Position numbers and translations under genes: made by a program
From: a virus
Taxonomy: Duplodnaviria; Heunggongvirae; Uroviricota; Caudoviricetes
Length of the DNA: 64,000 nucleotides
Reading direction: 5' to 3' (one strand)
Virus record (IMG/VR): IMGVR_UViG_3300026533_000003
Coordinates: 37,772-101,771 of that record
The notes under the pieces: model-generated
The model's database searches: none
What the model saw: only the letters and a program-made list of their open reading frames with translations
Told to the model about the DNA's origin: nothing
Shown here: positions 1 to 64,000 of the stretch, in pieces
How the letters are laid out: each line of letters begins with the position of its first letter
Position numbering within the stretch: position 1 is the first letter of the stretch

Positions 1-1004
1 ACCTTTAACCACTTTCCGATGTAGTCTTTAGCATTAGCTGCCATAGCTAGACGTTCTTCGTTAGTACCTTTGAGCTTTACTTTAAAGGTACAGTTGTCAC
101 CTACGTGGTTGAAGTCTTTGTAGCAGTGGAATACAGCATGACCATTCTTATCGATGTCAAAGGATTTAACTTCAAACTCTGCATCTTGGGCTACTTTATA
201 CTTTAATACATCGTAGCTGCGTGTGTTGTACACATACTTGCCAGAAGCGTTACGTACCATTAGGCCTTCATAGCCTAGTGAGGTAACTTCTTTGAAGGCA
301 GACTCTATATCTTCCTCGGATTGAGCCACTGATACTGGTATAACTTTAACATAGTTAGAGTTGGTTACTTTGTATAGTAGCTCTCCACGATAAGTATAGT
401 TCTCATCTATAAGAGGTACGTCAAAGATATGAAATACAAGGTCTTTAGTTTGAGGGTTAGGCTTCTTAACAGCTGCCATAATATTTTGGAGGTGTTCACC
501 GTGGATGTACATCTCGCCATTAATACGAGTAGTACCCATTGCCGTCATTGCAGCGTGGATAGCTGGCACTTGATGGATAGGTACTTGGTACTGTTCACCG
601 CCACGTGATAGGAGCTCTAGAGTGCCTTCAGCGTTCTTACGGTATTCACAATTAACTCCATTTAGTTTAGGAGAGATGTAGCATGGGAAGGTGATTTTAG
701 CCTTGTGCTTGTCGTAGCTGTTTACCTTCATAGGAAGTTCTACTAATACAGGAGCTTCTTCAGATTCAGAGTAGTTAGCCTTCATCTTCTTAGCCCATAC
801 TGCTTTAGCTTCAATAATGGCTTGCTCCTCAGCTGTAGTCTCATTAGAGCGCCCTACGTTCTTAGGTTTGGCAGTGGTCGCTTTAGTTTGCATTTTACCA
901 TCTTTCTGCCCCCATTCACGCGTGTAGGTATCTCCTATGATTTCCATATTTAGGACCTGAGTGGCCCCGGTCTTTGCTAGTTTGTAAAGTGTTGGTAGCT
1001 TCAT
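1..1004 (-). CDS. ATP-dependent nucleic-acid ligase, DNA-ligase-like (partial; C-terminus lies beyond the window start)
   Basis: The frame is open from ATG at 1002-1004 down to position 1, about 334 aa. 'TFPCYISPKLNGVNCEYR' resembles motif I of minimal Chlorella-virus/T7-type ligases (FPC..PK-I-D-G), but with N in place of D (KLNG). The start overlaps the stop of the next gene (TAATG). Confidence 0.5.
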   Translation of the reverse strand, partial: MKLPTLYKLAKTGATQVLNMEIIGDTYTREWGQKDGKMQTKATTAKPKNVGRSNETTAEEQAIIEAKAVWAKKMKANYSESEEAPVLVELPMKVNSYDKHKAKITFPCYISPKLNGVNCEYRKNAEGTLELLSRGGEQYQVPIHQVPAIHAAMTAMGTTRINGEMYIHGEHLQNIMAAVKKPNPQTKDLVFHIFDVPLIDENYTYRGELLYKVTNSNYVKVIPVSVAQSEEDIESAFKEVTSLGYEGLMVRNASGKYVYNTRSYDVLKYKVAQDAEFEVKSFDIDKNGHAVFHCYKDFNHVGDNCTFKVKLKGTNEERLAMAANAKDYIGKWLK

Positions 1005-1624
1005 TAGGTGTCCTTTATTAGGTTGTTTGATAGGTCTTGCAAGTCTTCTATAGTTCCATCATTACTGATTACTTTATTGAAGAGGTAGCTCTCTAAGGCT
1101 GTCTCAGAGGCGTGAGGGTCCGTTTGGGGTTTCTGTGATGAACGAGTTACCTTAACTGTTAACGCTCCTTCTAGGGCCTCTATTGGGAACCTGAAGTCAG
1201 GTATTAGGATTACATCTGTTGAAGAGTGGTCGGCTATGCGCTTACGCATAATATCTACCCATACAGCATCTCCGAAATACTTTTTCATAGCTTCGGTGCC
1301 GAAACGTTGTAAGTACCCTCTGTAAGTAGGGTTACTATTCTTTGCAGTATCTAGTTGAGCGTGAGTCATACCTAAGGTAATACTCATTATATCTTTTAGA
1401 GGGTCTGCAAAGCTTAATATAGCTACAGACTGCCCAGCTTCTGCATAGGAGTGCTTTAAGCATTTAGCGAAAGTATCTTTACCAGATCTCTTACGGCCTG
1501 CTATTAGTACTACCTTAGACAAGTTTATAGATACAGTCGGCGATCTTCTTACGAGTTTCAGCGATACCCTCTCCCAGGAATTCGTTACGGTATTTACCCG
1601 TAGTTCTAGAGTAGTCCCAAGCAT
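1004..1624 (-). CDS. deoxynucleoside monophosphate kinase (T4 gp1-like)
   Basis: P-loop 'GRKRSGKDT' closely matches T4 dNMP kinase 'GVKRSGKDT'. The first ~35 codons of the tracked ORF overlap ORF 1515..1745, so the true start is probably internal (TTG near 1521). Confidence 0.75.
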   Translation of the reverse strand: MLGTTLELRVNTVTNSWERVSLKLVRRSPTVSINLSKVVLIAGRKRSGKDTFAKCLKHSYAEAGQSVAILSFADPLKDIMSITLGMTHAQLDTAKNSNPTYRGYLQRFGTEAMKKYFGDAVWVDIMRKRIADHSSTDVILIPDFRFPIEALEGALTVKVTRSSQKPQTDPHASETALESYLFNKVISNDGTIEDLQDLSNNLIKDT

Positions 1625-1745
1625 CAGTTAGAGTTACTTGACCGCTTCTCGAGATTGTTGCTATTGCCGTCTCATAGCTGAATAAGGTACTACCCTCTTT
1701 TGTCCCAACTATTACATGGTTGGCGTTTATCATAGTTACAGTCAT
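1515..1745 (-). CDS. hypothetical protein
   Basis: 76-aa ORF co-oriented with its neighbours; no recognisable motif. Confidence 0.3.
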   Translation of the reverse strand: MTVTMINANHVIVGTKEGSTLFSYETAIATISRSGQVTLTDAWDYSRTTGKYRNEFLGEGIAETRKKIADCIYKLV

Positions 1746-1903
1746 AGTAACTCCTTTAGTTAGTTTACGTTAATCCAAGTATTGGATGATTTTGTCTGCA
1801 TTTGCCCACATTTAGGACAGGATCTAAAATGACGTCCTCTATGGGTTATTTGGTATTCCCACGTATGGAAGCCAAATAGACATTTTATAAATTGAATCAT
1901 CGT

Positions 1904-3640
1904 CTAGCCTTCACAGGCCGAGCAAACTGATTTGTCAACTTTATGGACTGACTCTTCGTTTAAGCTATGGATGTAGTAGAGTGACTGGAGGTATGGATCC
2001 ATCAGTGCTATGTAGTGAAGTCTAGAGATTTCCTCTTCAGTTTCTTCTTTAGTTATGAAGATGTTAAGAGACTGGCCTTGGCCACCTCCTCCCTCATTCA
2101 TTAGCTTCTGACGGTGTGAGCCCATCATTATAATGGTCTCCTGGTTTAGCTCATAAGCAGTTCTGAAAACAGACTTCTCGTGATCTGATAACCAGTCCTC
2201 ACCTTGTACTGAGCCTTGAGACTCCGAGATACGTTTCATTACCTCTTCGTTGTACATTCCTCTTTCCTTCATGATAGGTAGAAGGATAGGGTTGATACGG
2301 AATACAGTACCACCAGCAGTGTCTTGGCCATAGACGTTAGCGTACACAGGGTTGATACCTTCTGATATACCGCCTTGGATAATGGCTGTTGACTTAGTGG
2401 GTGGGAATGCTAGACGATGGGAGTTACGAAGGCCATAGCCCTCCAACCACTTAGGTTCTCCTAGCTCTCTTGCCATTAGTTTAGTTGCTGCAAGTGATTC
2501 ACGGTCTAAGTGTTTTACTAGTAGCTGGTTAAACTGGATGGATTGAAAGTCTCCGAACTCCCACATCTTGCTTTGGAAGTAAGACGATTGGCCTAGTTGA
2601 CCTAGCCCTAAGGCTCTTGACTTCTCTGTGAATGCGATTATGCGTTCAAAGCCTTCTTCGTTATGAGCTTTCTCTAACATGTCTTCGATTACGGCGTCTA
2701 GGAACACTGTTGCAATTTGTACTGCGTAGGTGTCTTTCCATTCGTCGTATTTAAGTACATTCATAGATGATAGTACACAAGTGAATGAGTGGTCTTTATC
2801 TGACATTAAAGCTATCTCAGCACATAGGTTAGAGTGACGTACGTAGAAACCTCTATCTATATACATTTGAGATCTGGCGCTGTTTACTTTATCTAGAAAG
2901 AGTAAGTAGCCTTTACCTTTGATCATCTTAGCACGTAGCATACGTTTCCAGATGTAGTCAGCTCTAGCCGCATCTGTGCGAAATAGTGCCTTGAAGTCTT
3001 CAGTGATGTTCCATCCGATATTCCAACCGTCGTCGTCTGCCACGATTTGCTCTACAAGCTCATCGAAGTCAGGGTGAAGAACGTTTACGTATTGTCCTAC
3101 GTTACCACGGCGTGTGCCTTGGCTGATATCTTTCATATCTTGAACAATTCCTGCCGCGGGTTGCATAATACCGTTGGCTGTGCCACCACGCGATACCTTA
3201 GCACCACGATGACGTACGGGATCTAGGCACCATGAGGTACCGTATCCACGTTGAGTTAGTTGTGCTATCTCTGTGCGTGCTTGGTAGAATGATCTGATAG
3301 AGTCTCCTACATAGGTACCTGAACATGCGATAGGGTGGCCTCTACTGTTACCCATATTTGTCAATACAGGTGTAGAAGGTGATAGCCAGCCTTTCCACAT
3401 TACGTCGAAGTAAGCTTCTTCCCAGTTGTTGTAGTCCATATAGGATGGGATATTAAACTTAGTTAGCTCTGCAGCTCTCTTAGCTATACGCGTGTACATG
3501 TCATAAGGTGTTTCTGCCGTGTTTAGGTACTCTTGTCCCTTTAGGAGCTGGTAGCTTGCTGTCGACATCCATTGAGGTGCAAGACCATCTGACTGGAGTT
3601 GCTTTCTCTCATGAGATAAACGTTCGTATTTATTGCTCAT
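1904..3640 (-). CDS. nrdA: ribonucleotide reductase large subunit (class Ia NrdA)
   Basis: 578 aa with the active-site 'SNLCAEI' (NxCxE) motif, a C-terminal Cys pair 'CSACEG' and the typical RNR alpha length. Confidence 0.9.
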   Translation of the reverse strand: MSNKYERLSHERKQLQSDGLAPQWMSTASYQLLKGQEYLNTAETPYDMYTRIAKRAAELTKFNIPSYMDYNNWEEAYFDVMWKGWLSPSTPVLTNMGNSRGHPIACSGTYVGDSIRSFYQARTEIAQLTQRGYGTSWCLDPVRHRGAKVSRGGTANGIMQPAAGIVQDMKDISQGTRRGNVGQYVNVLHPDFDELVEQIVADDDGWNIGWNITEDFKALFRTDAARADYIWKRMLRAKMIKGKGYLLFLDKVNSARSQMYIDRGFYVRHSNLCAEIALMSDKDHSFTCVLSSMNVLKYDEWKDTYAVQIATVFLDAVIEDMLEKAHNEEGFERIIAFTEKSRALGLGQLGQSSYFQSKMWEFGDFQSIQFNQLLVKHLDRESLAATKLMARELGEPKWLEGYGLRNSHRLAFPPTKSTAIIQGGISEGINPVYANVYGQDTAGGTVFRINPILLPIMKERGMYNEEVMKRISESQGSVQGEDWLSDHEKSVFRTAYELNQETIIMMGSHRQKLMNEGGGGQGQSLNIFITKEETEEEISRLHYIALMDPYLQSLYYIHSLNEESVHKVDKSVCSACEG

Positions 3641-4664
3641 CTGAGTCTCCTTTGATGTATGGTAGTAGGCTGAATGAATCTAACTTCCACGTTCTGCTGT
3701 ACTGGTTAGTACCACCTGCAAAGAAGTCATGTATTTTGATAGCACCAGTTCCTTGGTAGAACCATGCTGATACAGTGTCGTCAGTGTCTTCTACATATAG
3801 ATCCTTTTGGCCCAGCAGGCCTAATGCTTCATTGGCTCTAGAGCGTATAAATGCTTTGAGGTTAATACCTTTGATGTCGTTGATAGCAACATCTCCAGGG
3901 AATATGTAGTCTATAACGTCATCCTCGTGGCGTATGATCTCTTTGAAGAGCTCTTGTATATCCTCATCTAGCTTAAGGCGATCGATGTTTCTAGGACCGC
4001 TAGAGTCCTCGTGAAGTACAGTTTTGAATAGGTACGCTGCGAAGTTGCCATGGATAGTTTCATCTTGCACAACAAAGTCTACACCTGTTATAGTGTTTTT
4101 GATTAAGTTGTTACCGTTAGACTGGAAGGACTTTAACATAGCAAAGTTACTGAATAGTAATACCTGCTCTATTGCCGCTACCGTAGCTAACGCCAAGGGC
4201 TTGTTACCTTCAAGGTTGGATGTGATCCTTGTCAGAAAAGCTAGTTTAGATTTAAGAACAGCTATAACTTCTTGGTTTCTAGCTATCTCTTCTGGTTCTA
4301 TATTTAACTCGTCTGACATTTTCTGATAGAAGAAAGCGTGTACAGATTTCTCCATACGTGCTATCTCTATACAGCAGCCGTCTACCTCTGAGTGTGGGTA
4401 CCATGATGATATCTTCTCCCACACTTCCCCGACTTTCTGCTCTATTTCTACAAATAGTTGAAGTGTTACAGTTACTAGGTTAAGCTGGTTAGCATCTAGT
4501 ACGTGGCGGTATTGGTGCACATCTTTATCTACTGGGATTTCTTTTGCAGTCCAGCTTACATCTTGCTGCATCTCCATAATGTCTTTAGCTTCAGGGTAGA
4601 AGTAGCGACCGAATAGCGGGTTCTCAGTTTCTATTGGTAGCTTATTTTGAGATATCTGTTTCAT
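3630..4664 (-). CDS. nrdB: ribonucleotide reductase small subunit (NrdB)
   Basis: 344 aa with ferritin-like diiron pattern (E..H pairs, 'FSNFAMLKSF'). It lies immediately upstream of nrdA and overlaps it by 11 nt. Confidence 0.85.
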   Translation of the reverse strand: MKQISQNKLPIETENPLFGRYFYPEAKDIMEMQQDVSWTAKEIPVDKDVHQYRHVLDANQLNLVTVTLQLFVEIEQKVGEVWEKISSWYPHSEVDGCCIEIARMEKSVHAFFYQKMSDELNIEPEEIARNQEVIAVLKSKLAFLTRITSNLEGNKPLALATVAAIEQVLLFSNFAMLKSFQSNGNNLIKNTITGVDFVVQDETIHGNFAAYLFKTVLHEDSSGPRNIDRLKLDEDIQELFKEIIRHEDDVIDYIFPGDVAINDIKGINLKAFIRSRANEALGLLGQKDLYVEDTDDTVSAWFYQGTGAIKIHDFFAGGTNQYSRTWKLDSFSLLPYIKGDSDEQ

Positions 4665-4815
4665 CTTTAAATGCCTTTGCTACTGAGTGGATAGCTGGTG
4701 TTGATAAATACAATGCTACACCTGCTATAGCTAAACCTGTTGCACCAGTAAGGCCATTGAAGAAAGCTATTGCTAAGATTACTAGATCCAGTATAGCTAT
4801 TGCTTTATTTACCAT
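4642..4815 (-). CDS. small hydrophobic protein (57 aa, hand-called)
   Basis: Sequence MVNKAIAILDLVILAIAFFNGLTGATGLAIAGVALYL... fills the gap between nrdB and the RNA ligase and is co-oriented with them. Confidence 0.25.
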   Translation of the reverse strand: MVNKAIAILDLVILAIAFFNGLTGATGLAIAGVALYLSTPAIHSVAKAFKDETDISK

Positions 4816-4818
4816 AGC

Positions 4819-4995
4819 TTACTTCTTTTTGTCTTCTGCTACTAAGGCAGCTCTTACGGCAGTTACACCATTTTTGATCTCTCCGAGTTGCTTACGGATT
4901 GCAGCTGATGCTACTTTAGTTTGCTTTTCACTAAAGGCAGTGATTGAGTCTACTGCTAATTGTAGTTGTAATTTCATTTCGTTTAATTCTTTCAT
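4819..4995 (-). CDS. small hypothetical protein (58 aa, hand-called)
   Basis: MKELNEMKLQLQLAVDSITAF...; ATG at 4993-4995, co-oriented with neighbours. Confidence 0.25.
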   Translation of the reverse strand: MKELNEMKLQLQLAVDSITAFSEKQTKVASAAIRKQLGEIKNGVTAVRAALVAEDKKK

Positions 4996-4997
4996 GT

Positions 4998-6089
4998 TTA
5001 TCCTTGTGTGTTTAAATAGTTTGTGTAATAGTCTCTGATTATAGGGACTATAAATGCTCGTGCGTCTTTTAGGGATATAGAAGCCTCTGTTAGTAGGTCA
5101 AGATCTTCCTTAACAATATCTTTAAGTACCCATTTAATTACTTCACCCATATGCTTCATTTCTGTAGCGTTGGTCTCCGTGATTGCTTGAGTCAGCCTCC
5201 ATACAGGAGTTACCCTACTTGCCATGTTATCTAATAGCTCAGCCTGTTCGGATGTTAGGCTACGTTTAGGGTCTTTAGGAGTTTTAGGCTTACCACCATG
5301 TTTCTCACCCTTGACTTTAAGGCGCAAGACTTCATCGTTTACCACACAGTGGAATACTACTCCCTCACCAACGTTGTTAGGCTTGTCAAAGAATGCAGCA
5401 ATAGGGGATTTTTCCTCGATTGATAGCATTAGCTCTTCTAGTTTAGTATAAGATCCTTCTTTGTCGTTAAGATCAAGTGTGATGTTGTAGCGACCAAACT
5501 CTGCAAGGTTATATATAAAGTGGTCTTTGTGTTCTATACCAAATGTAGATACGTACGACTGTACTTCACCAGTTTCATTAGATATGATACGACATAGGTC
5601 GAATAGATAGAAAGCTTTGTCAGTACCTGAACAGGCTGCATTACCCCTTTGGATATTGCCACCTGCCCATTCACCATCTAGGACTATAGTTACTTCGTTA
5701 GTGTCTAGATAGCAAGTCTCAGCTACCTCGTCGAAGATAGTTTGGAAAGTAGACTTATGCTGCTCTACGAATTGAGCCATGCCGTTTTGGTCACCCAGCA
5801 CAGTACGAATAGAGTTACGGCCTTGTACCCAAATCTCACCACTAGAGTAGCATACTGCCATATTCTCTCCGTGAAGTTTCTCTGAGCCAAATAGCTCTAT
5901 TGTTGGCATGTCTGGTTTAAACTCTTGGAGTAGCTTGGCCTGGGCTTCAGTAGGCTTTTCTCCTAGGGTGGGGTCGTAGCTGGCATAGTCGTAGCGAGCT
6001 TGGTTGTCACTCATACGTGCTACCTGCTTATAGAAGTTAGGCCAGTTAGGGATGCTTCCGTAGTGAAGGTGTCTTCTAGCCGATTCCAT
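4998..6089 (-). CDS. RNA ligase, Rnl2-like
   Basis: Nucleotidyltransferase motif I 'EKLHGEN' matches T4 Rnl2 'EKIHGTN' (K-x-H-G-x-N). 363 aa. Confidence 0.65.
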   Translation of the reverse strand: MESARRHLHYGSIPNWPNFYKQVARMSDNQARYDYASYDPTLGEKPTEAQAKLLQEFKPDMPTIELFGSEKLHGENMAVCYSSGEIWVQGRNSIRTVLGDQNGMAQFVEQHKSTFQTIFDEVAETCYLDTNEVTIVLDGEWAGGNIQRGNAACSGTDKAFYLFDLCRIISNETGEVQSYVSTFGIEHKDHFIYNLAEFGRYNITLDLNDKEGSYTKLEELMLSIEEKSPIAAFFDKPNNVGEGVVFHCVVNDEVLRLKVKGEKHGGKPKTPKDPKRSLTSEQAELLDNMASRVTPVWRLTQAITETNATEMKHMGEVIKWVLKDIVKEDLDLLTEASISLKDARAFIVPIIRDYYTNYLNTQG

Positions 6090-6598
6090 TACTTGCTACC
6101 TGGAAATCCACTGCTTTTCTTAGCTGCTGCACCTGGAAATCCAGACTTAGCTGCTGCTGTTGGGGCTGCAGCGCCACCACTGTTACCAGTTTGTTGTGCT
6201 TTCTTCCATGCGGCTACAGCTTCGGCAGTTACACCGTCTTCGTATTTGATTTCATCAGCTACTACAACGTCTTTAGCGTAGCGGTCACCGAAGTTAGCAT
6301 CTTCTACGATTTCTGATCCTGCAGCATTGTCAGTTGAACGGTAGAAACGGCGTACAGATACGTCTTCTTTAATTTCACCTTTGTACATGCGGTATGCAAT
6401 TTGAACCCAAGCTTTAACAGTTACGTCGTTTAACTCTGGTATACAGTTAAGTTCTTTGCTGCCTTTCTTGAAAGTTACAGTAGTTGGTTCGGCGTCAGAT
6501 AGTTCATCTTCCCCTAGTACTACTGCTAACGATTCAATGATCTTATAGCCAAATGTTGGTTGGCCATTGATACCGATAATGTTGTTACCGTAGCTCAT
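6089..6598 (-). CDS. putative ssDNA-binding protein (T7 gp2.5-like?)
   Basis: 'GIYDLTLK' resembles T7 gp2.5 'GVYKVDLTIP', but that matching segment lies in the in-frame extension upstream of the tracked ATG (see finding); location is in the recombination/replication block. Weak call. Confidence 0.3.
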   Translation of the reverse strand: MSYGNNIIGINGQPTFGYKIIESLAVVLGEDELSDAEPTTVTFKKGSKELNCIPELNDVTVKAWVQIAYRMYKGEIKEDVSVRRFYRSTDNAAGSEIVEDANFGDRYAKDVVVADEIKYEDGVTAEAVAAWKKAQQTGNSGGAAAPTAAAKSGFPGAAAKKSSGFPGSK

Positions 6599-6783
6599 AG
6601 CTTTATCGAAGAAGTAGTTTACTTGTACCGCTCCGTTTGGTGTTGTGACTACTTCTGCATGCTTAAGTGTTAGGTCGTAGATACCTGACTTCTGGATGTA
6701 TGAGCTTGCGCCCTCTTTTTTAACGTCGTCTTGGTTAACTGTAATGAATGCTATAATTTATCCTTTTTCTCTTGTTGTTAGAG

Positions 6784-7467
6784 TTATATACTTCCATGGT
6801 TAGAATGAAAGTTGTGCTTAACCTCTGCTGCTTTTCTGGCAGCTATGGCGTCTGATTTATTAGAGAAGCTTCCTAGGTTAAGAGTCTTACCCTCTATACC
6901 TATTCTCGCTCTCCACTTATTTGTTTTAACATCCCATATAACACCATGAAACCCTGACTTGTTGCATTTGTACAGTTTCTTTGACTGCATATTGACAAGT
7001 TTAGTTACATCTCTTAAATTACTTAAGCTGTTATCTGATGGGTCGTGATTTTTATGATCTATAACGTTTGTAGGTAGAACTCCATACATATATAACCATG
7101 CAAGCCTTTGGGCCTGGTATCGCTTATAGCCGATAGATATTGTTATATACCCGTTATGTACTGTTCCAACAGTTTTGTTCGGGTACTTAATGTTTGTAAA
7201 TATACCTGTAGTAGGATTATACGTATACAGTTTCTTTAGATACTCCTGTGTTAAGTGTACTACTACTGTTCGTCCTCTTACTTTTGTGCATGTATTGCAT
7301 TTGCCTGATGACTTTAAAGCGGATGAAAACACCAGTACTTTAGGTGAATCACACTCGGTACATTTAAACAGGCCACACCTATCCACTTGTGGTGATGATT
7401 TTCTCTTTCTGCCTTCAACTTCTTTTATAAATATAAGGTTAAAGTCAGATTGTGTATATATTCTCAT
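6784..7467 (-). CDS. HNH homing endonuclease with AP2 DNA-binding domain
   Basis: HNH motif 'IDHKNHDPSDNSLSNLR' and AP2 domain 'GFHGVIWDVKTNKWRARIGIEGKTLNLGSFSNKSDAIAARKAAEVKHNF'. Confidence 0.8.
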   Translation of the reverse strand: MRIYTQSDFNLIFIKEVEGRKRKSSPQVDRCGLFKCTECDSPKVLVFSSALKSSGKCNTCTKVRGRTVVVHLTQEYLKKLYTYNPTTGIFTNIKYPNKTVGTVHNGYITISIGYKRYQAQRLAWLYMYGVLPTNVIDHKNHDPSDNSLSNLRDVTKLVNMQSKKLYKCNKSGFHGVIWDVKTNKWRARIGIEGKTLNLGSFSNKSDAIAARKAAEVKHNFHSNHGSI

Positions 7468-7540
7468 TTAAACTCCTTGCTGCAGTATAGTAACTTTAGC
7501 TTAAGGTACTCTTAAATGCCTGTTGATACTATTAAAAGTT

Positions 7541-8203
7541 TCATAAAATGAATTCAGTAGCTTCAAGCTTTGCAGCTGTTAGTTTAGCTATATGCTCATT
7601 GATGTCGTACTTAGTGCTATCCACAGAATCTTCTAGATCTGATAGAGTAGTACGGCATGGGAACTTCATTGATTTCTGGTGAATGAGGAACTTGCCGCTT
7701 TTCTTCTCGATGAAGATACCGTCATTTACGACAGAAATCCAACTCCCAGCTTTACCGAATTGGCCTGTTGCAGGGATGATATGGCGAGCAGTATCAGGGT
7801 CGAAAGTTGTATGTGCAATAACAACAACGTTTACACCATTAGCTATCAGCACGTCTTCAATGTAGGCGTTTAATGCTAGAGTGTCTTTGTTGTTTGCCTT
7901 GTGCTCATCGAAGCCTTTGTATGCATCTCCATTATAGGCTTGCATTGTAGAGTAGAACTGGGTTACAGTATCAAAGACAACAGTCTCTGGTAGTTTCCCT
8001 ATCTTCTCTTGGTATACACCTAGCTTCTCGTTGATAGTATCAATGAGAGGAGGGATGCCAGTGTACTCAGTTATATTCATATGAGGTACAGGGAATCCGT
8101 ACTCTTTACGGTCAAAGTTTATTACCATAGAGTTGTTGATTGCAGCTCCGGTAGTTGATTTACCTGTGTTTTCAAATCCACAGAGTAGTAGCTTTATTGC
8201 CAT
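7541..8203 (-). CDS. Sak4-like / RecA-fold AAA ATPase
   Basis: N-terminal Walker A 'CGFENTGKST', 220 aa. The position beside a PD-(D/E)XK nuclease is typical of phage Sak4-exonuclease pairs. Confidence 0.55.
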   Translation of the reverse strand: MAIKLLLCGFENTGKSTTGAAINNSMVINFDRKEYGFPVPHMNITEYTGIPPLIDTINEKLGVYQEKIGKLPETVVFDTVTQFYSTMQAYNGDAYKGFDEHKANNKDTLALNAYIEDVLIANGVNVVVIAHTTFDPDTARHIIPATGQFGKAGSWISVVNDGIFIEKKSGKFLIHQKSMKFPCRTTLSDLEDSVDSTKYDINEHIAKLTAAKLEATEFIL

Positions 8204-8239
8204 TAGTTCTCCTTTTGTTGTTTTTGCTTTTATTGACTT

Positions 8240-8530
8240 CTAGGTCATCTTTGAAAGATTGTACAGCTGCCCTGCAGCGTAATTGCCACATAGGTCACAG
8301 CAGTAGGCTCTCTTATTCTTACTGAGGTGTAGTAATGTTGTATCTGTGCACTGGGCACATGTGAACTTCTTGACTTTTACCTTATCCAGGTCCTTCACCA
8401 GACTCTCTAGCACTTTTTTTAGCACTGCCTTGTGCTTGTACTTAATATCATCAGGGATTAGGGATACCATTCGTGGTGCCATTCCTCTTAGCTGCATGAT
8501 GTTCCAATTACGCTGTTTAGCAGGAGTCAT
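8240..8530 (-). CDS. small Cys-rich (zinc-finger-like) protein
   Basis: CAQC...CCDLC pattern; 96 aa. Confidence 0.3.
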   Translation of the reverse strand: MTPAKQRNWNIMQLRGMAPRMVSLIPDDIKYKHKAVLKKVLESLVKDLDKVKVKKFTCAQCTDTTLLHLSKNKRAYCCDLCGNYAAGQLYNLSKMT

Positions 8531-9366
8531 TATGTCACCTTCTGGCGGTAGTCACCCATTAGTAGGTATCGCCATTCTGGAAGGGCTTTGAATGCTTGGG
8601 CAGAGTCTGCTATTACTAGTAGGATTCCTTCTATGAAGCTCTTAGCCTGTTCGTCAAATGGTAACGTGAAATTAATCGTACGCACTGGTAAAGTCTTTGT
8701 AGCTTGTACTGTAAAGCACAACTCTACCTCATCGATAGGGATACCAAGTTTAGTAAGTATATAAGCGTAGGTGTAGGCCTGTAACTTGTAAGCGTAACTG
8801 AATGATGAAGGTTTCTTCGATGCAGTTTTATAATCGCGTACAGTTAGTCTGCCAGAGTGTTTACCAGCTTTTATGTCTTCCCAGGTGTCAGTAGGTGCTG
8901 ACGATGTAATTGCATCGTAAGAGCCTCCTACGAAGATCCCTGGTAAGAGTTCTAACTTGATAAAGCCTTCTGCAGATACGGTATTAGCAGGTAACACAAA
9001 GTCCTTTATTAAAGGCTCTGCCATAGTCCTCCACAGGCCCCGTATCTTGTCGGTATCGTAGTCTTCATCACCATCATAAGTTGCGATGTAGTTTTCCACT
9101 GCTTCGTCTAGCAGAGCTGAATCGTGAGGTACCCCGGTGCGTTTAGCTTCTGATACTACCTCTGCTGCCGCGTGTACACAAGTACCGTTTACAGTCGAGG
9201 TTGATCCAGTGAACTTCTTAGTACCCCCTAGTAGGTTCTCAGTATACCATTGCACTTTGTCTGAGAAGAATTTCTCAACTCCTGATGGTGAGATGCGAAA
9301 GGCATCGGCAGGGATTTCAGATGATCCGTCATTGTAGGCGAATAGGGATGAGTATGGGTTAGACAT
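8530..9366 (-). CDS. PD-(D/E)XK nuclease (RecB/Cas4-like exonuclease)
   Basis: Motifs 'GGSYDAI', 'RDYKT' and 'KLQAYTYAYIL' match RecB-family motifs II, III and QxxxY. Confidence 0.5.
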   Translation of the reverse strand: MSNPYSSLFAYNDGSSEIPADAFRISPSGVEKFFSDKVQWYTENLLGGTKKFTGSTSTVNGTCVHAAAEVVSEAKRTGVPHDSALLDEAVENYIATYDGDEDYDTDKIRGLWRTMAEPLIKDFVLPANTVSAEGFIKLELLPGIFVGGSYDAITSSAPTDTWEDIKAGKHSGRLTVRDYKTASKKPSSFSYAYKLQAYTYAYILTKLGIPIDEVELCFTVQATKTLPVRTINFTLPFDEQAKSFIEGILLVIADSAQAFKALPEWRYLLMGDYRQKVT

Positions 9367-9498
9367 CTTTAGTCTCTGAGAGTGCTTGAGACTCGTAGTC
9401 TATAACTCTAGTATCATTGAAGATACTTGGTAGTACCTCATGTGTCCAGTGTACCCAGTAACCAGTTAGGGTATAGTAGAAATTAATTATAAAGTGCA

Positions 9499-9927
9499 TT
9501 ATTGCTCCTTTTCTTTATATGGTCTGATAAAAACTTCCATACGAGGGTTGTCTTTATCGTGCTCACCTACGTAGTAGGCTTCTTTTTTACAGTACTGGAC
9601 ATTATCATTTTTAACTAGTCCATATTTCTCGAATGCATCGTTAGCAAACTTTGAGGATACTGCACATACATTGCCGAGGTCAGAGGTTTTATTCTTGTAG
9701 TAGTACACGAAGGCTAGTTCGTAATCTCCTGTTATCTTGGTGGCACCTTGTGCTTTAAGTTCTGTAAGGATGAAGTTGGTGTACCAGGTTTTAACTTCGT
9801 TTTTAATGAAGTAGTGCCCGGTGTTGTACCAGTTCATCCCTACTAAGAATTTCTTGTCTTTCTTGGTTTTGAATGTTTGAGTGTAGTAGACTGGTAGAGT
9901 TATATGGACGTGGGTCTCAGCAGCCAT
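9499..9927 (-). CDS. RusA-like Holliday-junction resolvase (putative)
   Basis: 142 aa; 'TSDLGNV' and 'KNDNVQY' resemble the RusA acidic catalytic motifs. Confidence 0.35.
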   Translation of the reverse strand: MAAETHVHITLPVYYTQTFKTKKDKKFLVGMNWYNTGHYFIKNEVKTWYTNFILTELKAQGATKITGDYELAFVYYYKNKTSDLGNVCAVSSKFANDAFEKYGLVKNDNVQYCKKEAYYVGEHDKDNPRMEVFIRPYKEKEQ

Positions 9928-10051
9928 TTAACGTACCTCTACGACGTAGTAATTGTAGTAGTGACTCATTGCATTAGATGCGTATTCCCAGGCCGTATAG
10001 AGGCTAGGAGAGTTAATTGTAGCTATTATAACATGAGTAAAGTCTAGGATA

Positions 10052-10276
10052 TTATACATCGGCTAGTTTGGTAATCTTCATTAGTAGAGAGTCTACTTGA
10101 AAGTACCTGCCATCTCCTATGCTGTTGTTATTAGCGCCAGGGTATTTATCTTCAGTTGATTTAACTAGTAGCATCGATCCGTAGTCTGCAACAACTATAC
10201 CTGGGTGGCCTGCGTGTATAGACTTACCAAAAGGTAGTATTGAAGCACCTAGTAGTTGGACGGGTTGCTTTGGCAT
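10052..10276 (-). CDS. hypothetical protein
   Basis: 74-aa ORF, co-oriented. Confidence 0.25.
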   Translation of the reverse strand: MPKQPVQLLGASILPFGKSIHAGHPGIVVADYGSMLLVKSTEDKYPGANNNSIGDGRYFQVDSLLMKITKLADV

Positions 10277-10285
10277 TATGACTCC

Positions 10286-11182
10286 TTATATTGCAGAGAA
10301 TAGTGATGATTTCACTAGGTCTCTTGATTTTGGTACATCTAGGAAGGCGTTTATAGCATACATGAGATCCATTATATACTCACGGCTTGCTCCTAGACGT
10401 TTAGCTTTCTCTATTGCTGCCATTGAGGTTTTCCATCGGTCACCCTCTTGGGCGTCATATGCAAATGAGAAGGTTGAGTAGGGGGATGCTAAGGCTTTTG
10501 CTGCCTCGGTAGGATTGATATCCATTGCCTCGTACTCAGCTTCCTTAGCAGCTACTTTAGCTTTGGCTATTGAGAGAGCTGATGTAGTATCAATTTTGAT
10601 ACCGTTAGTCTTAGATAAGGTTGTTCTACCTTCGTACCCAAATATTACTTGGGACATAGCTAGACGGTCTATCTTTCCCATACCAAGGGTTGTTGCAACT
10701 TCTTGTAGGTAGTACTTCCATTCATCTCTTGTTATTACCATAGGCCTATCAAGTTCTACAATTACTCTGTATTTGTATTGCTTAGATGGGTCAGAGGTTC
10801 TAGCGATATGGTGGTTTACGTTACCTAGTATTATATGCATTTCTTTATCTGATAAGATAGTTACATCTACATCGAACCATAGCCAGGTACAGCCTCCTAC
10901 TATATTGTTTACTCCCCTGATGCGGCCGGTTGCTGCTGGGTGCTTTACTTTATTGTAGGTAGCTTCTGACTCTAGTGCGAACTTGAAGTTGGAAAACCCT
11001 ACATCGTGCGTTAATAGATTACCAAGGTCCTCAAAAGTTACTTCGTGGTATTCGAAACCAGTTACACAGTTGAATGCTACGTTACCTTTCAGCTTTGCTA
11101 TACGGTCGGGGTGAGCGTTATTGGCTATTGCAGCCTGGATTGCTGTATTGTCTACGTGCTTTAGTGATGTGCCGTGTAACAT
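10286..11182 (-). CDS. putative primase-polymerase (AEP-like) domain protein
   Basis: 'WLWFDVDV' has the hhhDhD pattern, followed by an 'NHH' motif. Weak. Confidence 0.3.
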   Translation of the reverse strand: MLHGTSLKHVDNTAIQAAIANNAHPDRIAKLKGNVAFNCVTGFEYHEVTFEDLGNLLTHDVGFSNFKFALESEATYNKVKHPAATGRIRGVNNIVGGCTWLWFDVDVTILSDKEMHIILGNVNHHIARTSDPSKQYKYRVIVELDRPMVITRDEWKYYLQEVATTLGMGKIDRLAMSQVIFGYEGRTTLSKTNGIKIDTTSALSIAKAKVAAKEAEYEAMDINPTEAAKALASPYSTFSFAYDAQEGDRWKTSMAAIEKAKRLGASREYIMDLMYAINAFLDVPKSRDLVKSSLFSAI

Positions 11183-11268
11183 GATTTCTCCTTATTCGGT
11201 TAGTAGTACTATACCGGTGGATATGAAGACACCACACAGTATTAATATAACAGTAATTTCTATAGGGC

Positions 11269-12666
11269 TCATGCTAGCTCATCATCGTAGGTTAACTCTT
11301 CCACGGCTTCCTGGAAGTGTATATACTTACCACTTACTGTATAGGTAGAGTCGTCAGCACTGGATGCAAGGTCTGCTAGTTCCGTGAGTCTTTTCTCAGA
11401 TCCCTGACCTGTAATGAATCCTAGTTTACGTAGTTGATGAAGGCTTATTGAGTGGAACCCTCCTTCTGCGTGCTTGTGCATGTACTTGATGAATAGCTCA
11501 TAAGGCTCTTTATCTAGTTCTATTTCAAAGGCTTCAAGGTCTGGGCAGTACATCTCAGAGAAACGTATTGCTTGTATGAAGTGATGCTTCTCTATCGTTA
11601 AGTCTCCCATTAGTATTGCTAAAGCGCCTGATAGTTTTAACGTCTTCCATTGGAGGTGGCGTCGGTGCAGTTTATGCATTGGATGCTTTTGGGAGATAGT
11701 TTGTGCTAACCACTTGTTGTAGTTATTGTAGTTACTGAATAAGTCCTTGACTTCCTTAGAAGCCTTTAATGGAGCAGGGACCGTAGAATCTACTAGTGCT
11801 GTGAACCACGGAGTGTAGTCTGCCCTGGCTGCTTTAACGTTCTTCTCTTCTTGCCTATCATGCTCTAGTGATAGTTCAATAGAGCTGAATCGTAATAATT
11901 CTGGCTCCTCGTCTACAAAGGAGAAGAAAGACCTACGAGATAACTTAGTAGAGAACTCTTCCTTGAACTTGCGCTTTACTTTCTCATCTTCTATAATATT
12001 GGTAGGTGATCCAAACATTAATGCTGAGTAGGGAAGGTTCTCAATAGGGTCTACCTGGTTGGCATCATCTTTAACTATCTTAGCTGGGATCTCCCCAGAG
12101 TCGTAGCCGATTGCTAAGGCTACAATATTTTCAGATAGGTCAGCATTAGATACTAACTCAGATCCTATCTCATCTACATACATGTATCCTGCACCTAAGT
12201 TACCTGCTTCTAGTGCTGCTAGGTGCTTCATAGTTCCTGGTAAGGTAGATACAGCTGCTTTTAGATTGCGAGGCTTAGAATGGTACTTACGCCAGTCCCT
12301 CTCTTGCTTCCCATCGTTTACAGCTTCTTGAATGGCGAGGGCTTTGGCGTGTATTTCTCTATATTCGTTTATCTTCTTATAGCCTTTGGATAGGACTGAA
12401 GATACACTCTTAATTGATACGCCTTTACCTTCACCAGATCCACCTATTAGGAATGAGATCAGGTTTACAGGTATCTTATCTTCTTTCCATAGGATAGGCT
12501 TACGGAGGTGGCTTGCAAATACTACTAGTTCAGTTGCTGCTAGAAGTACTTTCATCTTTTTAGGGATGTTACCTGGTATTACTTTAGAGACATCTTCTAG
12601 GATTTGTGGGTACTCTTGCTTGAAGCACCCTTCTTTTTCTAGGGATTGTCTATACATTTCTAGCAT
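11269..12666 (-). CDS. P-loop NTPase, replicative helicase-like (putative)
   Basis: Walker-A-like 'GGSGEGKG' and Walker-B-like 'GYMYVDEIG'; 465 aa, in the replication block. Confidence 0.35.
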   Translation of the reverse strand: MLEMYRQSLEKEGCFKQEYPQILEDVSKVIPGNIPKKMKVLLAATELVVFASHLRKPILWKEDKIPVNLISFLIGGSGEGKGVSIKSVSSVLSKGYKKINEYREIHAKALAIQEAVNDGKQERDWRKYHSKPRNLKAAVSTLPGTMKHLAALEAGNLGAGYMYVDEIGSELVSNADLSENIVALAIGYDSGEIPAKIVKDDANQVDPIENLPYSALMFGSPTNIIEDEKVKRKFKEEFSTKLSRRSFFSFVDEEPELLRFSSIELSLEHDRQEEKNVKAARADYTPWFTALVDSTVPAPLKASKEVKDLFSNYNNYNKWLAQTISQKHPMHKLHRRHLQWKTLKLSGALAILMGDLTIEKHHFIQAIRFSEMYCPDLEAFEIELDKEPYELFIKYMHKHAEGGFHSISLHQLRKLGFITGQGSEKRLTELADLASSADDSTYTVSGKYIHFQEAVEELTYDDELA

Positions 12667-12892
12667 TGGACTCCTTTTGGTTATACCAGTTAAAGGCTCG
12701 TCTTACTACGTAGCCCCTTACTAGGGAGACTAAAGTAAAGACTGCCGCTATTGTTATGTTCTCTGTTGGGGCTAGTACTATGTGCCAGTAGGAGAATACT
12801 ATCGGCTGTACTACTAGGATACTTAATAGTAGGCCTAGTGCTAGGTTGGTAGAGGTCTCTATTAAGGACATCCTCTTAGATTGACTAGCCAT
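12650..12892 (-). CDS. small membrane protein
   Basis: Two predicted TM helices; 80 aa. Confidence 0.3.
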   Translation of the reverse strand: MASQSKRMSLIETSTNLALGLLLSILVVQPIVFSYWHIVLAPTENITIAAVFTLVSLVRGYVVRRAFNWYNQKESNARNV

Positions 12893-13841
12893 TAACTACT
12901 GGTGCTAGAAGGGATGCTCTCTCAGATTTAGATATCACACTTTTACGTTCACGAGAGTATGAGTTACAGTCGTTACAGCGGTATCGTTTAAATTGAGATA
13001 CGTTAGTAACGGAGTAACCGTCTGGCGATAGCGAAGTTGATCCACAAGTTGTACAGCGGTGAGACAGTGAGCCTGAAGTAGTTACTACTGAGGGGTGAGA
13101 TTTATCCCAACCACGTAGCTTTAAGTATAGCTCTTCCGTTACTAGAACGTCTTGGATGTTATAGTGCTTCATCTCTGCCCAAGCTTCCTCGTTGCCAGCC
13201 ATACATTCTTTCCATAGCTCGAAGCCATTGAATTTCTTATGGGCTGACTTTTGTGAGGTACATAGTGCACCAGTTAGGTACTCTAGGGTGTTGCGCTCGA
13301 ATGAGAAATACTTCTTAGCTATTAGCATAGTATCTACTACACGGTACGGAGATGGAGGAGTTAGCCCATTTAAGATGGCATAGGCGTTAATCTTTTTCAT
13401 ATCAAACTTAGCTGCGTTATGGCCTACTACTATATCGGCTTCGTCTACTAGCTCCATTATTTCCGCTGTTATTTTAGAGTCGTCCCCTGTTCTAGTTTCG
13501 AAGTAGAAGATTTCATCTGAGTGCAGCCACTTTGCAGCCACAGTCATCATGTATGAACGGTCACCTTCTAGGCGCATCGGTTGGCCTATGTTTTGCTGCC
13601 AAAGTCCCCAGTGGTATGACATCATTGGAGCATTTTCTATATCTAAAGTAAGGATTTTTAAAGTGTCTCCTTGTGATGCGCTTTGCACTTGCTTCTTTGA
13701 TAGCCTAGCACCTAGTGCTTGCTTTGACACTTTGTAGTGCTTAGCTATTGATGCTTTAGTCTCTCCGTTTTCTATACGAGCTACTATTGAGGTCCAATTA
13801 TCGTTTAGGATCTTTGTAGTTTTTTTATGTGTTTTTGCCAT
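12885..13841 (-). CDS. DEDDh 3'-5' exonuclease (DnaQ/RNase T-like) with N-terminal HTH and C-terminal Cys cluster
   Basis: Exo I 'ILTLDIENAP', Exo II 'VVGHNAAKFD', Exo III 'HYNIQDV'; HTH 'ASIAKHYKVSKQAL'; C-terminal CxxC..CxxC. Confidence 0.6.
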   Translation of the reverse strand: MAKTHKKTTKILNDNWTSIVARIENGETKASIAKHYKVSKQALGARLSKKQVQSASQGDTLKILTLDIENAPMMSYHWGLWQQNIGQPMRLEGDRSYMMTVAAKWLHSDEIFYFETRTGDDSKITAEIMELVDEADIVVGHNAAKFDMKKINAYAILNGLTPPSPYRVVDTMLIAKKYFSFERNTLEYLTGALCTSQKSAHKKFNGFELWKECMAGNEEAWAEMKHYNIQDVLVTEELYLKLRGWDKSHPSVVTTSGSLSHRCTTCGSTSLSPDGYSVTNVSQFKRYRCNDCNSYSRERKSVISKSERASLLAPVVNG

Positions 13842-14043
13842 TAAGGCTCCTTAGTCTAATTTGGGTTCTATTGAGCCCACAGTGGAGTAAGGGTGGTCCA
13901 AGGCGTTTAACGTCTGCCAAGGAATGACGCCTCAAAGGTTTAAGTCGTTTAATAGGTATCACCTAATGTGAGGTCTCGACTGGTTGGGCTTACGTCTCGG
14001 TTAGGATGGCTGCCAGGGGTTTACAAGGTTACTTGTTAGCAGC

Positions 14044-14211
14044 GAACATTGCTAGTATGTATATACCTACTAGACCTAGTCCTATTGCTAACCCGCCATA
14101 TAGTGGCAGTAGTACTAACCACCACGACCATGCTATTACTTCAGCTAGTTTTAGTCCTATAAATAGGATTGCCAGTAACGGTAAGAATATTTGCATATTT
14201 CTCCTTTATTT
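14044..14211 (-). CDS. small membrane protein (hand-called, ~55 aa)
   Basis: MQIFLPLLAILFIGLKLAEVIAWSWWLVLLPLYGG...; co-oriented, and more plausible than the antisense tracked ORF 14006..14215. Confidence 0.2.
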
Positions 14212-14224
14212 TTAAGATGCAGTG

Positions 14225-14467
14225 CTACCAGCTACTACAATGGGCCCGATCGGGAGGTGGAGGAGGCATTACTGACTGTGCGAGTAGTTGCTGCATTCTT
14301 CTATACCTGTCAGCGTCCCCTTCCCTGTCGAACTCATCTGTGTAAGGTACGAAAGTAGAGGTCTTACGGAATATGAAATAGTAGATCCAGCCTCCCGGTA
14401 CTCTAGTTACCTCTACCCCATTAGGCAGAGTTGTGGTTTGGTTCTCTTTAAGTTGATGGATTGTCAT
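14225..14467 (-). CDS. hypothetical protein
   Basis: 80-aa ORF. Confidence 0.25.
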   Translation of the reverse strand: MTIHQLKENQTTTLPNGVEVTRVPGGWIYYFIFRKTSTFVPYTDEFDREGDADRYRRMQQLLAQSVMPPPPPDRAHCSSW

Positions 14468-14702
14468 CTTTGGTTGCTCCTCTTATTAGGAAAGCTAGTT
14501 CCTCATAGGTTTCTTTTATAGGCAGTACCTCTATTTCTAGATCTTCTTGGTACTTGTTATCGGGCTGGTAATGCTGCATATACAGCTTAAGGCCTTTTAC
14601 GTGGAGGCTGCACCTGGTATCATCTTTTACTATAGTGGTTACAGAGTTAGTAGGTATTAGCATCTTATCCCCGTACGTATGGGTTACTTCAAGCCACTTC
14701 AT
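14448..14702 (-). CDS. hypothetical protein
   Basis: 84-aa ORF. Confidence 0.25.
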   Translation of the reverse strand: MKWLEVTHTYGDKMLIPTNSVTTIVKDDTRCSLHVKGLKLYMQHYQPDNKYQEDLEIEVLPIKETYEELAFLIRGATKDDNPST

Positions 14703-15088
14703 AGTAGATTTCCTTGAAGGTATCTTTGTATATAAGAGCTGATAGTTTCATGTGGTAGGGGATTGCGGGTGATGCCATGAAGGCATAATATTTATTTGTG
14801 TTACAGTGGCCTTTCTCCGCAGGCATTGGCGGTAGCTTTATAAGGTCTTCTAGGGAAAGTACTGTTAAGTTTGCATTTATACTGTTATATAGACTTACGG
14901 TTCCTGGTAAATTTTCTCGGTAGAGTGCTGTGTAGGTAGTTATAGCAAATATAAAATTCTCTAGGTTGTTTACTCCGTAGCTAATTATTTTAGCCCTTTT
15001 ATTACTGCTTGCTTTTCTTTCTTAGTTGAGGCTCTTTGTAGCTCTTCCAGTCTTATTGGAAGGGTGAATGAGTTTAATGGCTCTCGCA

Positions 15089-15358
15089 TTAGATACCTCC
15101 TTGTAGTTTTAATAGGAACTTTACAGCGTTGTAATCTTCTGAGACTAGTATCTCTGTTTTAGCTATTACCATTTCTGACTGAGTTGGCTCACTAGCAGGA
15201 GTGTATGGTCTATGGGCTGCAGGAGTACTTGTAGTTATTCTGGTTGTTAATTCATGCCCATCTCTTATCCTCTTTCTATAAGCGTCTACTTGTAGGATGG
15301 TTGATACGAGGATTAGTACTTTAGTATCGTCAAAATGTCTTGTCAGTTCTATGAACAT
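15089..15358 (-). CDS. hypothetical protein
   Basis: 89-aa ORF. Confidence 0.25.
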   Translation of the reverse strand: MFIELTRHFDDTKVLILVSTILQVDAYRKRIRDGHELTTRITTSTPAAHRPYTPASEPTQSEMVIAKTEILVSEDYNAVKFLLKLQGGI

Positions 15359-15371
15359 TGTGGTTCCTTTA

Positions 15372-16166
15372 TTAGTGACAGTCTTGCCAGCTGTTACCTA
15401 CTAGGACTTCTCCAGTGTAGGTACACTTCATTCCCAAGTAGTCAGAGACTTTCTTATAGGTGGATTGAAGGGTGTCGGCTAAGACTTGTTGGTGTTTGAT
15501 TTTTATTATTAGATCCACTTCGTCGTAGATACATGCTTGTTGGATGTAGTCTTTGCCGTGAGGGAATCCTCTACGGGCCATTTCTTCTTGGTAGAATACT
15601 AGGTAGTGCTTCATTGCTTCAGCACCCATTCCTTGGAGTTGGGAGTTAAGGGTAGCATGAGCGTGACGTACAGGTACCCTGCGGCCTCCAAACATCGTTA
15701 CGTACCCGTTTGCCTTGCCTTCCTTAGAGATGTCCGTGATGAGCTCCTTAAGGCCTTCTGTTGAGGAGATTAGGTCTGCTTGTACTTTGGCACCAAATAG
15801 TGCTTGGCGTATTAGGTGGTCTGTGAATGGTACTAGGGCGTCTTTCTTGATGGGGTAGAACTCTTTGCCATCCATTTTTGTTACACGACGGTAAAGCTTC
15901 TTCTTCATTGCGTCGAATTGCTTGCCTGTGTAGTCTGTAAACGGTTTATTACCGAGGAGAGTGTATCCTGTAAGAGTTGGTGAAGAGCCGTAGAGGAACC
16001 CAAACCAGAGCGGTTTTGCATCCCCTCTAGAGATTCCACAAGCTTTGGCGTTAAGGGAGTGAAGGTCTGTCCCGTTAGCTTTGCTGCCAGATGCGATAAT
16101 GTCGTTAAGTCTTCCACCATCATAGGGGTAGAGCATTTCGGCGAGGTTAACGTTTTCTTGTCCAGT
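15372..16166 (-). CDS. DNA polymerase (family A, T7-like) polymerase domain, 3' exon / C-terminal segment
   Basis: Motif B 'RGDAKPLWFGFLYG' and motif C 'ACIYDEVDL'. The in-frame stop-free extension upstream of the tracked ATG encodes 'TGQENVNLAEML', which aligns to T7 'ASGLELRCLAHFM' (motif A helix). Confidence 0.8.
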   Translation of the reverse strand, partial: TGQENVNLAEMLYPYDGGRLNDIIASGSKANGTDLHSLNAKACGISRGDAKPLWFGFLYGSSPTLTGYTLLGNKPFTDYTGKQFDAMKKKLYRRVTKMDGKEFYPIKKDALVPFTDHLIRQALFGAKVQADLISSTEGLKELITDISKEGKANGYVTMFGGRRVPVRHAHATLNSQLQGMGAEAMKHYLVFYQEEMARRGFPHGKDYIQQACIYDEVDLIIKIKHQQVLADTLQSTYKKVSDYLGMKCTYTGEVLVGNSWQDCH

Positions 16167-17042
16167 CAGGAGAAGTCAGTACCGACAAAGACCCATTGTT
16201 CTTTGGTAGTATGACTTCTTAAATCCTCCTTGATTGTACTAGATAAAAGAGGGTTAGCTAGTAATTGGTTGTATTCTTGTTCTGTGAGTTTCATGTAGTT
16301 CCTTTACTCGTTTGATTACCTGGGCTGTACAGTCTTTTGTTCGTAGCTCTGTATCACCTCCGTGGGTAAGTACAGCAGGGCCTTTATATAGTAGGTCCTT
16401 AGTATCTTGCAATAGTAGACGCTCCAGGTCGAAAGCGTCTTCACCATGTAGGCAGTGCACTTCTAGCAGTATTGCTATTGTGTTGCCATCTTTAGTATCT
16501 TTGGCGTACCTTTCCCTTACCGTCTTCTTAGTTATGCCTATTTTGAACAGCGAATTATTTACTAGTACTAGGTAAAGTATTGCGGGTGCTCCCACGTACT
16601 TAGTGCGGCCCCATCCTTTTTTAGTGTTAGCACACTCAGGACATCCCTTACCTCGTAAGTGATTGTTAGGGGATATTAGGAAGTCACCATGAGATTTACA
16701 GGTCACTTTAGACTTTTCACAGGACTTGGTGAAGACAGTAGATTCGTAGGTGTAGAGATTCATGTGTGTAGCGCTAGCACGCAGGATGTATTCCGCTTCA
16801 CTTGTAATAGGAGAGGGCTTGCATGTAGGGCAGTGCCCAGCTCTTAGATGATTCTTCGGAGTAGTGGTAAAGTCTCCGTGTGTTGGGCATGTGACTGTAA
16901 TCTCGTTACCCCTACCTGTGTAGTTAACCTTAGCGTACGTATACTCACCATTATGGAAATCCGTTGCTCTCTCTGCGAAGTTGTCTTTGTTTAATTTCAT
17001 ACAGTATTATACAGCCAGCATACTTAAAGCTTGCTTATACAG
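16167..17042 (-). mobile_element. intervening sequence (putative group I intron) in the DNA polymerase gene, carrying a homing-endonuclease ORF
   Basis: The polymerase sequence resumes in frame on the far side. The proposed 5' exon ends in U (…GAU AGU) and the insertion ends in G (…CUCCUG). Boundaries are inferred by alignment to T7 gp5, not verified. Confidence 0.45.
16254..17000 (-). CDS. homing endonuclease, GIY-YIG-like (T5orf172-type) with duplicated N-terminal Zn-finger modules
   Basis: Two repeats 'TCPTHGDF..NHLRAGHCPTC' and 'TCKSHGDF..NHLRGKGCPEC'. C-terminal 'AILYLVLVNNSLFKIGITKKTVRERY' fits the GIY..YIG pattern. It sits exactly between the two polymerase segments. Confidence 0.6.
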   Translation of the reverse strand: MKLNKDNFAERATDFHNGEYTYAKVNYTGRGNEITVTCPTHGDFTTTPKNHLRAGHCPTCKPSPITSEAEYILRASATHMNLYTYESTVFTKSCEKSKVTCKSHGDFLISPNNHLRGKGCPECANTKKGWGRTKYVGAPAILYLVLVNNSLFKIGITKKTVRERYAKDTKDGNTIAILLEVHCLHGEDAFDLERLLLQDTKDLLYKGPAVLTHGGDTELRTKDCTAQVIKRVKELHETHRTRIQPITS

Positions 17043-17570
17043 ACTATCTGGGACGTAGTAGTAACAGGGAGCTGAGAATAGTTCTCTAAACTCTTTTTGG
17101 GCTGGTATTTGTGCAAGGTTTGGGCTTGAGCTTGTAAATCTTCCTGTAACTGTACCGCACGTATCAACTCTTCCGTGGATACACCTGGTAGCTTCATTGT
17201 AGTGGTTGATAAGTGATCCATCTGCCCCTCCTATTTGGGATTGGTCTTTGGTTACTTTTAGGTATCGCCTAAGCATCTGACCTGAGGGATGGGTCATATT
17301 CTCTAGAGAGTCTACATCTACCTTTACTCCTCCCTTTGGGGTGAAGTATGGGAATTGGTACCCTAGGTCGTGCTTCATCCATAGCTTTATATGAGCACGA
17401 GAACCAGGGTTGAAGGCTTCGTACTTAATGTTTTGGTAGGTACCTTCACGGTGTACCATTACTGTTCGCATTGGTTGGTCAAACCATTTGTAGTTGCTTG
17501 CTGCCGGCATACGGAACTTACCGTTTTTAAGTATCTTAGACCCCGGGATTGTGTAAGGCTTTAGTAGCAT
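17043..17570 (-). CDS. DNA polymerase (family A) polymerase domain, 5' exon / N-terminal segment
   Basis: 'KYEAFNPGSRAHIK' aligns to T7 'FNPSSRDHIQ'; 'GTVTGRFTSSSPNLAQIP' aligns to T7 'GAVTGRATHAFPNLAQIP'. The tracked ORF runs on to 17007 ('DSLYKQALSMLAV*'), which is interpreted as readthrough into the intron. Confidence 0.75.
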
Positions 17571-17844
17571 CTTTGCTCCTATTTATGTGATAGTTGGCCG
17601 CACTTTTCTTGTTGCTAAGGCTGTGCTTTGTTGCGTGTGTTAGTGTGGGTCTAATCTCTAGAGACATTACCTCTGAGATAAGGTCTATATAGAATAGGTT
17701 GATGTAAGACTTCTCTAGTGGGGGCTTACCCGTTGCTTCTCTTAGCATTTTTAGTTCAAGGGATAGTACTAGGCTCTCTGCCTCTGCGATAGAGGTGAGG
17801 GCTTTGATTTCTTGTAGGTAGATTGCTTTGTTAAAGGCATTCAC
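17536..17844 (-). CDS. small protein, MNDF/MNAF-N-terminus paralog family
   Basis: N-terminus 'MNAFNKAIYLQEIKAL' is shared with at least six other small ORFs in this window. Confidence 0.4.
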   Translation of the reverse strand: MNAFNKAIYLQEIKALTSIAEAESLVLSLELKMLREATGKPPLEKSYINLFYIDLISEVMSLEIRPTLTHATKHSLSNKKSAANYHINRSKDATKALHNPGV

Positions 17845-18625
17845 TTAATACCCTTTTGGTACGAGTCTCTACTGCGGTTAGTAGATCTTTTACTTGCTCT
17901 AATTGCTTGAATAGTGGTATCTCTAGTAAGGACTTGTCTTTTACTGTTGCTGCGTATTCGTAGCAGTTGTCGAGGATATCTTCTATTATAGTGTAGTGAA
18001 TCTTCTCTGGCATGTGGAGCTTTAAATACTCTATCTCTAAGACCTGTCGTGGCTGAGTTATTCCTGTAACTTTAGCGCTTTCATCTACTTCATCAGCACC
18101 TCTTAAGTAAGGTATTAAACCATTACCGTCCATTAGAGCGTTAATGTTTGCAAATCCTGCCGACTGCCTTAGCATATATCTCATTTTAAAGGGGTTAGTA
18201 TCCTCTCCGAATGATATTGCTAAGTTACGGATACTGTCTACTTGTAATGTTGAAGGGGCTAGTGTTGTGCAGAACTCAAATACATCTAGGTACTCTTCGC
18301 GGGTGGTTGTCTTATCAGCCATCATATGTGTCAGTAAGGTCTTGTGGTAACTTGTGATTTTAGTAGTAACCTCTCGTATAGGAGGTACAATGGATCTCCA
18401 CTCTGTGATGAGTCTGCTTACACACTTATAGATGTACTTACCTCCCATTATACCCTCCTTTTTATATGTAGATGGTAACAAGTTAGTATATTTACGTATT
18501 AGTTCATTCTGCTTCTTGGCTGTTTTGCAAGTAGCTATCTCTTCAATATCTATTTTGTATTGAAATGCATTCATTCGTCTAGTCTCCATATATTGTCTGG
18601 ACCGCATGAGAAGTATTCGTTCCAT
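17831..18625 (-). CDS. protein of the MNDF/MNAF family (longer member; likely starts at internal 'MNAFQYKIDIEEIA')
   Basis: Internal Met followed by the family N-terminal motif. No polymerase motifs detected. Confidence 0.35.
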   Translation of the reverse strand: MERILLMRSRQYMETRRMNAFQYKIDIEEIATCKTAKKQNELIRKYTNLLPSTYKKEGIMGGKYIYKCVSRLITEWRSIVPPIREVTTKITSYHKTLLTHMMADKTTTREEYLDVFEFCTTLAPSTLQVDSIRNLAISFGEDTNPFKMRYMLRQSAGFANINALMDGNGLIPYLRGADEVDESAKVTGITQPRQVLEIEYLKLHMPEKIHYTIIEDILDNCYEYAATVKDKSLLEIPLFKQLEQVKDLLTAVETRTKRVLSECL

Positions 18626-18813
18626 TTCATTGACGCGCGAAACTTACCTGTCATTCTCTTTGCGGCTTTCCTTTTGGCTAGCATGTATTCTGCTGCTTGC
18701 ATATCTATGCTATTATTTAGTATATATTTAGCTACTGCCACCGACTCTAGTAGATCTAGTTTTCTAGTGGATTTTAGAAGTGGTTGTATTGTTGCTATTT
18801 CAAAGTCATTCAT
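18571..18813 (-). CDS. small protein, MNDF family
   Basis: N-terminus 'MNDFEIATIQPLL'. Confidence 0.35.
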   Translation of the reverse strand: MNDFEIATIQPLLKSTRKLDLLESVAVAKYILNNSIDMQAAEYMLAKRKAAKRMTGKFRASMKWNEYFSCGPDNIWRLDE

Positions 18814-18822
18814 TAGTGGTCC

Positions 18823-20319
18823 TTATACCATTAAGATATCAGTTGTGCCTTTCACTTTCATAGGGTTGTTCTCACAACATACGAAGAAGGTTGATAGGTT
18901 CCTTAGACGAGGGTGTTTAGCCCACTCTTGAGGAATGTCTGAGTAGTTATCAGAGTAAGATAGGAAGATAGTTTTGTTAAGGTCCTTAACGTTGTTATCT
19001 ATCCAGTCGAATACATCTGAGTGGCTAGTGCCTCCTACTACGAATCTAGTTGCTAAGGCTTCTTTGAATTGCTTGTTTTCTGCAATATCATAGTCACTTT
19101 CTAATACGAATTCCTTAACTATACGGGTATCGTGGATAAGCACTGTTAGTTTAGTTATCTGCTTAGATACATCTTCCATTAGGTATAGGAGACGCTGCAA
19201 GGCCTCTGTGGATACTGAGCCTGAGTGATCTACTGATAGTACTAGTTCTAGTTTGGTATCGAAGAATTGCTTCTTAGGTGCCTTATAGATACGACGGTAG
19301 GTATTGTTAAGGTTAGCCCAGTTTGTGCTGTAGTCGTGAGTCATGTAATAGACTTGGCGTTTGAATGAGGCCTTTATCTTCTTGAACCAACCTGTCTCTA
19401 CTTTTATAGATCCGAATAGGGAGTTCATAAGTTTCCCGGCTGTTGTGCCTTTAGTGTTTGTTTGGATTACATCTTGGATTGCTTCGGATAGGTCTGACAT
19501 TGCTGTGTCCAGGTCGTCTACTGAGGTGTCGGTTGCTTTAGTTTTAGCACTTTTACCTCCGTCTTCGTCAGTAGCGTCCCCCTCGTTACCACCGGGATTG
19601 GTTGGTTGAGTAGTTTCTTTACCGTCGAACTCTACTTTGGACATACAGTTAGATACTTGAGTAACTTTAGGTTGCTCGGCACCTTCTTTTAGTAGTTTAA
19701 GGATCTCTATATCGGATAGTTGGTCTTTATGGTATTGGGCATTATATAGGCCTATAGGCTCTATGGTACTCCAGTGAGACTTCAGCTGAGATGCCATAAA
19801 GAGATCTTTTATGCTGTAGTTGATTGCGTAGTCCTCTGCGATATTGACTACTTGGTGAGGGTCTTGTAGGCCATCAGCTATTCGTAACATCATAGTGTTG
19901 TAGCCGCTAGTTATATGCTTACGGATAATATGCTGTAGCTCATGCATATATACAAAGGCAAAGAATACACCATGCCGCTCCATGTGACGCGCTATAGTTT
20001 TTAGTTCGGTTTCATTATGGTATAGGAATTTAAAGTGTACCTCCACATGGTTACCCATCTCTACATACGCTCCAAAGTAGTTCATAAATGTTTTTAACTC
20101 TTTGTCTAGTTTTGGAAGTGGGGCGTTAGTTTGCTCAATTGTTACCTTTACTGGCAGCTTAAGGAATAGTCCTGTACTTAGACCAGCTGTCTTAGTCTTA
20201 CCTAGTAGCAGGTTAGTGTTCTTGGCAATTTCTTTATATACAAAGTCTTCTGCTGTTTTTATAAATTCTGGTATTGTCATATTGGTTCCTTTAATAATTT
20301 GGTAGTGTAGTCTTTTCAA
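18823..20319 (-). CDS. vWA-domain protein with HExxH metallopeptidase-like motif (partner of the MoxR-like ATPase; CobT/ViaA-like)
   Basis: C-terminal MIDAS motif 'LVLSVDHSGSV' (DxSxS); 'MHELQH' zincin-like motif; acidic low-complexity linker; 498 aa. Confidence 0.65.
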   Translation of the reverse strand: MKRLHYQIIKGTNMTIPEFIKTAEDFVYKEIAKNTNLLLGKTKTAGLSTGLFLKLPVKVTIEQTNAPLPKLDKELKTFMNYFGAYVEMGNHVEVHFKFLYHNETELKTIARHMERHGVFFAFVYMHELQHIIRKHITSGYNTMMLRIADGLQDPHQVVNIAEDYAINYSIKDLFMASQLKSHWSTIEPIGLYNAQYHKDQLSDIEILKLLKEGAEQPKVTQVSNCMSKVEFDGKETTQPTNPGGNEGDATDEDGGKSAKTKATDTSVDDLDTAMSDLSEAIQDVIQTNTKGTTAGKLMNSLFGSIKVETGWFKKIKASFKRQVYYMTHDYSTNWANLNNTYRRIYKAPKKQFFDTKLELVLSVDHSGSVSTEALQRLLYLMEDVSKQITKLTVLIHDTRIVKEFVLESDYDIAENKQFKEALATRFVVGGTSHSDVFDWIDNNVKDLNKTIFLSYSDNYSDIPQEWAKHPRLRNLSTFFVCCENNPMKVKGTTDILMV

Positions 20320-20491
20320 GCAGAGAATCCCATACTATATTGAATACCTCATCTTTATCTTTTGAAGCTACTAGGTGTGGTAATAGCACTCTAGTGGACG
20401 GTCTTAGTGTCTTTATATAGGCTGCTTTGCTGTCTAGTGAGATGCAATTATATATAGCTTTCTTTATTATAGCTTTTTCAAAGTCTGTCAT
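20291..20491 (-). CDS. small protein, MNDF family
   Basis: N-terminus 'MTDFEKAIIKKAIY'; ATGA start/stop overlap with the next member. Confidence 0.4.
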   Translation of the reverse strand: MTDFEKAIIKKAIYNCISLDSKAAYIKTLRPSTRVLLPHLVASKDKDEVFNIVWDSLLEKTTLPNY

Positions 20492-20724
20492 TAGAGGTAG
20501 CCTTTCATAGAGCTTATCAGTTTGAATACTTGCTCTGCGGCATTGGCTGAGATTGATGCTTCTGTTAAGGTGTCCCTTATCTTTACAGCATACTCTTTCT
20601 TCTTCTCAAACGGTAGGTTGGATGCAGCTATATTATGCATTAGATTAGTTAGTTGTTGTGCATCGACAGGTGGTTGCAGGTTCTCTACAGCTTTAATTGC
20701 GATGTTTATTGTAAAGTCGTTCAT
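20491..20724 (-). CDS. small protein, MNDF family
   Basis: N-terminus 'MNDFTINIAIKAVE'. Confidence 0.4.
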   Translation of the reverse strand: MNDFTINIAIKAVENLQPPVDAQQLTNLMHNIAASNLPFEKKKEYAVKIRDTLTEASISANAAEQVFKLISSMKGYL

Positions 20725-20735
20725 ATGGTAGTCCC

Positions 20736-20936
20736 TTAGTATCTTAGCTTTTTTATGAATAACACTTCTGCTGGAGATCTTGCCTCTTTTGCTACCATTA
20801 TCTTAAGGTGTAGCATCTTAGCAAGGCGAGAATTTATATCTATTACTTCACAGAACTTGTCTCGTTGCTCTTGCGTTAGATAAATTTCTTTATTTAGAAT
20901 TGCTTCTTTCATTATTGCGTATGAGAAGTTATCCAT
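20736..20936 (-). CDS. small protein, MNDF family
   Basis: N-terminus 'MDNFSYAIMKEAIL'. Confidence 0.4.
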   Translation of the reverse strand: MDNFSYAIMKEAILNKEIYLTQEQRDKFCEVIDINSRLAKMLHLKIMVAKEARSPAEVLFIKKLRY

Positions 20937-21204
20937 TAGCGTCTATCCTTAATTGTAGCCATCGAAAGAACACTGAGGTATTAGGTCCCCATTCCCAAGG
21001 TTTAGTTACCTTTGATAGGTATTCGGTGACTACTACATCTGCAGGAGTGTACTTCTGGGTCTTTACCAGTGGCACTAAGAGGTCTTTACATAAGTCCTCT
21101 AGAGTATCACTAGGGATGGGTGTACCTCGTTCTATGTTACGCATAGCTATTTCTTTACTGAATTTATTCATATAGGTACTCCTGTACTGCTTTGATGCTG
21201 TCAA
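20929..21204 (-). CDS. small protein, MNDF family (probable internal start 'MNKFSKEIAMRNI')
   Basis: Family motif 11 codons into the ORF. Confidence 0.35.
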   Translation of the reverse strand: MTASKQYRSTYMNKFSKEIAMRNIERGTPIPSDTLEDLCKDLLVPLVKTQKYTPADVVVTEYLSKVTKPWEWGPNTSVFFRWLQLRIDANG

Positions 21205-21427
21205 GTAGGTCGGGGTCAGTAGCGGTTTGTTGGGCTGCTGCTAGGCGAAATAGTGCTTGGGTTTTAGGCATTGTCCTTACCTCTCCAAGGATCTGTGAGA
21301 AGAGTGGATGCTGTAATGCGCTACTTGCTTCTAGAAGGTCTGCGTGGCGTAGACGGGAGTTCTCCTCCGTAATTTCGTATGAGGTCTTTGGCTGAGTGGT
21401 ACTTGGGGATATCGTTAGGTGACGCAT
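21164..21427 (-). CDS. hypothetical protein
   Basis: 87-aa ORF; overlaps 21321..21575 in another frame, so one of the two may not be real. Confidence 0.2.
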   Translation of the reverse strand: MRHLTISPSTTQPKTSYEITEENSRLRHADLLEASSALQHPLFSQILGEVRTMPKTQALFRLAAAQQTATDPDLLDSIKAVQEYLYE

Positions 21428-21575
21428 CTGCTTTCTCTCTTTCAGTTAGTTTATTTAAATCTTTACCGAGTTGCAGAAGGGTATCCACAGAGCCCATAGC
21501 TGCGTACCTAGCCGTTAATAGGACTCGTTGGTGTATTGGGTTATGGAGATGAAATTGTTTGCTGAGGGGCTGCAT
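21321..21575 (-). CDS. hypothetical protein
   Basis: 84-aa ORF. Confidence 0.25.
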   Translation of the reverse strand: MQPLSKQFHLHNPIHQRVLLTARYAAMGSVDTLLQLGKDLNKLTEREKADASPNDIPKYHSAKDLIRNYGGELPSTPRRPSRSK

Positions 21576-21803
21576 AGAGGTCCTTTACGTAGTTTGATAT
21601 TGCTTCTGCTGCTACGTTATATATAGATGCTGACACAGGACCACTAATGGCTGTGCGTAGATAGTCTACATCTAAGGCTGCTTCGAATAGGATAGAGGAT
21701 TTGCTGAGGCCGCTATATCTTCTAAGTATTAGAACGTGCTGTTCTGCTGAATTAGCATAGATAAGAGTTGGGGTACTTGTGGTAGGCTGCTCATAGCCAT
21801 TAC

Positions 21804-22802
21804 TTAGTGAATATACTCTGATGCTATTTCGAATAGCTTTGCATGCTCTTTGAAGCTTAGCGTTCCTAATAGTTCTTTATCTTCTTTCTTGAGCTTCTTA
21901 AGCATTTCTGCTGGTGGTTCTTTATCTACCATTTGTAGTAGGATTGCTTCTAGTCCTACAGAGATTGGCTTACCTTTTTCGTAGTTTAGGAATGCTGTGA
22001 ACATTTCTCCCACAATAAAGCCTATGAAGTTAGATGAGCTAATGTTATTATCGATTAACTGCATTACGTACTTAGCATCGTCGATAGTCTCAACGTAGTT
22101 AATAATGTAGGCATAGAGGATTTGGTCTAATGGCTTAAGGTTGGCAATATCCATCTGCTTCTTAGCAGCTACTATACTTGTAAAGTCAATAGCCTCTATG
22201 TAGGCGATATGTTTAGATAGTTCTGCTGCTGCTGCTTTAGATACCTTTTGTTTAGCTAGGAGAGTTGTATTTTCTTGCAAGAAACTACGGTCGTATAGTT
22301 CGAACTCATTTGCTAAGTGAGTCCAAGAGCGTGGAGTACCGAATTGTTCTATTTCAGTGGACTCGTCTTCTTGGCAATACGATGCATGTGTTCGTAAGAA
22401 TGAGCTGATGTAGAAGTGTAGTTGCTTACCGAAGTTCTCAAACCAGTAGTCGAAGTCGAAGTTTACTGGTAACATACCCATGCGGTCTTTAATTGGGGAA
22501 TCTACTCCTGAGAACCCTGCTTCTTCTGAGTCGTTCATTGCACCCATAATGGCTACTTTCTCGTGTAGACGAAATGAGCCTAGTTTACGTTCTCCTAAGA
22601 GCCCGTAGAGGTAGGGAGCTACTGCCATGTTTACACGGTGAAGATCGTCGATGAATAGGATACAACCATTCTTGCCCTCTTCAATTGCAATACGGTTAGC
22701 TGTTTCTATGATTTGAGGTACTGACCATTTAGTAGCCATTGAGTTAACTGTGCCTGTGACTGAGTACTGGTCCATGTGGTGTGCAGGGATGAAGTCTGGA
22801 AT
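21804..22802 (-). CDS. MoxR/CobS-like AAA+ ATPase, 3' exon (Walker B to C-terminus)
   Basis: 'GCILFIDDLHRVNMAVAPYLYGLLGERKLG' is the MoxR-type Walker B / sensor region; Walker A is absent from this ORF. The in-frame stop-free upstream extension 'IPDFIPAHH' runs back to 22802. Confidence 0.7.
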   Translation of the reverse strand: MPDFIPAHHMDQYSVTGTVNSMATKWSVPQIIETANRIAIEEGKNGCILFIDDLHRVNMAVAPYLYGLLGERKLGSFRLHEKVAIMGAMNDSEEAGFSGVDSPIKDRMGMLPVNFDFDYWFENFGKQLHFYISSFLRTHASYCQEDESTEIEQFGTPRSWTHLANEFELYDRSFLQENTTLLAKQKVSKAAAAELSKHIAYIEAIDFTSIVAAKKQMDIANLKPLDQILYAYIINYVETIDDAKYVMQLIDNNISSSNFIGFIVGEMFTAFLNYEKGKPISVGLEAILLQMVDKEPPAEMLKKLKKEDKELLGTLSFKEHAKLFEIASEYIH

Positions 22803-23888
22803 CGCTTATATTCAGTAGTTATCGTTAGTAACTACCCGCACCATTACGTGCTGCTACACCTCTCGGTGTAGGCTAGACTATATCTTCATCTTTATGTCTT
22901 AACTTTCTTGAACAGGGGAGGCAATATTGAATTGCACCTTCTGCTGATCTAACCATCGTTTGTGTCCACGGACTACTTATTTCGTTAGAACAATTATTAC
23001 AGGTGTATACGCCGAACCACTTGAATTTAAGCTTGTCGCCTATTAGTAGCTGTTTGTATTGCACACCTATTATTGTTCTTCCCCCGATATCTTCGCCGAT
23101 GTGCGTCATGTACTGCTCGAACATATTAGCCTGAACTGTGTGAGTTTTAGTCTTTGCAGACTGAGCTCTTACATTTAGATTCTGGTTATCTGCCGAGTGT
23201 TGCATGTTCTCTGCGTGTGTTACCCATTCTAGATTCTCTACAGTATTATTAGTACCGTCTTTATCTTTGTGGTTAACAAATGGCTTGTTATTAGGGTTAG
23301 GAATAAATGCTTCTGCCACTAGTCTATGCATGTGTACTGTATAATTATTGCCGTTATTAGATAACGAAGCTTTAACGTAAGTTGTATGCATTTGCTTGTG
23401 GTAGCTGCCTGAGCGTACCTTAGTACCGCTCTTAGTCGTGATACGTAAGTTGCCTTTGTCTGATACCTCGTAACGAGTACCGTACTTAGGACTTACTGGT
23501 TTGAATGTTTCTTGATTTTCCATTATACTTCCTTAAATTAGATAAGTAAGTATACCGAAAAATTTCTTAAAGTTAAATAAAGATGTCCCCCATTTCCACT
23601 CACTTGAGTGTACGAGCACAATGCTCTAGTCGTTGAACCTTCTCCTGCACGGAGCTTGGCTGCTGATTGCCTCTATCATTTACTTTTCTAACCGTCAACA
23701 TCTGCTTTCGCGATGCTTGTGGTGTAAATGCTTAACAAGGGTTCCCAGCAATTAAAGGGATGCTAACTACGTATCACTACGTAGAAGGGCTGTAACGTTC
23801 AGCTATTTAGTCTTATCAATAACACTACTATCATTTGTTTATTCTCATCATAGTGTTTTAGGGATACTGTTAATAGCTCACGTCGTTA
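22803..23888 (-). mobile_element. putative group I intron (~1.09 kb) interrupting the MoxR-like ATPase gene, carrying an HNH homing endonuclease
   Basis: The 5' exon ends …GGU|UAA and the 3' end is …AAGCG|AUU. A ~360-nt ORF-free, GC-richer structured segment (23524-23885) lies upstream of the HEG. A GNRA-capped hairpin 'CCUACACC GAGA GGUGUAGC' lies downstream of the HEG. Confidence 0.5.
22873..23523 (-). CDS. HNH homing endonuclease (intron-encoded)
   Basis: 'VNHKDKDGTNNTVENLEWVTHAENMQHS' HNH motif; C-terminal Cys cluster 'CNNCSNE...CLPCSRK'. Confidence 0.75.
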   Translation of the reverse strand: MENQETFKPVSPKYGTRYEVSDKGNLRITTKSGTKVRSGSYHKQMHTTYVKASLSNNGNNYTVHMHRLVAEAFIPNPNNKPFVNHKDKDGTNNTVENLEWVTHAENMQHSADNQNLNVRAQSAKTKTHTVQANMFEQYMTHIGEDIGGRTIIGVQYKQLLIGDKLKFKWFGVYTCNNCSNEISSPWTQTMVRSAEGAIQYCLPCSRKLRHKDEDIV

Positions 23889-24086
23889 ACCAGAAAGTTC
23901 TTCCGTACTTACTTCCGGGATCGATACTTGCACAACACCCATGTTTAAGTCTTTCGCTATCTTATATAGAGTTTGTGTTTTCCCGATACCAGGTTTACCA
24001 GCGATAGTTATACCTCCTCCGATGTCTGCTCCAGAAAGTTGGCCCTCGATGTTGGTGCGTAAAATTTTTATTATTGTGTTGTTCAT
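23886..24086 (-). CDS. MoxR/CobS-like AAA+ ATPase, 5' exon (Walker A)
   Basis: 'IAGKPGIGKTQTLYKIAKDL' is a Walker A P-loop. 66 aa ending at a stop, then the intron-like sequence. Overlaps the upstream gene by 4 nt. Confidence 0.7.
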   Translation of the reverse strand: MNNTIIKILRTNIEGQLSGADIGGGITIAGKPGIGKTQTLYKIAKDLNMGVVQVSIPEVSTEELSG

Positions 24087-25132
24087 TGGTTGTTTCCTTT
24101 TAATATTGTTTTAAGTAGTTCATTTGTGTATGTTGTTGCTGTTTGCATGTCTTGATAGCTTTCAGTAAAGGCTTCTAGGGTTGCTGTGCTTTTGTCGCTG
24201 CGGTTGTTATCTAGTTCCTCTACTAGTTGATCTATTGCGATGTCATAGTAGGGGTGGTGACTTTTAGTAGCTAAGGCTGAGAGGATTACCAGTTTATCTA
24301 TTGCGTAGATTACGTCGTAGTTACTCATTGTAGATGGTTTAGCTATCCCGGTTACGTACTTGTGAAGACAGTTAGCTGGAAGGTTTAAGCCAGATATTCT
24401 TAGAGATACTCCTAGGGACCGGGCTGCTAAAAAGAAGAAGTGTTCAGAGAAATGTATGTGCTTGCTTATTGACTTATCAGTATCTGAGGCTAAGTCTCTT
24501 ACAGTTCTAACCATATCTATAGCTCTCTCTTCACGTTTTAAGTAGGAGTCTACGTTTGCGGAATTTATTAGTCTATCTACTAGGGCTTTAGATTTGGTCT
24601 TAGCGTTATCTAGTAGCAGTTTACGGTAGCCTTCTTGAGCTATTACTTCAGACTCTTCACTAGGAGTAGGCAGGTTATCTAAGTAACGAATTACATCCTT
24701 ACCTGATAGCTTTTTATGGGACTCTAAATGCTTCTTGAATATTGCTAGAGAGAATTGGTTAAGAGATAGCTCTTTGCTATTTTCGTTGAAGTTAGCCGAT
24801 AGTTGCATCTCCCTTGCCTTAGTATAACCCTTGCTTGGTAGTATTTCTTTAAGTAGTTCCTTAGGGATTTGGTTTATTATAGTCTCGATAGTGCGGTCTT
24901 TAGTCATATAAATGTTAGCGGCTTTCTGCGCCATTGACCTTTGCTCCCAGCCAAAGCTAGAATAATTGTATCTACCGCTACTTAATCCTGCAAAATTCAC
25001 TAGGAGGAAAGCTTCTAATGGTGTTGCCTTTACTAGCATTGATACACATGGGTCAACACTACCACTTAATGCTGCTGTTAAGTCTTCTTTGAATCTTTGG
25101 TCGTTGAGTTTACTTAGTATTTCTTGTTGCAT
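24083..25132 (-). CDS. hypothetical protein (first gene of the MoxR/vWA operon)
   Basis: 349 aa, translationally coupled to the ATPase 5' exon. Confidence 0.3.
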   Translation of the reverse strand: MQQEILSKLNDQRFKEDLTAALSGSVDPCVSMLVKATPLEAFLLVNFAGLSSGRYNYSSFGWEQRSMAQKAANIYMTKDRTIETIINQIPKELLKEILPSKGYTKAREMQLSANFNENSKELSLNQFSLAIFKKHLESHKKLSGKDVIRYLDNLPTPSEESEVIAQEGYRKLLLDNAKTKSKALVDRLINSANVDSYLKREERAIDMVRTVRDLASDTDKSISKHIHFSEHFFFLAARSLGVSLRISGLNLPANCLHKYVTGIAKPSTMSNYDVIYAIDKLVILSALATKSHHPYYDIAIDQLVEELDNNRSDKSTATLEAFTESYQDMQTATTYTNELLKTILKGNNQ

Positions 25133-25380
25133 ATTTATCCTTTAATATATTAGTTATTATCGTTATATTAGTTGGTAATCACTAATATATTAGTTAAAGC
25201 GGTGGTTATCTACGCCACCTAGCCTTATGCTTTGCTGAGCCATCATTTGCAGCTACTGCAACCGATACAAGTAGCGATATCACCTGTAGATAAGTCAGGT
25301 CTACGATTATAGAGCGGGAGCTCTTGTCCAGGTAAGTTGCCATCACTATTTATAAGAGGACTCGTACCTCAACCCTAAGA

Positions 25381-25659
25381 CTAGGCCTTTTTGTAAGTTT
25401 TACCCTTATAAATTATAGTACCGTTTGATTTAGGGATGGGAGTGTTATGAATCTTCTTAGCTTTCATTTTGGCTTGGTACCTTGCTAGTTGCACTGGTTG
25501 AGGGTTTGCAGTTCCTGCGTCTCTTTTCCACTTACCTAGAGTAGATACTCCGATGTTAAACTCAGCAGCAATTCTAGCTACTGGTGTTGACTTTGTGCGT
25601 TTTACTGCTGCTGTCACTAAGGCTTTTGGGTAAGCCATACCATTTCTAATTGTTCTCAT
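25381..25659 (-). CDS. HTH DNA-binding protein (IS3-OrfA-like helix-turn-helix)
   Basis: 'VARIAAEFNIGVSTLGKWKR'. Confidence 0.4.
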   Translation of the reverse strand: MRTIRNGMAYPKALVTAAVKRTKSTPVARIAAEFNIGVSTLGKWKRDAGTANPQPVQLARYQAKMKAKKIHNTPIPKSNGTIIYKGKTYKKA

Positions 25660-25668
25660 ATTTATCCT

Positions 25669-26463
25669 TTACCATACAGGTATATAGTTGTTGTTAGGAA
25701 GATACTTTCGTACCTTACTGGGTTTCTTATAGGTCTTCTCTTGTCCGTCTTTTAACCATTTAGGTTTAAAGATTAATGAGAGTTGACGAGCTAGTTCTGT
25801 TTTCTCAGTAAGCAACGCTGTGTTTAATGCCCTGGCTTTCACTATGTCTAAATGAAAACCAAGTGCTGTTTGCTCTGCTATTATACTTGCCGCTTTGTGC
25901 TCAATATCTACCACTGCCTCTATAGGAAAGTTAGACTTAGCTAATAGGAATAGTAGTAATCTGGAAGTTAGGCTCACATCCTGGTTACAGTATATGGCCA
26001 TCTCTCTGTTGAGGTGTGAGAAGTCTTCGTAATCTATCTTGAAGTCTCCCATACGTTGTCCAAATGCTTTGGCTGAGTAGGAGCCGAATAGTTTCTTATC
26101 CACGCCAAGGTCACCATCCATTGCAAACAGGTCATCTTTAGAGAAGACTATTTTCGCAAGGATTAAAGTGTCGAGAGGAGTGGATACTATGTCGGTACCT
26201 GCTAGTTTCTGCATCATTGGTACGTCATACCCCATGATGTTATGACCTGCGTTGTAGTCACAAGTGTTTATAAGTGTTACAGCTTGCATTATGCTACCGT
26301 GTGAGTAAGGTACCCAGTGTATGGTGAATATCTTAGCAGGTTCGATTATAACTTCGTCTCTTACTATCTCCACCGACACACAGAATATCTTTGTACTGGG
26401 TATCCAGTCTGCTTCGATATCCCAAACGGCAATGGTTTTTCCTTTAAGCCATTCAGGTATCAT
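25669..26463 (-). CDS. DEDDy 3'-5' exonuclease (DNA polymerase I proofreading-domain homolog, encoded as a separate gene)
   Basis: Exo I 'IAVWDIEADW', Exo II 'NIMGYDVPMM', Exo III 'YCNQDVSLT'; 264 aa. Roughly 8 kb separates it from the polymerase-domain gene. Confidence 0.7.
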   Translation of the reverse strand: MIPEWLKGKTIAVWDIEADWIPSTKIFCVSVEIVRDEVIIEPAKIFTIHWVPYSHGSIMQAVTLINTCDYNAGHNIMGYDVPMMQKLAGTDIVSTPLDTLILAKIVFSKDDLFAMDGDLGVDKKLFGSYSAKAFGQRMGDFKIDYEDFSHLNREMAIYCNQDVSLTSRLLLFLLAKSNFPIEAVVDIEHKAASIIAEQTALGFHLDIVKARALNTALLTEKTELARQLSLIFKPKWLKDGQEKTYKKPSKVRKYLPNNNYIPVW

Positions 26464-26465
26464 TA

Positions 26466-26819
26466 CTAGTCCTCTGAGTTAAGTGCTGTGGAGATTGTTT
26501 TAAGTATTGTTAGGTACTTATCACGTTCCATGCATGCTGCAGTGTTTGATGCTATCTCAGCCTCAAGCTTAGTACCAATATCGGCAACCTTTTCACCAAG
26601 TGATGTGATGGTCTCTTTAGCTCTTACAAGCTCTTCAGCAGTCTCTGAGCTAGTGTCATCCACTTGTTGTACAGGGTTAGCCTCATCGTATAGCTCGATG
26701 ATATCCTTAGCTTTAAAGTATGCAATAATTAGGATGTCATATAATAGGGACTTGTCTTCTGTGTCTATGTTTTCCTCTATCTCTACGATATCGGCTTTTA
26801 ACTGGTCTATTTTGTTCAT
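26466..26819 (-). CDS. hypothetical acidic protein
   Basis: 117-aa ORF. Confidence 0.25.
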   Translation of the reverse strand: MNKIDQLKADIVEIEENIDTEDKSLLYDILIIAYFKAKDIIELYDEANPVQQVDDTSSETAEELVRAKETITSLGEKVADIGTKLEAEIASNTAACMERDKYLTILKTISTALNSED

Positions 26820-26831
26820 TTAGAATTCCTT

Positions 26832-27035
26832 TTAAGATTGGGAGTTATTTTGCTCTGTTTTTATAGCGGCTATCATTGCGGTAAGGAGTGCCTTTTTAGT
26901 CGAGTGGTACCCTGTGTACTTATTCCCAGGGCCTTTAGTACTACATCGCACTACGCCGTCTGAATGGATGTAATTTCCCTTACCATCGCCTGCCCACCAT
27001 CCTGACGAGTTCTTCTCTATATTTACTATTTCCAT
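26832..27035 (-). CDS. hypothetical protein
   Basis: 67-aa ORF. Confidence 0.25.
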   Translation of the reverse strand: MEIVNIEKNSSGWWAGDGKGNYIHSDGVVRCSTKGPGNKYTGYHSTKKALLTAMIAAIKTEQNNSQS

Positions 27036-27511
27036 TAGAATTCCTTTGATGTGTTAGGGTTTCGCCTAGTCGTTGTTCTTATTTTAAAACCTTGTCTTAA
27101 GAGCTCTTTCTCAAAAGCGGTAATTCTCCAATGCTTAAACTTAAGTTCTTCTTTGTCTAACGCTAGTAGCTTTCGCATAGCCCTACTTACAGCCTGTACG
27201 TCCTCTTCCCGCTCTAATATTACTATGTCGATTGAGGGATAGGCTGTGTACTTGGCTAAGTGGTTACTACCACCTGTGGGCTGAACGTTAAAGTACTCCT
27301 CTATAGGGTAGTAGCTTACTTCGTTATGATGGCCTTCCATGAGGATGTCCCAGTTACGTTTCAATACTACGAAGTCATGGTCGGTGTACTTATTGGCTGA
27401 CAGCCCTAGGGCTCTGCTTCCTATTGGTATAGCACCTATGAAAGTCAGAGACTGTGGCACTAATTTAAAGTTACTGTTGCGTCCTTCAAAAGGATCGTGA
27501 TTATAGGCCAT
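27035..27511 (-). CDS. putative Pol-beta-superfamily nucleotidyltransferase (minimal NTase)
   Basis: 'IGSRALGLSANKYTDHDFVV' fits hG[GS]-x(9-13)-DhD. Confidence 0.35.
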   Translation of the reverse strand: MAYNHDPFEGRNSNFKLVPQSLTFIGAIPIGSRALGLSANKYTDHDFVVLKRNWDILMEGHHNEVSYYPIEEYFNVQPTGGSNHLAKYTAYPSIDIVILEREEDVQAVSRAMRKLLALDKEELKFKHWRITAFEKELLRQGFKIRTTTRRNPNTSKEF

Positions 27512-27520
27512 TAGCAGTCC

Positions 27521-27868
27521 TTAAAATGGAATCTCGTCTTCGTCTTCTCGACTGTACTGTACTGGCTGGCTACAGTCAGCACCTTCTTGAGCTGCTGAGC
27601 CTTTCTCTAATTTCTTAGGGGCTTTATGCGCTTTTTTACGTGCTTTCTCAACGGCCTTCTTGTCTGCTTTTTCTTTCTTATGTAAAGATTTAATTACTTC
27701 GTAAGTATTATAAGCGTAGTAGGTAATATCCTCTCCGCTATCTTTGTTAAAGAATGACTTTTTAATTCTAGTGAAGTTCTGTTGTATTAGATAAATATCC
27801 ATATCGGACTTCATCATGTTACATACCTTGGCTAAGGATGAAGAGGAGGCAGTCATTATAGTACCCAA
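27521..27868 (-). CDS. hypothetical Lys-rich protein
   Basis: 115-aa ORF with basic KKA repeats and an acidic tail. Confidence 0.25.
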   Translation of the reverse strand: MGTIMTASSSSLAKVCNMMKSDMDIYLIQQNFTRIKKSFFNKDSGEDITYYAYNTYEVIKSLHKKEKADKKAVEKARKKAHKAPKKLEKGSAAQEGADCSQPVQYSREDEDEIPF

Positions 27869-36499: not shown

Positions 36500-36823
36500 T
36501 TAAACTTTACCTGCTACTGTGTCCATTTGGCATGTCAGGCAGTAGTAGTATTCTATACGTGAACCTATACGTAAGCTAATGTTGCTATGTGAGTACACTA
36601 ACACACCTATACCACAGCGAGGACAAGTATCGGTTTGTGCACCCAACTTAAGGTCTTCCCAGCGGGATACACGTATTACAGACGGCTCTTCAGATGGAGC
36701 ATGTTTCTGTTTTTGTTCTTCTGCCTTGTCAAATTCAATGCCTACTTTGTTGATGTTTACTATTACTATAGCACCGCCTATCACTAAGGCTAGTATACCT
36801 ATTACGAATACGAGTGTTGTCAT
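36500..36823 (-). CDS. membrane-anchored Zn-ribbon protein
   Basis: N-terminal TM helix; 'CPRCG...CLTCQ'. Confidence 0.3.
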   Translation of the reverse strand: MTTLVFVIGILALVIGGAIVIVNINKVGIEFDKAEEQKQKHAPSEEPSVIRVSRWEDLKLGAQTDTCPRCGIGVLVYSHSNISLRIGSRIEYYYCLTCQMDTVAGKV

Positions 36824-36974
36824 ATTAGTTCTCCTTTATTAATGTATGTAGTATTTATGCAGTCCTGCCCAGGTAGCAATTACTCCTGAATGCAGTACTA
36901 CTTCATACTTTCCGACTAGTTTTATGTAGTCTTTTTCACCTGAGTATCTGCATACTACTAGGTCTTCCGGCTCA

Positions 36975-37361
36975 TTAGGCATTAAGATTTTTTAAGAGTT
37001 GAATAAATTGTAGCGGTGCTATGTTGTCCCAGTAGGCATCATCCTCATCTACGTAAATGCCAGTAGATACTTCAGCTTTAAACCTGCATATTCCGTAGTA
37101 CTCAAGCTTACTGTCTGTATCCCACAGTACTACGAATTCACCTGCTGTAGGTTTCCACAGCTTAAAGTCTCGTATCATGTGGGCATACCCGGATATGTCA
37201 GTCATTAAAGCTGTGCCCTCAATATCAGTAACTCTTGATATCTTACCGTCGTCCCTCGCCATGTGCCCGTCTCTTCCGGTGTACACTACCCAGTCACCTA
37301 CTTTAAAGCGGGAGTGAGGCTTGGGCTTGTTATCGTCTATATATTGCTGGTGGTTGTACAT
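36975..37361 (-). CDS. hypothetical protein
   Basis: 128-aa ORF. Confidence 0.25.
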   Translation of the reverse strand: MYNHQQYIDDNKPKPHSRFKVGDWVVYTGRDGHMARDDGKISRVTDIEGTALMTDISGYAHMIRDFKLWKPTAGEFVVLWDTDSKLEYYGICRFKAEVSTGIYVDEDDAYWDNIAPLQFIQLLKNLNA

Positions 37362-37363
37362 AG

Positions 37364-37774
37364 TTAGTCCTTTGCAGGCAGTTCAAATGAACGGCCCGTT
37401 TTAATCCAAGACTCATCAACTGGTTTATTTGCTCTTTTACCGATCAAAGTACCCATAGGTGCTATATACTCGTAATATGTTTCCATTTTAGGTTCTGCTT
37501 TAACTCTGTATTCAGTATCTAAATTCCATTCAGTAACTTCTCCATAAGTCCAGTCCATATCTACAGCATATCTATACTCAAACTTAGTCTCAGGGTCATC
37601 TACTTGTAGCTTACGGAGGACTGAGTGCCAATCGTCTACTATGTACACAACATCTTCATTCCAGTCTGGTTTACTTCTGAGTACCCATTCTGAGTTATTG
37701 TGTGAATACCAAACTCCAGTTCCTTCAGGACTCTCAGCCCATCTAATCATTTCTTCTTTGTGTGTACGATTCAT
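37364..37774 (-). CDS. hypothetical protein
   Basis: 136-aa ORF. Confidence 0.25.
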   Translation of the reverse strand: MNRTHKEEMIRWAESPEGTGVWYSHNNSEWVLRSKPDWNEDVVYIVDDWHSVLRKLQVDDPETKFEYRYAVDMDWTYGEVTEWNLDTEYRVKAEPKMETYYEYIAPMGTLIGKRANKPVDESWIKTGRSFELPAKD

Positions 37775-38136
37775 TATTTACTGCTTATTACTACTGTTAT
37801 GTCTTTCTGTTTAGTTACTGCACCTGATAAGATGTCTACACCTACACCCACGAACCCACCTATAATGATGTTACCTAGGAACCAAGGGTTGAAGGTACGG
37901 CCTACATCCCCTTTAGATCCATTGCAGTCCACTGTGTAGTTGTTATGCCAGTAGTTTGATACTGATACCTCGTAAGGAGTCTCGTCTCCTCTTACTCTTT
38001 TACTGTCTCTGTATAGCGTACAGCTAGCTCCTGAAGGGTTACTGTCTATAGTAATATCACTATGACCACCTACAATTGTGCTGCATCCACTAAATAGCAT
38101 CGCTGCTAATAGTGTTACTGTTGATATCTTTTTCAT
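37774..38136 (-). CDS. lipoprotein
   Basis: Signal peptide plus lipobox 'LFSGCST'; 120 aa. Confidence 0.4.
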   Translation of the reverse strand: MKKISTVTLLAAMLFSGCSTIVGGHSDITIDSNPSGASCTLYRDSKRVRGDETPYEVSVSNYWHNNYTVDCNGSKGDVGRTFNPWFLGNIIIGGFVGVGVDILSGAVTKQKDITVVISSK

Positions 38137-38298
38137 TTTGATCCCTTTTGTTTTTCCCAGTTAGCACAGTAGAAGGTTGGACCTACTAGTGCTAAGTGGT
38201 TAGTGTCTGCTTGGCAGATCTTTAGTGTTGGTACTTTATGGGATTTAACCCAGAACTTACAGTTGCTGCATTGGTTTTTCATAATTAGCCTTTAATGG

Positions 38299-38697
38299 TT
38301 AGAATGGTATGTATATTTGTAGGTTGGTTACTAGGTAGTTTGATACTACTTTTACGTAGCCTACTTGCAGTCCTACAGTCGGTATTACGGTTTCTTCTGT
38401 CGAGTAGCCAGATGCTATTGATAGTGCTGATGATAGTGTTATAAGGTCGGTTACATGGTAATTGTAGCCTATACCGGTTATAAGAGAGGCTTTACTATAG
38501 GAATTATAATAAGCACCTACATGGGTTTCAATATTATTACTAAACTCGTGCTCGTAGCCAACACCATAAGTTAGAGAGTTAAACTTATTGTTTGGGTCTA
38601 CTGAGTGGTACGATGGCAACATTATTATTATGCTATCAGATGCTAGTGATGTTGTTGCTAGTATGGCTGCTAGTATTAGATGGCGCATTGGTTTCAC
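38299..38697 (-). CDS. small outer-membrane beta-barrel protein (OmpX/Ail/Lom-like)
   Basis: Signal peptide, alternating aromatic/hydrophobic beta-strand pattern, and a C-terminal 'IYIPF' ending in Phe. Confidence 0.4.
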   Translation of the reverse strand: MKPMRHLILAAILATTSLASDSIIIMLPSYHSVDPNNKFNSLTYGVGYEHEFSNNIETHVGAYYNSYSKASLITGIGYNYHVTDLITLSSALSIASGYSTEETVIPTVGLQVGYVKVVSNYLVTNLQIYIPF

Positions 38698-38959
38698 CTT
38701 TTAGTGCTATTAGGAAGCTATAAGCCTCGGCTGATGTTTTAGTAGCTACATCTTTAAAGCGTATGTACAGTACCCTTCTTGGAGACTCGATAAAAGGCTT
38801 ACCGTTAGCGTATATACACTCTAAGTCCTCTTTAGTTACTTTTAGTACAGTGAACTTAACGTCTTTAGTTACATTATCCTTACGTAGGTAGATAGAGTAT
38901 GTCCCATTGAATGAGGCCGGTGTTAACGTTATTACATCACCATCTTTAAAGTCTTGCAT
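38636..38959 (-). CDS. hypothetical protein
   Basis: 107-aa ORF. Confidence 0.25.
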   Translation of the reverse strand: MQDFKDGDVITLTPASFNGTYSIYLRKDNVTKDVKFTVLKVTKEDLECIYANGKPFIESPRRVLYIRFKDVATKTSAEAYSFLIALKGETNAPSNTSSHTSNNITSI

Positions 38960-39095
38960 TATTTGCTCCTTACTCTATATAGGCACCTTGATGCTTATAA
39001 TTGAATATCCACACCCGTTATGTTATAGTCTCTCCGGGTTCTCGACTTGCTTTGGAATATAGGTTGCTACGTTTATACTCCAGCTTGAGTGGTTA

Positions 39096-39347
39096 CTATA
39101 CTAGTGCTATAGCGTCTACTGGTACCCAGCCACACCCAAGATCACTAGCCCAACCATCATTAACTGCTTGTTTAACATCTTCAGATGATGGTGCATCTAT
39201 ATTTAATCTATAAGGTAGCTCATTATCACTAGTGTCTACGGCTACTACAGTATAGGTATTGCCAACTTTGGTTTTATTACCTGTTTCATCATCTATTGTA
39301 ACTGCTCTCAGAGCTGTAACTAAAGATCCTACTTCTATCACTTTCAT
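39096..39347 (-). CDS. hypothetical protein
   Basis: 83-aa ORF. Confidence 0.25.
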   Translation of the reverse strand: MKVIEVGSLVTALRAVTIDDETGNKTKVGNTYTVVAVDTSDNELPYRLNIDAPSSEDVKQAVNDGWASDLGCGWVPVDAIALV

Positions 39348-39520
39348 TGTGTTTCCTCACGTTTTTTTTTAAAGAACTTTAGTAGTTCTATGGTTACTCT
39401 TGCTGCTTCTGCCTCGTGGGCTGCAGTTGCGGTTGCTAGGTTGTTAATGTCGTCTATAGTTACTGGTTTAGTTATTGCTATCGTCATCTCTAGGATTTCG
39501 GCATCGGTCATTGGTAGCTC

Positions 39521-40336
39521 CTATTGAGCTGCTTCTTGGAAGCTTAACTCAGGGTAGACTTCATTCTCAAACTTCTCGATACGGGCTGTTAGTAAGTGGT
39601 TGGCTTTCTCTGAGGCTAGGTACTCTGCCATTGATGGAGCGGCATCACGAAAGTCTGCTAAGAACCGTAAGGCTGCAATGTTTTCTGATTTATGCACTAC
39701 GGTTGCAATTACTTTGTAGAATACTTCCCAGTCTTCAATACGGTCGAATGCATCAGCCATCTTCTCAGTGAATTCGGTACGGCCTTCAGTTGATACTTTG
39801 GCTGCTTGGTATATATCGTCTTCAGACATATCAAAGGTATCGGCTAGCCAGTCGTGAAGAGCTTTCTTCTTCATGGCTTCTACTGAGATAGCGGCTGAGG
39901 ACATCTTCTTAGGTAAGGTGCCAGTGTCTTCTGCTGCTTTACGGAGGTTGTCTGCTGTGAACTTTCCATACTTAGCTACACACACGTCTAGGAGAGCCAT
40001 AGCGTCATCTTCTGCGTCAGGTATGTACTCACTCGCTGAGAGGGAGATCGCAACGTAGAACTTAGCTTTGATAGCCTCTAGCACTGGTCTCTTCTGTAGG
40101 TAGCTGATGTATAGGTTTGCTGTTTCTACTGCATAGCCTAGGTCCGCTACTGATTGAGCATAGCCGTCGGGTGATAGGTTTGTTTTTAAAAGGAAGAATA
40201 CTGAACCTTTACCGAAGAACATAAGTTCCTTGCTGAATGCATCGGTACGTTCTAATTGGTCTCTCGCCCAGTCTGTGTCTACGGCAGTACCGTCTTCTGG
40301 GAGTAGTACTCCTGTATCTATTTCTTTAGTGCTCAT
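39521..40336 (-). CDS. hypothetical acidic protein
   Basis: 271-aa ORF. Confidence 0.3.
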   Translation of the reverse strand: MSTKEIDTGVLLPEDGTAVDTDWARDQLERTDAFSKELMFFGKGSVFFLLKTNLSPDGYAQSVADLGYAVETANLYISYLQKRPVLEAIKAKFYVAISLSASEYIPDAEDDAMALLDVCVAKYGKFTADNLRKAAEDTGTLPKKMSSAAISVEAMKKKALHDWLADTFDMSEDDIYQAAKVSTEGRTEFTEKMADAFDRIEDWEVFYKVIATVVHKSENIAALRFLADFRDAAPSMAEYLASEKANHLLTARIEKFENEVYPELSFQEAAQ

Positions 40337-40599
40337 TTGGTGTCCTTTATAGTTTGGTATAGTAGTGTTTTTATTGTTCTTTCGGATAGTCCTGTTGCGG
40401 CTATTGCTGCTTTTAGGAATAGTTTGTAACTTGGTGAAGCTTCTCTAGCTTCCTTCAGGGTTAATGCCTTGGCTTCTTGGATTGAGCTGTAGTCGAATGG
40501 ATTGACGTTGTAGCTTTTTCCTTTTATGTAGAAGTACAAAGAGCCATAGGTAAGTTCCTTAGCTGGGAACCATGGTGCCTTGCGGCTGTCTTTAGGCAC
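40333..40599 (-). CDS. hypothetical protein
   Basis: 88-aa ORF. Confidence 0.25.
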   Translation of the reverse strand: MPKDSRKAPWFPAKELTYGSLYFYIKGKSYNVNPFDYSSIQEAKALTLKEAREASPSYKLFLKAAIAATGLSERTIKTLLYQTIKDTK

Positions 40600-40603
40600 A
40601 GGG

Positions 40604-41176
40604 CTAAGCTACTGCTTTATAGGTAGTTGACTCTGGTGCTGACATGTTGAATAAGGCTTCCCATCTAGCTATAGTGTTAGTACTCTTAGGTAGTACTACT
40701 TTAGTTACGTCCCCAGTAATGTGGTTGATTTGGACTAGGGCCGGGCCTTCCATTGCCGCTAGCTTAGTTGCTGCTGATGATCTAATGATATGGGCTTTAT
40801 GAGGATTAAATAGTACACTTATCTTCTTGATTATAAAACTGTAGTCATTATTGTATGTACCTACCCCGCCAAATGCTTTAGCACGGTAAGGTCTGAAGTG
40901 ACGAGATGACAGTATCTCCATTGCGATTGAATGAGGAGACTTAGCTCCAAATATAGATACTGCTGTCTCCACTGCTATACGGTGGTCCTCGTAAGTTACT
41001 TTAGTGTTATCTTTGGCTACGTCTCGTGCCTGTCTGGCTACTTCATCTTTATCGTACCAGAATACTCTTCTATCCCACCATGTAATGGTTTCTTCGAACT
41101 TGCGTTGAGGTCTAGTAGCTACGGTGTTTTTAAAGAATGCTTCTAGTTGCATGTCTCTTTCAGTTATTTCTCTCAT
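40604..41176 (-). CDS. hypothetical protein
   Basis: 190-aa ORF. Confidence 0.3.
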   Translation of the reverse strand: MREITERDMQLEAFFKNTVATRPQRKFEETITWWDRRVFWYDKDEVARQARDVAKDNTKVTYEDHRIAVETAVSIFGAKSPHSIAMEILSSRHFRPYRAKAFGGVGTYNNDYSFIIKKISVLFNPHKAHIIRSSAATKLAAMEGPALVQINHITGDVTKVVLPKSTNTIARWEALFNMSAPESTTYKAVA

Positions 41177-41451
41177 TACTTATCTCCTATATAGATGAAG
41201 TTTATACCGCTTGATTTATATTTACGGTTTATTAAAGCTACGTAAGTTAATACACACTCGTCTGAGGTGCATATAACATAGCCTTTAGGGTTGAAGAACA
41301 CATTATGCTCTATAGGGTGGTTAGGTGGTAGGATTACGTAGTCCTCGGTTGATATGGTTACCAGTCCGGTTACGTCTTCTTGGTCTATTTGTATTATGTT
41401 ACGAGCTGACAGTGTTGCTACTAGTAGCGTTGCAAGTAGTAGCTTTAGCAT
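41176..41451 (-). CDS. secreted small protein
   Basis: N-terminal signal peptide 'MLKLLLATLLVATLSA'. Confidence 0.3.
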   Translation of the reverse strand: MLKLLLATLLVATLSARNIIQIDQEDVTGLVTISTEDYVILPPNHPIEHNVFFNPKGYVICTSDECVLTYVALINRKYKSSGINFIYIGDK

Positions 41452-41738
41452 TAGTAGTCCCTCACGTCATAAGCTGGTGGTGGTGTTACTGGTGGTAATA
41501 CCTCTAGTGAAGTGTCAGTGTTTAGGGTTGGTAGTTCTTGAATGAATAGAGAGATACCGGTCTCGGCATTGTAATACTCTGTTTCTCCAGAGGAGTAGGT
41601 TGTTACATCTATATCACTTACCTGGTTTTCAGTGTAGATTATAATTGACTCACTTGCCAGGGCTAGTACCGTTATTAGTAACATTGCTAATGTTTTCATT
41701 GGCTTACCAACTCTAGTTGCTCTGATGTAAATAACCAC
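41451..41738 (-). CDS. secreted small protein
   Basis: Signal peptide 'MKTLAMLLITVLALA'. Confidence 0.3.
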   Translation of the reverse strand: MVIYIRATRVGKPMKTLAMLLITVLALASESIIIYTENQVSDIDVTTYSSGETEYYNAETGISLFIQELPTLNTDTSLEVLPPVTPPPAYDVRDY

Positions 41739-41899
41739 CAGTCACTGTTGTCTCTTGTGTATACTTCAAATTTATAACCGTCTGCACGGTGTGCTGAGGT
41801 ATGTCTAACTGTACAGATCTCACCTACCTTAAAGTCTTCTGCTATTACTTCATCCATTGCTAGTATTTTAACTAGACTGCCTTCTTTAATTGCTGTCAT
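41696..41899 (-). CDS. hypothetical protein
   Basis: 67-aa ORF. Confidence 0.2.
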   Translation of the reverse strand: MTAIKEGSLVKILAMDEVIAEDFKVGEICTVRHTSAHRADGYKFEVYTRDNSDWWLFTSEQLELVSQ

Positions 41900-42287
41900 T
41901 GGTGTGTCCTTTTTGTTAAGTACCTATAAGGTCTATTAAGCCCTCTGATATATGAATAAAATATACGTAGGAGGTATGAGTTGCTTTGAAAATCCCTGAG
42001 GAGGCAGGGTTTAAGGAATTCAGAGGACTTAATAGGCGTTATAGTGGTTGCAGGTCTTCAGGTATCTAGGCAAGGAAGCAACCTCCATCCATGGAGAGTA
42101 TTCTAGAACTGAGAGGACCTGGTGTTGGCATAAGTGGTATGCGAGTGGTTTAATGTCGTTTAGACTGGTGGTAGTTTAATGTCTGCCGAGACAATAGCTG
42201 GTTATAGGTGGTTATCTATATCAGCAGGGTCTATTGGATTTTCGTTAATCCACATTGTGTATTCCTTGTTGGAGAGGTAGTCTAAGA

Positions 42288-42608
42288 CTAGAACTCCGAG
42301 ATGTCTTTAGCTTCAAGAACTTCACCGAGATCGGCTACAGTTAGTTCTACTAAGTTGTTGTTGTACATAGTTGGCAATTGAGCAATAGCTGCTTCTGCAG
42401 GGATATCTTCAACTCTTTGAACTCCAAATACCTCACGAGCCATAGTGTCTGTGATGTTTAAGAAACCAGCATGTTTGCCAGATTTGATTGAGTGGAATGA
42501 TGCTGAGAATTGCATTTTACTTTTGCTTTTTGTTGTTGTGTTTTTCTCGAATGCCATTAATGTCCTTTGCCGCTTGGGTCTTTTTAGATTAGTGCCAGTT
42601 AGAGTCAA
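42288..42608 (-). CDS. small protein, paralog family 2 (probable start at internal 'MAFEKN')
   Basis: Paralogous to 46102..46374 and 47261..47512: shared pattern MAF.K..T...F......G..AGF.N..D.MAR..FGV..V.D...A...LP......E......DI..F. Confidence 0.4.
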   Translation of the reverse strand: MTLTGTNLKRPKRQRTLMAFEKNTTTKSKSKMQFSASFHSIKSGKHAGFLNITDTMAREVFGVQRVEDIPAEAAIAQLPTMYNNNLVELTVADLGEVLEAKDISEF

Positions 42609-42613
42609 GGTGA

Positions 42614-43033
42614 CTATGGTCTATATTGTCGCAGGAGTAAGTAAGGTTCTTCTTTATGATGTTGGTGGATCTCTTTATGGCATGGCTGACATACCGTTAC
42701 TAGATCCTCTAGAGTCTCGTGGTACAGTGTGTTGTAATGTAGATGATGCACATTTAAATTACTTGTTGCCCCACATTGCTTACACCGGTAGCCGTCACGC
42801 TTACGCGTTAGTAATGATAGCTCTCGCCATTCCTCAGACAAAATGTATGCGCGGTGGCTGACGTGGTACTTCTTCAAGGCTGGCCACTCTTTCATGGTGG
42901 TGCCTTCCAGCTTCTCATCTGCAAAGTCCTCGTAGAACTGATCAGGGTCTTCATAGTCCCCTGGTAATGGATGTTTGTCAGTGAATGCCCATATTATAAA
43001 CCATATTGCGACCACTGTTAATGCTGTTTCCAT
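42614..43033 (-). CDS. small HNH nuclease with N-terminal TM helix
   Basis: 'CKQCGATSNLNVHHLHYNTL....CQPCHKEIH'. Confidence 0.5.
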   Translation of the reverse strand: METALTVVAIWFIIWAFTDKHPLPGDYEDPDQFYEDFADEKLEGTTMKEWPALKKYHVSHRAYILSEEWRELSLLTRKRDGYRCKQCGATSNLNVHHLHYNTLYHETLEDLVTVCQPCHKEIHQHHKEEPYLLLRQYRP

Positions 43034-43206
43034 TACTTTCTTCTAGCTTTAACCAGAGCAAGTGTCTCACTTAAGATAATGATAGTTGCATCCAGTGTGT
43101 TGTAGATAGGTACAAAAGCTAGAAAAGTAGATACTGCTGGGGCATCTCCCCTGTATGATTGGTGTGCCAGTGCAATAATTATTGATACGGTGTAGATTGT
43201 TAGCAT
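43033..43206 (-). CDS. small membrane protein (hand-called, 57 aa)
   Basis: MLTIYTVSIIIALAHQS...; its stop overlaps the next ATG. Confidence 0.2.
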   Translation of the reverse strand: MLTIYTVSIIIALAHQSYRGDAPAVSTFLAFVPIYNTLDATIIILSETLALVKARRK

Positions 43207-43458
43207 TATTATTCCTTATTTTTTGTTATCGTAAGACTAATTAAGTTTTACTTTCTTCTGCTCAGTACCTTTCTTCTTATAAATTTTTAAGATGATACAG
43301 TTACTCAATTATTTATCCATAAGATTAATCGAGGAGATAAACTGCTCCTTGCTCCGCTCTAGCCTCGCAGAGACCCAGCGGTAGCGATTATATATGTAGG
43401 GCGACGAAGGAGCATACCTTTTAGAGAAAAAATAAGTACCACCCGAAGGTGGTTGAGG

Positions 43459-44217
43459 TTAGCAGATGTGGTAGGTAGCTTGGTGAGTGTTGCGGACAAA
43501 CTCGGTCACATCTATGCCGAAGTCTTGCTGGCAGAAGTCCTCTAGTATTCTAGATTCGGCTAGGATACGGATTGCTTCTATGTATAGCTCTTGCACTCTC
43601 TCAACATTGTTGGGGTGAGTATCGAATTGGTCGTGGATATGAGTTACTATGAAGCCCTCTTTATGGGCTTTAGTGATTACATAGCGAACTATCCAAGCAT
43701 CTTGTGCATGAATAAAGTTTGGAGCTAGCGAGGTTGCTACTTCTGAAGTACCCACTTCGTTATAGATGTATGGTAACTCTAACCCCTCTACTGCTAGAGT
43801 CCCCTCTATTTTGTTTATTACTGGAATGTAGCTCACATGCCCGTCAAGGCATTTAAATGTGTGGAAGGTAGCTGAGGTATCCCAACGGTCGTTTAGGGCT
43901 TCTAGGGTATTCATAGCACCTGGGAAGAGGACTGATAGAGTTTCATAGAAAGCTTCTAGTTCCGGAGTGTCTTCTCCGAATGCTGAGATTGGCTGGTTAC
44001 GGCTATTGTAGAATGCTGTCATAGTTGGTTTCTTACAGTAAGCTCTAATCTCGCTAAAGCTCTTACCTACAAATATCTCTGAGTTTGGGACTAGAGTTAT
44101 TATGTGTTGAGCAATTAGAGTGTATGGGTCGGCACGGTCCACTTTAGTAGTGTAGTTGTCACGGTTAGCTCTTAGGGCTCTGATTTCTGCTAGTATTATT
44201 TTCTTAGTTCTTCTCAT
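43459..44217 (-). CDS. T7-like single-subunit RNA polymerase, C-terminal fragment
   Basis: 'LAPNFIHAQDAWIVRYVITKAHKEGFIVTHIHDQFDT' aligns to T7 'IAPNFVHSQDGSHLRKTVVWAHEKYGIESFALIHDSFGT' (motif C). 'KKPTMTAFYNS' aligns to 'KRSVMTLAYGS'. Preceded by the RBS CCGTAGGAGG. Confidence 0.8.
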   Translation of the reverse strand: MRRTKKIILAEIRALRANRDNYTTKVDRADPYTLIAQHIITLVPNSEIFVGKSFSEIRAYCKKPTMTAFYNSRNQPISAFGEDTPELEAFYETLSVLFPGAMNTLEALNDRWDTSATFHTFKCLDGHVSYIPVINKIEGTLAVEGLELPYIYNEVGTSEVATSLAPNFIHAQDAWIVRYVITKAHKEGFIVTHIHDQFDTHPNNVERVQELYIEAIRILAESRILEDFCQQDFGIDVTEFVRNTHQATYHIC

Positions 44218-44234
44218 TTGTTCCTCCTACGGAA

Positions 44235-44498
44235 TTATTTGTTACGGTTTAAGTTATAAAGGAATATAACTGCCTCTGCGGTTATTTGTGTTACTGGTTC
44301 CTTCTTAGGGTTGTGACAGTTATCACTACTGTATAGTATTTCTGTGCCTCTTAAGACTAAGTAAGGTTCGGTGGTATGTTTATAGGTAGTTTCTCCTTCT
44401 ACCCAGTGATACCCTTCCTCGAAGGCTATATCTTGTATGACGAGTGAAGTGTCAGGAGTTACCTTAATCATACTATTGTTAGTTAGCACTTTAGGCAT
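44235..44498 (-). CDS. ssRNAP internal fragment (87 aa, shifted frame)
   Basis: Lies between two RNAP fragments in a different frame; 'VLTNNSMIKVTPDTSLVIQ' aligns loosely to T7 'INGTDNEVVTVTDENTGEI'. Its start overlaps the upstream stop (ATGCCTAA). Confidence 0.5.
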   Translation of the reverse strand: MPKVLTNNSMIKVTPDTSLVIQDIAFEEGYHWVEGETTYKHTTEPYLVLRGTEILYSSDNCHNPKKEPVTQITAEAVIFLYNLNRNK

Positions 44499-45303
44499 TT
44501 GCTAGTTCTCTTTCAAGTTCTAGTATTTTCTCATTTGCTTCATCAGTCATCTCACGAATGATATGCGGGTTGACATTAGAATTAGCCCCTCCTACTGTAC
44601 ACCCTGCCATCGCTGACATTAGTTGAATTCCCGAAGCTGTGGCATCGAAGCCGACACGGTGATTAATAGGTTTACACAATATTACACCATTGTTATAGGC
44701 TAGTATTGCTTTGATGAATAGTTCTTGGTCATCGGCTCTATGAGCTTCAGCTAGCATTTGAGTTTCATCAAGAGTCCCATTAAGGAATATATTCTTGATT
44801 AAGCGGTTGGCTCTAGTTATTCTTTCGAAATAAGTTAGCTTATCGTAGCCGTAAGTGTTTGCTATATCTAACTTAAGGTATTTGATGCCTTTAGTAGTTA
44901 GTTCCTCACTGTGTTTGTAGCTGAGCATAGCTTTGCGGTAGGCATTGCCTTGAGGATTACAATGGTACCCCTGGCTATAGCTACGGCCTCTTTTATCGTA
45001 TTTCCACCCGAAGAAGAAGCTGTTGTTGTTCTCTAGTAGGTAATCTATTACTACATCAGTTTCTCGTTGTAGGTGGATGAAGCCTTTCTCTCTCTCTGAT
45101 ACCTCTAGCGGAGTTAAGTCCTCTGAGGGTGCCTTTAGAGTGTCTTTAATGTATGGTAGAATTTCTTCATCAATTTCCCACTCTACTGCTTGAAGAATGT
45201 TTAGGAAGTCAGTGTTGATGTGTTGACCTTTGTCGTTGCCTTTACCGAGTATTGGGCTGTCGTTTTCTTTTGTTAATAGGTGGCTAGTGATTTTCTTATT
45301 CAT
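44491..45303 (-). CDS. ssRNAP middle fragment
   Basis: 'WKYDKRGRSYSQGYHCNPQGNAYRKAML' aligns to T7 'DWRGRVYAVSMFNPQGNDMTKGLL'. 'FDATASGIQLMSAMAGCTVGGANSNVNP' aligns to '[28 protein letters not shown]'. Confidence 0.8.
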   Translation of the reverse strand: MNKKITSHLLTKENDSPILGKGNDKGQHINTDFLNILQAVEWEIDEEILPYIKDTLKAPSEDLTPLEVSEREKGFIHLQRETDVVIDYLLENNNSFFFGWKYDKRGRSYSQGYHCNPQGNAYRKAMLSYKHSEELTTKGIKYLKLDIANTYGYDKLTYFERITRANRLIKNIFLNGTLDETQMLAEAHRADDQELFIKAILAYNNGVILCKPINHRVGFDATASGIQLMSAMAGCTVGGANSNVNPHIIREMTDEANEKILELERELANA

Positions 45304-45304
45304 A

Positions 45305-45451
45305 TTATTTCCTTTTATTTAGCTTGGGTTTACGGTTGAACTTGTATCTATTTAAGATAGCTTGTCCCTCAGCTGGTGTTGTTGCCTTTTGCATTAGAGC
45401 TAGGATTTCATCTAGGTCTTCTGCTTTTAGGTGTGGGTTTAGAGTCTTCAT
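45305..45451 (-). CDS. small ORF between RNAP fragments (48 aa; possibly part of RNAP)
   Basis: Own RBS AACCGTAGGAGGTTAAATG; its stop overlaps the next fragment's start. Confidence 0.3.
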   Translation of the reverse strand: MKTLNPHLKAEDLDEILALMQKATTPAEGQAILNRYKFNRKPKLNKRK

Positions 45452-45465
45452 TTAACCTCCTACGG

Positions 45466-46068
45466 TTATCTTGGAGAGTAGTCCATTGGCTGGATTAAGA
45501 GAGGCGGTAAGTACTTCGTAGCACGAATAGCTGAGTAGAGCTCTAGTGATACTTCCATAGTTGGTACCACTACTGCAGAGTCGCCATGCACTTCTATATG
45601 GCCGTTACGGTTAACTGCACGGTCTTCCTCTTTAACTACACGAACATCAAAGATGCCTATGTGTTGGAATGCTGATAGGAGCTGGATACCTGTAGTTACA
45701 GCATCTATCTGGTCGTAGTGGAGCTTATTACCTATTTGTGTACCTATTGCTTGTATAGGAGCTACACCTGGTAAGGCTACCTCTTTACCACCACGGATTA
45801 CTAAGTCTGGGCGGATTAGGATTATAGCTTCTAGGATTGAATCTACGATGAGTTGCTTTGCCTCATGTAGCCCGTAGTTAGATTGAATCTCTTTAATGCG
45901 AGCTTCGTCCTCTAAGTCGGTACGGTCTTTAGTAAGGAAGTCCTCTGCAACTTGTAGTGCTAGGTCTATATCGTCTTGGTCTATACCTTTGATGAACTCT
46001 TTTGTCCACTCTGCTATATTGTGCTTACCCCACACTGCTTCTGCTAATAATTGGCTATTATAACTCAT
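45466..46068 (-). CDS. ssRNAP N-terminal domain fragment
   Basis: 'TMEVSLELYSAIRATKYLPPLLIQPMDYSP' aligns to T7 'TIELAPEYAEAIATRAGALAGISPMFQPCVVPP'. Terminated by a stop followed by a strong RBS. Confidence 0.7.
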   Translation of the reverse strand: MSYNSQLLAEAVWGKHNIAEWTKEFIKGIDQDDIDLALQVAEDFLTKDRTDLEDEARIKEIQSNYGLHEAKQLIVDSILEAIILIRPDLVIRGGKEVALPGVAPIQAIGTQIGNKLHYDQIDAVTTGIQLLSAFQHIGIFDVRVVKEEDRAVNRNGHIEVHGDSAVVVPTMEVSLELYSAIRATKYLPPLLIQPMDYSPR

Positions 46069-46101
46069 ATTGTTTCTCCTGTTAGTTTATGTTATTTAAT
46101 G

Positions 46102-46374
46102 TTAGAACTGTGTGATGTCTTTGGTTACTAGTTCTGCCTCTGGGTTTGTGACTACCACTTCAAGGTAGTGACTGTTTAGTATTAAAGGCAACTTTTCTAG
46201 TGCTTGTTCGTAAGTAACATCTGCTACTGAACGGACACCGAACGATTTACGAGCCATTACATCTGACATGTTAAAGAAACCTGCTTGGTCACCTGTTGTT
46301 GTGCTTACCATTTGTGCTACGAATTGGTTTCTGTTCTTTGAAGTTGATGCTGTGTTTTGTTTAGTGAATGCCAT
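46102..46374 (-). CDS. small protein, paralog family 2
   Basis: MAFTKQN...; strong RBS AGGAGG; promoter-like motif ~75 nt upstream. Confidence 0.45.
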   Translation of the reverse strand: MAFTKQNTASTSKNRNQFVAQMVSTTTGDQAGFFNMSDVMARKSFGVRSVADVTYEQALEKLPLILNSHYLEVVVTNPEAELVTKDITQF

Positions 46375-46440
46375 AATTAAACCTCCTACGGTTTGGTGTA
46401 CTCTAGGTACTTGGTTAGCCCGAAGGCGGTAGTTCTCTTT

Positions 46441-46463
46441 TCTAGTGCAAATAGCACCTGGTT
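46441..46463 (-). promoter_or_regulatory. conserved promoter-like motif, copy 1
   Basis: Minus-strand TTAACCAGGTGCTATTTGCACTAGAAAAGAG, 70-90 nt upstream of the start at 46374. Confidence 0.45.
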
Positions 46464-46761
46464 AAGATGCTAGTAATTTACGGACTTGTGTGATTGAGCG
46501 ACACTGTGAGGCTTGGGCAAGCAACTCTTTTAGTACTTCTACCTCTTTCTCTAAGGCATCCACTTTAGTGTTTACCGGAGTAATAGCAGGCTTACGAAGG
46601 TCTTTAATAGGGTCGTTCTCATATCTACGAGTGTTTGGGTTGTAAGTTCTTATCATAATATCCTCCTCAGGATTGTTAGTATTGTTTATATGTTGTTGCT
46701 GAAACTGGATATGGTTTAAGCATAGCAGTAATGATTGTGTTAGATAGTTTATCGTTCTCAC
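46462..46761 (-). CDS. hypothetical protein
   Basis: 99-aa ORF. Confidence 0.25.
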   Translation of the reverse strand: MRTINYLTQSLLLCLNHIQFQQQHINNTNNPEEDIMIRTYNPNTRRYENDPIKDLRKPAITPVNTKVDALEKEVEVLKELLAQASQCRSITQVRKLLAS

Positions 46762-46927
46762 GATTGACTTTCTCCATTGCCTTTAGTAGCTTCTTATAAG
46801 CTATATCTTGAGCACTGATTAAGTTCCGTAGCTCCTCTACATCTTGAATAGTGAACTCTACGGTATGGTTAGTGCAAGTATTGATGATTACATTGAGAGT
46901 TTCTCTCCAACGAGTTGGTTTAGACAT
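46676..46927 (-). CDS. hypothetical protein
   Basis: 83-aa ORF. Confidence 0.25.
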   Translation of the reverse strand: MSKPTRWRETLNVIINTCTNHTVEFTIQDVEELRNLISAQDIAYKKLLKAMEKVNRENDKLSNTIITAMLKPYPVSATTYKQY

Positions 46928-46928
46928 A

Positions 46929-47261
46929 TTATTTTCCTTTTAGGGTATTTAGAACTCTTCTATTTAAACCTCTACGGTAGTTATTTAACTCGTAGGTAGG
47001 TAGTGTGACTGGGAGTGTTTTAACATCCTCTTGTAGCATTGCTATTGCCTGGGCTATACACTTTCTAAACTTCTCTGTTGCTCTTCTTTGGTCTTCTAAC
47101 TCTTCGAAGTTAGGTGGTAGGGCACAAGTATGGATAGGAAATAGCTTAGGCAGTAGTCCCTTTAGTTGGGCTACACGGTATGCTGTAATGTTACCCTCTC
47201 TGAACTCTGCTGGAGAGTTGTAAGAGGATGCTTGATGGATAACTCTGGCTAGCAAGGACAT
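46929..47261 (-). CDS. hypothetical protein
   Basis: 110-aa ORF. Confidence 0.3.
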   Translation of the reverse strand: MSLLARVIHQASSYNSPAEFREGNITAYRVAQLKGLLPKLFPIHTCALPPNFEELEDQRRATEKFRKCIAQAIAMLQEDVKTLPVTLPTYELNNYRRGLNRRVLNTLKGK

Positions 47262-47512
47262 TAAAAGTCCTCGATGTTACCAGCAGTTAGTACTTCAGTT
47301 TCTTCAAGTGTTATGGTTTGAGTCGCTAAGTACTCTAAGAGGTTACCTTTGTTGATTGACGCTACCTGCTCAAAGGTTGGCTTCTCTGTGGCACAAGTAG
47401 CTCTTAGGAATGCCTTAGATAGGTTAATGAACCCGACTGTGTTACCGTTGTTAGACTTAATGCTAATCTTGTAACTATGTGTTGGTGTGTTATCTTTTCT
47501 TGGATTAAACAT
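47261..47512 (-). CDS. small protein, paralog family 2 (divergent member)
   Basis: 'GFINLSKAFLRATCA...LLEYLATQTITLEETEVLTAGNIEDF' matches the family pattern. Confidence 0.35.
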   Translation of the reverse strand: MFNPRKDNTPTHSYKISIKSNNGNTVGFINLSKAFLRATCATEKPTFEQVASINKGNLLEYLATQTITLEETEVLTAGNIEDF

Positions 47513-47660
47513 GGTGGTTCCTTTAGTTTAGTTTGTATTCTTTTCCCGTGAAGGTAGCTGTTGGTTAATTGGTTAGCATGGTGTAGTAGACATTGCCCAC
47601 AGGACTGTCAAGGTTAGTGCCATTGCTGTGATGAAGTTAAACATATCTTGGAATATCATT

Positions 47661-47912
47661 CTATACCTCCTGTAAGGTAAACTTTGAGCATGGTTTAAGC
47701 TCTATAGGTTGGAACGGTAAGGTTCTGTAGCATAGGTATACTTCTCTATGCTTATCTTGACTACGATGCTTACAATGGAGGCATGAAGGTTTCTCTAGTA
47801 CCTTTATTAGTTCTTCTGCTTCCTCTACTGTGGAGGTTCTCGCTAAACGGTATCCATTGGTAGTAACATAGATAGTGGAGTCTCTCTCTTCTATTGTGTA
47901 CATTGTGTACAT
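47661..47912 (-). CDS. hypothetical protein
   Basis: 83-aa ORF. Confidence 0.25.
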   Translation of the reverse strand: MYTMYTIEERDSTIYVTTNGYRLARTSTVEEAEELIKVLEKPSCLHCKHRSQDKHREVYLCYRTLPFQPIELKPCSKFTLQEV

Positions 47913-48013
47913 TGTTAACTCGTTACTGCTAAGGCTATCATGCCTACTAGCAGGAAGGTTGTTACAACTATGAAAGTGTGGTTACTCATTGGTTCTCCTT
48001 TAAGGTAGTTTAT

Positions 48014-48340
48014 TTACTCTTCTCTAGTGGAAGTAGCACCTGGTTGGTTAGTTTTTATGGAGGCTTTCTCAGTACGGGTTAGGAATAGCAAGGCTTCAGT
48101 AGAAGCTTTTGCATAGTCTATAGTGATATTCCCCTCGTCGCCATATGCTAGGTGCCAGTTAGCCTCTATAAATAAGGTGTTCACCTTGTAGCCGACATTG
48201 CTTGTAGCTCTTACAAATCCCTCGGCAGTAGTTGATAATATGTCATTATTTAGGGTTACCTTGTTGGCTAGTAGTACTGTTACTAATTCTAGGATGTTGT
48301 CATCGGTTACGGTGTAGTAGGTCATGGGTTGTATTTGCAT
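48014..48340 (-). CDS. hypothetical protein
   Basis: 108-aa ORF. Confidence 0.3.
   Translation of the reverse strand: MQIQPMTYYTVTDDNILELVTVLLANKVTLNNDILSTTAEGFVRATSNVGYKVNTLFIEANWHLAYGDEGNITIDYAKASTEALLFLTRTEKASIKTNQPGATSTREE
48023..48045 (-). promoter_or_regulatory. conserved promoter-like motif, copy 2
   Basis: Minus-strand AACCAACCAGGTGCTACTTCCACTAGAGAAGAG; it lies inside the 3' end of ORF 48014..48340 and ~110 nt upstream of the start at 47912. Confidence 0.4.
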
Positions 48341-48837
48341 TGTTTCTCCTTGTGAGTGTTATATGGATGGTGTAGTTAAACGGTATAGGTTAACGATTGG
48401 TAATGTTAATAGCATTGAGCTATAGTTGGACGAGGTGGAACGATAGTGGTTGGTTGAGTAAGATTACCTGGGAAAGCCTTTAATGGCTTCTAGGTAGCTT
48501 ATATGGACTCTGATGAGTGGTTATGTGTTAGACGGCATTGGTTGATGGCAATGTTAGTCTAATACTAGTAGTTTTTATGTGGTTGGTATTGGAGATGGCA
48601 CGGGATTCCGTGTGGGTTAGGTGGATTATGGTATGGGATTGTGGTTTGGTTGTGGGTGGTAACGACCGCACATCGGTACCATCTCTAGCCCCTATCTACT
48701 ATAAGGGTTACAATACCTCTGTCCATTTTGTCTCGTGTTTATATATAAGAGAACTTGGACAACCATTTCCCCGCAGACCCGTGAGGTGTGGAAGAACCCC
48801 GAATTTCTCAATCATCACAGTGATGATTAGGATTGTG

Positions 48838-49284
48838 TTAATATAGTGTATTTAAAGTAGACTCTGAACAGTCAAGTCTAACATCAGATGGGATATTATT
48901 ACAGTACTCCACCGATTGTATGAACTTCCATATCTCACACTCTTTGCCCTTTATTGCAAATGTAGGGTTGACGATGTACTCATAGTCTACACCTGTAGGC
49001 ATCAGGAGTCCGTAAGGAGCTAGTCTTGACACACTATTTAGTATTGACCTCTTGTTGTAACCACTATGGGTTGCTACTAGGTCTATTGTGTCTCCTGATA
49101 TAGTAAAGTGATTGCTATTAGTTCTCATTACATACAGTAACGAGTCCATAACCGCTTTATCATCAGTCCTTAGTGTTATGTATACCTCGTATAAGTCTCC
49201 ATTAGTCTTGATTAAGATATTGCCCTTGGCTCCTGTATGAGGCTGCTGCTTAACCCCGTTAGGTCTATTAGTTAGTGCTGGCAT
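48838..49284 (-). CDS. hypothetical protein
   Basis: 148-aa ORF. Confidence 0.3.
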   Translation of the reverse strand: MPALTNRPNGVKQQPHTGAKGNILIKTNGDLYEVYITLRTDDKAVMDSLLYVMRTNSNHFTISGDTIDLVATHSGYNKRSILNSVSRLAPYGLLMPTGVDYEYIVNPTFAIKGKECEIWKFIQSVEYCNNIPSDVRLDCSESTLNTLY

Positions 49285-49331
49285 TATGTCTCCTTGTAAT
49301 TCATATAGTAGTATACCATTGTATACTCTCT

Positions 49332-49354
49332 TCTAGTGCAAATAGCTGTTGGTT
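49332..49354 (-). promoter_or_regulatory. conserved promoter-like motif, copy 3
   Basis: Minus-strand AACCAACAGCTATTTGCACTAGAAGAGAG, ~50 nt upstream of the start at 49284. Confidence 0.4.
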
Positions 49355-49660
49355 TAGCAACCGCTACACCAAATAGATGTGGAGTAGTAGTCGAGGCTTG
49401 GGTGTCCGTCCTTCGTCCTGCCTTCTAGTGTGCTCTTAGTGTGCTCTTGGCTCTGGGCTTGTGTGCTCTTGGTTGGAAAAATAAAGGTAGCCCCGAAGGA
49501 CTACTTAGTGTCTAATACAGCTGATACTTTAGCACCAGCCATCACTAGGGTTGCAATTACATCAGCACTATACTTAGGCTTGACATTTACCTTGCAGACT
49601 CTACCGTGAAGTTTATATTTGATTAACATAGGATGTCCTTATAGTAGTAACCCCGTAGGA

Positions 49661-50053
49661 TTACTTAGTTTGTTCTGAGAACTGTGTGTCTAGTTCAGCC
49701 ATTCTAGCATTGTAAGCTACTTGAGTCTTACGAAGTTCGAAGTCTAGCTCCATACCGTCTTGTAATGCCTCTATCTTAGATTCTTTAGCCCATAACTGCA
49801 TTGAGTCGCTAGCTACTTGTCTACCTACTTGTGAGGCTTCTTCTAGTGTACCAAATACATCACCAGTTATATTAGCTGATGCAACTAGAGCAGTGTCTAA
49901 TACATCTGCAGTTAAGTTAGTAGTTGCTTTGATTCTCTTGAAGAAACCTTTAGGTCTAGTGTTGTTGTTTAGTGTTGTGTTATTTTCATTCATAGTATTG
50001 TTACCTTTGCCATAGTAGGACTTGTAGTAGTGAGTAGGTTGTGGGTTACACAT
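49661..50053 (-). CDS. hypothetical protein (first gene of the leftward early array)
   Basis: 130-aa ORF. Confidence 0.3.
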   Translation of the reverse strand: MCNPQPTHYYKSYYGKGNNTMNENNTTLNNNTRPKGFFKRIKATTNLTADVLDTALVASANITGDVFGTLEEASQVGRQVASDSMQLWAKESKIEALQDGMELDFELRKTQVAYNARMAELDTQFSEQTK

Positions 50054-50083
50054 CTTGTTTTAAAGGCCGTAGCCTATGTACTT

Positions 50084-50110
50084 CTAATCAAGTGCAACTA
50101 GCACCTGGTT
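50084..50110 (-). promoter_or_regulatory. conserved promoter-like motif, copy 4
   Basis: Minus-strand CTAACCAGGTGCTAGTTGCACTTGATTAGAAG, ~40 nt upstream of the start at 50053. Confidence 0.4.
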
Positions 50111-50202
50111 AGGTTATCTATTGTATGGACATAGTGGACGAGTTACCGTTACTGTGCCGTCTGATGCTACTGTGTGCATTAGAACTCCTTGAAGTATTTT
50201 AT

Positions 50203-50230
50203 TCTTATCAAGTGCAAGTGGCACATGGTT
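50203..50230 (-). promoter_or_regulatory. conserved promoter-like motif, copy 5 (degenerate)
   Basis: Minus-strand ACAACCATGTGCCACTTGCACTTGATAAGAAT. Confidence 0.3.
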
Positions 50231-50825
50231 GTACAGTTAGTGTTGATAAGTGTGCTCTTGTATTTATTATAGGATTGAGTTTAGGTACCGTTATATGACT
50301 GCTTATGTGGGGGGGCAGGGTATTGTTAATCATCAATTTAGGAGGTATACTACACCTGCTCCCAAAAATATAAAATATTTCACATACACCCATCATACAT
50401 CTACCACATATCCATCAAGCATCTACAAAGCATCTATCAAACATGCTACGCTTGCCTCACAAAAAATAAAAAATTACTATAAGAAACCCCCTCACCTCCC
50501 CCCCCTCCTATAAGCCCTTAGCTATCACCACTCGATAACCTACGGTTACCTCCTGACCTACAACTCCAGTAATACCACTAACACAATTGGATTACGAGTT
50601 TAGGAGGGAAGCCGTAAGGCTAACCGAGTAAAGGAGTACTCCTAAAGCAACACCTACCTCAGCACCAACTGTACTAATACTAGTGCAATCCCTTACCCAT
50701 ACAGCACTCATGCAAGCCCCTACAAGCAACGATACTGCTAAAAGGTACCAGTAGTTGCCGTAAAGGATTAAGCCTCGTGTAAGCCACGTGAGACTATACT
50801 GCTACCAAATTTAAAGGAGGACTCT

Positions 50826-50963
50826 ATGAGCCACCATAAAACTAAACTACTCTGTCCTAAGTGTAAAGAGTATGTAGAACCAGAAGAGAAGATATTCCAT
50901 ACAATGCTATGCCCTAAGTGTAATACTATACTTGAGGGTGATAAGCAGTGGAAGCAATCATGA
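50826..50963 (+). CDS. small Zn-ribbon protein (45 aa, hand-called)
   Basis: MSHHKTKLLCPKCKEYVEPEEKIFHTMLCPKCNTILEG...; strong RBS AAAGGAGGACTCTATG; first plus-strand gene after the strand switch. Confidence 0.4.
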   Translation: MSHHKTKLLCPKCKEYVEPEEKIFHTMLCPKCNTILEGDKQWKQS

Positions 50964-51229
50964 GGTATATGGACTATGGGACTGAGTTCCCTAAGATGCC
51001 TAAGAGTATTACTAGTAGTAGGTGCAAGTGGTGTAATAGAGACCACCCTGTACTTGAGGTGTGTATGAGTAACCCTTCATATGTACTGCCAATAGATCTC
51101 CCTAGTGACGCCGAAGAGTATAGTCCTCTTATAGTAGTAGACACCACTAAGGATGGGGACTATACTTGCAAGGTATCGTACCAGGTAAGGAATGGTAGTG
51201 TTTTAGTTAGTAATATAGAGTACGTTTAA
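50960..51229 (+). CDS. hypothetical Cys-containing protein (start taken at 'MRYMDYG')
   Basis: The tracked ORF begins at 50948; its ATG overlaps the upstream stop. Confidence 0.3.
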   Translation: MRYMDYGTEFPKMPKSITSSRCKWCNRDHPVLEVCMSNPSYVLPIDLPSDAEEYSPLIVVDTTKDGDYTCKVSYQVRNGSVLVSNIEYV

Positions 51230-51351
51230 CATGGCACTAGTAGAATATATATGGTTTACAAAGACTTACTGGAAGTATGTAGGGGTTGTTGGGTTTATTA
51301 GTGGGTATGTGCCTGCTTTACTAAGGTTTAGAAGATTATTAAAGGATCAGA

Positions 51352-51717
51352 ATGGGATGTAGTGTAAGTGAAGGAGAGTTTACAGAGGCTGTAGCTCTGA
51401 CTAAGGAAGGTAACATGAAAGTTACTAGAAAGCTTATTAAGGATTGGATGCTTGGCCCTAGGGATGCGTCCACTAGTAGAAAAGCTAATAGTAGGTATTG
51501 GAGAGACTTATCGAAGGTTTGGTTTATAACTGAGGAGGAGGCCAGACGTAGGACGTGTGCGAATTGTGAGTACTCACGTAATAATGAAGCGGCAATTGAA
51601 GCTATGGAGCATATACCTAATAATGTACTAGATGCAGACGGCGGTGGGAGAGTATGGTGTGAAAAGTTTGATTTCATATGTCACAACCTTAGGACATGCC
51701 AGGCCTGGGAGTACTAG
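51352..51717 (+). CDS. hypothetical Cys-rich protein
   Basis: 121 aa; 'CANCEY...CEKFDFICHNLRTC'. Confidence 0.3.
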   Translation: MGCSVSEGEFTEAVALTKEGNMKVTRKLIKDWMLGPRDASTSRKANSRYWRDLSKVWFITEEEARRRTCANCEYSRNNEAAIEAMEHIPNNVLDADGGGRVWCEKFDFICHNLRTCQAWEY

Positions 51718-51723
51718 GTAAGG

Positions 51724-52152
51724 ATGGCCTTTCTACAGGTAGGGGCAGGAGCTCCAAAGAAGAAGCAACGACTCTACCTAATGAGTATTACTCTTCCTAG
51801 TGGTATGCATGTTGTTAAGATAGGTAAGGCTAGTGGTAGCTCCTCCAAGGAGAGGATGCTGCAGATTAATGGTAGTATCTTTGATAAGTTTAGAACCACC
51901 GCTATGATCAGTATTAAGAGAGATAGGGAAGTGCCTGAAGATATGGTCTTTAAGTATGAGACAGTTTTACATAGATTCTTCTGTGATTATCAGTATAATA
52001 GTAAGCATAAGTTTGATGGAGTTAGTGAGTGCTTTGCAATACCACTAGAAGATGCTGTGCAGGCTTATGAGGCTGTTATAGAAGGTAGTGAGCCTGACTT
52101 TACTTATGAGCTAGTTACAGTAGAGGATAATGAGTATGAGCTACCGTTTTAA
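51724..52152 (+). CDS. T5orf172/GIY-YIG-like domain protein (putative)
   Basis: 'LYLMSITLPSGMHVVKIGKASG' resembles the 'KIGIT' core of the polymerase-intron HEG. Weak. Confidence 0.25.
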   Translation: MAFLQVGAGAPKKKQRLYLMSITLPSGMHVVKIGKASGSSSKERMLQINGSIFDKFRTTAMISIKRDREVPEDMVFKYETVLHRFFCDYQYNSKHKFDGVSECFAIPLEDAVQAYEAVIEGSEPDFTYELVTVEDNEYELPF

Positions 52153-52163
52153 AAGGAGATTAA

Positions 52164-52631
52164 ATGGCAACAGAGTTTGAGTTTAACAAGCAGTATGGTG
52201 CAGTAGTGCCAGGTAGAAGTGAGCAAGGAAATATAGACCTTGACAATAGGGTTCCTTACTACCCTAATGGTCTTGGTAACGTAGCCTTGCCTCATGGGTT
52301 TGGTGATAGGGGAGTTGTTAAGACAGAGGAAAGCACTACAATACCTACAGATAAGAGTGGTAAGCCCATATTTGAGAGAGTACCTGATGATCACCCTAAC
52401 TGGGTAAATATACCAACAGTACTCCATGGTACACAAAGAGAAGGTAAAGAGTATCAAGATGCAGTTATGAATTATATGTTAACTGGTAAGCATTTAGGAC
52501 AGTTCAGTGAAGGTGTTGGGTTAGCCGTAGATGATGCTAGGAGAACACACATAAGGCAGATGAATGCAGGCAAGCAGGTTGGACTAGGTGAGGTTATACA
52601 GAATGGGCTAGACTTTGCAGTTGGCAACTAG
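52164..52631 (+). CDS. hypothetical protein
   Basis: 155-aa ORF. Confidence 0.3.
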   Translation: MATEFEFNKQYGAVVPGRSEQGNIDLDNRVPYYPNGLGNVALPHGFGDRGVVKTEESTTIPTDKSGKPIFERVPDDHPNWVNIPTVLHGTQREGKEYQDAVMNYMLTGKHLGQFSEGVGLAVDDARRTHIRQMNAGKQVGLGEVIQNGLDFAVGN

Positions 52632-53126
52632 TTTAAGGTTATTACGAACTACTCTAAGGTTAATATAATAGTGACAACTTATGCCAGATACAGTACACTT
52701 AAGGTTTAATTAATAGTACCTCACTATAATTACACCACTCCTAAGCAAGAGACCAAAGGCACAGAGGGTAGACTCTATAACCTACAATGATACCTCCCTA
52801 GGTTGTAACTAAGGGCGAGGGACTAGGCAATCTTAGTCAGGTACTTACAGAGGTCAATCAAGTCACCCGCGTAGCAAAGACTTGATACTAATAGGAGCTA
52901 CCAGGCTCCACTTCATATTGAGGTATAGCACAATGGCAGTGCAACTGGTTTTGGTCCAGTTTACGGGGGGATCGTTACCTCCTACCTCATCCACACATCA
53001 GCATTAACTCCAACATATTTGTATTAACTACCCTAAAACCTACATAACTACAACTATACCTTATTTATTAAACTACACTTAAGCCAACTATAGCTATCAT
53101 GCGTTAAATTTTAAAGGATGTAACTA

Positions 53127-53384
53127 TTGCAAGTAGATAAGACCGGTACCATAGTATGGACCACAGCATTAGATACACTAACTCCTGGAGCGTTCTTCCT
53201 GCTAGCCACTATATGGTTTAGGGACTTAGATATGAATGATTTATCTATGATGAGGGCTACCAAGTTTGGGACCTCTACACATAGGTTGCAGAAGAGAGAG
53301 TTAGTGCAGGAAGGGTACTTAAGTGTATCACAAGTAGGTAAGGGCGAATATCGCTATAAAGTAGGAGAGAATCTCAATGGCTAA
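53127..53384 (+). CDS. hypothetical protein
   Basis: 85-aa ORF upstream of the terminase genes. Confidence 0.25.
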   Translation: MQVDKTGTIVWTTALDTLTPGAFFLLATIWFRDLDMNDLSMMRATKFGTSTHRLQKRELVQEGYLSVSQVGKGEYRYKVGENLNG

Positions 53385-54147
53385 TGCTAAAGAATTTAAT
53401 AAACCAGATCCAAGTAGGACTAGAAGAGTACCAGACTCCTCCCAAAACATAACTAGGGAAAAGCTTAAGAGTGTACTACCTAAGAACTCAGGTGTGCAGA
53501 TAACTGACGAGGTACTAAGGCTTATAAGTACTATGGAGGAAGATATAGACATTGACCAGACTGTGCTAGAGGAAGATATTATGTCCTATATGTTTCTACT
53601 TGGTAACTCTACTAACAGTATTAAAGATTTAGTTAATGCTGTTAAGTTCTGTAACCTAAAGAGGCATTACGATAATAGAACTGCATGGGCTATAGTGTTC
53701 CCGGATAAGTACGAGAAGGCTATCAACGAGAACAAGTATATTGATAGTAGAGTTAGTACCTATAATAACAGTCGGCTAGTTATAGCCATTGATAAAGAGA
53801 TGCTGATACCTGTACATATTCAATACGCAGGACACTTCCATGCAGCCGTTAAGAAACAGTTTGAGCTTATGAATGGTATTAGTTCTGCGGGTAAAGGAAA
53901 GACAACTCCTATGGTTGAGCACCTTGCAGCTAAAGAGCTAGCATTACTAACAGCACAGCCTGTAGAGACTAAGATTGACCTTAAGGTTTCACCTAGTGAT
54001 GCTGCGCTTGGAGCTATGGGTGAGATGAATGAACAGCTTAAGCAGATAGTAGCCAAGCAAAAGAGAGATATTGATGCCGGTATGGATATCATTGATGCAC
54101 AAGTTATTGGTATTGACTTCTCAGATGTTGGCAGGGACAAAGGGTAA
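53377..54147 (+). CDS. putative terminase small subunit
   Basis: 256 aa; position immediately upstream of, and overlapping, the terminase large subunit. Called by position only. Confidence 0.35.
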   Translation: MANAKEFNKPDPSRTRRVPDSSQNITREKLKSVLPKNSGVQITDEVLRLISTMEEDIDIDQTVLEEDIMSYMFLLGNSTNSIKDLVNAVKFCNLKRHYDNRTAWAIVFPDKYEKAINENKYIDSRVSTYNNSRLVIAIDKEMLIPVHIQYAGHFHAAVKKQFELMNGISSAGKGKTTPMVEHLAAKELALLTAQPVETKIDLKVSPSDAALGAMGEMNEQLKQIVAKQKRDIDAGMDIIDAQVIGIDFSDVGRDKG

Positions 54148-55853
54148 TGGCAGCTAAGGCAATAGGGGTATTTGACCTAGACCAAGCACTAGACTCAGTT
54201 GATCTTAGCTTTAACGGGTATAGTCCTTCTGAGGATGCCTTAGAGTTCTTCGCACTGATGCGGCTGGTACAAGGAGAGGATTTCGAGTTCAGTACCCCTC
54301 TATTTCACTATTGGCTCGTAGACCTAATGTTTGGAAAGATTGAGAGGGAGAATTACCCTTACTCCAAGGTAGTTAGGGATAGCATCACAGTTAACCCTAA
54401 GCGGATATGTATTGTGGCCTCCCGTGGTGTCGCTAAGTCCACAGTGGTAACTACATTCTACCCTATCTATTGTGCTATTAAAGGCAAGACACCTGATGGA
54501 TTAACTTCAGAGTTTCACTTAATGGTAGCAGCATCACAACAGGGTGGTGGACGAGTTATGGCCAAGGCTGTACAGTCTATGTGTGAGGATAGTGTATTCT
54601 GTAATAACTATTTTGAGAGTATGCGGTTTACAGAAACAGAGAGTGAGTTCATACGCAAAGGAGTAGCTAAGACTAAGAAGAGGGTGTTCCTGGCCAGGTA
54701 TATAGGTATTGGTGGAGGTATCCGTGGTATCCGTTCTAATATAGGTGCTGAAAGACCAGACCATATTATCTTTGACGATGTTATTCTAAACTCAGATGCA
54801 GCATACTCCGATACGATAATGAAGTCACTTAGGAATACTATCAATGCGGATGCTATCAATGCATTAAAGGGTGGAGGCAGAGGTAAGATCTTCTCAGTGG
54901 CCACACCATTCCACTTACTGGATCCTATTATAGAGATGCTGACAGGAGGCGCTTATACACCTGTTGCTATCCCTATCTGTGAGAAGATAACTGAGACTAC
55001 TACGGAGGAGGAGTTCGTAGGGGTATGGCCATCTATGCACCCTTATCATGCTGTGATAGAGCAGTACCAATCAGCTGTAGCCTCTAAGGCCACTAGAGAG
55101 TTCAACCAGGAGCGTATGCTTAGGATTAGTTCAGACGAAGATAGGATGATCCCTGATGACCTAATTGATTGGTACAGTAGAAAGACACTACTTAAGAACA
55201 TTGATGGATATAACATCTACATAACAACAGACTTTACTACAACCTCTGAGGCTAAGTCAGACTTCTCTGCACTGGCGGTATGGGGTGTTAATAGTGAGAA
55301 GCACTTCTTCCTACTAGACCTATGTGTTAGAAGGCAAAGTATTGGAGAGCAGTACGAAGAGCTCTTTAGGATGGTAAACTTCTGGAAATCTATGGGTAAA
55401 ACAGTAGAGGTTGGTGTAGAGGTAGATGGGCAACAAAAGGCCCATATCTTTGCACTGAAGGAGATGATGGTTAAGAAGAATGAGTGGTTTAGCTTTGCAA
55501 GACAGAAGGGTGCTAAGTATGGGTCTGAAGGCATCCTTAGTAGAAGCTCAGGAGGTAACAAGCACTCTAGGTTTAGAATGATGCTACCACAGTTTCAGAA
55601 TATGATGTTTCACTTCCCAGAGGAGATAAGAGATACTCCTGATATGGAGGAAGCACTTAAGCAGCTCAAGTATACTACCTGGGAAGCCTTTGGTGGTCAT
55701 GATGATTTCTGTGATGTAGTCAGTCAGCTAGGTATGATGGAGATCTACTACCCCTCTGTAAAGGCCTTTAGTGCACCATCATATAAAGATAGATCGATAT
55801 GGGAAGATGTTAAGGATACTTCATCGGTATCCGCATATTCAAGTTATTCCTAG
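54147..55853 (+). CDS. terminase large subunit
   Basis: Walker A 'IVASRGVAKST', Walker B 'HIIFDDV', and a C-terminal RNase-H-like nuclease with 'ITTDFTTTS' and 'LLDLCVRR'; 568 aa. Confidence 0.85.
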   Translation: MAAKAIGVFDLDQALDSVDLSFNGYSPSEDALEFFALMRLVQGEDFEFSTPLFHYWLVDLMFGKIERENYPYSKVVRDSITVNPKRICIVASRGVAKSTVVTTFYPIYCAIKGKTPDGLTSEFHLMVAASQQGGGRVMAKAVQSMCEDSVFCNNYFESMRFTETESEFIRKGVAKTKKRVFLARYIGIGGGIRGIRSNIGAERPDHIIFDDVILNSDAAYSDTIMKSLRNTINADAINALKGGGRGKIFSVATPFHLLDPIIEMLTGGAYTPVAIPICEKITETTTEEEFVGVWPSMHPYHAVIEQYQSAVASKATREFNQERMLRISSDEDRMIPDDLIDWYSRKTLLKNIDGYNIYITTDFTTTSEAKSDFSALAVWGVNSEKHFFLLDLCVRRQSIGEQYEELFRMVNFWKSMGKTVEVGVEVDGQQKAHIFALKEMMVKKNEWFSFARQKGAKYGSEGILSRSSGGNKHSRFRMMLPQFQNMMFHFPEEIRDTPDMEEALKQLKYTTWEAFGGHDDFCDVVSQLGMMEIYYPSVKAFSAPSYKDRSIWEDVKDTSSVSAYSSYS

Positions 55854-55861
55854 GAGGATTA

Positions 55862-56137
55862 ATGTTTAGTACTATACAAAGCTACCTTGCAGCAGCAGGG
55901 GCTATATTGGTTATGGGGTTTGCTCTTATATTTAAAATGAGAGGGGATACCATTGAGGAACTTAAAGTAGAAGTGGGCTCAGCAAGAGCAGAGGTTGAGG
56001 TGGCTAACGCTGTCTCAGGTATAGTTGCAGACCACGAGAAGTTTACAGACAAGCTACAAGATGAAGCTAAAGACACGGAGGTGGCAATTGCTAAAGAGAC
56101 TAACAGTTACAATCCTGGCGACACTATTACTATTTAG
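55862..56137 (+). CDS. i-spanin (Rz-like; N-terminal TM plus periplasmic helical domain)
   Basis: TM helix 'AAGAILVMGFALIF' followed by a charged helical domain; contains an embedded +1-frame lipoprotein gene. Confidence 0.5.
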   Translation: MFSTIQSYLAAAGAILVMGFALIFKMRGDTIEELKVEVGSARAEVEVANAVSGIVADHEKFTDKLQDEAKDTEVAIAKETNSYNPGDTITI

Positions 56138-56372
56138 TGGCTGTACCAGGATTATTGAGAAACCGGTATTGGTTGAGACACAATGCCCTAGGCTAGTTAC
56201 TATCCCTGAGGTAGATACTCTGACTATAGTAGTTGGAGAGGATGGTAAGCTTACACAACATAGCCTAAACGCGCTAGTTAACACTAGTAAGGCATTACGT
56301 AGGACAGAGCAGTTCTACTTATGGCAAATAAATAAGTACAACGCTAAGTACAGTTACCCTATTGACAAGTAA
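56061..56372 (+). CDS. o-spanin (Rz1-like lipoprotein), overlapped with the i-spanin gene
   Basis: 'MKLKTRRWQLLKRLTVTILATLLLFSGC' is a signal peptide plus lipobox. It starts inside the i-spanin ORF in a different frame. The tracked ORF starts at 56025. Confidence 0.5.
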   Translation: MKLKTRRWQLLKRLTVTILATLLLFSGCTRIIEKPVLVETQCPRLVTIPEVDTLTIVVGEDGKLTQHSLNALVNTSKALRRTEQFYLWQINKYNAKYSYPIDK

Positions 56373-56418
56373 TGCCACTTAAGGTATCATTCGGTAATTA
56401 AAATTACAGGATGCCTAA

Positions 56419-56868
56419 ATGACTTACGACACACTAAAAGCTATCACTGCTGGGCTTCTTACGGGAGATAATGTACTCCCTAAGGATGACCTAGTCCTAC
56501 AAGGCCTGGTTCAGTACGCACTAACCACAGTAGCTACACAGGCTGATTCCCTACATCTAATGACTTTAAGCACCACTGCTAATGTACTACGCCTTGCACA
56601 AGGTGACTACCTTATTAGGATGCCTGCTACTCCAACCGAGGGGACAGACCTAATAGATATTGATGAAGAGCTTACATTTGCTGTAGCTAGATATTTAGCT
56701 AGTTATGTAAGTAAGGAGAAGGGCGGTATACATGTACAAGCTGCTGATAGAATCATTAAAGACTATAATGGCAAGACTTATGAGATTACAGATCAAATGC
56801 AACTAGAAGCTGCACATGAAGGGTTACTGGATAGCTGCCCTCCAGGTTCAACTGAGTTCGTGCTATGA
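56419..56868 (+). CDS. hypothetical structural-region protein
   Basis: 149-aa ORF. Confidence 0.3.
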   Translation: MTYDTLKAITAGLLTGDNVLPKDDLVLQGLVQYALTTVATQADSLHLMTLSTTANVLRLAQGDYLIRMPATPTEGTDLIDIDEELTFAVARYLASYVSKEKGGIHVQAADRIIKDYNGKTYEITDQMQLEAAHEGLLDSCPPGSTEFVL

Positions 56869-57350
56869 CCTTAGACGATATATGGAAACTTAAGGACTGC
56901 AACCTACCTACTAAGGGCTCTTTAGATGGGGCAACAGTAAAGCCGATATCTAGGCTTGGGGACCTTAGTAATAAAGTATCACTAGGCACCGCTGCTGTAT
57001 TTATATCAAAGAGCTCTTTCGATGAACATATACCATATAGTAGAGAGTACGATAATACCACAGGGCTTCTGACTATATACATGAATTACCACTTCATTAA
57101 AGAGGTCAGGAGGCAACTTAGTGTAGACGTGCCTGCAGAAGAATCAAAGTTCAGCCCTGAGGAAGAGGTTCTTTACACAGAATATGCTGGCTGGACAGAT
57201 CTCGGTGCAGGAGCTGGTGAACATTTGCTAGCATTTACAGCCTTAGATAAATGGTTAGTGGATGAGGTAATGGATGAATTACATCCAGTACTTGATCGCA
57301 CTTATGACAAGACACACAAGTGGAGAAAAACAGATGAAAGGACAGACTAA
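56865..57350 (+). CDS. hypothetical structural-region protein
   Basis: 161-aa ORF. Confidence 0.3.
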   Translation: MTLDDIWKLKDCNLPTKGSLDGATVKPISRLGDLSNKVSLGTAAVFISKSSFDEHIPYSREYDNTTGLLTIYMNYHFIKEVRRQLSVDVPAEESKFSPEEEVLYTEYAGWTDLGAGAGEHLLAFTALDKWLVDEVMDELHPVLDRTYDKTHKWRKTDERTD

Positions 57351-60300
57351 TGGCTAGTGATTTTTTAAAGCAGGTAAGAGAGATAAGGGGTACAGGTACA
57401 CCAGAGGTTGCACCTACTGATGGAATGTATCATGATATAGCTATTAAGACTACCGATACTGATGGTACACCTAGGTTAGGTGATGGTATGTATGGCAGTA
57501 TGAAAGCCATGTATGGCGGTGTTGTGCCTGTGGTGGAGGACTTAGATAAGATCATTATAGTTAGTGATAATATAGTTAGTGTAATCGGCGTTGCCGATAG
57601 TATAACAGATGTTAACGTAGTCTCAGCAAATATGTCGGCTGTTGCTTCTGTAGCGCTTAATGAGGCTAACATTAATGTAGTTGCAGCAGATATAGCTAAT
57701 GTTAATACTGTGGCTACTAATATAGCTAACGTTAACACGGTGGCTAATTCGTCTACTGAGGTTATTACTGTTGCAGATAATATAGTTGATGTAACCGTTG
57801 TAGCTGCTAATGATGTTAATGTAACTGTTGTTGGCGGTAATATGCCTGATATTAATACTGTTGCTGCTGACACAGTTGCGGTTAACACTGTAGCGGGTAT
57901 TTCAGCTGATGTTACTACAGTTTCTACCGACTCTGCTGATGTTGTTACAGTTGCTTCTAACATAGCTGATGTTACTTCTGTAGCTGATAATATGGCCGAT
58001 GTTAACAACTACGCTAGGACTTACTACGGCAGCCTTACTATAGACCCAACTATAACCACACATCCAACGTTAAGTGTTGGTGACTTGTACTTCAACACCA
58101 CTATAGATATGCTGAAAGTGTATGAGGTTAGTGGTAATTGGACTAATACAGTAAGTACTGTTAATGGCACTAGTGCTAGAGACTCTTTTGTTGCAACGTC
58201 TGGTCAGACGGTGTTCACCCCTTCTGGTGGGTATGACTCAGGATTTATAGATGTATACAAGAACGGTATTAAACTTGTTGATGGGACTGACTTCATAGCT
58301 ACTGATGGTATTGCACTAACTCTATCGCAGGGTGCAGTACTTAATGACTCTATTGAGACAATTGCTTATGGTATCTTTACACTTGCTAATCACTACACTA
58401 AGCTGGAGGCAGACCAAAGAGATGCTTTGAGCACTAAGTGGAAAGGGTTATGGGCTGAAGGGCTGTACGTAACTAATGATATGGCTAGGGATGGGGATTG
58501 GCTAATGGTAGCTAATAAACCTACTAGTGATAGACCAGCACCTCAGCCTAATGGGGAAGTCGAGCATGATACTATTGATGGTACTTTTTTGCCTTCTCAG
58601 TACACTGGTATTGTTTCTATGGAGCATACATACACTATGCTGCAAGCAGGGTGGATCAAGTCACTAAGTATTAAAGTACCTACTTACACCCCTGAATACA
58701 TGTCAAGGGTTATTGTTACTAACGTTACTAATAATGAAGTTACCGTTTATGACAACCCTATCCTTAAAGGTGGTGAGTGGGTTAGTCTTAAGACAGCTAC
58801 AGTTACTACTACTATAGGAGCACAGTTCAAGGTTAAGCTAGAGCTTTACTCCAATGAGAACTCCGCTGTTCTCTCAGGTATATGGGATTCTAACTTAAAC
58901 GATAGCCCTTCAGCAGGTGAGGTTTACTTAGATGACTCCTCAACTCCTACTATAATCACATATAATAACTTTGACTTAGATGGTGTAGATAGAACTACAG
59001 AGCTACAAGGTGTTGTCATAGGTAGTACAATAGATCTTAAGCAACGTACAGATGCTAGTAGGTACTTAACAGTTACAGTAGACTCTATAAGTACTGCAAC
59101 TGCAGGTGAGACAACATATGCAGTAACTCCAGTACTTACAGGTAAAGACCTTAAAGATGGTAAAGAACTTGTATCAGGTATACAACAAGCTTCAACAGTT
59201 CCTACAGAGTATGGCAGTATTGATAACTTCTACTCAGCAGGTACTCCTACATGGGGAGATATTACTACAACATTAAACCTAGGCGGGCTAGTGCAACCAG
59301 TAGTAGGTACGGAAGCGTATGGTATTGATGTAGGGTTCCAAGATGCTTATATAAGCCCGGACTGGGATATTATGAGCACTAGCGGCAGTGGGTCTGGAGG
59401 AGCTACTTCTATAGGAGATGCCCCTAATAATGGCCTTCGCCATACTCGTAGGAATGGCAGCTGGGAAGCAGAGAGTAATGAATCTAGCCCTACTGGACTT
59501 ATTGATGGAGGGGAGCTTAATATAGTCGGTGGTGGAGCTGATGTAGAGGTTTTAGCTGGTGAGGGAGTTAAGGTTGATTCTTATACTAACCCTTACGGGG
59601 CCCCTGCGGTTACTAGACTAAGCTGGAATAGGCTACAAGCAACTATCGTATCTGCTGGTGTCGCAGGTAACATTGTGTACCTAACGTTGGCTGAAGGTGC
59701 CTTAGATGGTCCTGTTGCTAACACTAAAGAAGTGGTACTGAAGCAGTATGTTGTACAGCCAACTCCCCACGAGGCTAGAGATGAAGTCTATTTGGGATAC
59801 GTTTTACATAATGGTACAAGTTGGGGAGAAGTATCAGCACCAGTAGTTGTAAACAACTCAGCTATAACTTTACATGAATACCTTAAAACAGTTAAAGGCC
59901 CATCGTTTACACAAGTTGGTGGCACAGTTACACAACATGCTACTAACTTCACACTAGATAGAGAAGCAGGTATTGTATGGGAACTAAATAGGAACTGGCA
60001 TATAGATAAGAAAGATCCTCACAGAGAGTCATTCAATGCTCAGCCAGAGTTCCAGTTCAAGTACGTTAATAGGGACTTCAGCTCTGTTACTGGCTACACT
60101 AGTACAGTTGACTTAACTCTTTTTGATGATGGTACTGGAGTAGTTACTAACCCTGGAGGCATAAAGAGCACATCTCCTCAGAGGTTATATATTGACCAGA
60201 GGGACAACTACTGGGTTTTAGTAGGACAAGTACTACATGATAACTTCAAAGAGGCTGTAGCTAGACTACCACTAGATGATAACGAGACTGAAGTACCCGC

Positions 60301-61102
60301 ACTATTACAGAACGCTATCTTTTTAGGGTACATAGTAGGCGAACAGGCTAAGTCTAACTGGGAACTAGAGAAGGCTAGGTTTGTTCCTCACTCAGATATA
60401 GGAGGAGCAGGTGGTGGTGGTGATATGCTATCATCAGTCTACGACACTGATGGGGATGGAGTTGTAGATGACTCTGCGAAGCTAGGTGGGCAACTGCCTA
60501 GTTATTATGCTACCTTTGGGCAAGTTAACGCTAAAGTGAACCTATCCGGTGATACTATGACGGGTGACCTTACAGTCCCTAACGTAGTTACTCCAGGGTT
60601 GGTAGATGGTAGAGATGTATCTGTAGATGGTACTAAGCTAGATGGGATAGAGTCCGGGGCTACGGCTGATCAGACTGCAGCTGAGATAGAGACACTTTAC
60701 GAGAGTATTACCAATACTAATAAGTACACAGATACCTCTGTTTCTAAACTAGCAGGTATTGAGCCAGGCGCTACACAGGATCAGACAGGTGCAGAGATAA
60801 AAGTAGTTTATGAGGCTGAGCCTAACACTAACGCCTTTACAGATTCTGATAAGTCAGCTATACTTGCACTTAACGTTAATGCACCTAAGGAGCTAGCTGC
60901 GTTAGATATAATTGATATGCAGTATACTAATGGTGATTTATCTAAGATTATTTACGCCGGGACTAACAATTTTGAGGACTTCTCGTATGATATAGATGGA
61001 TTATCAGCTATAGCTCATACAGTTAATGGGATACTAAAAGGTAACTCAGCATTAAGCTACGTAGCAGGTAATCTGGTATCAGTAGTATTTACAGCTATAT
61101 AG
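57350..61102 (+). CDS. tail fibre protein (1250 aa) with N-terminal 10-aa tandem repeat array
   Basis: About 14 consecutive 10-residue repeats (NVVAADIANV / NTVATNIANV ...). C-terminal repeats 'GIESGATADQTAAEIETLYE' and 'GIEPGATQDQTGAEIKVVYE'. Shares an N-terminal domain with 61292..62554. Confidence 0.7.
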   Translation: MASDFLKQVREIRGTGTPEVAPTDGMYHDIAIKTTDTDGTPRLGDGMYGSMKAMYGGVVPVVEDLDKIIIVSDNIVSVIGVADSITDVNVVSANMSAVASVALNEANINVVAADIANVNTVATNIANVNTVANSSTEVITVADNIVDVTVVAANDVNVTVVGGNMPDINTVAADTVAVNTVAGISADVTTVSTDSADVVTVASNIADVTSVADNMADVNNYARTYYGSLTIDPTITTHPTLSVGDLYFNTTIDMLKVYEVSGNWTNTVSTVNGTSARDSFVATSGQTVFTPSGGYDSGFIDVYKNGIKLVDGTDFIATDGIALTLSQGAVLNDSIETIAYGIFTLANHYTKLEADQRDALSTKWKGLWAEGLYVTNDMARDGDWLMVANKPTSDRPAPQPNGEVEHDTIDGTFLPSQYTGIVSMEHTYTMLQAGWIKSLSIKVPTYTPEYMSRVIVTNVTNNEVTVYDNPILKGGEWVSLKTATVTTTIGAQFKVKLELYSNENSAVLSGIWDSNLNDSPSAGEVYLDDSSTPTIITYNNFDLDGVDRTTELQGVVIGSTIDLKQRTDASRYLTVTVDSISTATAGETTYAVTPVLTGKDLKDGKELVSGIQQASTVPTEYGSIDNFYSAGTPTWGDITTTLNLGGLVQPVVGTEAYGIDVGFQDAYISPDWDIMSTSGSGSGGATSIGDAPNNGLRHTRRNGSWEAESNESSPTGLIDGGELNIVGGGADVEVLAGEGVKVDSYTNPYGAPAVTRLSWNRLQATIVSAGVAGNIVYLTLAEGALDGPVANTKEVVLKQYVVQPTPHEARDEVYLGYVLHNGTSWGEVSAPVVVNNSAITLHEYLKTVKGPSFTQVGGTVTQHATNFTLDREAGIVWELNRNWHIDKKDPHRESFNAQPEFQFKYVNRDFSSVTGYTSTVDLTLFDDGTGVVTNPGGIKSTSPQRLYIDQRDNYWVLVGQVLHDNFKEAVARLPLDDNETEVPALLQNAIFLGYIVGEQAKSNWELEKARFVPHSDIGGAGGGGDMLSSVYDTDGDGVVDDSAKLGGQLPSYYATFGQVNAKVNLSGDTMTGDLTVPNVVTPGLVDGRDVSVDGTKLDGIESGATADQTAAEIETLYESITNTNKYTDTSVSKLAGIEPGATQDQTGAEIKVVYEAEPNTNAFTDSDKSAILALNVNAPKELAALDIIDMQYTNGDLSKIIYAGTNNFEDFSYDIDGLSAIAHTVNGILKGNSALSYVAGNLVSVVFTAI

Positions 61103-61291
61103 CAAAATAAACGGAGGTGTGACATCGATGCAGTAAGTTACGCACATAGTGCAGCACAGGCTAAGAGGATTGATAATCTATTTCATGTAGGGGAAACAGA
61201 GCCCTCAAAGATAGTAGTAGGGCAGGAGTGGTATGTACCTACAACAGGTAAGACCTATAAGAGGACCAATGATGGTGCTAATGATGTTTGG

Positions 61292-62554
61292 GTGGATATT
61301 GGTGCTACAGGTGCTAACTCTGCTATAAAGAAGTCAGAGAGCTTCGTAGCCGGTACTCCTAGTGGAGTGTACGATGGAGACCTAACTACATTTACACTCC
61401 TCAAAGGCTATACAGATGGGTATGTAGATGTATTCAGAGAAGGTATGAAACTAGGGCCCACTGAATACTCAGCAGTTGATAGCGCTACTATAGTACTAGC
61501 GTTACCAGCGGTAGCAGGGGATATAATTGATGTGCAGGCATTTGGTAACTTCAATGTAGCTGAACACTACACTAAGCCAGAAGCTAATGCATTGTTAGAT
61601 ACTAAGGCAGACCTAGGAGGTAGTGCGGCTAATACTTTTAAAGTAGGATTTGGGGTACTTGCTGATGAGGCGGTACAGAGGGTACAACTAGATACTAAAG
61701 CGGATCTTAGCTATGTTGACGCCAAACCTACTGGTAGAAAAAACCTACTTATTAATGGTGGGTTTGATATATGGCAGAGAGGTGAGGGTTTTACAAGTGT
61801 TGCTGGAAAGTACCATGCTGATAGATTTGGAAATGGAAGTGGTTTTATAGATGCAACAAAGAGTACAATGTTGTTAAATGGCACAAATGTAAACTCTATA
61901 CTCCTAACAAACTCCTCTACAACAAACTCTACACAACTTAGAGGTAATGTAGAGTTACAAAGTTTAACAAGCATATCTCCTTTTATACCTAATAAAGAGT
62001 ATACAGTTTCTTTTTATGTGCAAGTACAAGAAGACAGTGCTATAGATGTAGGACTATTTTGGGGACATGGGTTAGTAGCAACTACTAGCATTGATGTTAT
62101 TAAGACAACAAGTTTATTAAATGGAGTTGTTACTAAAGTAGAGCAAACTTTCACTATTAATACTTTACCAGATGGGATTAATGATACATCATTGGTGTTT
62201 TTTATAGATAGTAAGGCATCGGTGTCAAACCTTAATATTACTCAGGTACAACTAGAACAAGGCTCAGTAGCTACACCTTTTGAGATACTACCTATAGGTG
62301 AGACTTTGAGTTTATGCCAGAGATACTATGAGGTAGGTAATATTGTTTTTTCTTCGGCAACTTCCGACAATGATAGAATAATTCAAATGTTTCAATATAA
62401 ACAGTCAAAAAGAGTACTACCAACAATTGTTGTTACTAGCATACCCGGAACAGTTGAACTTCGTGATATATTTGATGACTCAGCAAGATTAGACAATACT
62501 CAGGTCGGGACACAATCGCAAGCAACATTAACAATTGATGCAGAAATTTACTAG
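61292..62554 (+). CDS. tail fibre protein 2 (receptor-binding tip candidate)
   Basis: N-terminal 'GYTDGYVDVFREGMKLG..NFNVAEHYTKPEANALLDTK' is paralogous to 'GFIDVYKNGIKLV..TLANHYTKLEADQRDALSTK' in the 1250-aa fibre. C-terminal module shared with 63076..>64000. Confidence 0.65.
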   Translation: MDIGATGANSAIKKSESFVAGTPSGVYDGDLTTFTLLKGYTDGYVDVFREGMKLGPTEYSAVDSATIVLALPAVAGDIIDVQAFGNFNVAEHYTKPEANALLDTKADLGGSAANTFKVGFGVLADEAVQRVQLDTKADLSYVDAKPTGRKNLLINGGFDIWQRGEGFTSVAGKYHADRFGNGSGFIDATKSTMLLNGTNVNSILLTNSSTTNSTQLRGNVELQSLTSISPFIPNKEYTVSFYVQVQEDSAIDVGLFWGHGLVATTSIDVIKTTSLLNGVVTKVEQTFTINTLPDGINDTSLVFFIDSKASVSNLNITQVQLEQGSVATPFEILPIGETLSLCQRYYEVGNIVFSSATSDNDRIIQMFQYKQSKRVLPTIVVTSIPGTVELRDIFDDSARLDNTQVGTQSQATLTIDAEIY

Positions 62555-62563
62555 GAAAATAAA

Positions 62564-63076
62564 ATGATAATAACTAAATTAAAATACACAGAAGATACTC
62601 TCAATTGGGTATCAGTAGAGTTTGAAGATGGAACTAAAGGACAGTCTAGTTTAACAGATGGTATTCGCAGACAATATACAGATGATGTTCAAGCTTATCT
62701 AGATGATGGTGGTATAGTAGAACCACAGTATACATTGCCGGACCTCAGAGCACAGAAAAAAGCCGAGTTACAGGCAGGATACAATACTGCTATCCACAAG
62801 GATATCAGTTACATGGGTAACATGTTTCAAGCTGGTGAAGGTTCACAGAGCACTCTAAGCAAGGTACTAGCAACTGGGTCAGTACCGGCAGGATTCTTCT
62901 GGATGTCCTCAGAGAACGTCACCGTGGCAATGGATTACGTAGAGTTACAGGGGCTTGCTTCGGCACTACTACTACGTGGGCAGTTGTGCTTTATCGAGCT
63001 ACAGCGCCTTAAAGGCCAACTCTCTATGACAACTACAGAGAAGGCTATAAGCAAAATTGTATGGAAGGATAACTAA
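62564..63076 (+). CDS. putative tail-fibre assembly/chaperone protein
   Basis: 170 aa between two fibre genes. Called by position only. Confidence 0.3.
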   Translation: MIITKLKYTEDTLNWVSVEFEDGTKGQSSLTDGIRRQYTDDVQAYLDDGGIVEPQYTLPDLRAQKKAELQAGYNTAIHKDISYMGNMFQAGEGSQSTLSKVLATGSVPAGFFWMSSENVTVAMDYVELQGLASALLLRGQLCFIELQRLKGQLSMTTTEKAISKIVWKDN

Positions 63077-64000
63077 TGGCATTTCCAATAGCACCCTCAG
63101 TAGGGGAAACTTACACACTGGGTAATATCCAGTACGAATGGAATGGGGTAGCCTGGGATGTCTCAGGATCTGTATCAGGGGATGCAGTAGCACTGAAAGC
63201 ATCCACTACGTACGTGGATAGCCAGGACTCACTTTTGGTAAGTAAGTCAGGTGATACCATGACTGGTAATCTTGAAGCACCAAGTATAAGTATAGGTGGA
63301 AATTATGTATCTCCTTACGGTAGAAAAAACCTACTTATTAATGGTGGGTTTGATATATGGAAGAGAGGTGAAAATAAGTCTGTTGCTTCAGGTAAATTCT
63401 TTGCAGATAGATGGTATTATAACACTGGAGGCACTTCATCAATAACAGCAAGCAAATATAGAGAAGGTTCAGCACAAGGTATATATGAGGGTTTAATATC
63501 TGCTCAATTACAAGGTAACGCAAGCTCATATAAAGACTATAGACACAGAATTGAGGATTGTGTTAGGTTGTCAGGAAAGACACTAACACTGTCATTTTTG
63601 ATGGTATCTGACTCAGTTGAAGATATAACTATATTTACTAGAAATGTATACAGTTCTACAGACTCAACTTCTTTTGTATCATCTATCATAGGACAAACAT
63701 CAGGTTTTCTTACTAAGTACACTTATACTTTTACTGTACCATCATACAATGGAGAGACTATAGATGAGAGTAATAGTATAGAACTAGTTATCAGACATGG
63801 GTCAGCATCAGGCACAGTTAGATTAGCACAAGTACAACTAGAACAAGGCTCAGTAGCTACACCTTTTGAGGTGCTACCTATAGGTGAGACTGATATGTTG
63901 TGTAAGAGATATTATCAGATTGCTAATTTTAGATTTAGAGGATATGGATTTTCTGCGGGAAGATCTGAACAGTCTATTTTCATTAATGAAATGAGAGTAA
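63076..64000 (+). CDS. tail fibre protein 3 (partial, continues beyond the window)
   Basis: ATG at 63076, open to the window end. Contains 'GRKNLLINGGFDIWKRGE' and 'VQLEQGSVATPFEVLPIGETDMLCKRYY', near-identical to the corresponding segments of 61292..62554. Confidence 0.6.
   Translation, partial: MAFPIAPSVGETYTLGNIQYEWNGVAWDVSGSVSGDAVALKASTTYVDSQDSLLVSKSGDTMTGNLEAPSISIGGNYVSPYGRKNLLINGGFDIWKRGENKSVASGKFFADRWYYNTGGTSSITASKYREGSAQGIYEGLISAQLQGNASSYKDYRHRIEDCVRLSGKTLTLSFLMVSDSVEDITIFTRNVYSSTDSTSFVSSIIGQTSGFLTKYTYTFTVPSYNGETIDESNSIELVIRHGSASGTVRLAQVQLEQGSVATPFEVLPIGETDMLCKRYYQIANFRFRGYGFSAGRSEQSIFINEMRV

Follow-up and report, generated by a model that had tools for sequence, protein, structure and literature searches.

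The virion RNA polymerase (vRNAP) of bacteriophage N4 is the textbook example of an enzyme whose promoters must form a DNA hairpin, which is extruded by supercoiling. In N4-like phages the injected vRNAP transcribes the early genes, including those for RNAPII (PMC4496689, PMC13492108), and in both N4 and Pseudomonas phage LUZ7 its promoters are clustered at the left genome end, from where they drive early genes and RNAPII (PMC4496689, PMC13492108, PMC9163698). In N4, the hairpin comprises 5-7 bp of stem closed by a 3-nt loop, and its GC-rich centre is at -11. The majority of LUZ7 early promoters also form a hairpin, with at least 4 bp in the stem and a conserved loop of 3 nt located 13-14 nt upstream of the start, while a minority lack one (PMC9163698). 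The middle promoters read by N4 RNAPII are AT-rich, have a weak consensus, start at T, are located before middle genes and need gp2 or SSB as a cofactor (PMC4496689, PMC9163698). The duplex promoters of T7, T3 and SP6, finally, are contiguous, highly conserved and phage-specific elements of about 23 bp (-17 to +6).

Here we describe six related elements in a 64,000-nucleotide stretch of viral DNA (the window), which probably serve a distant N4-like phage as early promoters for the RNA polymerase packaged in its virion.

Results

Six copies of a motif of about 28 nt lie within 3.8 kb of the window (46435-50230), all on the minus strand, which is the early-sense strand. Seventeen alignment columns are invariant among them (AACCA..GC.A..T.CAC..GA..AGA), a conservation that exceeds that of sigma-70 promoters, as a preliminary description of this DNA had pointed out. 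The motif reported there does exist, although it had been given five copies, with the one at 47538-47566 overlooked, and the coordinates of two others (50084 and 50203) were 4-5 nt off the core starts at 50088 and 50208. A degenerate core, AACCANNNGCYANYTNCACNNGA, was found at six sites as compared to 0.13 expected, and six sites were reached in none of 100 shuffles; a search with the exact 29-nt consensus that tolerated three mismatches at most matched only copies 1 and 2 (46435-46463 and 48017-48045). Leave-one-out matrix scores were 22.5-40 bits for the six copies, whereas the best non-motif site in the window scored 7.5 bits. When the scan was extended to 73 kb of the roughly 101.7-kb genome, no further site of at least 8 bits was found, and nothing in this span was comparable to the six copies. 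The middle genes (43 kb) and the late genes (22 kb) are devoid of copies. In the intergenic DNA of the middle-gene region no long conserved motif of another kind was found either, nor was there a second repeated motif or hairpin family within 43400-50900. Segmental duplication is excluded, since conservation ends at the motif edges and the flanks are unrelated.

An RBS and ATG follow every copy within 30-100 nt. Measured from the motif 5′ end, the next ATG is 89, 54, 56, 70, 57 and 51 nt away, within the 40-110 nt described previously, and in three copies the gap between motif and RBS is only about 15 nt. Transcription probably starts at the G of the conserved GA dinucleotide, and the start positions given below are predicted on this basis. 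Leftmost in transcription order is AACCATGTGCCACTTGCACTTGATAAGAA (50202..50230; 43.4 bits, 34.3 leave-one-out), with a start at G 50209, after which come an RBS and a 21-codon ORF beginning with the ATG at 50179. It forms a tandem pair, 120 nt apart, with AACCAGGTGCTAGTTGCACTTGATTAGAA (50082..50110; 42.3 bits, 30.3 leave-one-out), where the start at G 50089 is followed by a hairpin (AGGC-TACG-GCCT) and a 130-aa ORF (49661-50053). The short unit driven by this pair appears to be closed by an intrinsic-terminator-like hairpin with a T-run (GTAGTCC-TTCG-GGGCTAC, 49477..49504, minus strand). Between this terminator and the next copy there are three exact AAGAGCACAC repeats (49428..49470, minus strand), and a fourth exact repeat (50250-50259) precedes the motif copy at 50230 by about 20 nt; the four are confined to these two noncoding stretches and are possibly regulator sites tied to two of the promoters. 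The third motif copy, AACCAACAGCTATTTGCACTAGAAGAGAG (49326..49354; 43.2 bits, 35.6 leave-one-out), has its start at G 49333, a hairpin (GTATAC-AATG-GTATAC) and then a 148-aa ORF (48838-49284). AACCAGGTGCTACTTCCACTAGAGAAGAG (48017..48045; 45.9 bits, 37.0 leave-one-out) overlaps the final codons of ORF 48014-48340, and its start at G 48024 precedes the ATG (47989) of a 24-codon hydrophobic ORF and then ORF 47661-47912. The most degenerate copy, AACCAACAGCTACCTTCACGGGAAAAGAA (47538..47566; 38.5 bits, 22.5 leave-one-out), places its start at G 47545, 33 nt upstream of the ATG of ORF 47261-47512. Finally, AACCAGGTGCTATTTGCACTAGAAAAGAG (46435..46463; 45.7 bits, 40.0 leave-one-out) has its start at G 46442, followed by a GCC-TTCG-GGC hairpin, a 90-aa ORF (46102-46374) and the RNAPII genes; this is the UUCG-tetraloop hairpin (GCCTTCGGGC) already recognized in the first reading.

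The motifs, small orphan genes and three RNAPII pieces together occupy an early unit of 6.8 kb that is closed by a terminator, with the RNAPII genes downstream of the motifs. All three pieces are encoded on the minus strand. The first (45466..46068, 200 aa) aligns weakly with the N-terminal region of the N4-like RNA polymerase family (phrog_2166, E=1.1e-3, profile 57-181). The second (44491..45303, 270 aa) matches phrog_2166 (E=2e-48, profile 188-432), phrog_414 (E=8e-35) and Pfam RNA_pol, and the third (43459..44217, 252 aa), which matches phrog_2051 (E=9e-38), phrog_414 (E=6e-15) and Pfam RNA_pol, is predicted to be the C-terminal catalytic part of a T7-like polymerase. Directly 3′ of it, a second intrinsic-terminator-like hairpin with a T-run (ACCACC-TTCG-GGTGGT, 43428..43453, minus strand) is the likely end of the early transcription unit. 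Polymerase genes do adjoin the motifs, as had been noted before, but the neighbouring "T7-like RNAP" is not a single T7-type chain; by its matches to N4 RNAPII families it is an N4 RNAPII homologue split over three ORFs.

Judging from its sequence, the genome (about 100 kb) is that of a distant, uncultured N4-like (Schitoviridae-type) phage, and its terminase is related only to those of N4-like phages, at about 32% identity. A syntenic relative, IMGVR_UViG_3300026512_000006, has an 81% identical terminase and a vRNAP that is split into three giant ORFs, with matches to phrog_2206 for the polymerase domain (E=5e-87) and the C-terminal domain (E=4e-120). A three-ORF vRNAP layout is likewise present in a more distant contig (L122). 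By analogy, the window phage should carry a vRNAP gene in its own genome, beyond the window. Because the early/late layout is divergent, the motif-bearing end is likely to be the leading (physical left) genome end. Relatives have their own motifs, in 3-5 copies, at the same place and in the same orientation, 10-100 nt ahead of an RBS and ATG. For example, the orthologues of ORF 47261-47512 in two relatives (L002 and L026) are each preceded by that genome's own motif, and the position of the motif ahead of this orthologous gene is conserved. N4-type hairpins with 3-nt loops are present in three more distant relatives (L087, L028 and L073), and their stems show compensatory changes, by count in L087 and L028 and by eye in L073.

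The GTGC-N5-GCAC inverted repeat that had been described as the core of the motif is intact only in the copies at 46463, 50110 and 50230 and broken in the other three; in the copy at 49326..49354, for example, CAGC replaces GTGC. Where present it is a 4-bp stem with an AT-rich 5-nt loop. Across the six copies there is no compensatory change in the stem, 75% of the cells are paired, and three of the four pairs depart by broken cells only. Fold z-scores of the copies range from -2.5 to +0.8 and are mostly unremarkable, and a template-strand hairpin of the N4 type (5-7-bp stem, 3-nt loop, GC-rich centre, compensated stem) was not found in any of the six. From the palindrome centre to the invariant GA downstream of it there are 9 nt, as compared to the 11-14 nt from the hairpin centre taken as characteristic of N4-type promoters. 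In contrast to N4, a maintained stem of 5-7 bp with a 3-nt loop does not seem to be required for recognition of the motif. Half of the copies have a broken palindrome, and therefore the bases themselves are probably what the polymerase reads.

Discussion

In many respects the locus resembles the early region of N4. Like P1-P3, which are read by gp50, the elements are few, near-identical and placed at one genome end in one orientation, and they lie upstream of orphan early genes and a heterodimer-type RNAPII, with a conserved block just upstream of the presumed G start (PMC4496689, PMC13492108). The phage lineage also encodes a giant virion RNAP, as seen here in the syntenic relative. A cluster at the presumed leading end, in a single orientation and upstream of RNAPII-containing early genes, is the arrangement of an N4-type early promoter set. 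The differences are a copy number of six as compared to three or four in N4, the genome length of about 100 kb, and the division of both vRNAP and RNAPII into three ORFs in this clade. Against assignment to vRNAP stands the absence of the conserved 5-7-bp-stem/3-nt-loop hairpin that defines the N4 promoters. LUZ7 also shares features with the set: it has more than three early promoters, with nine mapped early start sites, has a tandem pair at the start, initiates at G (as predicted here) and includes hairpin-less early promoters (PMC9163698). However, the hairpin-less LUZ7 promoters are inside genes, and the present set has no copy with a 3-nt loop and shares a long linear consensus among all six. 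Since LUZ7 RNAPII promoters also look structured, promoter shape alone assigns no polymerase.

If the elements are vRNAP promoters, the end bearing positions 50230 to 43430 would enter the cell first, and the vRNAP, injected with the DNA, would recognize the ~28-nt element (about -21 to +8, 17 fixed bases) and initiate leftward transcription at the G of the invariant GA. The resulting RNAs would extend over the small orphan genes and the three pieces of RNAPII and end at the terminators at ~49490 and ~43440, and RNAPII would then transcribe the middle genes from other, weaker signals.

The preliminary description had proposed promoters for a phage single-subunit RNAP, specifically the adjacent T7-like enzyme. 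The orientation, RBS proximity, conservation and genome-specific nature of the motif support a phage polymerase of the single-subunit type; the enzyme named was probably the wrong one, given that RNAPII is encoded within the same unit, downstream of the motifs, and that the 43-kb middle region holds no copies. The strongest competing explanation is nevertheless a version of this proposal, in which another enzyme makes the first RNAPII, which then amplifies the early region from the motifs. It would account for the adjacency of the RNAPII genes, the lack of a maintained hairpin, and a length and linear conservation similar to those of the T7, T3 and SP6 promoters, with which the motif also shares a G start that has a CAC(T) block a few bases ahead of it, as well as a purine-rich initial transcribed sequence. 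The resemblance of the CACTA..GA(A/G)AAGAG half to SP6, noted in the first reading (CACTAGA(G)AAGAG versus CACTATAGAAGAG), is real: the copy at 48045 has AGGTG, CACTA and GAAGAG in common with the SP6 promoter in the form used in papers (ATTTAGGTGACACTATAGAAGAG). However, the AGGTG-to-CACTA spacing is six to seven bases longer here, and CACTA is followed directly by G rather than by the TA-G of SP6. Unlike T7-class sites, which are spread before later genes, all copies precede the polymerase genes, and the adjacent polymerase is of the three-piece N4 RNAPII type rather than a single T7-like chain. That polymerase is a homologue of the reader of the N4 middle promoters, but those promoters are AT-rich, weakly conserved and located before middle genes (PMC4496689, PMC9163698), whereas the motif is long, strongly conserved and absent from the middle region, where the targets of RNAPII would be expected. 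Moreover, because RNAPII lies downstream in the same terminator-bounded unit, another class of promoter would be required upstream of it, and none was found in 43400-50900. We therefore regard recognition by RNAPII as unlikely.

Less probable still, and to our minds quite doubtful, is that the motifs are sites for a non-promoter protein (a repressor/operator system, or pausing or anchoring during DNA entry) or RNA-level 5′-end signals. Their limitation to the first-entering 4 kb and the small hairpins after three copies would suit such functions, and the short AAGAGCACAC repeat suggests that other protein sites may exist in the region. On the other hand, promoters are favoured by the strict single orientation and the fixed position ahead of an RBS and ATG, by the short gap to the RBS in three copies and by the relatives with the same layout, some of which bear N4-type promoter hairpins; Rfam gave no match. 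Use of the motifs as promoters by the host RNA polymerase, with or without redirection by a phage factor, is the least probable reading, for although many phages begin with the host enzyme and the copy at 50230 overlaps a 9-of-12 sigma-70-like match, no -35/-10 pair with 16-18 nt spacing common to the six copies was found, sigma-70-like sites in the region are at chance level (26 versus 22±5 expected), host promoters do not resemble an element of 28 nt with 17 fixed bases, and relatives with 80% identical terminases have motifs in the corresponding places that are quite different, which a co-evolving phage enzyme fits better than a host enzyme.

The best reading of the promoter set is that it is a variant of the known N4-type vRNAP early promoters, without a maintained hairpin. 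For an uncultured phage group, the six sites define where the early transcription unit lies, and with vRNAP as their presumed reader they correct which of the phage's polymerases starts infection. If a related virion polymerase does recognize its promoters by a linear motif, this polymerase family is more flexible in promoter recognition than the N4 and LUZ7 models imply. Matched polymerase/promoter pairs, hairpin and non-hairpin, are available in the clade for studies of specificity, and the clade is possibly a source of new orthogonal transcription parts. More tentatively, the three-polypeptide vRNAP of this branch may have abandoned the hairpin promoter and come to read a linear ~28-nt element as the T7 and SP6 polymerases do, while deeper branches keep 3-nt-loop hairpins. 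If so, natural intermediates between promoter recognition that depends on a hairpin and recognition of sequence alone would exist in this clade, inside a single polymerase family.

Six copies of one element ahead of the first leftward genes

The degenerate core AACCANNNGCYANYTNCACNNGA matched six sites in the window, all on the minus strand (46435-46463, 47538-47566, 48017-48045, 49326-49354, 50082-50110 and 50202-50230), as compared to 0.13 expected, and no shuffled sequence contained six. The same six copies were grouped independently by a repeat finder (family D1), and the full 29-nt consensus with at most three mismatches recovered only two of them. The preliminary description, whose motif matches the minus-strand reading of 46300-50400, had counted five copies; the motif and its strand are borne out, and the copy at 47538-47566 brings the count to six. 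Seventeen columns of the six-copy alignment are invariant (AACCA, GC, A, T, CAC, GA and AGA). This likeness stops at the motif borders, and therefore the copies are not a duplicated segment. The motif's position matrix (~36 bits) gave the copies leave-one-out scores of 22.5-40 bits; the best site elsewhere in the 64-kb window reached 7.5 bits, and none of at least 8 bits was present in 9 kb fetched past its end, the scan covering 64 + 9 kb of a ~100-kb genome. Across this span every copy stands ahead of a ribosome-binding site (RBS) and start codon, as had been proposed, with 51-89 nt from motif 5′ end to ATG.

The genes form two divergent blocks, a leftward one between ~50300 and position 1 and a rightward one between ~50800 and 64000. 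The terminase (54147-55853) has annotated phage relatives only among N4-like phages, at ~32% identity; contigs 85.8 and 101.8 kb long carry an identical terminase, and its relatives, of which there are dozens, come from contigs of 90-120 kb. The phage is a member of an uncultured clade with genomes of ~100 kb. It has no DNA-level relative among the deposited phage genomes, since positions 44000-52000 matched none of 50,697 phage records, and a scan for close relatives with the second piece of the polymerase RNAPII also found none.

Terminator-like hairpins with T-runs are positioned on the minus strand at 49504-49487, behind the genes that the tandem pair 50230/50110 (50202-50230 and 50082-50110) would serve, and at 43453-43438, immediately after the last piece of RNAPII. 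The leftward genes thus open with a single 6.8-kb block that holds all six motifs together with RNAPII. The polymerase genes, described previously as a T7-like RNAP, are indeed present, in the form of three minus-strand ORFs matching N4-like RNA polymerase families: 44491-45303 (“N4-like RNA polymerase” family, E=2e-48), which by tblastn finds the RNAP1/RNAP2 genes of N4-like phages, 43459-44217 (C-terminal polymerase family, E=9e-38), and 45466-46068 (N4-like family, weak match over its N-terminal part, E=1e-3).

Other features of the early and middle regions

The RNAPII of N4 consists of two subunits; here the N4-type RNAPII (43459-46068, minus) spans three ORFs of 200, 270 and 252 aa, with ORFs of 48 and 87 aa in between. 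In the relative L002, the second piece is also broken by a group I intron (L002:826-1132, minus; RF00028, 69 bits) directly after the DATASG motif. Another group I intron is found among the window's middle genes at 23480-23810 (minus; RF00028, 57.6 bits, full model), in a 393-nt inter-ORF gap spanning 23508-23900. A tRNA-Arg (CCT; 32306-32381, minus) lies in the middle block, and the late block begins with a tRNA-Gln (TTG; 52919-52993, plus).

The early-block proteins are orphans, with no PHROG match at a 0.001 cut-off and faint matches (E 0.002-0.06) exclusively to families of unknown function; an Rfam search of the block matched no family. Two of them, encoded on the minus strand at 46102-46374 (90 aa) and 47261-47512 (83 aa), each directly behind a copy of the motif, are conserved in the relatives L002 and L026; a single pairwise alignment found weak similarity between the two over a short segment, G..GF.N.S (E=0.004). 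Gp2 of N4 and Drc of LUZ7 are highly expressed ssDNA-binding cofactors, which these two genes resemble in position alone.

Between the 148-aa and 108-aa genes lies a 497-nt ORF-free stretch (48341-48837, minus) that folds better than its shuffles (z = -3.0; 1 of 100 as good) and matches no Rfam family, a possible structured early RNA. Four exact minus-strand copies of AAGAGCACAC occur at 49428-49470 and 50250-50259, and nowhere else in the 64 kb. Three form a tandem array that follows the first early terminator and precedes the motif copy 49354 (49326-49354), and the fourth stands ~20 nt ahead of the leftmost promoter; a regulator of early transcription may bind at these repeats. Finally, the divergent early and late blocks are separated by a noncoding gap of ~600 nt with G-runs (50231-50825), in which the 17-mer TAATTTTTTATTTTTTG (50460-50476, minus) is common to L002 and L018 at the same place, even though the early regions around it cannot be aligned. 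This site may mark the genome terminus, a packaging site or an origin.

Relatives carry their own early motifs

Exact and degenerate scans of IMG/VR found no further occurrence of the motif, and no site of at least 16 bits turned up when the loci of 95 relatives were scanned with the matrix; the motif is therefore specific to the window genome. Many relatives possess a motif of their own in the corresponding block, in 3-5 copies, all on the early-sense strand and followed after 10-100 nt by an RBS and ATG. Examples are ACTTCTACTnnAGTGATGrTA (L005, 3 copies), CTTTTACTTTAGTAATGA (L019, 3-4 copies), ACTTCTATTnTAGTAATGAGAT (L026, 4 copies), AACCTyTTACnGTnTATTGTT (L067, 5 copies), CGTTAATTTATGATAAG (L090, 4 copies) and ATCTCTACTAATGTAyTTCCAT (L062, 3 copies). 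Moreover, L002 and L026 encode orthologues of the gene behind the copy at 47538-47566 (47261-47512, MFNPRK...), and in both genomes the orthologue sits behind that genome's own motif. Position is thus kept while sequence changes, the pattern expected if promoters co-evolve with a phage-encoded polymerase, which argues against a host enzyme. An alignment by eye (17/24 matches) that allows a 4-nt insertion, CTATTT[GCAC]TAGAAA, is only suggestive of homology between the window motif and CTTCTAYTnnAGnRATGA of L002, L005, L019 and L026.

The probable polymerase reader of the element

The six elements very likely serve as promoters for a polymerase that the phage itself encodes. The injected virion RNA polymerase (vRNAP) of N4 uses three or four left-end promoters to express early genes, RNAPII among them; RNAPII in turn acts on the middle genes, whose promoters are AT-rich and weakly conserved (PMC4496689, PMC13492108). 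In LUZ7 there are nine early start sites, among them one tandem pair (PMC9163698). The window motifs likewise precede the RNAPII genes. On this comparison, vRNAP is the probable reader of the six elements.

The preliminary description had instead assigned them to the adjacent T7-like polymerase. A phage-encoded enzyme of the T7 family is upheld in kind, but the particular enzyme is probably wrong, for RNAPII lies downstream of the motifs and the 43 kb of middle genes hold no copy of them, nor any other long conserved intergenic motif. Were RNAPII the reader, the early block would need another class of promoter, and a search there found no second repeat family and no hairpin family. A second motif class, sought in the middle intergenic regions, yielded RBS-plus-ATG patterns only. 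Reading by sigma-70 was rejected, as 26 sigma-70-like sites against 22±5 expected is chance level and these sites are not common to the copies.

Hairpins and SP6 likeness

Although the element would work like the N4 early promoters, it fails their defining hairpin test. The GTGC-N5-GCAC inverted repeat that had been described as conserved is intact in just three of the six copies, with no compensatory changes; 75% of cells are paired, and three of four pairs vary by breaking only. Template-strand ssDNA folds gave z-scores of -1.25, +0.71, -0.19, +0.83, -2.49 and -1.19. A hairpin reading of the window motif was rejected on stem pairing, on these folds and on the search for an early-block hairpin family. 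In clear contrast, judging from small samples of 3-4 copies each, an N4-type hairpin is present in the early motif of more distant clade members. For example, the L087 motif has a TTC loop closed by a GC pair on a 5-bp stem (90% of cells paired, both-sided change in four of five pairs), that of L028 a 6-bp stem with a 3-nt loop (all cells paired, both-sided change in two pairs), and those of L073 read AGCC-TTA-GGCT, AACC-TTC-GGTT and AGCC-TTT-GGCT. These hairpins tie the clade's early-block motifs to the N4 promoter type.

The proposed resemblance to SP6 is literal in part: copy 48045 (48017-48045; CCAGGTGCTACTTCCACTAGAGAAGAG) and the SP6 promoter as used in papers (ATTTAGGTGACACTATAGAAGAG) have AGGTG, CACTA and GAAGAG in common. 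However, AGGTG and CACTA are six to seven bases further apart than in SP6, and the base directly after CACTA, a G, differs. We regard this likeness as a lead, not as evidence for a shared mode of recognition.

Proposed mechanism and the virion RNA polymerase of the clade

In the mechanism that we propose, vRNAP would enter with the genome end carrying the tandem pair and then bind the ~28-nt element as duplex, supercoil-melted or single-stranded DNA. The RBS begins ~15 nt after the motif in three copies, so that transcription should start within the motif or at its end; the predicted start is the invariant G of GA (46442, 47545, 48024, 49333, 50089 and 50209), a base at which N4 and LUZ7 also start (PMC4496689, PMC13492108, PMC9163698). 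Leftward transcripts would end at the two terminators. Small hairpins behind three copies (GCC-TTCG-GGC, GTATAC-AATG-GTATAC and AGGC-TACG-GCCT) might, as a guess, stabilise 5′ ends.

vRNAP is not encoded within the 64-kb window, and a relative's locus around the ligase fragment (the ligase lies at the window start) holds only small genes over 5 kb. The gene is present in a syntenic relative, L121 (terminase 81% identical), on whose 102-kb contig we moved past the portal and the major head protein to reach it. There, three giant ORFs (1336, 1330 and 1400 aa) follow one another behind the head genes on the late strand (L121:10001-22169, +). The first, the N-terminal part, has no family match; the other two match the “virion RNA polymerase” family, the second over the polymerase domain (E=5e-87, profile 865-1916) and the third over the C-terminal domain (E=4e-120). 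Unlike the vRNAP of N4, a single 3500-aa protein, that of this clade is split over three ORFs. This is not an assembly error, since the same layout recurs in a more distant contig (L122:3-11026, +), whose first ORF is only 37% identical to that of L121. By synteny with L121, we infer that the window phage has its own vRNAP gene, near 82 kb in window coordinates.

A protein search with the polymerase-domain ORF (L121:13977-17966), word-indexed and of limited sensitivity, returned itself and one 37%-identical protein only; by comparison, the clade's terminases have numerous relatives that are ~80% identical. Unless this is an artefact of the word-indexed search, vRNAP would appear to diverge much faster than the structural genes, and such divergence, if true, would fit the rapid turnover of early-promoter motifs.
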